54,780 nucleotides of DNA, from the NCBI GenBank assembly GCA_001662655.1, contig KV460255.1; one strand, written 5' to 3'. The notes beneath the pieces are model-generated. The model made no database searches. It saw only the letters and a program-made list of their open reading frames with translations, and had not been told where the DNA came from. The DNA is from Pseudogymnoascus verrucosus. Its lineage: Eukaryota. The number at the start of each line of letters is the position of its first letter. Position 1 is the first letter of the stretch. This document shows positions 1 to 54,780 of this stretch, one piece after another. A program made the translations under genes and the position numbers.

Positions 1-3000
1 ATGACTAGGGGATGAAGAGGGGACTCACGCTTCTGATCTGCTCGCCTATTAATTTCGCCTTGGCAATTATCCGCTCACTATGCGTAGCTTCCCACAGCGC
101 GCGCGCAAAGACGCTCACATTGAGCTTCCGGAGGTAAATCCCAACACCAAGGTCCTCCACTCGCCCGCCATAGAAAAACTGGTCTCCAAAGAACGGCTTA
201 ATAATCGTAGGCTTGCCAGCTCTCAGACTCGCTCCAGTCGTTCCGGAACCGCCGTGGTGGGTTACGGCATCGACTTGCGTGAACAGCCAGTCGTGGGGTG
301 CGGACTTGATCTGCAAGATTTCCTCGGGGAGGACTTCAGGCTCGGTTGCGCCGATCTTGTCGAGTCTGTCGGACCATCCCTTTGATAGGATGCAACGGAC
401 ATCAGCTTTTAGTACTGAGTTCACAACCGTTTTTGTGAGAGCTGCTGAATCGGATACGACGATGGAGCCGAATCCAATGTAGACCAGCTTCTTCCCATCA
501 GCCCTAGCCTTAGCGATGAAATCAGAGAGCTCCTTAGGTGGCTTGTAGTCAGTGCCTTCGTCGAGGAACCAGTATCCCGTCACCCTAATCCAGTCACTGT
601 AATCGAGCGGTGGTACGACGACCGAGGGACTGAAGTTGTACAGGAATGGCACCTTATTCGGCTGCATCTTCTCCAGACTGGTGCGAGGCAGGCTAAGCTC
701 CTTCTTACGCCATCTGTTTATCTGGCCCGCGATGGCTTTCCAGAAGACGTTCTCGAACATGACGTAGGTGATGTAGTTGTAAGCTCCGCCCATCTTGTGC
801 TCTGGCACAGCAAAGGCATGGGGATAGGCGCGCGTTCTAGTCCATGGCATCGTAAAGGCGCGGAAGTAGGGGATCCCTAATGCTTCTGCGATATGTATCC
901 CGGCCATGGCGCTAGGGCTCTCGATGAGGACATCTGAGTTCTGGCAAGCTAACCAAGACGAAGAAAGTAGGTCATCGATCCACCCGCGGAAATTCGTGGA
1001 GGCTTCTTTCAAGAATGAGTATGTGAACATGCCGTTCTCAACGCAGATGCGCATAAGTTCGGCCGGATCACCTCCGACGGGGGCGAACTCGATGCCATGG
1101 CCCTCAATCCAATCCTTGAATTCAACATGCGTCGCGATCTTTGGTCTATGTCCTTCTGCTATAAATCCCTTGCAGAGCGCGATGTATGGTTGGACATCTC
1201 CGCGGGAGCCGATAGTTAAACAAGTAATGCGAAGTGACTCGGTCGGCTTGAAATTTAATATCGAAGCTCGGGGATCGTCGAACATAATAGGGGCCGTCTC
1301 AGTTGAGGCACCTTCCGCCGTAGTTGGCAATTCGAGGTCATGGCTATGCTGTCGCGACTCTTGGCGTGCTTCTTGCAAAGCCTTATGCTCAGCAACCGCC
1401 CATGCAGCGCTTTCCTCTTCCTCTTGCGTTAGTAAGCCCGATTCCTTAAGGTAGCGAATCGTTTCTAGGTTTTGAAGCAAAGTGACACAGCAATCATCTC
1501 TTGCATCCGGTTGCCTGAACTCAAAGAAGAGTTCCTCATGTCCCTTAACAACGACCACCAGTCCAGAATAGCCAAAGCGGAAGCCCTTTTCCTTGTCTAC
1601 ATTCTCAATGTCTTTGAGTGGCAGAATCAGCTTTGTGCGAGAGCCAGGTAAAAGGCTTCTAAAGCAAAACGAGCGATTGCTGATGTAAATCTTTCCATAA
1701 AGAGGCAATACTCGGTGGAAGTAACCGAAATATGCGGCTTGCAACTTCTCTCCAGCCGGAAGTGCAAAATGGGCTTGAAAGCGATGTTCAGCTCCATCAG
1801 ATTGGCCGCCTTCATCGTCTGTGTCATCTTCTAGCCCCTGGCCTAGTGGTTCATCGTAATGTTTCTTCCCCCCTTTCCACATCCCGGAGACCTTCTCAAC
1901 ATATCCCATAGACTCTGTTGCAAGAAGGGTGCTCATGCGTTTTGAGTGGCGGTTGAGGTAGTTAGCAAAGCCAGCAGCCCTCTGCAATGGGTATGCACCA
2001 GCTTTAGCTAAGGTTTGCAAAGAAGGTGAAGACGCATTATCGGCCTGGGTTAGCTTTGGCCGTTCATATGCGTCCATAGTTGCTGCGTGTGGCAGTGTCG
2101 TAGGTATCTCTGGTACCAGCGGACTCCCAGGCAATTGAGCATCATCTCGGCGTCTTGATGCAGATGCTGAGCGATGGATAGTAGGCTGGAAGAACCCTTC
2201 ACTACCCCTCAGTATCTGACTAGCAGACCCTGTGGCATCCTCACTAGCTGACTGGGCAGCAGCCGAGGACTCTTCCATCGAATGAACATAAGAGTCGGAC
2301 GAATCTTGCTTCTCAGAATTCTTCTTCTCGGACGCCCGATTCCTACTGAAGCTCCGTCTATCGTTGCTGGGGCTCCCGTTTCTACCTTGCCCGTCCAAGT
2401 TGAATCTGCTAACATCCATACTGCGTCTCGAGGCTCTGGTTTGGCTAGTACTTCTCTGGGTGATGTCAAAGCTTGCTCTAGAAAAATCACCGCTAGCTCT
2501 CGGGCTATGTACGTGAAGAGGGGACGAGATAAGAGGCGTTAGCGTTGCCTTAACGCTCTCTTCGAGCCCTGAAGAAGTCGCCTTCCCAAGGTTTGGATAC
2601 GGTTTGGTCTCTCTTGTCGAAATCGCAAGGCTAGGCCTAGATGAACCTGCCTTAGGGCTATTACTGCCGGAATTTCCTTGAGGCTGTACCAACAGGCCTT
2701 CTGGTATTTGCTTTGCTGCCGAATCCGACACGAGAGTGCGAAGAACACTTAATGCTTGCTTTCCAAAGCTGAAAAACGAGAAGAAGTACTAGTCTAAAGT
2801 CAGCATATGGTCTCATTATAGCCTAGGAGGCGTAAACATACCTCATCAATAGCGTATGTCTCATCGTTGTCGATTACTCGAATCTTGCAGGTCTCCGCGA
2901 ATTCAATCACCGGGCTGTCTTCCACGTCGATCACATTCTCAATCGGCAATGAGATTTTGACGCTATCCCCATCATTATGAGAACGGAAGATAATCTTCTG

Positions 3001-4192
3001 AAGTGCCTTCACCCATTCCTTGGCGCTCGGTATGCTGTCGGCGTGAAATTGATATCTCCGATGATTGGTTATAACTTCAAAGAACGTCTTCTCTTTGTCT
3101 ACAACGCTAGCAGATATACCATATCTGAGATCGATATTTCCCGATGGGAAGTACTTGTCAGAAGGATCAGTATAATACGACAGCACATCGCCTTGCAGGT
3201 TGAACCAGTAGCGGTTATACTTTGGGTTTTTGAGTCCACGTTTGCTTAAGTATCCCGACTTAACAATCTCGTTCTACCATGCTATTAGTGAATCATAATA
3301 AAGTACGAGTAGGGAGCCATTCATACCGATTTCTTAGGGAGGTATGCATAGAAGCAGATGTGCTTCTCGGTAAGATACATGTACCCTTGAAGCAGTACGC
3401 TCTTCATAAGCCAGCAAGGATATTCTGCTATGGATTAGCTACACGGGTCTAAGAAAGGAAGGCAATGTATTTACCATCAATAACCAACTCGGGGCTCTCG
3501 AATTCGAAAATCTCCATCAACCGTATCGCGAGGTCGCTCGGGGAGCCTTCAACGCCATCCGCGCCGCCATCCGATTGCCCTGATATGAACTCTGATCGCC
3601 TTGAATCAAAGCTTGCCCGCTGCACCGCGGCCGCCTTTGCTTCCAGCATCTGGCTCATTATAGGAGGGCCCTTAAAGGGCGACCGCGTTATATGATCTCT
3701 TTCAGTATCCTTGGCCTTTTCCGGCGTGACCGGATCGCTTGAAGCTGACGATAGCTGTGAATGCTTGCTTCTGTTCTTGATGCCGAGTTGCGATAAGGAT
3801 CGTAGCAGCTTATTATCAGAAAGTTTGCGTCTATGAAATCTATGTCGTGATATACGCTCATCTGTAGGAAGTTTGGTCGTGACAGTGTCGGAAGAAGCCT
3901 CAGACGGCCTGGAGGCGTCTTCCGGTTCCGTCGTCTCGTCCTCCTCATCATCGCTATCCTGGCCGTCGAATCTCGCATGGAAGTCGGCTTGCGAACCTGC
4001 AGCTGCAATCATCCCAAATACAGACTGGTTAATCAACCCATTCTGTCCCTTGGGAGCCGTGCAGTCCTCGTCTGCGTCATCGCCATCCTCAAAGCGCTGC
4101 GGGATCTCCATGGTGACCCTGCGGTCTTCCCTCCGCTTCTTGGTCAACTTCCGCCCTACCCGCTTCTTGATATCTTCGTGGGATCGTATCAT
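1..4192 (-). CDS. ATG26: Sterol 3-beta-glucosyltransferase (GRAM/PH/GRAM + GT1 domain); 3' end runs off the window
   Basis: Exons 4192-3475, 3424-3327, 3273-2842, 2788-29. Introns 3425-3474, 3274-3326, 2789-2841, plus a GTGAGT donor at 28 opening an intron that leaves the window. Motifs: PH 'KSGYLSKRG', GRAM '[10 protein letters not shown]', GT '[10 protein letters not shown]', '[15 protein letters not shown]', 'PFFGDQ'. Confidence 0.95.
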
Positions 4193-5024
4193 GATTCTTG
4201 CACGCTTATCTGGGGTTCCCAGACAAAGATGGCGTGGGTTTGATCAGTGGCAACGGGGCCGCACGGGTGGTTGTGATTATTTGAGTCGGGGCACTGGTAC
4301 CGATTGCGATAAGCCCCTCAGGTTGTCGTCTATCTAACGAAGGAAACGAGGATCACATGTGCTTGCCAAGTATGACTCTCTGAACAATGAGTTTCGACCA
4401 ACTGAAGCTCAAATCCAACGGCGATCGAGTCAAACAATGGTTCAAAGGCAGTTAAAGAGGTCTGAGGATCTCAAGGTGCAGTCATGGGGAGAAGGTAGCC
4501 TTGAGCACGCTAGAGATATGTAGAGTAAGGCACAGATAGGCACCGTATGTACATACATGAAAACGGGTTACTATATTGGACGGCCACTAACGGAGTTGCC
4601 CACGCCCCACGCCTAAGACGTCACTCAGTTTAGCGGTAGAACGGGCCAGGCACATCCATCCCACCTATCCCCAACGACAAACCCCGATTTGACGAAATCA
4701 AACAAGTTGAGCAGTGAATCATACCCGCGGTTTGTCTTGTCGGTTTGATACACAAAGCAGAATGATTCGGAGATTATTCTCAATGATTATCAGTGTTGTT
4801 TTATGTACAACAAGACCCTATTTATGCATCCTTTGAACAGAGACAAAATGGTCTCACCTGAGACCCCACAGTCCCGTTGTATAGTACTCTCTGCAAAAGC
4901 CAGACATAGTCCCAACAAAATGTTGCCACATTGTTAACACCCAGTGCCAAACTGGTGTCCTACACTGCCAAAGAAGCACGCGCCTGTCATAACGCCATCA
5001 TAACCCTAACCCAATGACGATGAT

Positions 5025-6655
5025 TCACATCCACAGGCACAGCTTACCACTGGCAGTTCCACCTGCGACCCAGTTCCTAGTCGGATGGAACTCAGCCGCC
5101 GCAGGGACGGCAGAAATCCCATCGCCACCAAGTTGCGCCAGCTGCTCTCCCTCACTCGTGTATATGTCGACAAACCGATTCATGTTGCCAATCACAAACT
5201 TTGCGATCCCATCATCCGGCCTTTGTTGCCACTGCGCTTTCAGGATCGTGACCCATCGCCCAGTCTGATTGTTGTGTCTAATCACAGCCGATGGCTCCAT
5301 ATCCTCTTCCGAGATTGTGTGTCCGATTCCCCAGGTCTTTGCTTTCGTACAGGAGTGGATTTTGATTGTGTCGTCGTATGAGCTGGTGGCCACATGGCCA
5401 GAGGACGACCATGCCGCATGAGACACCGATAGGCGTGAAGTATGTTCGCCTAGAAGCCCGGGTTGTCTGGTTTCCCCCTTTCCAGTAGATTTCCGCAGAT
5501 CCCAGATCTTCAGCGTCCTGTCCAGGGAGGCGGTAGCCACGAGATGGGGGTGAAGCGGATGCAATGAGAATCCGCCCACCTTCTTCTCAGATACGTACCA
5601 TATTTCGGTATCTTTCTGGGTTCTCATATCATGTCTACCAAACGCCCCGTCTAATCTCGAGAAGTAAATCAGGTTAGGGTCGTTAGAGTTCATGTCGATA
5701 GCAGAAATTGCTTCGTCATCGTCCATCGACAGTGGCGCATAGGCCTCGACAGCGACTTGCTTCTGAAGATCGAGTTTCCGAATAGAGGAGTCGTAGGAGC
5801 CGGAATACAGCTCTGTGTGATTCGGAGGGAATAGGAGAGATGTTATCGTCCGGGCATGAAGCTTGAATGCTGTTATCACTGGCCCTTCAACTTGATCGCC
5901 ATCATCATCCACCTCTCCCTTCTGAGATGCATCGAATAGACCAAGATTTCCAATCTTATCCCCCGCGAATATAAGCGGCTTGTCATGGGTGGGGTGAAAA
6001 CCCATAGAGTATATGCGCTCAGGTGTGATTTTAATATCTGAATTACTGTCAGTACTAAAGCAATATAAAGACACAATGGGCCGTTCTCACCATTTGGCTC
6101 CCAGGTTTTGTATAACTCAAGCCCACTCATTTTTTCTCTTAGAGATTTTAGCTCCTGATCCGTCGTAGTTTTGATATCACTATCGTCAAACGTCCTCTCA
6201 TATGGTTGTGCCCCTCTCATGATTGAAGACAGGAAATTGTCGTCATTGGTCCATTTCTTGCCCTCCACCGCAATATCACTTAAATTGAGGTCTCCCGCTA
6301 CTCTCATTTTCTTCGCCTTGGCGTCATCCTGTGCGAATTGGAATTCTTCCTCAAATTTCCTCTTGGCTCCCTCGCCGTCGGCTTCCAGTCCAGCAATCCG
6401 CGAACTGGTTCTCGTTGGCCTTGTAGCCTCTCTTTTTACAGGCGGTTCTCGTTTCCTTGGTGTTTTCGATCGAGGTGGCTTGGGAGCTGCTGTCTTCGGT
6501 ATGATTTTCTTTGCTGTTGTGCTCAAATCTTTCATTATAGCCTGGTTCGCCGCGATATTCTCGAGTCTCTTGCGCTCAAAGGCGCTCATTTTGGAATCTT
6601 TGGGTTCCATTTTGGCCTCGGTGGCAGTAGAATCTTCGGATTCCTTTTTAACCAT
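5025..6655 (-). CDS. CMR1: WD40 DNA damage-binding protein Cmr1/WDR76
   Basis: Exons 6655-6091 and 6037-5025 (intron 6038-6090). N-terminal '[14 protein letters not shown]', WD40 repeats ('[15 protein letters not shown]'), C-terminal '[13 protein letters not shown]...[11 protein letters not shown]'. Confidence 0.92.
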
Positions 6656-6983
6656 GATGGCGATAATGGTCTCTCAATTCGAATATCTGTACAAATTTAT
6701 GTCGTCTCACGAATGCGCGCGCATCGATGTATATGGCGCGAGTTCAGGCGCAATGGTGTAGATGACTTTGGCGCGCCGCCGCGCCGCGTCTTCGCGTAGG
6801 AACGTGACTGCGCTATTGGTAAATTAAGTGACGTCGGACCTCCGTACAAAGAGGCTCCAAAAAAGTTGTCCCAAATTCATCAGCCCAGACACGGCCACTC
6901 GAATTCTTGAAGTACAGCTCGGACGCTGATGAATTAACGCCGTATCCTTGAGCAGTATTCTACCTGCTAGGCCGACCAAAACC

Positions 6984-8525
6984 ATGGCCTCCAACATATC
7001 CTCCCAAGGCGCAAGGGCTATTCATTCAGCGGCGACTTCAATGCCATTCCTATACCAGACCAGGACGCTGTGCAGCAGCAGGAAGCCAATGCGACAACCG
7101 GCACTGAGACTCATACTTTCTCGTCCAAGTCGATCCCAGTTATTCCATAGCTCCGGTAGCTCTTGTATGAGGGTCAGCAGGACCCTTTGGAGTGACAAAG
7201 AGGACCCTGACGCCGCCACCCCTTCGAGTACCGAGACTCCTATATCACAAGACAGACCGTTGATTAGGAGATACATTGTAGACCGCAAGTCCAACAAAGT
7301 CGAGGAGGAGGAGGAGGATGTTCCATGGGACTCACCATCTTTTGGCCGACGAACAGATCAAGTAACAACCGATGCAGTGTCTGAGGCCGATGATATCCAA
7401 TTCGACATGGCCCAGTCCTACGACCCATTTGCAGAAGAAGAAGATATGTTCTCGGAATACGAGGGCGAACCCGACTTCACTATCCCATCGGCCAGGAAGC
7501 CGGGAGAGTCTACGATAACACTAGAAGAACGGGACACCTTCCAGCGCATCTTTTCCGATATCTACGCTCGTTCGCAGAGCACCAGACCTCAGGAACAATC
7601 GCTGGTCGACCTATCTGAGGTCAACAAGGAGAACGCAAGAGAGAAACTCCACTCAATCATGGAAGAGGCTGTGCGCCTTCCACAAAACACCCTCTTCACA
7701 AGCCAACCCCGCGAGAAAAACCTCGATACATTGAAACAGTACCCCATAGCCCTCCGAGCCGTTGCCGCACGAGCGCTTGGCCTGGAAGGAAAACCTTCTC
7801 GAACGAACCAACCCCCGCAAGAAAAACCGATTGACAAATACAAAGAGTTCAGACAACAGGAGCAAGAAAGAGTGGAAGCCGCAATGCGCGCTGCACCAAC
7901 AGATATAGCTCTTTGGGCAGTCATGGAGAAGGAAGTCTTCAGTCTCATCCCACGTCTCGGACTCGAGGAAAGAAAGGCCCCAGTTCCACCACCTCTTAAG
8001 AAGAAGGGTCGCAAATCTTCCAAGAAGGCGGTAGAGATGACGGCAGAGGAACCTACGGGAGTGACGCCAGCGCCCGAGCCTCTGGATATAAACCTCTATT
8101 TCCCGCTGTACGCCTCATACCTCCTCTACGGACTACGTCTCCTCCACCACTCATTCGCAAAACATTCGCCTCTAGCATGTAACGTGCTACCCCGAATCAA
8201 ATCTCTAGGTCTCGTGTCCCACGTTCTCGGTGGAACGACGGCATTATACAATGAGCTTCTGCGGATCTACTGGTTCCAGTACGACGATTTCAGCGGTGTC
8301 ATTAAACTGCTCGAAGAGATGGAGGAATCGGGATTAGAGCTTGATGAGGAGACATTGGATGTCGTCACTGATATCCAGCAGATGCAGGCTAGGTATTTGT
8401 TTTCAAGGGAGCAGAAGGCGCAGAGGACGCCGATTCATTTGTTGTGGACGATGAATGAGTTTGCGCCTGGGAGGTTCAGGTCGTGGCAGACGAGGATTAG
8501 GGATACGCTTGACAGAGAGGAATAG
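6984..8525 (+). CDS. Mtf2-like mitochondrial protein (putative RNA processing/translation factor)
   Basis: Single ORF, first ATG 6984. Arg/Ser-rich presequence-like N-terminus. C-terminal 'LPRIKSLGLVSHVLGGTTALYNELL...W...D...LLEEME..GL' resembles the Mtf2-like C-terminal domain. Confidence 0.65.
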   Translation: MASNISSQGARAIHSAATSMPFLYQTRTLCSSRKPMRQPALRLILSRPSRSQLFHSSGSSCMRVSRTLWSDKEDPDAATPSSTETPISQDRPLIRRYIVDRKSNKVEEEEEDVPWDSPSFGRRTDQVTTDAVSEADDIQFDMAQSYDPFAEEEDMFSEYEGEPDFTIPSARKPGESTITLEERDTFQRIFSDIYARSQSTRPQEQSLVDLSEVNKENAREKLHSIMEEAVRLPQNTLFTSQPREKNLDTLKQYPIALRAVAARALGLEGKPSRTNQPPQEKPIDKYKEFRQQEQERVEAAMRAAPTDIALWAVMEKEVFSLIPRLGLEERKAPVPPPLKKKGRKSSKKAVEMTAEEPTGVTPAPEPLDINLYFPLYASYLLYGLRLLHHSFAKHSPLACNVLPRIKSLGLVSHVLGGTTALYNELLRIYWFQYDDFSGVIKLLEEMEESGLELDEETLDVVTDIQQMQARYLFSREQKAQRTPIHLLWTMNEFAPGRFRSWQTRIRDTLDREE

Positions 8526-8880
8526 ATGTCTGGTCATTTTAATTGCTGCGGTAGCAATGATGCCTAGTTGGGCCTTGTAAGAACATATAATTGTAACATA
8601 CTGTAACACCATCTGTAGAGACTTTAGGATACCCTATATAATTGATAGCACTGTCTACACGGAAGTCATAACGAAGACACATTTTACTCTACAGCTTATT
8701 GCATCGTGTGCTTGATATGTCCATATTCTCTTATATTTCATCATTCTCATTTGCATTAAGTCAATCAGACACCCCTCTATCTAAAATATACGCTTCCCCC
8801 TTTCAACCGCCCCTCAAACGCCCCGCTGATAACAAATTCCGGCTCTTCCAACAACATCCCAAAAAACCAAGCTGCACATT

Positions 8881-11362
8881 CTAATGCGAAATATACTGAA
8901 ACACCGCACTAACATCCTTCTCCCCAAACTCCTGCCTCAGCAGCAAATCCTGAATCTTCTCAATCCCCGCATTCACAAAATGATTCCACGTACTGGTATC
9001 ACCATACAGCATCGCCGGCGCCTTCAAAAACTGCTTCCCATCCGGCTTACACCGCTTACACTTAAACGTGTCATGCGTATCACTCGTCGTCTTGCCATGG
9101 TACTGGAACAGCTCCCTCAAACTATCAAGCGTGAAATGCCTCTCCACATCCTCCGCCGAGTCAACGACACATGACGATAAGGACTGCTTGTGACTCTGGC
9201 GCTGGAAGATCTTCTCCTCGATAGTGCCGGTGGCGATGAAGCGGTACACGAAACAGTCTTTCTTCTGCCCGTCACGCCAGACTCTTGCCAGCGCCTGTTG
9301 GTCGGCTGCGGGGTTCCAGTCGGGGTCGAAGAGGACGAGACGGTTGGCGCCGATGAGGTTGAGACCGCACCCACCGGCTTTGGAGCTGAGGAGGAAGACG
9401 AACTCGGGGCCGTCCGGGTCGTTGAATTTGTCGACTAGTTTTTGGCGCTTGGATACGTTCATGGTGCCATCGAGACGGAGGGAGCCGTAGCCGCGGGAAC
9501 GACATAGCTTGTCGAATATGTCGAGGGTTTGGGTGTAGTTACTGATGAGGACAATCTTGTCATTCGTGTCTTGTCGGATGCGTGCTAGCATACGGTCGAG
9601 GACTTGCATTTTCCCTGAGTACCAGGGCTTAACGTCTCGGTCACGGCCCCTGGCGTCTTTTGGAACATAGTCCTCTGGGAAGTATTGTTCACATCCTGGA
9701 AGGTCATCAGAGAGGTTGAGAAGGTCAGGGTGGTTGCAGAGCTTTTTGAGCATGCCAATAGCCTTGAGGGGCTGGCTTCCTTTGCCTCTGAGAAGAGCCT
9801 TGATTTCAGGGCTTGTGATGAAATAGTTGTAGAGGTCCAGTTGGAATGGCGCGAGGCCACAGAAGACAACATGCTCGTACTTAACTGGCAGGTATTTTGA
9901 CAGAATATCGTTCGTCCGGCGAATGATGAATTTGTTGACAACACCCAGCAGTTCGCGAAGACAATCGTCGCCCCTCTCGCGGTCTTTGTCAGTACCCGCG
10001 GCATCTCGTCCCTTAAGGATAGGAAGCTCGTATTTCTTCCTAAACTCGAGCCGTGTGCCGAGCAAGTCTGGGTTCGCGAAGCTGACCAGCGAAAAGTATT
10101 CTGATAAGTCGTTTTGTATAGGTGTCCCTGACAGAATGACTCGCCTAGAAACGTTCAGGTTGTTGAGCGCAGTAAATGTCTGGCTGTCACCGTTCTTCAG
10201 TCGGTGACCTTCGTCGCACAGCATAAGCCCAATCTGGGTATTTTTGAGCTCATCGACATTAAGACGGAGTGTCTCGTAGGACACAATAATGACAGGCCTT
10301 GTCACAGCCCGGCCGCTGGCAATAGCCCACTGCCTTAACTGCTGCGTAAGCTCTTCTTTGCTGGCTTTGCCATCAATAGCGAATGGCACAATGGCGTCTT
10401 TTCCAAGCCATTTCACCAATTCGTTAGCCCAATTCTGGACCAAACTCGAAGGGCAAGCAATAATGGCCTTTTGTATCGTCGGCTTTCCAGCATTCGTTGA
10501 CTGTTTCAGTAGCGTCCACATCAACGTGATACACTGCAGTGTTTTCCCAAGTCCCATTTCGTCGGCCATAATACAACCATTTGCCCTGTCGTCGATCATG
10601 CCTGTCACACACTTGTACATAAACTTAACACCCTCGATTTGATGCGGTCGAAGAACTTTGGCAAGCCTTGGATCTATGACTACCGGTACTTTCGGCCTTT
10701 CTCCCTCGACTTTCTTCTTGATACCAAGAATATCTGCCAGACTCTTGTGGATGATGGGCTCGTCCACTTTTACCACTTCTTGGCTGCTCTCGATTTTCTT
10801 GGCTTCTTCAATCGTTTTTGGTACACCGTCGATTGTAGGATCGTATAGCACAATCGCAAACTCTCCCGCTGGATCATGTAGTGGCTTTGCAATGAAAACT
10901 GCTCCTTGCCTCAGGCCTAGCGTCGGTGGCGGGCGATTAGGATTATAACCACCAACATCTTTATTGATCAATGGAACCGCGAAACGCTGTCGAAACATTG
11001 TATCCTTATCTTTAACTTGAAAGACTGGGAATTTGTTGACGTCCCGGTTTGCTAGCGCAAGGCGGTCTTCGTTTGTCCACGGCTTCTCTCCGTCCTCCTT
11101 CTCGCCATCTGCTCCTCCATAGTCAACCTTTCGTCGTTTCCGCGTTGGTTTCTCCGAAACTCGAGTTGCAACAGCCGAGCCGGGGCATTTAAATGGTCGA
11201 ATTAGCCTATCTACAGACTGTGGTGTTCCGCCATACAGACGTTTAGGAGCTGCACTTTTTGGTGTCGACGCGTTTTCCTTGTCATCGCTCGCGGTTGTAG
11301 ACTTAATCGTCCTTTGACTTATTAGATGACGTGGGGAGCCGACCGAATAATGGCACTTACAT
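8881..11362 (-). CDS. RAD54: SNF2-family DNA translocase Rad54
   Basis: Rad54_N region plus motifs 'IMADEMGLGKT', 'DEGHRLKN', 'SGTPIQN', 'LSSKAGGCGLNL', 'WNPAADQQALARVWRDGQKK'. Start codon apparently split by intron 11312-11360 (AT at 11362-11361, G at 11311). Confidence 0.95.
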
Positions 11363-12107
11363 TGCTCTTCAGAACGCTTCAAAGCTGTACGTGCCTTGAA
11401 GATGGTTGTCGAGTTCAATCGTAGTTGTGGTACTCGACGCGTCGTTGATTGGTGTTATTACATATCAGACTGACCATACCGCGACTTGGTCATCACGGTC
11501 TCATCGCGATGTCACGTGGATCGCTGGTTCCTGGCTACATCTGAGTCTGTGCCTATGCAACATCACACTACAGAAAATGCAGCTTGACAACAAACATATG
11601 CAGGGTAACGCACTGTCTTTCGAACAATCTCTAAACTTCAAATCTATTTCGATTCTTATAATTTGTCTTTCAGCTCCAAAATCTGATTTTCTACGGATAT
11701 TTCACGTATACTTGCACCTCTTTATCAGAACCCCCAGGCCTGCCCCACTAACATGTCTATCCCATCCAATCACGGCAGTCCTCTGCTCATGAGGGGCGGC
11801 GGATATGCCGAGAGAAATACCCCGCCACATCATGACGATGGCACGGTGAGCGCAATAACAAGCTAAGATAGAGGCGACAAAGGCGTTGGTTTTTGGGTTC
11901 GAATATTGCTAATTCAGAGGCACCTGGCAGGCCTGTGTGCCCACTACGAAGCAATAAAACCGAGTCCACCGACAAGCCCGTTCCACGCCTAACTTGGTCG
12001 CCAGGAACCACACATGGAGACCAAAGGATCGTAGGAGGGCCAAGCATAAACGGAGTTCCGTCGGCCATTAGTTCGATCAATCTAGAGAGCTTTAAATAAA
12101 GCACGCG

Positions 12108-13049
12108 ATGTCCGCTGACTTCTGGGCCGGGTACATCTCCGGCGCCGTTGGGATCCTCATTGGCAACCCGCTGGACCTCATCAAAGTCCGCCTCCAATCC
12201 TCCCCTCAAACCGCTATCACTGCCACACACCCCTCAACATACGCGTCACAATTCAACAGCACCTCCTCCTTAATCCGGGGCGCCACCGCTCCAATTCTCG
12301 GATATGGCGCTCTCAATGCGCTGCTGTTCATGACATACAACCGCACCACCGCCTTTCTAAACCCCGGCTACAACCCCGAATCTCCGGGACCAGCCACAAA
12401 TCTATACACCACATTTATTGCCGGTGCAGTAGGAGGATTGGCATCTTGGGTGGTTAGCTCGCCCACGGAGCTGATCAAGTGCCGCGCACAGGTATCGAAT
12501 ACTCCCATCTCCTCTTTCGCGCTGGCACGCTCGGTCATCAGGTCCGAAGGCATCAAGGGTTTGTATTATGGCGGGACAGTGACGGCGCTACGAGACAGCA
12601 TTGGATACGGGTTCTATTTTTGGTCATATGAGCTTGGTAAGAGGATATTAGCAGCACAAATGGGAGAAGATAGCTCGCAACAAGCTGAGGCGGCAAAATC
12701 ACTCCTGTGCGGAGGTATTGCGGGCGTCGTGACATGGGCTAGTGTTTTTCCTCTTGATGTTATCAAGACGAGGGTGCAGACACAGACGCTTTCTGCCACT
12801 GAGAGGTCGCCGCTGCTTGGTGCAGCGAGAGTGGCCGTGGTGAAGCAAGGTCGAATAGGTGCTATAGAGATGGCTAGACGGATTTATAGAGAGGAAGGCG
12901 CAGCTGTGTTCTTCCGTGGGTTGGGAGTTTGCAGTGTGCGAGCTTTTGTCGTTAATGCCGCACAATGGGCGGTTTATGAGCAGATCATGAAGGAGCTGTC
13001 ACCTACTCAAACATTTAAGGGCTCGCAGGAAGATGTATATACCATATAG
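12108..13049 (+). CDS. Mitochondrial carrier (SLC25), carnitine/basic amino-acid carrier-like subgroup
   Basis: Three carrier signature repeats: PLDLIKVRLQ, PTELIKCRAQ, PLDVIKTRVQ. 313 aa, intronless. Confidence 0.92.
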   Translation: MSADFWAGYISGAVGILIGNPLDLIKVRLQSSPQTAITATHPSTYASQFNSTSSLIRGATAPILGYGALNALLFMTYNRTTAFLNPGYNPESPGPATNLYTTFIAGAVGGLASWVVSSPTELIKCRAQVSNTPISSFALARSVIRSEGIKGLYYGGTVTALRDSIGYGFYFWSYELGKRILAAQMGEDSSQQAEAAKSLLCGGIAGVVTWASVFPLDVIKTRVQTQTLSATERSPLLGAARVAVVKQGRIGAIEMARRIYREEGAAVFFRGLGVCSVRAFVVNAAQWAVYEQIMKELSPTQTFKGSQEDVYTI

Positions 13050-13429
13050 AATATATAAATGAGATATGAAACATGTTCAATTCTAAGTCCAGAACACGGG
13101 CGTGAATGTTGATGTCTTCATCTGCTGTTTGTGCCTCCTCAACTTTTACACAGTGAAGAGATCTAACCCTAGTTTCCGTTTCTAGCCACCTTCGCTGTTC
13201 CCAAGGTTCATCGTTGACCAAAATAACTAAACAAATTGCTCTCCTAATATTTCTTCCGCACTTAACATAAAAGTTAAAATAATAGCGCTTCTTGGAAGAC
13301 TCAGCAGTTTCCAAATTTGCAGTTGCTTCGATTACTATAAATTATTAGTATTCATGTGAATATATATTATTTTTAAAAATAGTTGAGTACTTGCATTAAT
13401 TATCGTATGACACCCATGGTACCCACAAC

Positions 13430-13783
13430 TTAGACATATGGAGCCATAAGCATGTAAGAACACTCCCTAAATCGAGTCCCGATTCCAAATACGTATATGA
13501 CTCCAGAAGCGACTGCAGATAGAAATAATAGGTAGAGCGCTGGTATAAGACAATCCTGCAAGAACTTTTCATCGTGAACTGGCCAGTCAATTTGAATTTC
13601 ATCAAATTCCGCCTTTATTTCTGATGGTACCTGGCGAGGTGCGTCTTGCGAACTTGGCGGAGGCAGGTGGGATTGAGATGGTTGGGGTGATATTCGATCC
13701 TCTTCAAGTGATAGTTTGTCTGCGTTTTCGCTGTTATCGATGGCTTGGTAGTCTTGCTCGTGGCAACAAGGAAGAATAGCCAT
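13430..13783 (-). CDS. Small hypothetical membrane protein
   Basis: 117-aa ORF in AT-richer flanks with one hydrophobic segment (LIPALYLLFLSAVASGVIYVFGIG). Its 5' end lies within a 58-bp tandem duplication. Confidence 0.4.
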   Translation of the reverse strand: MAILPCCHEQDYQAIDNSENADKLSLEEDRISPQPSQSHLPPPSSQDAPRQVPSEIKAEFDEIQIDWPVHDEKFLQDCLIPALYLLFLSAVASGVIYVFGIGTRFRECSYMLMAPYV

Positions 13784-13847
13784 TATTGCTGTTATCGATG
13801 GCTTGGTAGTCTTGCTCGTGGCAACAAGGAAGAATAGCCATTATTGC
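13730..13847. repeat. Perfect 58-bp tandem duplication
   Basis: GCTGTTATCGATGGCTTGGTAGTCTTGCTCGTGGCAACAAGGAAGAATAGCCATTATT at 13730-13787 and 13788-13845, plus 2 bp. Confidence 0.95.
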
Positions 13848-14114
13848 GGTTACGCTATTAGATGGAAGTAAGCCAATAAATTTATATTTAAATTGGAAGA
13901 AAGAACTGTGTGAGCAACTAAAATAGCTAGACTACGAGTACTGTGATGATACTCACCAGATATGATACGACTGTTTCTTGTTGCGCCACACCACTCCAGC
14001 CACGTTGTCGATCTTAACCGTGCGGGTGAACCCTGAAGTCAAACCTTAAAAAGTGGACCATATGTTAACAGGCACCTGTGCCACACCCCTCCACACCACT
14101 GCGACGATGGATGA

Positions 14115-15469
14115 ATGCCTTCGGGCGAGCAACCTAACACTGATTTATTTAAAACCCAAAGAGACAAAATGATCGGCCCAACTTTTGAATGGGCTAGGGT
14201 GCTTGGGAACCTCTGGGACGTAGCTACCAAGGCAGATGACCCGTCACACCCTGCCCTTCCTCAGACCCGGCCCCGCATTCTCACTCCTTCACCTTCTCGA
14301 GAGTCACTCGTCGAATCCGCTGCTTCTGCGACAGCAAACAGCGCCTTCTTCCAGAAGCTCCCGCCTGAGATACGGCTCAAGATCCTAAGAGAAGCCTTTG
14401 GTGACAGGACCATCCACATGGATCTCTATTTCGACTACCCGATGAAACCACTCAGTGAGCGCCAACCGAACCGCACACAAAGAGTTGGCGGCGCCCGGAT
14501 CCCCCCACCAGAGCCCCGATGGGGAATTGTAAGGGCCCAAAGGAAAAAATGGCAGTGGTTGAGTGGCGAGTGCTATCGCAGCTCGCACGCCCCGGCTCCG
14601 GATCTGGTGGAGCGTGAAATTGGTGACGATAGCTGCTTCCCGGGCATGACGGATTGTTGTGAAATATTCCATACCAGCATTGGTGTCCGCCCAGTTGGGG
14701 TTATGGGCTGGTTGTTATCATGCCGCCTGGCGTTAGTGCTTCATTTCATATTAATCATATCAGATCAGTACTGACTCTTTTTCGTCTTATTAGTTACGCC
14801 GAGTGCATCGATGTGCTCTACGGAACGAATACAGTATACATGACTGGTAATCCCTTGCTTCAGCAGCTACAAGATGTGCGATACGGACCGGGTACAATAC
14901 ACATGGCTGGCCCCGTCTTACCTCGACTACTACCAAATGTGCTCCTCCCTAAACGACTCGCCAGTATAACATCAGTGAGAATTCGTTGGACGTGCAACCC
15001 TTTTGACAGTGAACCGTATGAACCATCGCTTTACGGAGTCTCAGCCTTTAACAACTTTCTAAAGGACTTGCCGAGGCTATTTCCGCACCTGAGGAAGCTA
15101 CACCTGTCGTTGGACGGCAAAATGATACCTAGTCCACATGTAGAACCCGACCGGCTCCGCGAATTGATCGAGTCAGATATTATGATACCGGTTGATGACA
15201 TGGTTCGCAATCTCGGCCCGCAGATGCAAAAGTGTTGCATAGCTATTTCTGCTTTTCTGTACTTTGCGACGAAGTACAAACCTATGAACCCTGGGCAGCA
15301 ATTATCTCCCCAAGAGCGACACGAATGGCTTCACGCTTGGCGAGAACTTCCCGCATCCAATTTGACGTCTTTACAGCAGAGCGCTCATTTGAAAGGGTAT
15401 GCGATTCGCATTGGGCAATTAGATATGCCTGTGCAATTTATGATCCCACCAGGGTACGGTGATTTCTAA
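14115..15469 (+). CDS. Fungal hypothetical protein with F-box-like 'FFQKLPPEIRLKI' motif (DUF7730-like)
   Basis: Exons 14115-14731 and 14794-15469. Intron GTTAGT...ACTGAC...TAG joins 'WLLSCRLA|YAECIDVLYGTNT', a pattern typical of this expanded fungal family. Confidence 0.75.
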
Positions 15470-16344
15470 GATGGCCTTGGAGCTTGACACAACGCCTACA
15501 GCTATACCTGTCAAGTAGAATGTGTTATCACGACTCAATTCTTCTCATTACACTTGTTTTATATGCGATTTCTGCATCACCCTACATTATGGGCGACGAA
15601 CATACAATGAAAGATTCAACTTCAACTCAAGCGTCGTGTACTTATGCCGCCCAAAATCTGGAGAGGGCTGTCTATAACGGCACAGCAATGTAGGCAAAAC
15701 ACATTCTCTTAATCATATAGGGCTGAAGCTATCTAGGTTAGCTACGCTAAAGGCAGCTAAAATAATGATTTCTATCAGCTTTAATGGGGGTATCGGCTCT
15801 CACCCCCAAACAGCCCCATTTCATGCTCTCTGGCGGCCCGAGTTCGTTGGCACCAGGTAAACCATCTAACACCGACGTTACCGGAACTCCGGTCACCGTG
15901 TTCCACTTATAAAATCGCTACTGGCGATTATCAGTACTCCAAGGGAGAAAGATGGGCCCCGGCATGGATCTCAGCCAGTTTTCTAACCCACGGCGTTGGT
16001 GATCGTCAACACTAAAAATGTCAGCTCGATCAAATCCCAGCGCAATGACGTATAAAACTACCATGCGCCCTATGAAAATTACCCATAATTATTCCAATTT
16101 GGGATATGGGGCGCTTTCTCGGCGCCAAGAACAGATGCTGTATGTGTGGGAAGGATTCACAATACGAAGGATTCCCATAAGCATACCTTGACAAGGAAAC
16201 CAGGGCAAGCATTAACAAACGTCGCTATGTTTAGAATTAAATGTGAGCTTTGCTACTTATATGACAGGTCTCGCCCATTGTTGAACTATCCTGTAATATC
16301 CATCCCTGTATTACAATAGAACAGTGCTACTCACATCCCTCAAA

Positions 16345-16784
16345 ATGAACGCAAACGAAACCATCTACAGCGCAAACGTCCCCAATGTCTGCCAAAAATA
16401 TATCAATGGCGCCGTTCGTCTTCCCATCTCACTCATCTCTCCCTCAACTAACCTCCATAGATCAACCCCCCTAGCGGACCCTCCTGCTTTTCCTCCCTCT
16501 ACTCCACCATCGCCAACCACAACGCAACCTTCTCAACATGCTGTAGCAATGCCAAACCTGAGATCTACGACGATGATAAACCATGCTTCCAATACTGCAT
16601 GGCCGGCGATTTTGTGGCCGAAAAGGCCATGTATGAGTGTCTGAAGAAATCGAATATCAACTTTGGGTGTACGGGGACGAGGGACGAGGCGGGGAACTTC
16701 AGCGATGCGGGGCCGGCGAGGAACTTGTCGCTGGGCGGGGCGTTGGTTGTTGGATTGGCGTTGGTGGGGGTGTTAAGTGTATGA
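16345..16784 (+). CDS. 130-aa eight-cysteine protein with GPI-like hydrophobic C-terminus
   Basis: Exons 16345-16413 and 16461-16784. Intron GTTCGT...ACTAAC...TAG joins two ORF-track fragments in frame. Contains 'STCCSN', 'PCFQYC', 'YECLK', 'FGC' and tail 'SLGGALVVGLALVGVLSV'. Confidence 0.75.
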
Positions 16785-16961
16785 GGCAACTTGTGTGAGA
16801 ATGGGGCTTGGTGATAGAAGCGTCAAGAGTCTAGTGTTTATCACCGAATAGGGTGATTATTGCAGTCTCGGTTTATACAGCTTGTTTAATTAGATCTTGA
16901 AGGACATTGTTGTTAGAATTACACTAGACACTAATAGATAGTTATAAAAAAAATTACACAA

Positions 16962-17080
16962 ACATACAAGAGTAGGTTTTAGCTGGTGGCCATCCACCCG
17001 ACTAGTAACCTACCGATCTCGAGGTTATGTATCGCAGAGCGGACAGGATGCCCAGTTCTCCTTAAGCTGCTATCGCTTTT
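16962..17080 (-). pseudogene. Degenerate 5S rRNA gene copy
   Basis: Minus strand reads ...GAGAACTGGGCATCCTGTCCGCTCTGCGATACATAACCTCGAGATCGGTAGGTTACTAGTCGGGTGGATGGCCACCAGCTAAAACCTACTCTTGTATGT, colinear with the 119-nt ascomycete 5S rRNA. T8 run at 16946-16953 downstream. 5' ACATACGACCATA is decayed. Confidence 0.85.
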
Positions 17081-17700
17081 GCTGCCAAGACCACCACCAA
17101 AACCGTCCCCTGTTGTCAGCCTTCCGCTTCCATGTTCCCGCTCTTAGGCCATTGCTGCTTTTACTTTCACTGCCACTGGGCACGTCCATCTCCACCTTCG
17201 ACGACCGCCGAAGCGGCCTAAGAGCGCCTAAAAACGCGAAACGGTTGGTCAATTTCTGAATCTGCCTAGGGGGTTAGTCATGGAATGGCAGGCAGAAAGC
17301 GGTGTTATTTGAGAGGAAATTCTCAAGACTAGCTTACATAATGTTATTATAGGCTACCTAGTAATAACAATGGCCGTTATGCGCTCTTTTGAAGCTGTGG
17401 ATCCGTCATTTACAGGCTGAATCTAGATTTAAAGCAAGACAGGTTCATCAGTGTAGCATAGAAAAACCAGCCCCTTATAGAATAAAGAATATAAACTATA
17501 TTCTAAGTCCTAACTTAGTTAACACTTCTCCAAGCAAGAGCTAACGAACATTTAATGAGCGAAATACATTTCCGATAGCAAAATTTGCCCCTTTATCCTT
17601 AACGCAACACTCTTCCTTGTTATGTTTAGAAAACTTCTAAACATCTAGGTTTAACTTGAATGTTCGCATCACAATAGCTTGATTCATGGACTAATGTCGC

Positions 17701-18189
17701 TTAACAACCCTGCTTAGATATTAGAGGCTTGGAGCAATAGCTTGTGTACACTTAATGGTCACTTACTCTCGGCATATTTTGAGCAAGCCGAGCAATGGCG
17801 ATGTTATCGTTATTAACAGCCATCTGATTAGCTTTGGTATATCCTCTAGGGCTATTTAAGTTTCTCTGCAACACCATGCATCAGCTTACAATACTAGTTC
17901 CTGTACCTTCTTAAAGCTCGCTTACCATATCGATAGCTTTCTGTGCTTGGAGCGCAGACATCTGGGTGTTAAATTCCTCACAGGAGCTAACCGTGGTTGT
18001 GGTTGGCGCTGCTGACGACTCCTCAGAAGTTGTTTGGGAAATAATGGTAGTCTTAGAACTGGCGGATGTTGGTGAGGTCTTAGCTGTAGTCGTGGGCATA
18101 GCCGATCCGGAGCCTCTAGTGATCGGGCCTTGCCGCACAGCAATAACGGACGTCACGAAAACTGCGACTGCGATATGAAGAAGCCTCAT
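17701..18189 (-). CDS. Small secreted protein, 123 aa, with Ser/Thr stalk and two Cys
   Basis: Signal peptide MRLLHIAVAVFVTSVIA. Exons 18189-17926, 17865-17767, 17709-17701, with canonical GTAAG donors, GCTGAT/CTAAT branch sites and CAG acceptors, all phase 0. Confidence 0.8.
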
Positions 18190-18681
18190 GATTTCGAATT
18201 TCGGAGGATAACTCGATGGTGAAGGATGGACAGCGATTGATGTGTGGTGAATATCTAGTAAGAAGATCTTTATGTTTGTTGTTGGAAAGATGCGTTATTA
18301 TGGTGAAATAGATGGGATCAGCTGGCTCCGTTGATTGATCTACATTAAGTGTAAGCTGGCATTCACTATTGAATCAGGTCTAATCTGCCGTTGTTTCAGT
18401 TCGTTATATTGGTGATTAGAGCCTCTAATCTAATGTAATTTCGCTTCAGCCAGCCAAAGGACGACAATGGCGCGGATTGTCTTAAACCAAGCTCACATAG
18501 TGGCCCACTGGCCTAGTAGCTCTGAAATTAGGACGGAATAAAGACACTAGATTGACTCACCCCTATGCTTGTCTGAGCATGTGAGTCTCTTGACTCGCAT
18601 CAATAATCGTGAGGCCGTTCGATTAGTATGTCACATAAGACTTTCTGTATAGGTAGTATACTACTACTAGCGGTGTTGCAC

Positions 18682-19073
18682 GCACTTCTAGGTCCCCCCC
18701 TAAAAGAATTTCTTGATCGGGAAATGGAAGCACGCAGCTGGAAATGGGAGCCTCCTATTGAAAATCCTGACGGCAGAGTTTGTACAAGTGTCAATGAATA
18801 CTTTGGAGGTCCATTTTTTGACTCCCATGGTAAGAGATATCAAGATTATCAGTCAACTTTGCTAACAACATCGAAGGCAAGTTCTTATATAAAGATCCGA
18901 CCTTAGCAGATCTCAATCTTGGAGACAATACTCCATCTTTACAAGGAGAAGAAAAAAAGCTGTTTTTAGAGTTCGTCGGCAAAATGCTTCGGTGGGTGCC
19001 AGAAGACAGGTTGACGGCTAGAGACCTCCTTGGAAACCCGTGGCTCCTCCGGGATGCACCATCAAGGAGGTGA
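18682..19073 (+). pseudogene. C-terminal fragment of an SRPK-like (CMGC) protein kinase
   Basis: 'ALLGPP.KEFL...GPFFDSHG|KFLY...GEEKKLFLEFVGKMLRWVPEDRLTARDLLGNPWL' across intron 18830-18876 corresponds to subdomains X-XI. No upstream VAIK, HxD or DFG/DLG exons were found. Confidence 0.75.
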
Positions 19074-19423
19074 AACGTTTTGGTTGTATGAAATAAACTA
19101 TTAAACAATAGAACAAGTCCTTTAACTTACATCACTGCTTGCACTTTACCTCCTGCATCGCCATTCTACCTAGAACTAACTCTATTGCCTAAGTTTACCG
19201 ACGAGGCTCCTATAAAATTCGACTGTCGTATGTAGAAGTTATTCTCATATCGTGGTTCAAGTCCCATTCGCACATAGGAAACCGGCATATAGTTCGCATG
19301 CAAAGCGGTCTTTCCTCTTTTTTTGCTGCCCCAAGAACGTGCATCTTACCCCTGAATATTACAGATATATTCACGTGCATTCAACCCTCTTTTCGTGAGC
19401 TCAAGATGATTCGTCGTCATATT

Positions 19424-20816
19424 CTATTCTACCTCCTCGTTATCTTGGACGTTGAAGTGCCAAGCCAGAAATGGTGATATTCTGCGCACTAAGTCAAGGA
19501 GAGGTTCGTCAGGCTGTCTTTTATTAAAGCACCCAAGAATCATCCCCGCTGAGAAATCACACGCTGATATTGACGTTAACGTTTGGTAGGTACGATTGTC
19601 CGTATCACCAATAAATAAACTTCCAATTAAGGCACGGCCGTGGACGTCCTGCGAATAATCCTTACTGCTCGCATTCCATATTTCCTGCGACGACGGGACT
19701 CGGACGTTTAGCATCGCAGGATCGAAATAGTCAAGGAGACGGAACTTTGGTAGGTGAGTAATGAGGACGGCATTAAGATGAACCGTTGCTTTAAATAGAA
19801 TAACAGCGAGTCTAGACATGTTAGAATGGGAACTTGCCAATACGCCTGTAGTAGCGCACCTTTGATACTGTTCTCGCACGAGCGGGTTGAGGGGGTTCTC
19901 GGCATTAATTCTCTGCTGATCGAATACTCCAGCATGGCTAAACAATCGAAAGAGACGTTTGCTGTATACCGTGAGCCGCAAGAGGCGCTTATTATCTATT
20001 ACATTTGATGGAATGCCACTTGCTGCCCTATGAGTCAATAAGATTGTTGAAATCATGATGGCTTGAAAGAAGGGAAGAAACTCGGGCCGAGGTGCATTAA
20101 AGATATCACTCTGTTGTTCGAGCAGTGACTGTGTCATATAGATCAGTTCCAAGGTCTATAATAGGCCGGGGATATTGGAGGGGGTTGTATTACGGAATTC
20201 CCGCACTGAATCTCAACTATCTTGTCATGATGGAATTCTGCTTGTTGCCTTGCCTTGGCCGTACCTGTCATCCACAAACCTGCAACTAAGACAGCCTGTA
20301 CTAATTGTTCAGGTTGAGCCTCGCTCTGAAAGGTTCTTTCATGCAAAATGGGCCAATGCAGATGTAACGTGGAAAAATAAAGCTGCTCAAGTAACTTTCT
20401 GTTAGATGCTTGGGCGAATTCTGCTCCAAGACTAATCATCATGCTGTCACTTAACCGCCGAAGAGCCAATTCTCTGCGCTCATGGTCAGACTTCGTCTGT
20501 ACATTATTTTCGATATTTTGCTTGGGTTCTGGTGTGAGAAAGCTTGCCGGGCTCGATAGTTCGAGGTTTACTGGGGATTTGCTGTGGCTCAGGGCGATAT
20601 GGCGATTGAGCAAGTCACTATGGAAATATGTTGGCACGTCTTCGGCGGAATACTTGGGGATTTTGCTCGAAATTTTACATCTTACCTGCGGTTGAAAGTG
20701 GAAGGGCAAACTTGACAAGCAAACGATCGCAGGTTGGTATGGGCCTTCTGATGGCGCAAGAGGTGTTCCCTTCGTTTGTAAGAGCGGCTGCACTCAGGGT
20801 GGTGACATTGGAACAT
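19424..20816 (-). CDS. Two-finger C2H2 transcription factor with fungal-specific TF (middle homology) domain
   Basis: Exon 1 20816-20686 'MFQCHHPECSRSYKRREHLLRHQKAHTNLRSFACQVCPSTFNR'; intron 20618-20685; exon 2 'SDLLNRHIALSH...LYFSTLHLHWPILHERTF'. Probable further introns 20156-20193 (38 nt, weak) and 19812-19859. Confidence 0.85.
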
Positions 20817-20912
20817 TATGGTAATATGACCTTATAGGCCGTTCGACGGAGCCGCTCTCAGGCCTACTCTGAAGGATTGCTTCTCAATTCAGTGAATAAT
20901 ACGAGTTACACC

Positions 20913-21114
20913 ATGTAGGCGGCCTTCTTTATCATGTAGGATGTGGGATGTGGGATGTGGGATGTGGGATGAAGGATCGAGCGATGTGGGCGGTTGAAGT
21001 AGGGGACGACGCGGGATAAGCGATATGGGATGAGCTATGTGGGCGGGTGGGGTTTAATGCAGCATGTGGGCTGAACGATGTGGGATGAGCCGGCCCGCGG
21101 TGAGCGATGTGGGC
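20913..21114 (+). promoter_or_regulatory. ATGTGGG motif array in the divergent TF/NmrA promoter
   Basis: Exact ATGTGGG at 20941, 20948, 20955, 20962 (tandem), 20984, 21037, 21064, 21078, 21107. Variants at 20913, 20934, 21009, 21023. All on one strand. Confidence 0.6.
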
Positions 21115-21365
21115 TGTCTAAGATGACAAAATACTCGAGTGGGTTTGATTTCGTTGCAACGATGCAGAAGGATTGTGTACTGATTATTGATTAGCATCTA
21201 GTTAGTTCTTCATTTATCGGCTCAAAATGGGTTTAAATAAGAGGAAGCGTGCCTGCTTTCTTAAAAAGGATCATCAGCATCAGCATCATCAAGCTTCAAG
21301 TGATTCCAACGACTCAAGTTATAAAATCAACACCCTGAGACTTTTACTCTCAAACACCAAACAAA

Positions 21366-22316
21366 ATGTCTAATATTCTTGCAATCCTCGGCGCTACTGG
21401 CCAGCAAGGCGGTTCCGTCCTCAACTTCGTCCTGAACGACCCAGAGCTCTCCCAAATATACAAGATCCGCGCAATCACCCGCGATGTCAACTCAGAGAAG
21501 GCCACAAAGCTCAAGGGGAAAGTCGAAGTCGTCCAGGGTGATATAAATGACCCGGCCTCCCTCAAGGCAGCCTTAGTCGGCGTGCACACCGTTTTCTCTG
21601 TGACAACACCATCTTTCGGCCCCAACGCCTTAGAGGACGAATATAACGTCGGCAAGTCCATCGCCGACGTCGCCGTTGAGAACGGTGCTCAATACATCAT
21701 CTTCAGCACTCTGACAGCAATCAAAGACATTTCTGGTGGCAAGTACGCCAATGTCTTTCCATTCGACGCCAAGGCCAAAATCGAGGAGTATATTCGCGGC
21801 CTCTCCATCAAGAGCGCCTTCTTCGCGGGTGCATCATTCATGGAGAATTTCCAGTCTCAATTCTTCTTAGCTCCAAAACAGGCTGCGGACGGCACCTGGG
21901 TTTTAGCCCGCCACGTCTCCCCTCAGAGCAAGTTCCCCTTGATCGACGCTGTTGGCGATACTGGGAAATTCGTCGGCGCCATCCTCGCTGAGCCGGACAA
22001 GTACGAGGGGAAGACGTTCTGTGGTGCTGCTGGAATATACACCATGGAGCAAGTAGCCGCTATACTCTCAAAAAATACGGGAAAGACGATCGTTTATAAG
22101 CAGGTCTCGGTTAAGGAGTTTAAGGAGGGCATAGTGGGCTTTGGGTTGCCTCGTGTGCTGGCTGATATCTTCGTTGATGGGTTCAGCTTCAACGAAGAAT
22201 TCGGATACTTTGGCCCAAATCAAGAGGAGTCAATTGCCTGGTCTGTTCAAAACGCCCGAGGCCGACCGTCGACGTTTGAGGAGTACCTGGAGGTGCATCC
22301 TTTCCGACTTGAATAG
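21366..22316 (+). CDS. NmrA-like NAD(P)-binding Rossmann protein (HSCARG-like)
   Basis: 'ILAILGATGQQGGSV', 'IRAITRD', 'FDAKAKIEEYIR', 'FMENF', 'DTGKFV'. 316 aa, intronless. Confidence 0.93.
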   Translation: MSNILAILGATGQQGGSVLNFVLNDPELSQIYKIRAITRDVNSEKATKLKGKVEVVQGDINDPASLKAALVGVHTVFSVTTPSFGPNALEDEYNVGKSIADVAVENGAQYIIFSTLTAIKDISGGKYANVFPFDAKAKIEEYIRGLSIKSAFFAGASFMENFQSQFFLAPKQAADGTWVLARHVSPQSKFPLIDAVGDTGKFVGAILAEPDKYEGKTFCGAAGIYTMEQVAAILSKNTGKTIVYKQVSVKEFKEGIVGFGLPRVLADIFVDGFSFNEEFGYFGPNQEESIAWSVQNARGRPSTFEEYLEVHPFRLE

Positions 22317-22863
22317 ATGGGAATCATGAGAGGGGAAATGTGTTTTATGGTGAGAATATTGGGTAGTATAGAGCAGGGAAGGTTTCATCGTGGGAGTAAA
22401 GGGATCAAGGAGAATGATAAGAGATATATAAAAAGGGATATTAAATATATGAAGATTTCCATGTTAAAATAACAATGACTCAAAAATTTATCAATCACAC
22501 AAAATATTAGAAGAATTTCTAAAGAGATAATTTTGCGGTACACACAGTGTCATAGAATTTTCTATACTACTATTGCACCACCCAAACTTTCCGCTTGCCA
22601 ATGATTGGATCCATTCAATATGTATCAGACGCTGTAAAGTAAAATCCTACAAAAAGCAAGTAGACGCTGTGAAGGGAAATCCTCCAAAAATACAATCATC
22701 AATGCTCTCATGCCTGGTCCCAGCCAATGCCATAATCTGCTATATCATACAGTATAAATCCAACAACCCATCCGCGCATATTACAGCAGCCGACGAGTAA
22801 ATCAAATCACTGCAGCAGATCGCTCGCTGTGTGTTGTAAAAAATATGACACAGGAGCCCCGAG

Positions 22864-24492
22864 CTACACAAAATTCGACGCATCAAAAGTGCGCGGGCCT
22901 TTCGTATAGATCCCCAACAACTCCTCCTGGAAGTCATCGAGTTCCACTATCGTGAACTGCCCCGCCCACTTCTTTGCAAATGCCTTGTCGCGGTAGGCGT
23001 AGCTTATACTACGCTTCCAAGCGACGAGCTCAACTTTCCATCCCCGCTCAAGAGCCCTTTCGACGTTCCTGAGAAAGCCAGAGGAGTACTCCGCCACGGC
23101 GGCGTCTCCAGTGGCGACGACCATTGTGGAAGGATAATCCGTATCAACCATGCTTTCCAGCATCTTCATATGGAGAATCTCGTCCACGCCTTGCTCAGTA
23201 ACCGTTTTAAAGGCGTTGAGAGGAGCCTCGCCGCCGCTACCGGAAGACGTGTTGTTTCCATTGGCTCTTCCTAGCCGCTTATATTTTTCAATATCCGACT
23301 CTTTCGCCTCCTTGAACTTCTCCACGCGCTCGAGCGCTGAAACTTCATAGCCGCACTGGGCTGCTTCGTACATGTAATCCAATCGCACGTTATCGCGACT
23401 GGACCCCACCAGAACCCGTTTCGCGACACCTCGACCACGTTCCATGATCAAGGCCAGCGAATGGTATGCCAGTGGTGGTAATTTCGTAAATTCATTTTTG
23501 TCCATTCCCCGTGCTCTTTTGAGCGCCTCTGCAAATCCGATGGCGATGTTGGAGCTATCAACGAACACATGGATGCCATCTGGACGTTCATTGCCGCCAA
23601 CATGGCCCATAGCGCGGATAAGGTCGCCCTCAATCGTACTCGATGTTGGCCCGAATCTTAGCATGAGCTTTTCAGCAATTCTAAGCTTCTTCGTATCATG
23701 AGACGCATAAAGCAGAGGTCTTATCACTTTGGGATCCAGCAGAATACGCGGAGTATCTGCAGGTAAGCTCTGGCGACGGCCGACTGACTTATGCGTGCTG
23801 ATTGCAGCAGCTCGTGCTGTTGAAAAATGTGTTGGTGTCGCATGGACGTCAACTATAGCTGTGGACTTCTTGGCTTTGTTAAGTATGCGCTCACTTCTCC
23901 GTACCGGCGTGGTAGGCAGGGCATCCGGCACCCATCCGAAACTTGGGAGTGGAACGGTCGAGTCCAATCTTCGGGCGGCCTTAAGCTGACGATATAGTTC
24001 GGTCGTTGACACGGAATTGTTTGGCTGCTGTTTTTCTCCGTTGGGCAGGGTGACTTTCTTCAGTTTATTTTGTGCATTATTATTCAGTCCCAGTTTTGTT
24101 TTGTAATTTTGAATATCTTCATTCGCTCCGACCGCCCTAGGCATCATGCACAAGTCAAAATATCTCGGTTCTTCGTCCGGCGGTGTGGAGGCCGCGGTAG
24201 AGTATGAGCCTACATCTTCAGACGTTTCGTCTGAAGATGATGGATGGTTTGCTTTGATGGGTATATCGATAGCCTCGGTGCCTAGGTGCTTGAAAATGGC
24301 ATCGAAATTCCCTAGACTTGGAGTGCTTCCGGTGGTGGCAACGTCTTGGTTTCTACCAGGTATGTTTGTCGAGGAGGCATTGTTCAGCCGCGGCGATGAG
24401 CCAGTGTTGTCGGACTTCACGCCCTGCAGAAGCAGTTCGATACAGGGACCGAAGTCCCAAGAAGCTATGGGCACTCCAGGATGAGGAGACAT
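22864..24492 (-). CDS. NYN (PIN-like) domain protein, putative ribonuclease
   Basis: Low-complexity N-terminal half. C-terminal 'IHVFVDSSNI', 'EQGVDEILH', 'MVVATGD', 'GWKVELVAW' match NYN-domain motifs. Confidence 0.8.
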   Translation of the reverse strand: MSPHPGVPIASWDFGPCIELLLQGVKSDNTGSSPRLNNASSTNIPGRNQDVATTGSTPSLGNFDAIFKHLGTEAIDIPIKANHPSSSDETSEDVGSYSTAASTPPDEEPRYFDLCMMPRAVGANEDIQNYKTKLGLNNNAQNKLKKVTLPNGEKQQPNNSVSTTELYRQLKAARRLDSTVPLPSFGWVPDALPTTPVRRSERILNKAKKSTAIVDVHATPTHFSTARAAAISTHKSVGRRQSLPADTPRILLDPKVIRPLLYASHDTKKLRIAEKLMLRFGPTSSTIEGDLIRAMGHVGGNERPDGIHVFVDSSNIAIGFAEALKRARGMDKNEFTKLPPLAYHSLALIMERGRGVAKRVLVGSSRDNVRLDYMYEAAQCGYEVSALERVEKFKEAKESDIEKYKRLGRANGNNTSSGSGGEAPLNAFKTVTEQGVDEILHMKMLESMVDTDYPSTMVVATGDAAVAEYSSGFLRNVERALERGWKVELVAWKRSISYAYRDKAFAKKWAGQFTIVELDDFQEELLGIYTKGPRTFDASNFV

Positions 24493-24801
24493 AAGAGGTC
24501 TTGTTTGTTTCTATGGCGAGAAGTGTCGGTTTGCGGCGGTGAGACTTGCATCCAGTAAGTATTTGGTGGCGGGTGATAGAAGGTTCCGATAGAAGGTTCC
24601 GGCAAGCATACCTTTGTTGTAGTGACCGACGGTCGGTTTCTGACATTTTACAAGTAGATTTCAGGAGATGTATATGTTGAAATGTGAAGAATGTAATGTT
24701 GGTTAACGCTGGAGAGCTGCGGTTGTCGACATGCGGGGGTTATAAGGCTCCACTGCCGCTCGCTGACTCCGCCGATTTGGGGATTGTGACTCCGAAGTTC
24801 T

Positions 24802-24810
24802 TTTGCCACT
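24802..24810 (-). promoter_or_regulatory. PACE-like Rpn4 site (AGTGGCAAA)
   Basis: TTTGCCACT, one mismatch from GGTGGCAAA, ~530 bp upstream of the RPN3 ATG. Confidence 0.35.
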
Positions 24811-25338
24811 CACTTGTCATACATCGGGGAATTCAGCGAGACAAGTGACAAGAACAAGTGAATCCCGTGATTAACAATCTAGCCAAATTGATACATTGTA
24901 GATTATCTAAATACGACATCTGATTGTTTACTTTGTAATACAATTTTCACGTGATAATTGAGTCGTGTTGTGGTTTTTGGTAGTAGAGAGAGTACTTTTG
25001 GTTGTTGGGGAACCCTTGTGACTTGTCGTCACGTCAGCAGCCTGGTCCATCTCTCTCGCTTCTGGTCGGAGCCGCCTAACTTCAAAGGCTACGAAGCTAC
25101 CTTGCCTGGCGATTACCTCAAGCATCAACGGAAGACTGTCTTAACTGAATCCCATCTGAACCCGACCAACCAACGACCACAGAACATAAACAAACACGGC
25201 CCAAGACAAGCCTTCCCGTTTGTAATCTAATTCACATCTGGAGTTCTCTCAACAACTCACAAACGACGAGCTCTCTCGCGAGACGCGCCCGAAATCCAAC
25301 GTCAACGTGCTCGACACACTCCTGACGACAACAACGAC

Positions 25339-27185
25339 ATGCCCAGCAAAACCCCTCACACAAACGGCAATGATCCAGTCGAGAATGGAACACAGGATAT
25401 CGAGATGAAAGACGATGCTCCAGCATCGAAGAAGGGCGGCAAGGGCAAGAAAGTGAACCAGGGCGACGACGAGATGACGGTCGTTGTGCCTCCATCGAAA
25501 GCTTCAAAGCTATCGGCGCCACCACCTCCAGATGCTGAAGGAGACGTGGCAATGGACGAGGAGACTGCAACAAGTGAAGTAGAGGCCGAGGTGGACCCGA
25601 TAGCTCTGACGATCTCAAGTAAGTGAAGCGTTTGTACGATGACCCCAGCCTTGAAGCTAACCATGAGCCTCATCAACAGATATCAAGAACGACTTTGCGT
25701 TATTAGAGAAGGCTGTGGCACTATTCGATGCTCGTTTCACCCTGAGAGCTCTCCGATCAATTTCTACAATCCGCAAACACCTGAGCGCCGATGTCCTTGC
25801 ACAAGTCATTACCGAGACATACCCTGCATCAAGCTCCGTAGCAAAGAACCTGCTGGCTGCTTTGAATAAGGAGAATGCTACGTTTAGTAGGCAGACATCA
25901 TCTGATATGGATGTTGATGGTGACGTCAAGGCGAAGAATGGATCGAAGAAAGAGGCCAAGGAGATCATCCCAGAGATCGATGTGTTCCTGGGTATTCTGG
26001 TTCAGGTCCTGTTTGCAGACCAGAAGGAGACCCAGAAGGGAGCGAAATTCTCTTCTCAGCTGGCCGAGCAAATACACACTCTCAACCGTCGCACACTGGA
26101 TTCGTTAGCTGCTCGGGCTTACTTCTACTTCTCGCTGTTTGCCGAACAGCTGCAGCCGCTACCACCGTCGCCGAACTCGCCAGTCGTATCTCTCCGCCCA
26201 GCTCTTCTCGCAGCTCTTCGAACTGCTGTTCTCAGAAAGGATATCGACACACAAGCTACGGTCATCGTTCTTCTGCTCCGCAACTACCTTTCAACGTCGC
26301 ACATCACTCAAGCCGATCTCTTGGTATCCCACACGAAATTCCCCGAAAACGCATCGAACAACCAGGTTGCGAGATATCTATACTATCTGGGACGAATTCG
26401 CGCGATTCAGCTCCGTTATACTGAGGCACACGAGCACCTGACGGCTGCAACCCGCAAGGCCCCATCGAGTCCAAGCGCAGCTGGTTTCACCCAAACTGCA
26501 ACAAAGCTCCTTCTTGTCGTGGAGTTACTCATGGGAGATATTCCAGAGAGAGCTACCTTCAGCATGGCAAGCCTCGAGAGGGCCCTTGCTCCATACTTAT
26601 TACTCGTACAAGCCGTCCGTGTTGGCAACCTCGTTGATTTCGAGAGCTCGATCAAGCAACATAGCGATACTTTCCGACGTGACGGCACATATACATTGAT
26701 TCTTAGACTCAGACAGAATGTTATCAAGACAGGAATTCGCATGATGTCTCTGTCGTACTCGCGCATTTCTCTCCGCGACATCTGCATTCGCCTTCATTTG
26801 GGAAGCGAGGAGTCGGCCGAGTACATCGTTGCTAAGGCCATTAGGGATGGTGTTATAGAAGCTACACTGGACCGCGAGAGAGGTTTCATGAAGAGCAAGG
26901 AGATTGGCGATGTTTACGCAACAAGGGAACCTGGGGAGGCTTTCCATGACCGTATTCGTGCGTGCCTTGCCCTTCACGACGAGAGTATCAAGGTACGGCT
27001 ATTTCCCTTCAATATCGATGACCATTTACTGACAATAATAGGCAATGCGCTTCCCAATGAACCAGCATAGGCTCGAGCTGAAGAACGCACAAGAGGCACG
27101 CGAGCGCGAGCGCGAGATGGCAAAGGAGATCCAAGACGGAGATTTGGACGAGGACGATCTGGGTGGTGAGTTTGAGGGCATGTAA
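25339..27185 (+). CDS. RPN3: 26S proteasome lid subunit Rpn3
   Basis: Exons 25339-25618, 25680-26992, 27042-27185. 'NNQVARYLYYLGRIRAIQLRY', PCI domain 'LRLRQNVIKTGIR...SAEYIVAKAIRDGVI', C-terminal 'AMRFP'. Confidence 0.96.
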
Positions 27186-27929
27186 GATGGTTTATTTTGG
27201 GCGGGGAAGGGAAAGGCGATGGATGTACGATGGGTCGAACGGTTTTCGGGAACAACGCGCACAGCGAGGACGAGGATAATTACACTTCATCAACCTGTAT
27301 TGTCTTGCTATTCAATCCGGCCGGATAGGAGGGGTGATCGAGGATAGTTATAGAGGCGTCACTCCCAACCGGCACTTTTAGTTTCATGCATACCGCGTCG
27401 TGTTGGCGCGAAGGAGTGTAGTAATGGATTTAGAGCTTTCCCTTCGATAATCATTGTATTTTGCTTCCAAAGATCTACATAATCTTGCACGCAGCCTTGT
27501 GAGAAAGTGTGTCATTCGTCAAGCATCATTGAGGAAAGGCGATAAGCATGATGCTTCAGTTTGTATATTCACAGTCTGATATAAAAGAATCTTTTCTAGA
27601 ACCGTTCTATGCCAATTGATATCAATGGCATGTTAACTCGTTCAAAACAAACAAGGCTGAACCCTCACATAACAGCCTTGCGCGCCAGAAACAAAATGTA
27701 CCTCACCAAATACCAACAGGTACGCGACTGCCCCATTACCTGTCAGGGTCCAAACAGTCCCTCAATCGCGCAGCGACTTCCCCAGAGAGGAGAAAGCATA
27801 CCTAACTGCCCTCCCAAATAAATGACTCCCCCCATAACCCACCTTTCCACTTACCGCGACATCGTCGCTCACAAGAACCCCAAATCTCATCTCATGTAGC
27901 ACGATTCCCTACCACCCTGGCCCACAAAT

Positions 27930-29281
27930 ATGGCGCCGATAAAACGTAAACGCGGCGGCACCGCTCCGCCGCCCGCACCAAGAACCACCCGCAGTGTGAC
28001 GGCGGCGAATGCGACTACAACGGGAACGGCGGGGGCGCAAAATGCGACGGCAACGACGGAGCCTGACAAACCTGCGAAACCAGTGAGGGAGAAGCGTAAG
28101 GAGCAGCCTGCATATGTGTCATCGTCAGCCTCGGCCCCGTCACCGATACCGCTGAAGCCAGAGAGGAGAAGCAGAAAGACGAGAGCTATGCCGACTGCGA
28201 CGGCTAGGCGCGCGGTGTCGCTCACACCATCGCTGAGCTCGTCGACGTCGAAACCTTCAGCTGCGGCTGCGCCGACGCTGGAGAGGAATGTGGATAATGT
28301 TGTGCTGGGCGATATACTATTTAGGGCGTGGTATCCGAGTCGCCATGTTAAGGAGATAGTGGGGAGGGAGGTGGTGGAGGAGAAGGAGATGCTGGAGCGG
28401 CTTTATGTGTGTAAGCATTGCTTCAAGTATAGCAAGGAGTTGATGGGATGGGTTGGGCATGGAAAGGCGTGTGAGAGGAGGAGAGGGGGGCCGGCGCCAA
28501 TGATACCAGGGAGGAAGATATACAGTCATGGGAACAGTGGGTGGAGTGTCTGGGAGGTGGATGGGGAAGTCGATTCTGTGGGTGCTCCTGTTACGGCTGT
28601 TTTGGGGAGAATTGAGCTGACTTTGAACTATAGTTATATTGTCAAAATCTGTGCCTATTTGCGAAGCTATTCCTCGATAACAAGTCCGTCTTCTTCGATG
28701 TTACCGGGTTCACCTACCTGCTGCTCGTGCACGCGAACCCTACGACACACGAAGAGCAAGTCATCGGGTTCTTTAGCAAGGAGAAGATGTCGTGGGATAA
28801 CAACAATCTCGCCTGCATCCTCGTGTTCCCGCCATGGCAGCACAAAGGTCTCGGCTCCCTACTGATCGCTGTATCCTACGAGATCTCACGACGCGAGAAA
28901 ATCATAGGCGGCCCCGAGAAACCCATCTCTGACCTGGGAAAGATGAGTTACATCAAATACTGGAGCGGCGAAGTAGCCCGCTACCTCCTGGACGTAGGAG
29001 ACATGGAGAAGAAGAAAACCAAGGTAGTGAGCTTGGATGATATTAGTGCGGGTACATGGATTTGCGTAGAAGATTGCCTCACGGCGCTGAAGCATATGAA
29101 CATCGCTGTTGCGGCTGCGAGGGGGAAGGGAGATGTGCAGAAAGTCAAGATCGACAAGCAGCAACTCAGGGAGTGGATGACGGCTAGTAAAACTGGTCTG
29201 GGACCGATAATTGATCCTGATGGGTTTGTGGCGGGGTACGGGTATAGGGAAAGCAGTACGGATGAGGAGATGGGAGATTGA
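27930..29281 (+). CDS. SAS2: MYST-family histone acetyltransferase, Sas2-like
   Basis: Exons 27930-28577 and 28634-29281. C2HC finger 'YVCKHCFKY...H...C', 'LYCQNLCLFAKLFLDNKSVFFDV', 'NNLACILVFPPWQHKGLG', 'GGPEKPISDLG'. Confidence 0.88.
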
Positions 29282-29905
29282 AAGAGAGGATGATTATGGA
29301 TTCGATATGACAGTGATCACGGCAGTCATCGTCTTGCCTACGAGTTGGCTCATCATAGCCAGACGCCAGACGATGGAGGAACTCGGTTCGAGACGGGGTG
29401 TGGGAGAGCGTCTGAACAAACGAGGCTTCGGGTATTCCGAGACTGGAATATAAGAAGTATAGACTCCTGCGGTCTTGGGAGAAGGTTTGGTAGTGCCGGT
29501 CAGCTCAGACTACTGAACTCTTATGTGAGGCACATAAAGCCCACACACATAGCATTGGACAACAGCTATTTGCAAATAGAGAGATACCAACCAATTGAAT
29601 ATATCACAACATGTTGCACATGTTATTCCCCGCGTCAACCCTGTGTCCGCCCCGCCTGCACATCTCTTTCCCCTTCCCAGCCGCAACAGCGATATCCATA
29701 TGCTTCAGTGCCGCCTGCAAGTGCCGTCAGGTAATCCTGGCCACCTATCTATGGGCCCATATTAATCGCATTAAGATCTGCCCATAACGGACCGCCGCGC
29801 CGCAAGGGCGGTACAAAGTCCCGTATGTGAGTATCCGCTTATGGCGGCGCATCCTTAAACGGCATCATTTTCGTCGAGCACCCATCAGGTCAAGGCTTGA
29901 ATGGG

Positions 29906-29977
29906 GTTGCGGCTAATTCAGTGGCGGTTAATTCAGTGGCGGTTAATTCAACGACGGCAGTTCAACTACGGTTAATT
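29906..29977 (+). promoter_or_regulatory. ~15-bp tandem repeat carrying four CGGNTAAW (XlnR-type) sites
   Basis: Units GTTGCGGCTAATTCA / GTGGCGGTTAATTCA x2 / ACGACGGCAGTTCA / ACTACGGTTAATT. CGGNTAAT at 29910, 29925, 29940, 29969, ~400-470 bp upstream of the oxidase ATG. Confidence 0.55.
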
Positions 29978-30375
29978 TGGAATAGTATTATAGTAGTTGG
30001 AACCCCGGTGGGGTTTAAATCATGGAACTAATGCCAGAAACTATAACAATGAAACAGAATATTGCGGACTGATATATTACGAGCTGCCATCGGTGATATG
30101 TATTCATCATGCAGAAAAACACAACTCGTCGGCGATCGGCCGCGAACAGGACCTTGTACAGTGTTCATAAGAAGGGCGCGGCCTCCGTCGCCTCTGGCCA
30201 TAAGTAGGCATGCTTACTTCGACTTTCGTTCTCATATCTTTGCTGCCCTCACACGTTTCCAGCCGCTCCAGGGCCTCCTATGAAAAGTGCAAACGCGGCT
30301 ACGGCTCTGAAGACTAACAAGGCGATGTCAGTCTAGCTTTAAACTTATGGAATAATTGCCAGGTTTTTTAACATT

Positions 30376-31958
30376 ATGCGTTCATTAGCCCTGCTGTGTC
30401 TTAGTTTTGCGGTTGCGGTTGCGGTTGCACAGAGAGGCACAGAAAGAAACACGACAGCATTGGGGGATTGCCTTGAAACTGCAAAAGTCCCATTCTATGA
30501 GTCTGACGCCGATGATTGGGATGTCTACGCCTCACCTTTCAATGAGCGATTGGAGTATACACCAGCTGCCATAGCGGTGCCGACGACAACAGAGCACATC
30601 CAGCTGGCTGTCTCTTGCGGCGCAGAGCATGGTTTCAAAGTGACTCCGAAGGCAGGCGGCCATTCATATGCATCGTTGGGCCTAGGAGGAGAGGATGGGC
30701 ATCTGGTGATTCAGCTTGACCACATGTATAATGTCACACTTGATACAGAGATAAACATCGCCACTGTTGAGCCAGGAGCGAGGCTAGGTCATTTGGCTAC
30801 AGAGCTTTTTGCACAGGGGAATCGGGCTATCTCACATGGAACATGTCCTGGGTGAGTGAAGTCTAACTCCGAGCAATAACTTATGCTAATGCTTCAAAGT
30901 GTAGGAGTGTCTGGCCACGTCCTGCACGGAGGCTTCGGGATGGCATCTAACACCCATGGGCTAGCTTTGGACTGGGTGATTGGTATCACCGTCGTTCTCG
31001 CAAATTCGACTGTCGTCGAGTGCTCTGCAAACCAGCACCCGGATCTTTTCTGGGCCATGTTAGGGGCAGGTTCAAACTTCGGCATCGCTGCGTCGTACCA
31101 ATTTAAGACGTTTGAAGCTCCGGCAAATGTTACTTGGTTCAGCCCAACTGCCCTGGAACCAGAGTACTGCACAGGCAGGGCTAGAAGCCTTGGAGTCTTA
31201 CGCCAAAAACGCTATGCCGGCTGAGTTAAACATGCGCCTTGCTGGATCATCCCATTCGGCCTCCGTTGAAGGCGTGTATTATGGAGATAAGGAGGGGCTT
31301 GAAGTTGCGCTTGAGCCATTGCTGAACAAAACCGGGGGATCTATTTCTGGAGCAAAAGTTGGTGGCTGGATGGACGGAATAGAGCACTATGCTAATGCTG
31401 AAGTCGACGTTACCTACCCGTACGAAATGGTGAGTATCGCCTTCAGATTCCATTGCAGTTCTGACTGTAGTATAGCACGAAACATTCTATTCTAAAAGCC
31501 TGACATTGAAAGGGTTGAATGGAACATCTGCAAGCAACTTTGTCGACTATTGGTATGGAACAGCAAGGAACGTGACGCGGATCTGGTGGTTCCAGATTGA
31601 CATCCACGGAGGAAAAAATTCAGCCGTCTCGAAAGCAGATCCGACACTCACGTCCTATGCGCATCGAGATAAACTGTTTCTTATCCAGTTATACGACAGA
31701 TCATTCGGCACATATCCACAACTTGGATTTGAGTTTCTTGACGGATGGGTGTCGAATACTACTGCTGATATGGACCTGTCGGACTGGGGCATGTATATCA
31801 ACTATGCAGATGCTCGGATGGATCGCGCCACGGCCCAGAAGGCCTATTGGGGAGTTAACTTGCCACGACTCCAAGAGATCAAAGCGCAGGTTGATCCAAC
31901 AGAGCTCTTCTACTACCCGATCTCGATTGAGCCCGCGTTGGTGGAGGGATTTGCCTAG
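30376..31958 (+). pseudogene. Secreted FAD-linked BBE-like/AA7 oligosaccharide oxidase, frameshifted as sequenced
   Basis: Signal peptide; 'KAGGHSY' and 'HGTCPGVG' (bicovalent FAD His/Cys); 'GAGSNFGI'; BBE tail 'YINYAD...YWG.NLPRL..IK..VDP'. Introns 30852-30899 and 31430-31475. Frame changes near 31138-31142 with no usable intron. Confidence 0.8.
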
Positions 31959-32263
31959 GCTCATTAAGTTCGTAATGTTGCTATTTTATTCTTTGTATAC
32001 TATTGAATTTATAGAGCGAGACAGTGGTAGGATAGATGATACATGCATGAGATGAGTTTGAATAGGAGCAGCTCATATGAGAGTCGAGCTTTGGATTTTG
32101 TATGGAGCACTCGGGCCGCAATATGAGGTCCACTTTACGCGGGACTATCATTTTGTTATCAACTATCCATCAATCGCTACAAGTATTTGCCTCCCGACCT
32201 CTTCAAACTCTCATCTACCCCAACTAAACGACTCCATTCAATATATACATATCCAGTCTTGCA

Positions 32264-32684
32264 ATGAAGAGGGCTTTAACGCACGCATCTTCCTCTCTAA
32301 GACCACACTCCTCCATCAACGCCGTGCGCTACTATTTCTTTTCCAGCACCACATCACGTGAACAACCTGCCAAAGAACCAACCGTAAGGACATTCATCAC
32401 ACCCCTTTTCCCCCCAGCCCCGTGTCCCCCATATACTTCCAAGCACGACACTAATTTCCCTACAGGAACCAACCCAGCCGGTTAAGAGCTCGACTCCAGA
32501 ACCACCAGCAGAGCCAGTCAAGGTCAAAGTCAGGTCCAAGACGATCGCAGAGCTCGATGAGGAACTGAAGCTTAAGCTAGAGGAGATCAGTGGGGAGGGT
32601 GGAGCTGCAGGATTGGAGTATGAGAATGGGAAGGCGGTGGCGATGAAGAGGGGGGTGAAGGACAATATGTTCAGGCTGATATGA
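32264..32684 (+). CDS. Small uncharacterised, probably mitochondrial, fungal protein (112 aa)
   Basis: Exons 32264-32383 and 32466-32684 (GTAAGG...CTAAT...CAG). Presequence-like N-terminus; C-terminus 'KTIAELDEEL...SGEGGAAGLEYENGKAVAMKRGVKDNMFRLI'. Confidence 0.75.
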
Positions 32685-33131
32685 GGTGGTCTTGGTGTCT
32701 GTGCTCGAACGAGCTGATGTTCAGTGTGGTTGGGAGGATGTGTATTTTAGCTTTGGTGGTATATCAGCCCTTTGTATTTGGAATTTAATAGAGTCTTTTG
32801 GATTTGTTACTGACGTCTATTTATGGAGTATCAATACTAACCGATGGAATTTATATGCCATGTTTACATAGGGTGTGGCTTTCGTCAGGAAATTGGCATA
32901 TGCGCCACATGGCCAAGCACCCCTGTATTATTTATGGAGGTTTCCCATAACTGCAGCCTCATCTGCTTTCTGCCCTGTCCCAAACTTCGACAGAGAATAT
33001 ACTATCTTGTGCTTTTGGGTGGCTTTTCGCGTCTAATCTCGTCACTAATATGATTTCGACTTCCCGCCGCCAAAGTATGTGAGATGCCACACGGGACCTA
33101 GGTCACACATCTCAAAAGCTTCTTTGCCGCC

Positions 33132-34755
33132 ATGCCTGCCCCAGAGGGCATGTCCTTGTCGTACTTTCATTTTGCTCTTGAAACATTTTATCTATTGTGG
33201 GAGCCATCCAAGCTTTATGATACTACCAAATCTTGGAAACCAGTTCTCGGCAGGGGACAATACTTCCTTGAGATTTTTGACATCCCATTTTCCCCCAAAG
33301 AGCCTACGAGGCTCGTTCTAAAAGCCACTGGTATCGATAAAGATCATGTCCAAAGAACTTTACCGACACAAGCAGTGCATGCTGTTCTTGTATATTTTGG
33401 AGAAAATATCGATTATGATAGGGAATAATCACTTTCTAAAAGGACTTCTTTCGCTGGCTCCCCTGCGATGATATCTCAGTGGGGCATGCCGTCAAAACAA
33501 ATCCACTGGGAAACGCACTCTTATCAACTTTCACTTGAGTTGACCTTGAAAGGAGGAAATGCAGTTTGGCATGGAGGAGGTGCGGAAAAAGTTGTTAAGC
33601 CTCCTTATATTGATTCCATTTCGATTGCCGCAGGAATCATTCAACGAAGACTAAGATGTATGATTGTTTCAACAGAAGATGGTCGGACAATTTGTGAGTA
33701 CTTTCCTTCTATATGACATGCACAGTTACTAATGGTTAGTCTATATTGACGCCGAGTCGATGATACAAGACTTAGACTTGCTATTCGACCAAGGACAGCT
33801 TAAAAGACATGAATCTGAAAGGCCTTCCCCTCAAGGTGTCTATGCTTACCACAGTGACTTCTGTGAACGCCTGCGAAACTCAATTCAAGCATACTTGATT
33901 CTAGGCACGCAAGTCACTTCTGCGTCAGTCCGAATGCAGTTACTCCTCCTTGGTTATAGTCATGCTCTAGTCGAAGAGTATACCAACTTGGTTTACAGTC
34001 TCCAAGCCAAGTATGCAAGGAACAAGGAGGGTCTTTCAGACCCACGCAGATCGACGCTGACAGCTCCCATGTTGGCTGAGATCACAAGAGATATATGCCT
34101 TTACGAGGGGGTAAAGGAGCGAATCAATGAATTGTCCGGAGCGGTTGATACATTGATCGAATTGCTGAAAATACTCCTGGTGGATGCTGCCAACTATCGT
34201 GATTTCCGGTGCCTCGCCGTCGAGCTACAATCGACCTGCACAGACTTAATAAGAACTATAACCACGCTATCGACAACTCTAGAAGGTCACCTGAGACTAT
34301 TCGAAGTCTCTCGAGGCATGCACGAAGCCCAGAATGTCCGCTTGCTAAGCATTCTAGCAAGCATATTTTTACCTCTATCTCTCGCTTTTGGGGTGCTCAG
34401 CATGCAAACAAGATTCTCGGATCTCCATTATCTGCTTTATGACTTTTTCGGTGTTCTTGTATTGCTTGGGACAATTGTTGGAGTAATTCTCATTGCACTA
34501 AGATCCTACCTATGGTGGAATAGGCTGGTAGCACAACTGGATCGAAACCCGATGTTTAGAAGAAACATCAGGCCGAAGGCGCATATTATGGTTCTCGTCT
34601 TTCTCGTTCTTGGATGGGGACTCTTGCTTTCCTCATTTCTCATCGGCATGATTAAGGATGTCGGGCTAGGACTAAAGATCCTTGGCTATGGAGCCATTGC
34701 GTTCGGGGAACTGGTCTGGTTGCTCTGCTTGTTCCGGCAGGCTTTGCCTCCCTAG
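33132..34755 (+). pseudogene. CorA-like transmembrane-domain protein with premature stop
   Basis: ORFs 33132 and 33468 share a frame, separated by one TAA (33426-33428). Intron 33694-33739 joins them in frame to the 33760 ORF, which carries 'NVRLLSILASIFLPLSLAFGVLSMQ' and further TM helices. Confidence 0.7.
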
Positions 34756-34953
34756 CTTGGTTAATTTTTAAAGATTAGGAATAATGAATCCAGATAATAC
34801 AGGAAGAGTAAATATACAAATGCTACACTAGCCGAAGCCTCAAAGCCTCAAAGCTATAAAATACAAAAGGAAATCTAAGTAAATAGAGTCGTGTCACACC
34901 ATCCTAACCCAGGGCCCAAAAAGACCCCACTCTGGGTCTTTATACAAAGCTCA

Positions 34954-36932
34954 TCAACTATCATTCTTCCCCCCCTTCCCCTCCTCCTTATCATCATCCT
35001 CATCCTCCTCCGGTGGCATCACCAACTGAATCACCTTACCAAACCCTCCCTTCTCCTGACTAATAACATACTTCCCCCCCAACACCAAATCCTTCGCCAC
35101 CAGCTCCCTAGTACGACCCAGACTCTCAATATCGTTAATACGCTGAAGCGTCGCATCGAGATAGTCCCTGAAACCCGGCTCTGCGCAAATCTCCCTAAAC
35201 GCGCGCTGCATGGGCACCGAGTCCGCGCGCACCATCGCGCTCGACGTGATAGTGAAGACATTGATATGATCATACTCCCGAATGAAATCCGCGCGCGTCA
35301 TGACCTGGCGCGCCTTGTGCAGTGGGAGCGCGGGCAGGTCGTGGCCGTGTTCAGGGTCGTAGATAGGGCCTTCGGAGTTGGCTTCTTGGTCGACGAGGGC
35401 TTGGGCTAGGACCATGGCTGCAGAGGCGTACTTCTGCTGGTCCATGACGTCGTCATCCATTTCCATGCCGAGGAGGCCGCATTGGTTGAGGAACCATTGC
35501 TTTTCGACGGCGGAGATCTCGTCGCAGGTCTTGAGCATGTCGGCGGATTTGGCGACTTTGTTGAGGAAGGTTAGGCGCCCGCCAATTCTTTCGTAGACTT
35601 GCGAGAGGATGGACTCGTCGGGGTCTTCGTAGAAGTACTTGGAGCGGTACATTCGGATGGCGTTGAGGGCTTTGTCCTTGGGTAGGTCGCCGACTGTCGT
35701 CACTTCCATGCGTGTGGCTAGCTGCTTGAGACGCTCATACACCCAGTAGTCGTCGCTGTTGAAGACAACGGTGATGAGATTGCTGGCTGCCCATTGCTCT
35801 GCCCTCTGTTGTAGGAGCTCAAGCAGATTCATTCCATCGGTGTCGGGCTTGAGAAGGTGCATGGAGTTGATGATAAGAACGATTGGCCTGCCAACTTTCA
35901 TCCGTCGGTCCAGAGCAACTTTATCCAGCTTGTTAAAGGCGCGCTCAATATCTAGCAACGCTGTGCTTTCTCGTGGTCCCCTTTCCGAGAAGTAGGATCC
36001 GATGTAGTCTTCGTGGAATTCAAAGTTAAGCGCCTTACCAAGCCGTATCCGGAAGATTTCGAGATCACCATGCGCGTCGAGCATGGCGATACCCTCTCCA
36101 TCGATCTTTTGCATGGCATCAAGTAGCATAGATGTCTTCCCAGTGCCCTTCTCGCCGATAAGGAGGTGATAATGGCCTTTCTCGGTTCCGTTTATTATTG
36201 CATCGATCTTATCCTGCTCATCTCTACGAATCCAATGATTCTCATTGTCGCTCTTTTCCTGCTCCTCTTGCGTGGTTGGCGGTTGCGCTTCAGGGACCTG
36301 CTTCCCCATAGCGGCCAAGACCAGTGCTGGGTCTCCTGGCTCGAAGGCCTTGCGCATCTTGCGCAGCACGTGCCATTTGTAGAACTTGTGATAGCAGAAG
36401 CCTCCAAATGCAAAGCCGGCACCAAGAACGACTATGCTTGCAAACGCAGTTGCCGCAGCTTCTATCATTTTGGACAGTAGCGATTGGGGCCTTTCATCCT
36501 CCTCATGGCGTGGGCGCCGACCATGTTTGGACGGGCCTCTACGAGGGTCATGAAGTTGCTTGGTTCCTTTATTAAGTTAGCATTGTGCATAATTTAGGCC
36601 GCAAACCCATCAACTGAGCCGCTGCATTCAGTATAGTGAACGTTTTTATATCTAATTCTCAGGATTTAAGTACGCATGCAATCCACACGTGCTCGCACGT
36701 TTACCCCAGGAAGCTTGGCCATCCCGGCAGCGAATGAATGAAACCGGATCCTACCTTCTGTGGCCGAATTGCTATCGCCGAGGCCACTCGATGTTTCCCA
36801 TCTCCTCTGAGATTGAGATACAGGAGCAAGAGCAAGTTGTGGTAGACGACATTGGATTCCTACGCGTCCCGTCCGTAAGAGGCAAGGTGTCTGGCGATTG
36901 ATAGATCGCCAACACCGCGGAGCCGGGTTCAT
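34954..36932 (-). CDS. Fungal P-loop AAA+-like ATPase with N-terminal TM helix, likely mitochondrial
   Basis: Exons 36932-36755 and 36566-34954 (intron GTAGGA...GCTAAC...AAG). Arg-rich presequence, TM 'AFASIVVLGAGFAFGGFCY', Walker A GEKGTGKT. Confidence 0.8.
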
Positions 36933-37778
36933 CGTCTCTTGGGTCGCGTGTATCGCGGTTGCGCCTGCCGATGCGAGTAATGCGTTAAGAGAAGCTCTTC
37001 ATAGTCACATAAACACCGATTCAATGCCAGAATGAGGTTCTAGTAAGGGGTAATTGAAAAAGGATATTGTGGCTGAGCAATATGAGCTTTTGTGGACTCC
37101 GTATGGTGCTAAATGTTCACCCGCGGTTTGGGGAACTTGGCACTGCCAACACATTGGAACAGTGGTGGTATCCAACCAATGTACGCAATCTACCCGTAAT
37201 TAACAACCCCACGTGCTTTGACGGAGACAGTGTCTGAGCAATTCAAGGCAATCTGTTGATTTATGAGGCCAAGAATTATATTAACAGAGTAGATTTGGTG
37301 TGAAAGTACGATCCTTCAATCCTTCACTGGTTTTTAAACTTTATTTTGTTAGATTTGTTTGTTACGCTTTGACACTTTGACGCGCGAGAAAGGGTATCAT
37401 TTAAGGGGATTTTCCCTTTGAATGATTGCGGATTAATTTCAACTGCTAGTTTCAATTATGTATATAAATTAAACCATGGCCAGTATTAAAAAAGTCAAGT
37501 TCAATTGAGATTGATATGCTTAATATAAATAAAAAGCGAGAGTGCAAATGAATTCAAAGTGAGGTTGAATTTGGCATTTTGCGGACCACACCCACCACAG
37601 AAGCGCAGAACGCGCTAGTAGGATGAGTGGTCCACCCCATGATTTGCTCCCGCATGAATTTTGAAACCCCTGTTATCTCGAACTTTTAGTTCTAGAGCTG
37701 AGCTTTCCGACTACCGCCACTTGCGCCACAAGCTTCACCTCAGCGCCTGCACTCTCGCTGCCAACAGCACAAACATTG

Positions 37779-40352
37779 ATGGGGCAGGAGTCAAGTCAGG
37801 TCCAAAGAATAGAAGAGGACTCTTCAAGCATGGACGGCAATTCGAGCACCCGCGGCGGGGTTGAGGGCGACTATCCTCTTCCCGCCCTTCCACCGAGTCG
37901 CGAGGCGCGTGAGGAGACGATCAATAGCTCAGCGCAACGAAAGTGGAAGATGAGCAATGGAATATCAGAGGATGGCGCCGCGGATCGAAGCGATAGCGCG
38001 CGACGCGCCGACAAGAAACTCAAAAAAATGAAGAAGAAGAAAGACAAGGCCGGGAATGGGGGGAATAGTGAAGGGAAAGATAACGATCCCACATCGTCCG
38101 TGAAACAGAAGAGGAAGAAGAATCGAATGAGCGACGGAGTTGCGCGACAATCTCTTGGGGGGGCTTCGTCGCAGTCTGCGCCATTGCGCTCAGCTGCGTC
38201 GGTTCTACTGCCACGTTCAGATGCTGTGGATAGAGTGCCTGAATCTTCACACCCAACAGCAGATGCGCCTTCGAGCTCTACGGCATCGAAAAAGAAGAAG
38301 AACAAGTCAAAGAACAAGCGTAACAGTATACAGGCAGTCGCCGCTGCAGTTGGGGGTGACGGTGGTGGCAGCAGCACTGGTCCCAAAGCGGCCGATGCTG
38401 AGCCCCTTGCGAAGGACAATGTTCCTGAACCAGCTCCTACGAGCTCTTGGGCAGCAGTTAATGTGCCGTCCAGTGCCACTAAAACTGGAAAGACCCACGA
38501 CGATGTCAACATGGCAAATGGGCAAAGCAATCACAAGCAGGCGGAGGAGCCAACTGCGGGGGAAACCGAATCAAACTCTCCCGAGAAACAAACGGATGCC
38601 AGTGCTACCAAACCTAAGAGCTCGCAAATCCACCCCATCGAGGAAATGGATCTTGATCCAACTCAATCTCAGAACACGCCTGCAGACCCCGTCGAAGATC
38701 CAATGGACCTGGTCGTAGCCGAACCTCAGAATGCGAAGGCCGGCCCTGCCGACAATTCCGGAGACAGTCGAGAAATACTGGAGGTCGCCAATAAAGAGGT
38801 GCCGCAAATCGGTGTTTATGCTGGCGGTGAAGAACCAACCAGCACGACTCGCAGACGTAAACGCCGTCTCCCTGTCGACGACGATCCTATCGAGACGCCT
38901 TCTAAGAGATCTAAGAAGTCACTCAAAGCCAAATCTCCAGTAACGAAGGGCCAGAAGACAAAAGCCGCACCAAAATCACCTGCGAGCTCCGCGGCAGCTC
39001 CTCGAACTCCGACACGCGCAGCTGCCGCAGCTGATGGCAAGCCAGCCCCCAGGATGACTGATGACGACCTCGCCGTTATCAAGAACCAACTTCTCAAGTA
39101 CCGCGAGATGAACGACATCAACGAACTAGAGCAGAACCGCTTAATCCATGGCAAGGCCACCGACAGCCGCAACCTGTTCAACATGGTCTGCGAGGAATTC
39201 CCAGACCGGGATCGTTGGTCTTTGATCAAGTTCTGCCGCCGGAAATTCCACAACTTCACGGCGCGCGGGAAGTGGTCGGCGGAGGACGATGAGGATCTCA
39301 GGGAGGCGCATAGGCAGATGCCGAATCGCTGGACGCAGATTGGCCAAAGGCTCAACAGACATCCAGAGGACTGTCGTGATCGCTGGAGGAACTACCTTAT
39401 TTGCGGTGATAACATGATTACTGTATACTGGGACGACGACGAGGTGCAGCAACTACGTGATGCAGTCGCAGCTTGCGTGTCACACCTTCGGGAGATGAGG
39501 CAGCTGGGCGTGATAGAGTCTAGCCCCAACGACGATGAAGCGGATGACATCGAGCTCGTGGATTGGCAACAGGTCAGCGAGAAGATGGGCCGCACGAGGA
39601 GTCGCCTGCAGTGTCGCCAGAAATGGAGGCGGATGCATGAGAGCGATGATAAGTTTGACACCACGCCGCGCAAGGTGGCTCCGAACTGGCGCGACAAGCT
39701 CGCTCGCAAGGAGACGCAGCAGATGGACTTGGATGATAAGTTGGTCATTCTGCGCAGTATCAAGGAGTCGCAGGTGCAAAGGGAGGGGAAGATCAATTGG
39801 AAGACGGTTGGCGACGAGGAATTCCAAGGGCGCTTTGCTGTCAGAACACTCAAGTTGGCGCTTACGACGCTCAAGAGTACGGTTCCAGATGCACAATCCC
39901 ATAAGCTGCAAGAAATTGTTGAGATACTCTTGGAGAAGCTGGGATCTGCAAACGGCCGGGACCCTACCGCGAAATCGTTCAGGGAATCTACAGGAACTAA
40001 AAATACGAAGAATAAGTATATCAGCGCGGAAACTATCAACTCCGAAGATGACGAAGAATCCGACGGCGACGCTAGAGAACAAATAAGGCAGGGGTTGCCA
40101 AAACTGAAGGACACAAACCGCTCGCCGAAGAAGCTCAGCGATCGTATGGCGCGTAGGTCCGAGAGCGTGGATTCGGTTGGCAATGCTATCCCTTCTGGTG
40201 GGCCGGAGGTACCGGAGAGCGAGTATGATGAACCGGCTGCGCCGAAGACGAATGGGGCTCATAAATCTACGAAGGCGGGCTCGGACTCGGATTCTGATGA
40301 CTCGGATTTGGATGAAGAGATACCTGCGAGACGGGCTTCGATTTCACTCTGA
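37779..40352 (+). CDS. Myb/SANT-repeat DNA-binding protein, Reb1/TTF-I-like
   Basis: Long basic low-complexity N-terminus. Myb repeats 'RGKWSAEDDEDL...NRWTQIG..LNRHPEDCRDRWRNY' and 'VDWQQVSEKMGRTRSRLQCRQKW'. Confidence 0.85.
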   Translation: MGQESSQVQRIEEDSSSMDGNSSTRGGVEGDYPLPALPPSREAREETINSSAQRKWKMSNGISEDGAADRSDSARRADKKLKKMKKKKDKAGNGGNSEGKDNDPTSSVKQKRKKNRMSDGVARQSLGGASSQSAPLRSAASVLLPRSDAVDRVPESSHPTADAPSSSTASKKKKNKSKNKRNSIQAVAAAVGGDGGGSSTGPKAADAEPLAKDNVPEPAPTSSWAAVNVPSSATKTGKTHDDVNMANGQSNHKQAEEPTAGETESNSPEKQTDASATKPKSSQIHPIEEMDLDPTQSQNTPADPVEDPMDLVVAEPQNAKAGPADNSGDSREILEVANKEVPQIGVYAGGEEPTSTTRRRKRRLPVDDDPIETPSKRSKKSLKAKSPVTKGQKTKAAPKSPASSAAAPRTPTRAAAAADGKPAPRMTDDDLAVIKNQLLKYREMNDINELEQNRLIHGKATDSRNLFNMVCEEFPDRDRWSLIKFCRRKFHNFTARGKWSAEDDEDLREAHRQMPNRWTQIGQRLNRHPEDCRDRWRNYLICGDNMITVYWDDDEVQQLRDAVAACVSHLREMRQLGVIESSPNDDEADDIELVDWQQVSEKMGRTRSRLQCRQKWRRMHESDDKFDTTPRKVAPNWRDKLARKETQQMDLDDKLVILRSIKESQVQREGKINWKTVGDEEFQGRFAVRTLKLALTTLKSTVPDAQSHKLQEIVEILLEKLGSANGRDPTAKSFRESTGTKNTKNKYISAETINSEDDEESDGDAREQIRQGLPKLKDTNRSPKKLSDRMARRSESVDSVGNAIPSGGPEVPESEYDEPAAPKTNGAHKSTKAGSDSDSDDSDLDEEIPARRASISL

Positions 40353-41021
40353 TCGGTATCGACTGCGTTGTCCGCCTCTCACTCTATAAATCCGAATACT
40401 CGGATAGTTGTCTCCATCTTCCATTATTGTACGACGGCAGGCAATTTTGGGTGTGAGGAACGAGTATTGGAGTGGAGTGTATGATTTCATGTCTTGTATT
40501 TACTTTTCGCTAAACTGCTCTGCTGGAGTGGTATGTTTGTGGGCGTCTCTGGGGTTATGACACTTCATGTTGATTCATTCGGTATGGGGAAGGAGAGACC
40601 CAAACTCGGGTTCAGGTGTTGGGGGTTAGGTGCAGAGATAGATTATTCAGTGACGATATCCAAGATTTCAAGACAAATCATCTAGCTGTGAGATGTGCTA
40701 TATTTGCTATTGTTTGTTGGCTTTGAACCTACCTCGCTTTTGAACGAAGATATCCAAAATGGACCATAGATGACCTCTGCCACTTTCACATAGCCAATAA
40801 TTAAGCAGCCACGGGCTTCCAACATCTACATTGGGCAGTCTTCACGTTCAATGTTGCCAAGTAAGATAAAAGTGTTCGCTGCCGTCACCAAGTAACAAAT
40901 GAAACTCTACTACATTCGGTATGTAATTCCTTCCTCAACAACCACCATTTATATACAAGCAACGCCCATTCTCCCTCCTCCGCACGCAATTCGCTCCAAA
41001 TTTCTTCTTTTTCTGCTCCGT

Positions 41022-41855
41022 TTATCTGTAAGGTGCATCCGCCCGTGCCGCAGCCGCCATCTCGGTCTCCCACTTATCTCCATTCGCCAACAGCTTCTCC
41101 TTGTTGTACAGCAGCTCCTCCCTCGTCTCGGTGGCGTACTCGGCGTTCGGCGACTCGACAATGGCGTCGACGGGGCACGACTCCTGGCAGAAGCCGCAGT
41201 AGATGCACTTCGTCATGTCGATGTCGTAGCGGGTCGTGCGGCGGGAACCATCCTCACGCTCCTCGGCTTCGATGGTGATGGCTTGGGCGGGGCAGATCTG
41301 GGGGAAGTCAATCAGTATAGTTCATATAGCTATGAAACGGATTGAGGGACGTACAGCTTCGCACAGCTTGCATGCAATACATCTCTCCTCACCACTCGGG
41401 TAACGTCTCAGGGCGTGCTCTCCACGGAACCTCGGTGAGATTGGTCCCTTCTCGAAAGGGTAGTAAATCGTATATCTACACCCGACATGATCAGTATTCG
41501 CTCTCCCAATCCACCTCATGCCCATCTGCGTCCCCAATGGCAACCTCGGGAGTTGAACTTACGGCGGTCTGAAAAACTGCTCCAGCACCACATACATGCC
41601 CCGCGCCATCTCGGTGAGCAGGAAAAACTGACCCGCCTGATCGAGGGCCGAGGTCTTGCTCTCGTTCCATCGCTCCGGGCGCGCGAGTCTGAATTTCGAC
41701 GGCGGAGGGCCGGTGGGGGTAGCGTAGCGGGCTGGGGCGGTTGAGAAGGCCGCGGCGGCTTGGATCCAGGGCGAGGGAGCAGAGGTGCGCGAGGCGCGGA
41801 GGAGGAGCTGCGCGGATGGCCGGCAAAGCATTGTGAGCGGCTTTGTGGATGCCAT
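41022..41855 (-). CDS. NDUFS8: Complex I 23-kDa/TYKY Fe-S subunit (NDUFS8/NuoI)
   Basis: Exons 41855-41563, 41475-41355, 41297-41022. '[39 protein letters not shown]' and '[13 protein letters not shown]' give two 4Fe-4S motifs. Confidence 0.97.
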
Positions 41856-42345
41856 TGTGCTTGCGGGGGGAGGGGGGAGGGATGGGGGCGTGGACGTGTA
41901 GCTGTGCTGCGAGGTTCGTCAAATTCGCGAAGTTGGATGCTGGTGATGTCTAATCCCAGAACGGGTGTGGTTTGATTGGTTGAATTGGTTAGTGGGCTGA
42001 GTGTCACGTGGTTTCATGTTATGGGTGCACCATCTCTCTACCCTTAACCCTTAAAATCGACGAGACATTGAGGTATTTCGATACATTTCATGTATAATGG
42101 TGGATGGATAGGTTATCTATACTGTAACTATAATAATTCGTGTTTACTTAATGAAAATTACAGTTATTATAGAGACAGTTAACGAAGGCTTCCTGACCCT
42201 CAATCTTTAAGGAGACAATTAAATTACCACGTGATCTCCCACTAGCGCGTGCTAGTGACAGAGCCCATTGAAGCTCGTCGAACATTCCGAGCCGACACCA
42301 TTGACCAACTCAAGATCTCCATCTCCGTCATCTACATCCTCCAAA

Positions 42346-43036
42346 ATGTTCCGCACAGTTCTCCTCAAATCGGCACGCAGTGCTGCCAGCCAAGCTGTCC
42401 GTAGAGCCGGCCCAATTACCCGTCCTGCGTCGGCTATCCCAACTTTCCAGTACGCCCCGTCGGTATTCAACGCCGCGAGATGCTACTCCGCTGCCGCCGG
42501 GCTTGCCAAGCCAGAGGTTGAGGGAAGAATCGTTGATCTGTTAAAGAACTTCGACAAAGTGAGTGCTCCTGAGCTTGGGGTTATCCCGGAAAAGTTGTTG
42601 TTCGTTGCTAACCAGCTCTTCAAGGTCACCGACCCTTCTAAGGTACATTCGATATCCAAGCCTCGTTTTTTTTCTGCGCATCAACTCACAATATATATAG
42701 CTCACCGCTACCTCCCACTTCAACAACGATCTTGGTTTGGACAGCTTGGACACGGTTGAGGTTGTGATGGCAATTGAGGAGGTCGGCAAATTTTGACTCA
42801 ACCCGAGACTGGCCCGATATTAACGGAAACTAGGAGTTCAGCATCGAGATCCCAGACAAGGACGCGGACGCCATCCACAGCGGTATGTGAACGAATAGGG
42901 GGCGCGATTGATGATGCAGGACTGACAACAGAATAGTGGACAAGGCCGTTGAGTACATCCTTGCGCAGCCAGATGGTTAGTCAAACTTCACGATGCTCTA
43001 CTTCTACATCAACTAACTCGAATTGCAGCTCACTGA
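42346..43036 (+). CDS. ACP1: Mitochondrial acyl carrier protein (NDUFAB1)
   Basis: Six exons: 42346-42558, 42625-42642, 42701-42781, 42834-42882, 42937-42975, 43029-43036. Phosphopantetheine motif '[26 protein letters not shown]'. Confidence 0.96.
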
Positions 43037-43606
43037 TCGTTGAACCATACTGGTGGAGGATAATGTTGGGAAACGGGGAGGGGTGTCCGATGCGCCTCCG
43101 GGCGCGTCGCTGTATATTTTTGACATGCCCATAATAGCATGTTGAATGATACTTTGTAAAACTGTTCTTTAGACGAAATCCTGCTCAAACTGCTACCCGT
43201 ACTCCCTGCTATCAATAATGTGATTCCTTGCGTGATTATAAACAATAATATCACCAGGGAATATTTTTTGGTCTGTCGATGGCGCCCAAAGTGGTTAAGC
43301 GAACATGGGCTGTATCAGTGAACCTTTCTTGAAGTGTTACCTAGGGTCCTGCATTGTAAGGTCACCGAATATTATCGCCCCCCCCACCGTCCTCACCATT
43401 GGAGCCCAATCCATCTCTACAACCCCAAGCATTGGTCATTGAAGTCGTACAAACTCGAGCATTGCCATCTGGACTGGTTTAACAGCACCATCGTCGTGTA
43501 CGGGAGCTAGAGTCGGGCAACTTCCGCATATGACAGCAGCTCACCTCCTGCCCCTGTCCTCCTCGACCGCAACTCCTCGATAATTTTCACTCCAACACAC
43601 ACAACA

Positions 43607-44856
43607 ATGTCATCCGGTTTGACGCGACGGAGGGGCGGCGGCGGAGGCACGGCAAGCGGCGATAACGACGAGAACAGCTCGAGCCGCGTTGCATCGCCGG
43701 TGCCCAAAGCCGGATCCTCGAGGGACCAGCCAGAAACGTCGTACGAGAGCGGCGAGAATGGACACAAGATTGCGTTTGATCCGCGGGACATGAATGAGAG
43801 CGCGGAGAGGAGTAAACAGCCGAAGTTGACTATGATGGAAGAGGTTCTCCTGTTGGGCCTCAAGGATAAGCAGGTAATGCGATACCGGGAGCGCACCAAG
43901 GCGGACGAACTCCTACTGACAATTTTGGGTTACAGGGCTATTTGTCCTTCTGGAACGATAACATATCATATGCGCTTCGAGGATGTATTGTCATCGAGCT
44001 GGCTTTCAGAGGTCGTGTGAGCATGCAGAAGGACTCCTCAAGGAGAAGATTTCCTCTGGCAGACCGGATTATCGAAGTTATAGACGACACACTTACTGGA
44101 GAAGTCTTGCTGGACGAGGCGCTCAAGATGATGAAATCGAGCGAAAAGATGAGCGTCAGCTCGTGGATTGACCTGATGAGCGGTATGTTCTACCAGCGAC
44201 ACCAACAGTTAACTATTTTTTGCTAAGACAAAGGCTTCTGCAGGCGAAACCTGGAATTTGATGAAGATAGGCTACCAGCTGAAGCAAGTCCGCGAGAGGT
44301 TGCTGAAGGGACTTGTCGACAAGGGAATCCTACGAACCGAGAAGAAGAACTTCCTCCTCTTCGATATGGCCACACACCCCGTCGCCGACGGCGGACCGAA
44401 AGAAGAGATAAGGCGACGCGTCCGAAACGTCCTCACACAGCGAACCGTGGTACTACCGGCGAGCCAATGGCTCCCAGAGAACCTCGAGTTCAGAAATATC
44501 CGCACCATCTCCATGGTCTGCGCCGCCTACGCAGCCAACGTCCTCGAGAACGCCTTGGCGTCCCTTGGCCACGAGGCCAGGGAACGGGCCTTCGCGCAAG
44601 TGGACGAGCTCTTGGCGGAATACAGCCAGTGGCCCTTTGGAAAGCGCGCGGGAGCTACAAACGGAGGCGTGGGAGCCAACTTGAACCAAGTCGTACAGGA
44701 TGTAAGTCTTTTTGTCTCAGAGATATTTTTAACTTTCCAAGGGTCCCCTCTAATAACCCCTGGCAGGAAATCAACGAAGGGAAGGATAAGGAACTCCAGC
44801 TCGAGGTCGTCGCCGCGTGTCTCAGCGTCTTCACCCGGCTCGATTCTCTCCTCTAG
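43607..44856 (+). CDS. VPS74: Golgi PI4P-binding protein Vps74/GOLPH3
   Basis: Exons 43607-43873, 43936-44182, 44244-44701, 44767-44856. 'GLTRRR', '[32 protein letters not shown]', 'GETWN', '[11 protein letters not shown]'. Confidence 0.96.
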
Positions 44857-45353
44857 AGGACCGATCGATTTGTCCTTTTTTGTGCCAGACATATCTCCCC
44901 CACGCTCACTCCTCAGCTCGGTCCTACTACGACTAATGGAAAGTTTCTTGTCTCTCGCAGCGATTTTTGTTTTGTCGGAAATGGTTTGGAGAAAAACATT
45001 ATAGGTTTCGGTACACATTAGGCAGCGGGGGGATGGGGCAAAGGGCGTGCCGCTTCTCCTGGCCGCGACTGGGAGGGAGAAGAGTACTATTTTCCTTTTC
45101 GATGTGTATACCTAGGTAGCCAGCTTGAGTGTTGCTTTCTGCGACCTGGCGTTAGACAACTATTATGATGACCTAATGTGGTTTACCAGTTCATTGTAGT
45201 GACCATGTCGGAGCCTTAATTATTGCATGCAGTTGCACATATTCACTCAATCATAAAAAATAATTTGACGATTCACACTTCTTGATTCATCACTATGCCC
45301 ATAAACTCCATAATATCCCTACCGGTATCCCATCACCTACTTACAAACCCACA

Positions 45354-47089
45354 TCACCTCTTCTTCGTGGTAAAGCTCCCCTCAAACCCCGGTCTCGACT
45401 TCGGCTTCGCACCACCCTTCTTCGCCCCCGGCTTTCCACCCTTCTTCCCCTTCACACCCTTAGAATCCTTCCTCTTCTGCAGATTCTCCTCCCTCTTCTT
45501 CTGCCTAATCGCCTGACTCTTAGCAACACCCTCCTTCCTCTCGCCCCACTCCTTCTCGCTCTTCTTCTTCGCCTTCTCCCTGCGCTTCAGCGTCTTCTTG
45601 AGCAGACTTCCATCATCGCGGACCTTCTCGCCGTGTGCATGCCTCTTTGCTGCAAGCCACATGTCCTTCTCCTCGATGTCGGCGCGCTTGCCATCGTCAA
45701 GCCCCGCGAGGCGGAGGCGCTTGTTCTCTGCCGCCTGCAGCGCCGTCGCCGGGTCCTGAGGTCCGCGCTTCTTCGGTGCACTCATCAGCGTCGACAGATC
45801 GTCAGTCAGCTGCTGGCCGTCCGCGAAAGCCACACGGCCGAACGAGAAGTTGTTCACCTCGGCGGTGTGGATGGCCGGGCTCATGATGCCGCTAGCGGGG
45901 GAGTCGCGGACGGAGGCAAGGGCTTCCTCGCGGCGGGCGTCTTCCTCGGCGCGGGCTTGGTTGCGAAGCTCCTTCTTGTGTGCGCGCCGTTGCTCTTCCT
46001 TCTTGCGGCGGGACTCCATGAGTTCTTGTCTGTTGCGGGCGGGGGCGCCGTTGGGGCCGTCGGCTTTGCGGGCCGCGCGGAGGGCTTCGATGCGTGCTGC
46101 GAGGCGGGCTTTGAGGAGGTCGGGGTCGGTGGGGAGTTTGATGTGTTTCGGGGCTTTGGTGGGGGGAACGACGGAGGAGGTGGAGGTGGAGGTGGAGTTG
46201 GTGGATGGCTTGTCGGTGGTGTCGAAGGTGGGTGATTGAGGGGTGGAGGTTGAGGAAACGGTGGGTTGTGGCGAGGTCTCTTTCTCTGCGTCTACTTCAT
46301 CGGCGATTCCGTCCATCTCGATATCTTGCATTTCATCTCCTCCTGTGGTAGTCTCGTCTCCCTCCACAGTCTCGTCGGCGACCTCGTCCTCCGCTACAAT
46401 CCCTTCGACGTCTATCTCAGCATCATCGTCTCTGAGGTCGACTTTTTGTTCAGCTACCTTTGCTTTCTTCGCCTTTTGCTTCTCAGCCTTCTTGGTGGCC
46501 TTCTCCTTCTTCAGAGCCACTTTCGCCTTCTTCGCCTCTATCCTGGCCTGCTTTGCTGCCTCGGCATCGTCTGCTGGTGCCTTTGCTGTGCCATTAGGTT
46601 TCTTATCTTCCTTGTCCTGCACCTTTTGTTTCTTGTTCTTGGCATCTGCCTGCTTAAGACCCTGCCTTGGCAACTCTTTCTCGACGCCCTCGATATCAGA
46701 GCCTTCCTCCTCAAGTTGTTCGAGCTTTCGCTTCTTAGCCCGTTCGTCCATGACGTCCTTTGCGCTCTTTGCAGAATCCGGATCTAACTTTGCGCGCCTG
46801 GCAGCGGCGGCTTCTTCTTTAGTCTGCTTCTTCTTCTTCCATTGGTCCTGTAGTTTGGTCTTAGACGAGGTTCGGATTGCGAGAAAGTTTGCGGAGAATT
46901 TGACATACGCTATTATCTTCCCCGTAGTAGTACTTTGCGGGAATCAGAGAGAGCAATCCGTCGAATGCTTTGGCGTGGTCACGCAGGCGATCCTATATTG
47001 CGACACAATCATCAGAACCCCGAAACTTTTTGGTTTGAAAAAAATGGCGGGGAAAAGCGAGTACAAACCTGCAATGAGCTATCTGCCAT
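45354..47089 (-). CDS. RRP14: Nucleolar ribosome-biogenesis protein Rrp14/SURF6
   Basis: Exons 47089-47069, 46992-46909, 46847-45354. N-terminal 'HAKAFDGLLSLIPAKYYYG'; SURF6 domain 'GEKVRDD..LLKK.LKR.EK.K.KS...W.ER...RPGFEG'. Confidence 0.93.
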
Positions 47090-47646
47090 GTCAAAAACTG
47101 TGAAATCGCTGTTGGAATGGGCAAATATCAAAAGAATTGTCGGTCCCAGCAAGATCTTCCTCGATTAACAAAAGTTTCGAGTAAGGTTGCAGTTGGGTGA
47201 TGCCGTTTTCCGTCCGCTCGTGCAGCGTTCTTCACCGATAAACTAAACTGATCTCGAATTTCGTTAGTGCGCCCGCCAAAATATTTCACTCCGCTATATT
47301 GTGGCCTTATATTTGAGGCATGCCAACACAACAGGCCCCCAAACCTGTTGTTAGTTGGTTTAGTATGCTCAGCCTCAAGCTGTGCGTCGACATTGTCCAA
47401 CTTTAGATCTGGCATACTCTGTAAAAATATATATTTCTTCTCTTTATTCCCTTTGTTGCATTTGTAGATCACTTTTTGATCAGCGACGAGTTTTCGATTT
47501 TAGAATCACAAATTACGGCATTTTTTAAGAGCGGTTTTGTTTATTTATTTATCACAAAACGGTACCGAAAATCGGGGACTGGCACGACGACTGAAGCTGT
47601 TTTCACCACAACACCTACGAAAACACTCATATAGCAAACCTCCAGG

Positions 47647-49263
47647 ATGCATCCGCCTGTAGAGGCACAGTCCCTCTCATCTCTCCTCCAAATTGCCTCC
47701 AACCCGCCCCGCTACCCCCGAAACCCCTCAGAGCCAAAACGTGACCCTCTGGTCTTATACATAGCACGTGTCCCTGGCAGTCAAGGTACCCCCCTCAGTC
47801 TTCTTCCATAAAACCCTACTAACACTCTCGCAGATGTCATTCTCACGCCCCTCAAGCCAGACCTGAAGAACCTCAAGGAGCTCGACGTCGCTTCCTGCCT
47901 GTATTACCTTCACCGCAACGTCCCCTCTGACGCGGCCCTGGTTGTCGACCTCTCCACTCACCCCGTGCACCCCCCAACGCCGCATATCGCGCGGAAACCC
48001 CTTCCAAAGTCTTCCGCACCCATCACCACCGATCTTGCAGCACCACCCCCACCCGATGCCGCCATCCCAACTGTCAGTCCCCTCGACCCGCCACATCCCT
48101 CCTCGCCCCCTCCCAAGCCCCCGCGCCGCCCACTAAACGACCCGATATCCGCCCTCCCTCTCAAGCCCCCACCATTAGCACCACCCCGCCGCCCTCTTGG
48201 ACCGCGCCCACGCTCGCTGGCTACTCCAGCCGCCGTCCCAGCCACGGAGGGACAGGAAAACGCGCCTCTCCTCCCACCGCGGCCATACCCAGAAGCAACC
48301 ACGCCAACAGCAGCAGCTACCTCCCAAGCTCGCGGCCGGGCAGATGCCCTCTTCCCCACCAACCCAACTTCACCCAACAACCACTCACCCACGCACCTCA
48401 AGGCAACAGAGCCCTACACCATAACCCTCATCCGGCGCGACCCCCCCACAGGTGCACAATGGACCATCGGCTCCCTCCTTATCTCCCCCCGCTCCACCCC
48501 CTCAGTGGTAGTCACCCTCACCACACCCGGGTACACCACTTTCAGCAGCCCTCCCGGGGACTTCAAACGGGAGATCAACACCGATAAACCCGTGACAGCT
48601 GTGCGACGCCGCGGGCACCGGCGAGGCCACTCTGCATTCTCCACCCACTCCTCCGATCAGGCCCCAATACCGCAACCCAAAGATGCACAAGCCTACACTT
48701 TTCCCTCCCCATGGTCAACACCCTGCACTTTCGCTACTGCGCCGTCGGGTCGCGCGCTGAGGTGCACACACGAGCTCCCCGCTGTAGACGCGGAGGGCGA
48801 GCCGACAGTGGAGGGTGTGGTTGTGAGTGAACTGCGGTATAACACCCCTACTACCTCTCTATTTGGGCTTGCTCGGCCGAAACACAGACACGGCGACAGG
48901 CATGGGGAAAGGGGGAGCAGGATACCCGGAACGCTACCAGGGGCGTTGCCATTGCCACGACCGCAGTCACGTGCCAGGCCGAAGAGTGCACCTTCATCAC
49001 CACTGCACGCGCCGTCGAATTATCTAGCTCACGAGAGCTCTTGGACGGGTGATGAGGATGGCGGGGATAGGGATAGCGGAGCGGATTTGTCGTTGGGAAG
49101 AGAGAAAGCGGGGGGTGGGAGGGCGGGGGGGAGAGCGAAGTTGGGGAAGTTGATTGTGTTTGGGGATGGGATTAAGATGTTGGATCTTTTGGTGGCGGGG
49201 AATATGGGGGTTTGGTATGAGGGGTGGGGGGATAAGGGGAGTGGTGAGGGGGAGGGGAATTGA
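47647..49263 (+). CDS. Conserved-looking Pro-rich fungal hypothetical protein
   Basis: Exons 47647-47785 and 47834-49263. 'PLVLYIARVPGSQ|DVILTPLKP', 'ITLIRRDP..G.QW.IG', 'DLSLGREKAGGG..G..AKLGKLIV...G.KMLDLLVA.NMGVW'. Confidence 0.8.
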
Positions 49264-51930
49264 GTATGGTGGGTGGTATGGGTGAGCGAGGTGGCTATTT
49301 GTATGCATATCAGCGAGAAATACAGAGGCATTCCCAGCGTTCCGTGTCGTCTTTATAAAAGAGACGTTTCAAACATTATTACTCCACGCATCGAACCACA
49401 TTCTGACATCCTACTTCTTCTAGTCATGGAATGTTCTAAATACAAGCAGCTTGCTGGGCTGGCTAATACGTGACTGTTGTGCTGGCCTAGAGGGGAACTG
49501 TACGCCTTCTCACCACCGTTATATCCCTCGTTACCACCAGCCCCTGTAGTCATTCCATCTTTGCTGTCGCTGCGCTGTTGTCACCGTACGGGCTGAAAAG
49601 CATCACCAAGGAGAAGCCGTATAGTTAAATTCACGTACTGTCTGCAGATCGGAATCTCGTCGAGATCTAGTTATATCAGGCAGTATCTCATGGTAAAGCG
49701 GTCGAAACATCTCAACATCGCGTCGCCCCTCATCGATATGGGCTCCTATACTAGCAAGCAGATAAACAGATACTAGAAACCCTCGCGCATAGCTGCTACT
49801 CACAGCTCCACTCACGAGACAGCGACACAGGCTCTTACGCTCAATTGTATTGTGTTGTGGAATTTGTTTCTCATAAACGCTCTGGATACGTTGGGGGATT
49901 TATAGTAGGTGAGTGGGCACATGGGAGGTACTGCTACGATGCGGGAGTAGGAAGGGGGTTTTGGTGTCGTAAGGGACGATGGGGGGGATCGGGTGGTTTC
50001 TTCACTGTATCGATGAGTTCGTCCAATGATTGCTCAAAAGCTACACTATACCCGAGGAGTCGAGCATCGGACGTTTCCTCCTTTTGATAGTGCGTGGTTG
50101 ATAGGAAAGGTCGAAGATGGCGGCAATAAAGGCTGCTGAATGAGCTATGAGCCACTTTGTCCCAAGGTGAAAGGGGTAGTTGGGATGATAGAGGTGTGCA
50201 TATAGATCAAGAACTACAGAGATACCCTGCCGTCTCTTTTACGCTCATCCAAAAGGCTTAAATACCATCTATTCCACACATCACACCAGCAAGCATCCAC
50301 CAGGCAAGCTGTCCGGCCTATTGATGACAACAATGCGAAGAAGCCGTGCTCATACCGTGTACAGCAATGCCTAGAAGGGAAGATGGCAATTCGGGACCGT
50401 GGAAATCTCCAACCCAGTTACGAGAGCTGCTGTCACCGTTGCTTGTCACCGCTAGACTGCTGTCACCGACGCCTTGGTGTCACCACCCTTCTCCCATCGA
50501 CTAGCTGGGAACAGAGACCACAACTCATCACGCACAACTACTGCTCGCACCACCTCCTCTTTTGGCGAGAGACAGAGCAGCGGAAATCACTTGGATAGTA
50601 ACATTCTCCTCTTTGTGGTTTATGTCCCGTTTACACGCTGAAAGGAGGTGTTTATATACCCACCGGCGAGCTAAGTGATACCCTTTCCCCCTTTCCACTT
50701 CCCACCGGACACGTGGAGGGGATATCAGATCATATATATCACACCGCGCCCCTTCTAACCTACCCCCGCACTTCTCATCAACTATCAATCCTCTATATCC
50801 CACCCCACCTTCCTCTCATCACCCCCGCCAGCTTGCCTTCCCAGAAAGATAGTTTGATCAACCTCCGTCCAATCCAACCAAATAAGTCAGCTATAGAAAA
50901 ATGCAGCACTAGGTATGTTTCATGCCAACGACAGGGTCATAATATCCTGCTCCCCGAGAATGTTCTCTCCTAATATCTCTATCTCGAACTTAGAAATCTC
51001 AGACTGAGGCTCTATTACCGTCTAGGAGAGGCCATGGACGCGAGAATCACACGTCTGATCCTTAAAGACGACGAAACATATTCACAAGCTGACGAGACAA
51101 AACATTTGCATTGGAACAGGAGGCGGATGCCGCCGCGAACGAGCTGAAGACGTTAAGGGGGAAATTTGACGCCACTGACTTGTTTTGGAACCACGCCAAC
51201 GCGCAGAGGCTTGGTGTGTGATTGAGAGTGATGGTGGCGCTGTCACCACCGTTACCCTCTCACCGTCCCTGAAATCTCGTCATCGCCTTGCTCCTATCAC
51301 CACCACCGCCGCCTACCGCACCGTCGCTCTTGCCGCTGTAACTATTGTCACGCATTCGGGTAGAGGCCGTTGCGCTCTGGGGAGATGACGATCGTATTTT
51401 CTATCTGCTGCCGGAGCTTAGGCCATAATGATGCCAGCTCCCCAATCTCGTTTTTGATAACTAAGCAAATATCACACACTATGAACACCCCATCCTCAGC
51501 TAGCCATCCATACTCCCTCCACCCCCATCAGCAACTACTCGCATCCCACCACCCCAGACAGCGCAATACACACCAATGAAAGGACGTATTTTTTCACGTT
51601 TCTGTTTATATTTACTAAAGGGGTGGTTTGGGGTGTAATATATTCCACCCCCCTTTATCCCCCATCCCCTTTTCCGCCTCTCTCTTTATAGCCCGCGAGT
51701 CACTTAACGTATCTACTTCTCAGAAATGCGCGTTTCTGTATACCACAACGTCCCCATCCTGAGTGGTAATTCACAATCACCTTCACTCTCCATATAAACC
51801 CCTAGTTGATGAAGATTAAAATGCTATTAACTCGTCTCATTGACTGAAAACAAACATCGCTATTGAAGAAGTCACAATACAGCATGTCATCCCCCCCTTT
51901 CTACTTCAACCAGAACCGCATATCATCATC

Positions 51931-52711
51931 TTGAATTGCCAACCCCTCTCGTCACCGTGCTTTGCTGCTGTCAACCCCCCTTTCACCACCGGTTCTCCTC
52001 TCACCCTCCACATATCAACAACCCATCTAACCCACAACCCCTCCCACGTAGTTGCCGCAGACTCTCCCTTCAGACCGCACCACAGACACCATTACTTTTC
52101 GATCATCTCGTTTTTTTCCTGCTTGTGATTACTGACCGAGGGTTGGCAGGTGGGGTATATATATTATATTAGGCAGGGTGTAAAGGAGGTGACGAGTTGT
52201 TGTTATCAAGATACTTTAAGAACATATAGAGTAATCAGGGGGCATTAGTGTGCATCCTGCCAGCACAGCCCCGAGAGATAAACCACAATCCTCTCTCACT
52301 CTCTATATAAACCTCCCTTGTCGAGACTGTCAACCCGCCATCGGCAACTCCGAAGCAACTGGGAATCAATACAAGGGTGTCGTCGAAGAAATCTCAACGC
52401 AAGGTATCAAATACCCCATCACCCTAGCCAGCCCCTCGAATCATCTTTACTTGACTTCCCAAGCCCTCTCGTCACCGTGCTATGATGATGTCACTACCCA
52501 TTCCCACCACCGGTTCTCTATCTCACCTCTCGTGTCTACAACCCATCTGGAGATATGCAGTCCACAACCCCTTCGCACAGACAGCGCTCACACCCCCGTC
52601 TCTCCAGACAGGGTTTTAATCGAAGTTGCATCTTCGTTTATTTGTCCGTTTGTGCTTACAGAGTGGGGCGGGCGGAGAGGGGTATATACTATAGGCCGCA
52701 GGGGATAAAGG
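51931..52711 (+). repeat. Diverged ~255-bp direct repeat pair (51931-52186 and 52451-52711), part of a wider degenerate array
   Basis: Colinear shared blocks: CCCTCTCGTCACCGTGCT (51944/52464), CACCACCGGTTCTC (51984/52505), ACAACCCATCT (52018/52538), CCACAACCCCT (52032/52562), GGGGTATATA (52152/52679). Confidence 0.85.
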
Positions 52712-54780
52712 CGATGAATATCCCCAATCCGCAATAGACTTGTGAGGTTTGACTTTGCATCTCTGGATCTCATCCTCCTTGTCCCCCCCTTTTTCCTCCC
52801 CACCCTCTCCCGGATGCTATCCCAAAACCCTTTCTCGCAAACTGTATAAACACACCGTTGTCTCAAAAGTTGAGGGGATCTTGGGCTATGGGCTAACATG
52901 AGTTTTCGAGTCGTCTCACCTCGAAATATTGGTTGGCTGCTGCGTTTTTGATTTTGAAAAACGTGGGAAGGTGGTGTGGATGGTGGATTTCTGTCCGAAG
53001 GAGGATATCTCGTCGTCATGCTACGCCGCTGTCACCACCACCCCGTCACCATCACCCACCATCCCGTCTCCGCAGCACCGCCCTCACCACCAGGAGCCAT
53101 CCTCCCTGGAATCTGAACCAGTCAAACCAAGATCGCTATTTTTCTGGGCTTTGTCCTCCATCATGTTGGATGTACCTTTTTGTTTCGTCTACTGTGGGGC
53201 TTATATACTGTACGATGGAAAAGAATGAGGCGAGGAGATGAAATAACATCCCCATGGCCCCTGAAATACAACGCGGCAGAAGCGAGTGTTACTGTATCCA
53301 CCTTATCCCCTCCCCTTTTGACAGGTAAGTCTACAACCCTCTCTCCCATCCCCTATAAAAGCGGTTGACTGAAGCTATCCAGACCCCCTCCGAATCACTA
53401 CCACAAAAGCGAATTAAAACACTAGACGGGAGAATACATTCCTTCTCAGAGCGGTGCGCCGATCTTGGTTTTGGATTGTAATCAATCTTAGATTGTGAGT
53501 GCGTGCTGCTGCTGCTGTTGCTATTATCACCACTGCATCGCCATCGCCGCCGCATTTTCTTCTCACCATCCCTTCTAACCGCCTCGCCGCCCTCACTACC
53601 ACTAGCACCCCATCCATTCAACCCCTCCCCTATCCCGATATGCATACCAAGACGCCCACCACAGATCCACATACACTCTCTTCCCGCCGCATCAGAAGCA
53701 ATTTAAATATCGTATCATCTGTTAGATGGTATGCCGTGTGGTTGGTTGAGGGTTGAAGACGTTATTTATGCATGTAGCCGAGGTGAGTGATATCCCTTCC
53801 TTACCATGAGACTCAACGCAGACGGACGACCTCCTACCTCATCCTCGACTCTTGGACTATACCATGCCATAGAACCCGTCCCCCCCCGACCCCCACGCTC
53901 CCCCCAGCCCCCGCCTCCCGTCACACCTCATATAAACCCCCCCAGCACCCAGCACAACCCCCTATCAACCCATGCAACACATCGAGGTCTCGGATGAAGC
54001 TATCTGAGAGTGGATGAGTGCATCGCCGTCGGGGGTGAGCTGGGTGTGGGTTGGGCTATGTGGATGGGTAGGTTTGTCAACCCCCCTCCCCCAACTTCCC
54101 CCCCTTCCCCACCATCTCCCAAACCAACACACACAACCGGAACATCCCAAGCGCCACTTAGCAGAGGTAGGCGGTGATGGGTGCCTTATTAGCGTGGGCA
54201 TAGAGGATTGACGAAACTGTCAACTACTATATAAAGCGTCTGATATCGGATAGATAGATGCCTCTGGGATAGATAAACGCCTCTCAGATGGACCAAGAAA
54301 TAATATGCTTTATATCACATTTCTAGCTTCGACCTTCAAGATTCTACGAGGGGATTGAAGTTAGGTTTGGTTTCGATAGATATCTCGTCGTCGTGGTGTG
54401 TTGCTGTTGCTGTCACTGTCACTATCACGCTGCTGCCGCCACCACCACTCTCTCCGTCCCCGCGCTCTTGTCACTGCCATCACTACACTACTATCATCAC
54501 CTACTACATCCACTCCCCCCCCCCCCCCTCTTCGCTAGGGAAAATCCCCCACAACCAAAGACCTTCACAAGTTGAAGGAGCACAGAGTAAATGTCTTGTT
54601 TCACTCCGCAGAGTAGAAGGCGGGGAGGAGAATACACCTGCCCCAGGCGAAGGAACAGAGATCCGCGCGGGAGGATTTATGCTGTCGTTGCTGCTGTTCA
54701 CACCACCGCACTGTGGCCGCCGCTGCATCATCCTGTCACCGCCCACTCCCTCCCGCTGCCGTTTCCCCCCCACCACCACG

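Follow-up and report, generated by a model that had tools for sequence, protein, structure and literature searches.

The window analysed here, a 54,780-bp stretch of Pseudogymnoascus verrucosus DNA, contains two divergent genes that face each other across a shared promoter. A C2H2/Fungal_trans regulator (403 aa, ATG at 20816) is encoded on the minus strand and an NmrA-family protein (316 aa, ATG at 21366) on the plus strand; the 549 bp that lie between them (20817..21365) harbor a field of short, co-oriented repeats. This divergent layout, its two start codons and both gene calls had been proposed in a sequence-only reading of the window and are borne out by translation and by Pfam matches. 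The neighboring genes of the window are of the housekeeping type (Rad54-like, mitochondrial carrier, Rpn3 and MYST acetyltransferase, among others), which rules out a secondary-metabolite or catabolic gene cluster. All of the nearest named homologues come from Pseudogymnoascus. The same reading had put forward the adjacency of orthologous pairs as a check of its proposal, and the pair does carry consecutive locus tags (V493_08616/08615, VE02_08846/08845 and V492_04628/04627) in three of the three Pseudogymnoascus genomes that show both tags, the partner tag falling outside the lists for four further genomes with the regulator and four further genomes with the NmrA-like gene. The two members of every such pair also agree in the length of their longest contig, as do those of one more pair, P0002/P0021. 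A full-text literature search for NmrA-like and C2H2 proteins with a bidirectional promoter gave no such pair among the matches listed. The module formed by the two genes and their promoter is of an ordinary kind; what is new is the conserved head-to-head pairing, the heptad minisatellite nature of the repeat field, and the breadth of the NmrA-like gene as against the few full-length relatives of the regulator. A regulatory link between the regulator, the NmrA-like gene and the promoter repeat is plausible, with a repeat that is only loosely similar to the predicted site of the regulator.

The Two-Finger Regulator

The regulator gene is read on the minus strand as four exons. Exon 1 (20686..20816) runs from the ATG through finger 1 (helix RREHLLR) to the first half of finger 2; taken alone, this 43-residue piece matches zf-C2H2 (PF00096) with an E-value of 7.8e-05 and 23.4 bits, under the cutoff of 25.2, and the orthologues P0011 and P0012 begin with MFQC, as the regulator does. 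Intron 1 (20618-20685, 68 nt, GTAAGA...ATAG) separates it from exon 2 (20194..20617), which supplies the remainder of finger 2 (RSDLLNR once spliced), the linker and the beginning of the Fungal_trans domain, and which shares 65% identity with residues 45-183 of P0012. Intron 2 (20129-20193, 65 nt, GTAATA...ACAG) is followed by exon 3 (19860..20128), supported by the reading frames and by a segment kept in P0012, and intron 3 (19812-19859, 48 nt, GTGCGC...CTAG) by exon 4 (19424..19811, stop codon at 19424-19426), in which 128 of 128 residues are identical to P0009; the orthologues read REQYQRLAVILFK across the junction of exons 3 and 4. The spliced product is 403 residues long, 304 of them identical to P0012. 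It verifies the splice by which the second finger had been predicted to read R-S-D-L-L-N-R, and both of the helices named in the sequence-only reading are present.

The regulator is, as judged from its sequence, a classical C2H2 zinc-finger protein with two units, C4-X4-C9-X12-H22-X3-H26 and C34-X2-C37-X12-H50-X4-H55. The PF00096 profile scores 36.9 bits on P0012 (cutoff 25.2) and matches 11 of the 16 family members. Through exon 2, the protein also carries a predicted Fungal_trans domain (PF04082), scoring 26.3 bits (cutoff 23) over profile positions 2-66 of 262 only; the same profile reaches 21.6 bits on P0012, under the cutoff, and matches 12 of the 16 family members. Since the nearest Atlas clusters consist of C2H2/Fungal_trans proteins of 640-1000 aa, the regulator appears to be a short form. 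Ascomycota are rich in look-alike C2H2/Fungal_trans clusters. The regulator itself has few full-length relatives, the more distant ones (P0140 and others) at 33-54% identity, and a search of bacterial and archaeal genome contigs with exon 4 as the query found no relatives. The predicted structure has a pLDDT of 80.5 and a pTM of 0.73; its helical domain matches no solved fold at E ≤ 0.001, the best structural matches being to the fingers only. ADR1 (2adr) is among the solved relatives, with an E-value of 3.2e-9 and 40% identity over 63 columns.

The contact positions of the fingers were read against Zif268 (query residues 2-52 on residues 4-54 of the 4x9j chain). Finger 1 presents R(-1), E(+2), H(+3) and R(+6), and finger 2 presents R(-1), D(+2), L(+3) and R(+6). 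Among 16 aligned family members, E+2 of finger 1 and D+2 and R+6 of finger 2 are invariant, the other three contacts of finger 1 are kept in at least 90%, and finger 2 keeps its Arg -1 and Leu +3 only in most. This conservation argues for a maintained DNA-reading surface; as the contact residues are common to the whole small family, however, a site predicted from them is not specific to this protein. By the rules of C2H2 recognition, arginine reads G, histidine at +3 reads G or A, and leucine at +3 reads T. The predicted site of the regulator is thus GTG-GGG, or GTGGGG.

The NmrA-Like Protein

The NmrA-family gene (21366..22316, plus strand) is a single exon coding for 316 residues and a stop codon. 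Its predicted product belongs to the NmrA family by a full-length profile match (PF05368, E 1.5e-62, with residues 3-308 aligned to positions 3-298 of a 298-position profile) and by the Rossmann GxxGxxG motif, here GATGQQG. Across 31 homologues, residues G9, T11, G12, Q14, G15, R35, T38, R39 and K136 do not vary. The protein has 993 homologues at E ≤ 1e-60, with a query coverage of 99-100% in the best 120 of the 993, and is found across Pezizomycotina at 63-70% identity. This conservation in fungal classes that lack the regulator indicates a function independent of the regulator, and it suggests that elsewhere the gene is controlled without it. The assignment to an NAD(P)-binding family, made in the sequence-only reading, holds: the closest solved relative is HSCARG/NMRAL1 (E 4e-30), which has been described as an NADPH sensor (PMC3602244). 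At the place of the YxxxK motif of short-chain dehydrogenases, the alignment has P-F-D-A-K in the present protein and H-F-D-G-K in HSCARG, so that the protein lacks the classical catalytic tyrosine. A more distant solved relative is NmrA itself (1k6i, E 2.2e-10); the solved relatives also include enzymes (monooxygenase 5f5l, CtdP 7uf8, triphenylmethane reductase and YtfG), which by structure matches are as near to the protein as NmrA is, or nearer. In the titles and the opening lines of the abstracts of papers on Pseudogymnoascus and NmrA, nothing bears on the present gene.

A Decayed Heptad Minisatellite in the Shared Promoter

Nine exact copies of ATGTGGG begin at 20941, 20948, 20955, 20962, 20984, 21037, 21064, 21078 and 21107, accompanied by three variants with one mismatch (ATGTAGG at 20913 and 20934, ATATGGG at 21023) and one with two mismatches (ATGAAGG at 20969). 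All lie on the plus strand within 20913-21116, in agreement with the nine copies and about four co-oriented variants counted earlier, and no exact or one-mismatch copy is found on the intergenic minus strand. The four copies described as tandem form a pure block, (ATGTGGG)x4, at 20941..20968; the other five, with the variant ATATGGG, are dispersed over 20984..21113. The extended context GAGCGATGTGGGC is exact only at 20979 and 21102 and recurs inexactly at 21032 (one mismatch), 21073 (two) and 21018 (three). On both strands of the window, ATGTGGG is found 11 times against 6.5 ± 2.5 expected; this count is unremarkable, since 6 of 100 shuffles reach 11 or more, but nine of the 11 copies crowd into 173 bp of one strand, where about 0.02 would be expected from the scaled shuffle mean.

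A degenerate minisatellite of about 30 ATGTGGG units fills 20913..21116 on the plus strand. A wrap-around alignment of these 204 bp to cyclic ATGTGGG has 144 matching and 57 mismatched positions and 8 indels (72% identity), with a score of 142 against 14.6 ± 11.3 for shuffles (maximum 46). Over the whole field, the autocorrelation has z-values of 6.4 at lag 7, 4.5 at lag 14 and 2.7 at lag 21, and Tandem Repeats Finder (TRF) places at 20934-20990 a repeat of period 7, with 8.0 copies and 82% matches. A higher-order pattern of 14 nt, in which ATGAGCG-like units alternate with ATGTGGG, is superimposed on the heptads, and two families of blocks are present, D1 (68-87% identity) and D2 (81-86% identity), the latter with a conserved repeat unit of 13 nt. 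The field is thus a micro/minisatellite, made of short units periodic from head to tail. The dispersed copies had been taken as a sign that it is more than a microsatellite; this does not stand, as they hold the heptad phase in blocks, the lag-7 signal persists outside the pure array (z 3.3-3.6) and the cyclic alignment spans the field. The dispersed copies are units of one decayed minisatellite, not independent sites, and common repeat descent explains their co-orientation, their clustering and their shared GAGCG context without a need for selection. Unit divergence is bimodal, with nine intact units (2.2 expected under uniform decay of 30 units) amid units that carry changes at 3-6 of their 7 positions; outside the pure block, there are five intact copies against about 1.9, an estimate of our own derived from the cyclic alignment. 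Twelve further rows of small tandem repeats are found in the window, so such repeats are common here.

How well this repeat fits the regulator can be stated base by base. Every intact unit matches the predicted GTGGGG at five of six positions, the sequence reading GTGGGA or GTGGGC. The same base is missed in all nine copies, namely the final G, which C2H2 rules assign to Arg -1 of finger 1, a contact to G that is normally reliable. For a random tandem heptamer, in any register and on either strand, the probability of reaching a 5-of-6 match is 0.055 with GTGGGG and 0.17 with KTGGRG as the target. A motif scan finds the sole exact GTGGGG of the intergenic region at 21047..21052 on the plus strand, so that nine units fit at five of six positions and one site at six of six. 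Beyond it, no further KTGGRG is found in the intergenic region, where this motif has a density of 1.8 per kb, near the 1.3 per kb of the plus strand of the window. GTGGG, in comparison, occurs 11 times in the 549 bp, on a single strand (20 per kb, compared with a window density of 1.0 per kb). The claim that the repeat resembles the transcription factor's own predicted site is a weak one: it amounts to a 5-of-6 match and is undercut by the chance probability of such a match, by the mismatch common to all copies and by contacts that are family-wide. Other identities were tried by eye: the units do not fit the CreA/Mig1 site SYGGRG, and the AGGGG stress core, the HGATAR GATA site, the E-box and the Myb-type site seem to appear no more than about once each in the 549 bp, none of them explaining the repeat.

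A Candidate Cluster of Weak Sites

Our main reading, the likeliest of those that give the array a function and one to which we assign a probability of about one in three, is that the heptad array serves as a cluster of weak candidate sites for the adjacent regulator. Slippage may have given rise to the array, each intact unit of which would offer GTGGG to the fingers. The array would now act as a cluster of weak sites, on which a two-finger protein devoid of an accessory DNA-binding region could be recruited by avidity; that the regulator begins at finger 1, with no ADR1-type accessory region, is in keeping with a requirement for numerous sites. The regulator would thereby control the NmrA-like gene and possibly also the gene that encodes the regulator itself, the NmrA-like protein being a regulated product rather than a demonstrated partner. 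In favor of this reading are the conserved adjacency of the genes, the conserved finger contacts, the G-rich sites of ADR1, the density of GTGGG on one strand and the excess of intact units over uniform decay. Several observations weigh against this reading: besides the final G missing from all nine copies, with a single exact GTGGGG to set against them, a 5-of-6 match would arise by chance with a probability of 0.055-0.17 and the contact residues are family-wide in a phylum where look-alike clusters are common; the 13-nt conserved unit exceeds the footprint of two fingers; the NmrA-like gene is conserved well outside the range of the regulator; and periodicity accounts for orientation and clustering without selection.

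At least as credible is that the array is a neutral minisatellite, born by slippage and decaying, whose likeness to the finger site is coincidental and which has no specific role for the regulator; the regulator may still control its neighbor via other sites, such as the GTGGGG at 21047. The heptad periodicity and phase blocks throughout the field, its 14-nt pattern and the abundance of small tandem repeats in the window all favor neutrality, as do the chance probability of the match and the deviation of all copies at one base that the fingers should specify strongly. Outside the pure block, intact units are only marginally in excess, and block duplication (D1, D2) could account for this. The bimodal contrast between intact and diverged units, however, is unlike uniform decay, and the field sits in the middle of a promoter that is common to a conserved regulator-neighbor pair.

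It is rather unlikely that the repeat is a promoter element independent of the adjacent regulator, either bound by another factor (a paralogous C2H2/Fungal_trans protein or a general factor for G-rich sites) or acting by virtue of DNA structure or nucleosome exclusion. The family-wide contacts imply that paralogues would read the same site, and look-alike clusters are many in Ascomycota. As to structure, the sense strand of the NmrA-like gene has a G-quadruplex-type pattern, (GGGATGT)3GGG, at 20945-20968, which fits G3N1-7 x4 with loops of four (G3N4), and 14 G-runs lie in 20945-21113; but 15 patterns of this type occur in the window against 2.9 expected, so the one in the repeat is not special, and a G-quadruplex was set aside as a distinguishing feature. 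A full-text search for ATGTGGG/CCCACAT in fungi yielded, among the matches listed, only primer-type or unrelated occurrences, which also tells against an independent element.

The full model of the sequence-only reading seems improbable. It proposes an autoregulated switch with a number of sites that varies between strains, the NmrA-like protein sensing NAD(P)H and binding the regulator as a co-repressor in the way that NmrA binds AreA. The closeness to HSCARG, P-F-D-A-K at the place of the catalytic tyrosine, the membership of NmrA itself among the solved relatives and the conserved gene adjacency speak for it; the enzymes of the family, the conservation of the gene in classes without the regulator and the nature of AreA, a GATA factor and not a C2H2 protein, speak against it. 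An interaction prediction for the regulator P0012 and the NmrA-like protein P0029 of the same genome, run without alignments or controls, gave 0.10 against a mark of 0.34 and counts neither for nor against. The most far-reaching form of the model, in which a lineage-restricted regulator would have captured a variable-length minisatellite and would bind its HSCARG-like, NADPH-sensing neighbor, the two genes yielding a redox switch under autoregulation with a gain that depends on how many heptads are intact, is a long shot.

Binding of the array by the adjacent regulator would make it a clear example from nature of a slippage-born cluster of promoter sites. A small, unstudied branch of C2H2/Fungal_trans regulators would gain its first target and site, and there would be a clue to what an HSCARG-like protein conserved very widely in fungi does. 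Failing such binding, the array is a commonplace promoter minisatellite next to a commonplace pair of genes. For a related combination of C2H2 and Zn-cluster domains, a review notes that the details of DNA recognition stay obscure without direct experiments (PMC5415576).

Comparison with Known Systems

Divergent fungal regulator/target arrangements with clustered sites are exemplified by alcR-alcA of Aspergillus nidulans and by the GAL1-GAL10 upstream activating sequence. The present locus resembles them in that a regulator gene adjoins a candidate target, several sites are co-located in the promoter and autoregulation is possible; it differs in its candidate sites, which belong to a decayed minisatellite and each lack one predicted base, and in the class of its regulator, two-finger C2H2 rather than Zn2Cys6.

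Saccharomyces cerevisiae ADR1 (2adr), the solved relative of highest identity, has two classical C2H2 fingers like the regulator, with helix contacts of the same type (R/E/H/R and R/D/L/R), and is far longer. The regulator differs from it by starting at finger 1, by carrying a Fungal_trans-type domain and by facing direct repeats without the final G; its MFQC start at finger 1 and its 403 residues rule out an ADR1 orthologue, the likeness to ADR1 being limited to the fingers. The ADR1 site has been given as TTGGRG (PMC3897899) or RCCCCM (PMC10653825), and high-affinity binding requires an accessory region N-terminal to the two fingers (PMC2527678); ADR1 binds an inverted repeat as two monomers, according to the title of a study cited there (Thukral 1991).

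With NmrA-AreA and human HSCARG/NMRAL1, the NmrA-like protein shares the family (PF05368), the Rossmann motif and the lack of a tyrosine at YxxxK. Its likeness to NmrA itself is distant, and the regulator is a C2H2 protein whereas AreA is a GATA factor; to our knowledge, areA is not encoded beside nmrA. Finally, promoter tandem repeats are treated as tunable regulatory elements in two reviews (PMC5622345, PMC3516485). As in the yeast cases, the present promoter contains an array of short units whose number could change; unlike them, the array is mostly decayed, with only four units in pure tandem.

A conserved divergent gene pair

The regulator, a two-finger C2H2/Fungal_trans gene on the minus strand (ATG at 20816), is built from four exons and three GT-AG introns of 68, 65 and 48 nt. 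Exon 1 (20816-20686) carries the zf-C2H2 match, exon 2 (20617-20194) carries the Fungal_trans match and is 65% identical to residues 45-183 of the 402-aa orthologue P0012, exon 3 (20128-19860) comes from the spliced model, and exon 4 (19811-19427, stop at 19424-19426) is 128/128 identical to the relative P0009. The spliced product of 403 aa has no internal stop, shares 304 identical residues with P0012 (3 gap columns) and contains the finger helices RREHLLR and RSDLLNR that a sequence-only reading had derived. Orthologue gene models in public records conflict over the 19424-20816 (-) region: the P0009 model begins in a different frame and runs on through intron 1, P0011 lacks 38 residues and P0001 lacks the fingers. 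The window stop at 20794-20796 is an Arg in P0009 in that frame; the window and the P0009 record thus differ by at least one base.

Across a 549-bp intergenic region lies the plus-strand NmrA-like gene (21366-22316; single exon, 316 aa; PF05368, E 1.5e-62), and gene models and Pfam matches bear out both gene calls and the divergent layout read earlier. The adjacency check proposed at that stage came out positive: locus tags are consecutive in three of the three genomes (V493, VE02, V492) in which both NCBI tags are visible, a count that leaves out four further genomes per gene. The tag-paired genes also sit on same-sized contigs (3/3), as do P0002, another regulator relative, and its NmrA-like partner P0021. 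Locus order and homology show a real, conserved pair. In fungi, control of a neighbouring gene by a regulator is common; the other genes around this pair are of housekeeping types and form no gene cluster. A 548-aa open frame at 22864-24510 (-), convergent with the NmrA-like gene, matches no Pfam family at E<=0.001.

The named close homologues of the regulator all belong to Pseudogymnoascus (7 genomes), with weaker ones in Anthostomella pinea (44%) and Trichothecium roseum (30%). A HMMER search with P0012 against 1.84 billion representatives (E<=0.001) returns 15,361 matches, mostly multi-finger proteins aligned via the fingers alone; only 37 reach E<=1e-30, about 15 of which are of similar length (33-54% identity). 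The nearest entries in a feature-based Atlas search are Ascomycota C2H2/Fungal_trans clusters, with or without Zn_clus, of 640-1000 aa, and among 16 aligned family members Fungal_trans is found in 12 and zf-C2H2 in 11. These homologies place the regulator in a large superfamily, as a short form.

Origin of the repeat field

The intergenic repeat field (20913-21116, +) holds nine exact plus-strand copies of ATGTGGG within 20941-21113, four as a tandem block (20941-20968) and five at 20984, 21037, 21064, 21078 and 21107. A mismatch search adds the one-mismatch variants ATGTAGG (20913, 20934) and ATATGGG (21023), and wrap-around alignment the two-mismatch ATGAAGG (20969), so that the original tally of nine copies and four variants, all co-oriented, stands. 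On the minus strand of the intergenic region (20817-21365), neither ATGTGGG nor a one-mismatch variant was found. The window-wide total is unremarkable (11 against 6.5 ± 2.5 expected; at least 11 in 6 of 100 shuffles); the signal is the packing of 9 of these 11 copies into 173 bp of a single strand.

The dispersed copies had been taken to make the field more than a microsatellite, which heptad periodicity outside the pure block contradicts. Lag-7 identity is 0.50 over 20913-21116 (z 6.4) and still 0.43 with the block excluded (z 3.6 for 20969-21116, 3.3 for 20991-21116); autocorrelation of the remaining intergenic region gives no lag-7 signal. The first seven copies share heptad phase 0 and those after them have 1, 5, 5, 4, 4 and 5, so that phase is kept block by block. 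Aligned to cyclic ATGTGGG, the 204 bp resolve into 30 units with 144 matches, 57 mismatches and 8 indels, scoring 142 (shuffles 14.6 ± 11.3, maximum 46); 20991-21116 taken alone scores 66 (shuffles 5.6 ± 8.8, maximum 34). In places ATGTGGG alternates with ATGAGCG-like heptads, which accounts for the 14-nt TRF row and the GAGCGATGTGGGC context. Given periodicity and phase, co-orientation, clustering and shared context follow from descent from one array, and a minisatellite origin means that clustering and orientation are no evidence of selection. That the whole field is a neutral minisatellite has a probability of about one third. Intact units are more numerous than uniform decay would leave (nine against 2.2 expected from 30); outside the pure block the excess is marginal (5 against about 1.9, Poisson P about 0.04 in a follow-on estimate) and could stem from constraint, block duplication or conversion. 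Elsewhere, the lowest-GC kilobase of the window (GC 0.398) contains 2.1 copies of a 58-nt unit at 98% identity (13730-13852).

Predicted specificity of the fingers

Contact positions were set by aligning P0012 residues 2-52 without gaps to Zif268 (4x9j chain 4-54): R15(-1), E17(+2), H18(+3) and R21(+6) in finger 1; R43(-1), D45(+2), L46(+3) and R49(+6) in finger 2. Among the 16 family members, E17, D45 and R49 are invariant, R15, H18 and R21 conserved in at least 90%, and R43 and L46 in most. The DNA-reading surface therefore appears maintained, but does not set the regulator apart from its relatives. Textbook C2H2 recognition rules, which we assume to hold here, give the site 5'-GTG-GGG-3'. 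The solved relative of highest identity is ADR1, which presumably shares the contact residues. TTGGRG (PMC3897899) and RCCCCM (PMC10653825) have been reported as ADR1 sites.

The claimed 5/6 match holds in that the repeat reads GTGGGA or GTGGGC; it loses force in that every copy misses the same base, the one that finger 1 would read with Arg -1, and that over all 16,384 heptamers a tandem heptamer matches at least 5/6 of GTGGGG, in any register or strand, with probability 0.055 (0.17 for KTGGRG). Exact GTGGGG occurs once in the intergenic region, at 21047. The likeness is suggestive, but weak and non-specific. That the array serves as a predicted weak-site cluster for the adjacent regulator has a probability of about one third. 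Action through another factor or through DNA structure is less likely. A G-quadruplex-type pattern (G3+ runs, 1-7 nt loops) does cover 20945-20968, but the window has 15 such patterns where block shuffles predict 2.9. The last 7 kb (47700-54120) holds ten of the 15, nine of them past 48 kb, and shows strongly negative GC skew along most of its length.

The NmrA-like protein and known systems

Homologues of the NmrA-like protein number 993 at E<=1e-60, with 63-70% identity, among the matches listed, in Eurotiomycetes, Dothideomycetes, Sordariomycetes, lichen-forming fungi and other Leotiomycetes; mean column identity of 31 homologues is 80%. A CATCAG/ATC short repeat (21270-21291, +) lies about 80 bp upstream of the gene's ATG. 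The leader of the gene contains an ATG-started 48-codon frame (21227-21373, +) overlapping that ATG out of frame, a candidate upstream ORF provided that transcription begins far enough upstream.

The closest solved relative is HSCARG/NMRAL1 (E 4e-30), followed by monooxygenase 5f5l, CtdP, triphenylmethane reductase, NmrA (E 2e-10 to 5e-12) and YtfG. At what we take to be the YxxxK position of short-chain dehydrogenases, HSCARG aligns H-F-D-G-K with P-F-D-A-K of the window's protein. The NmrA-like sequence by itself does not separate sensor from enzyme, and the full, putative redox co-repressor switch proposed earlier is very improbable. HSCARG itself is described as an NADPH sensor (PMC3602244); NmrB/AN9181 (PMC11063244) and Fv_Tan1 (PMC12028961) are characterised fungal NmrA-like proteins linked to stress.
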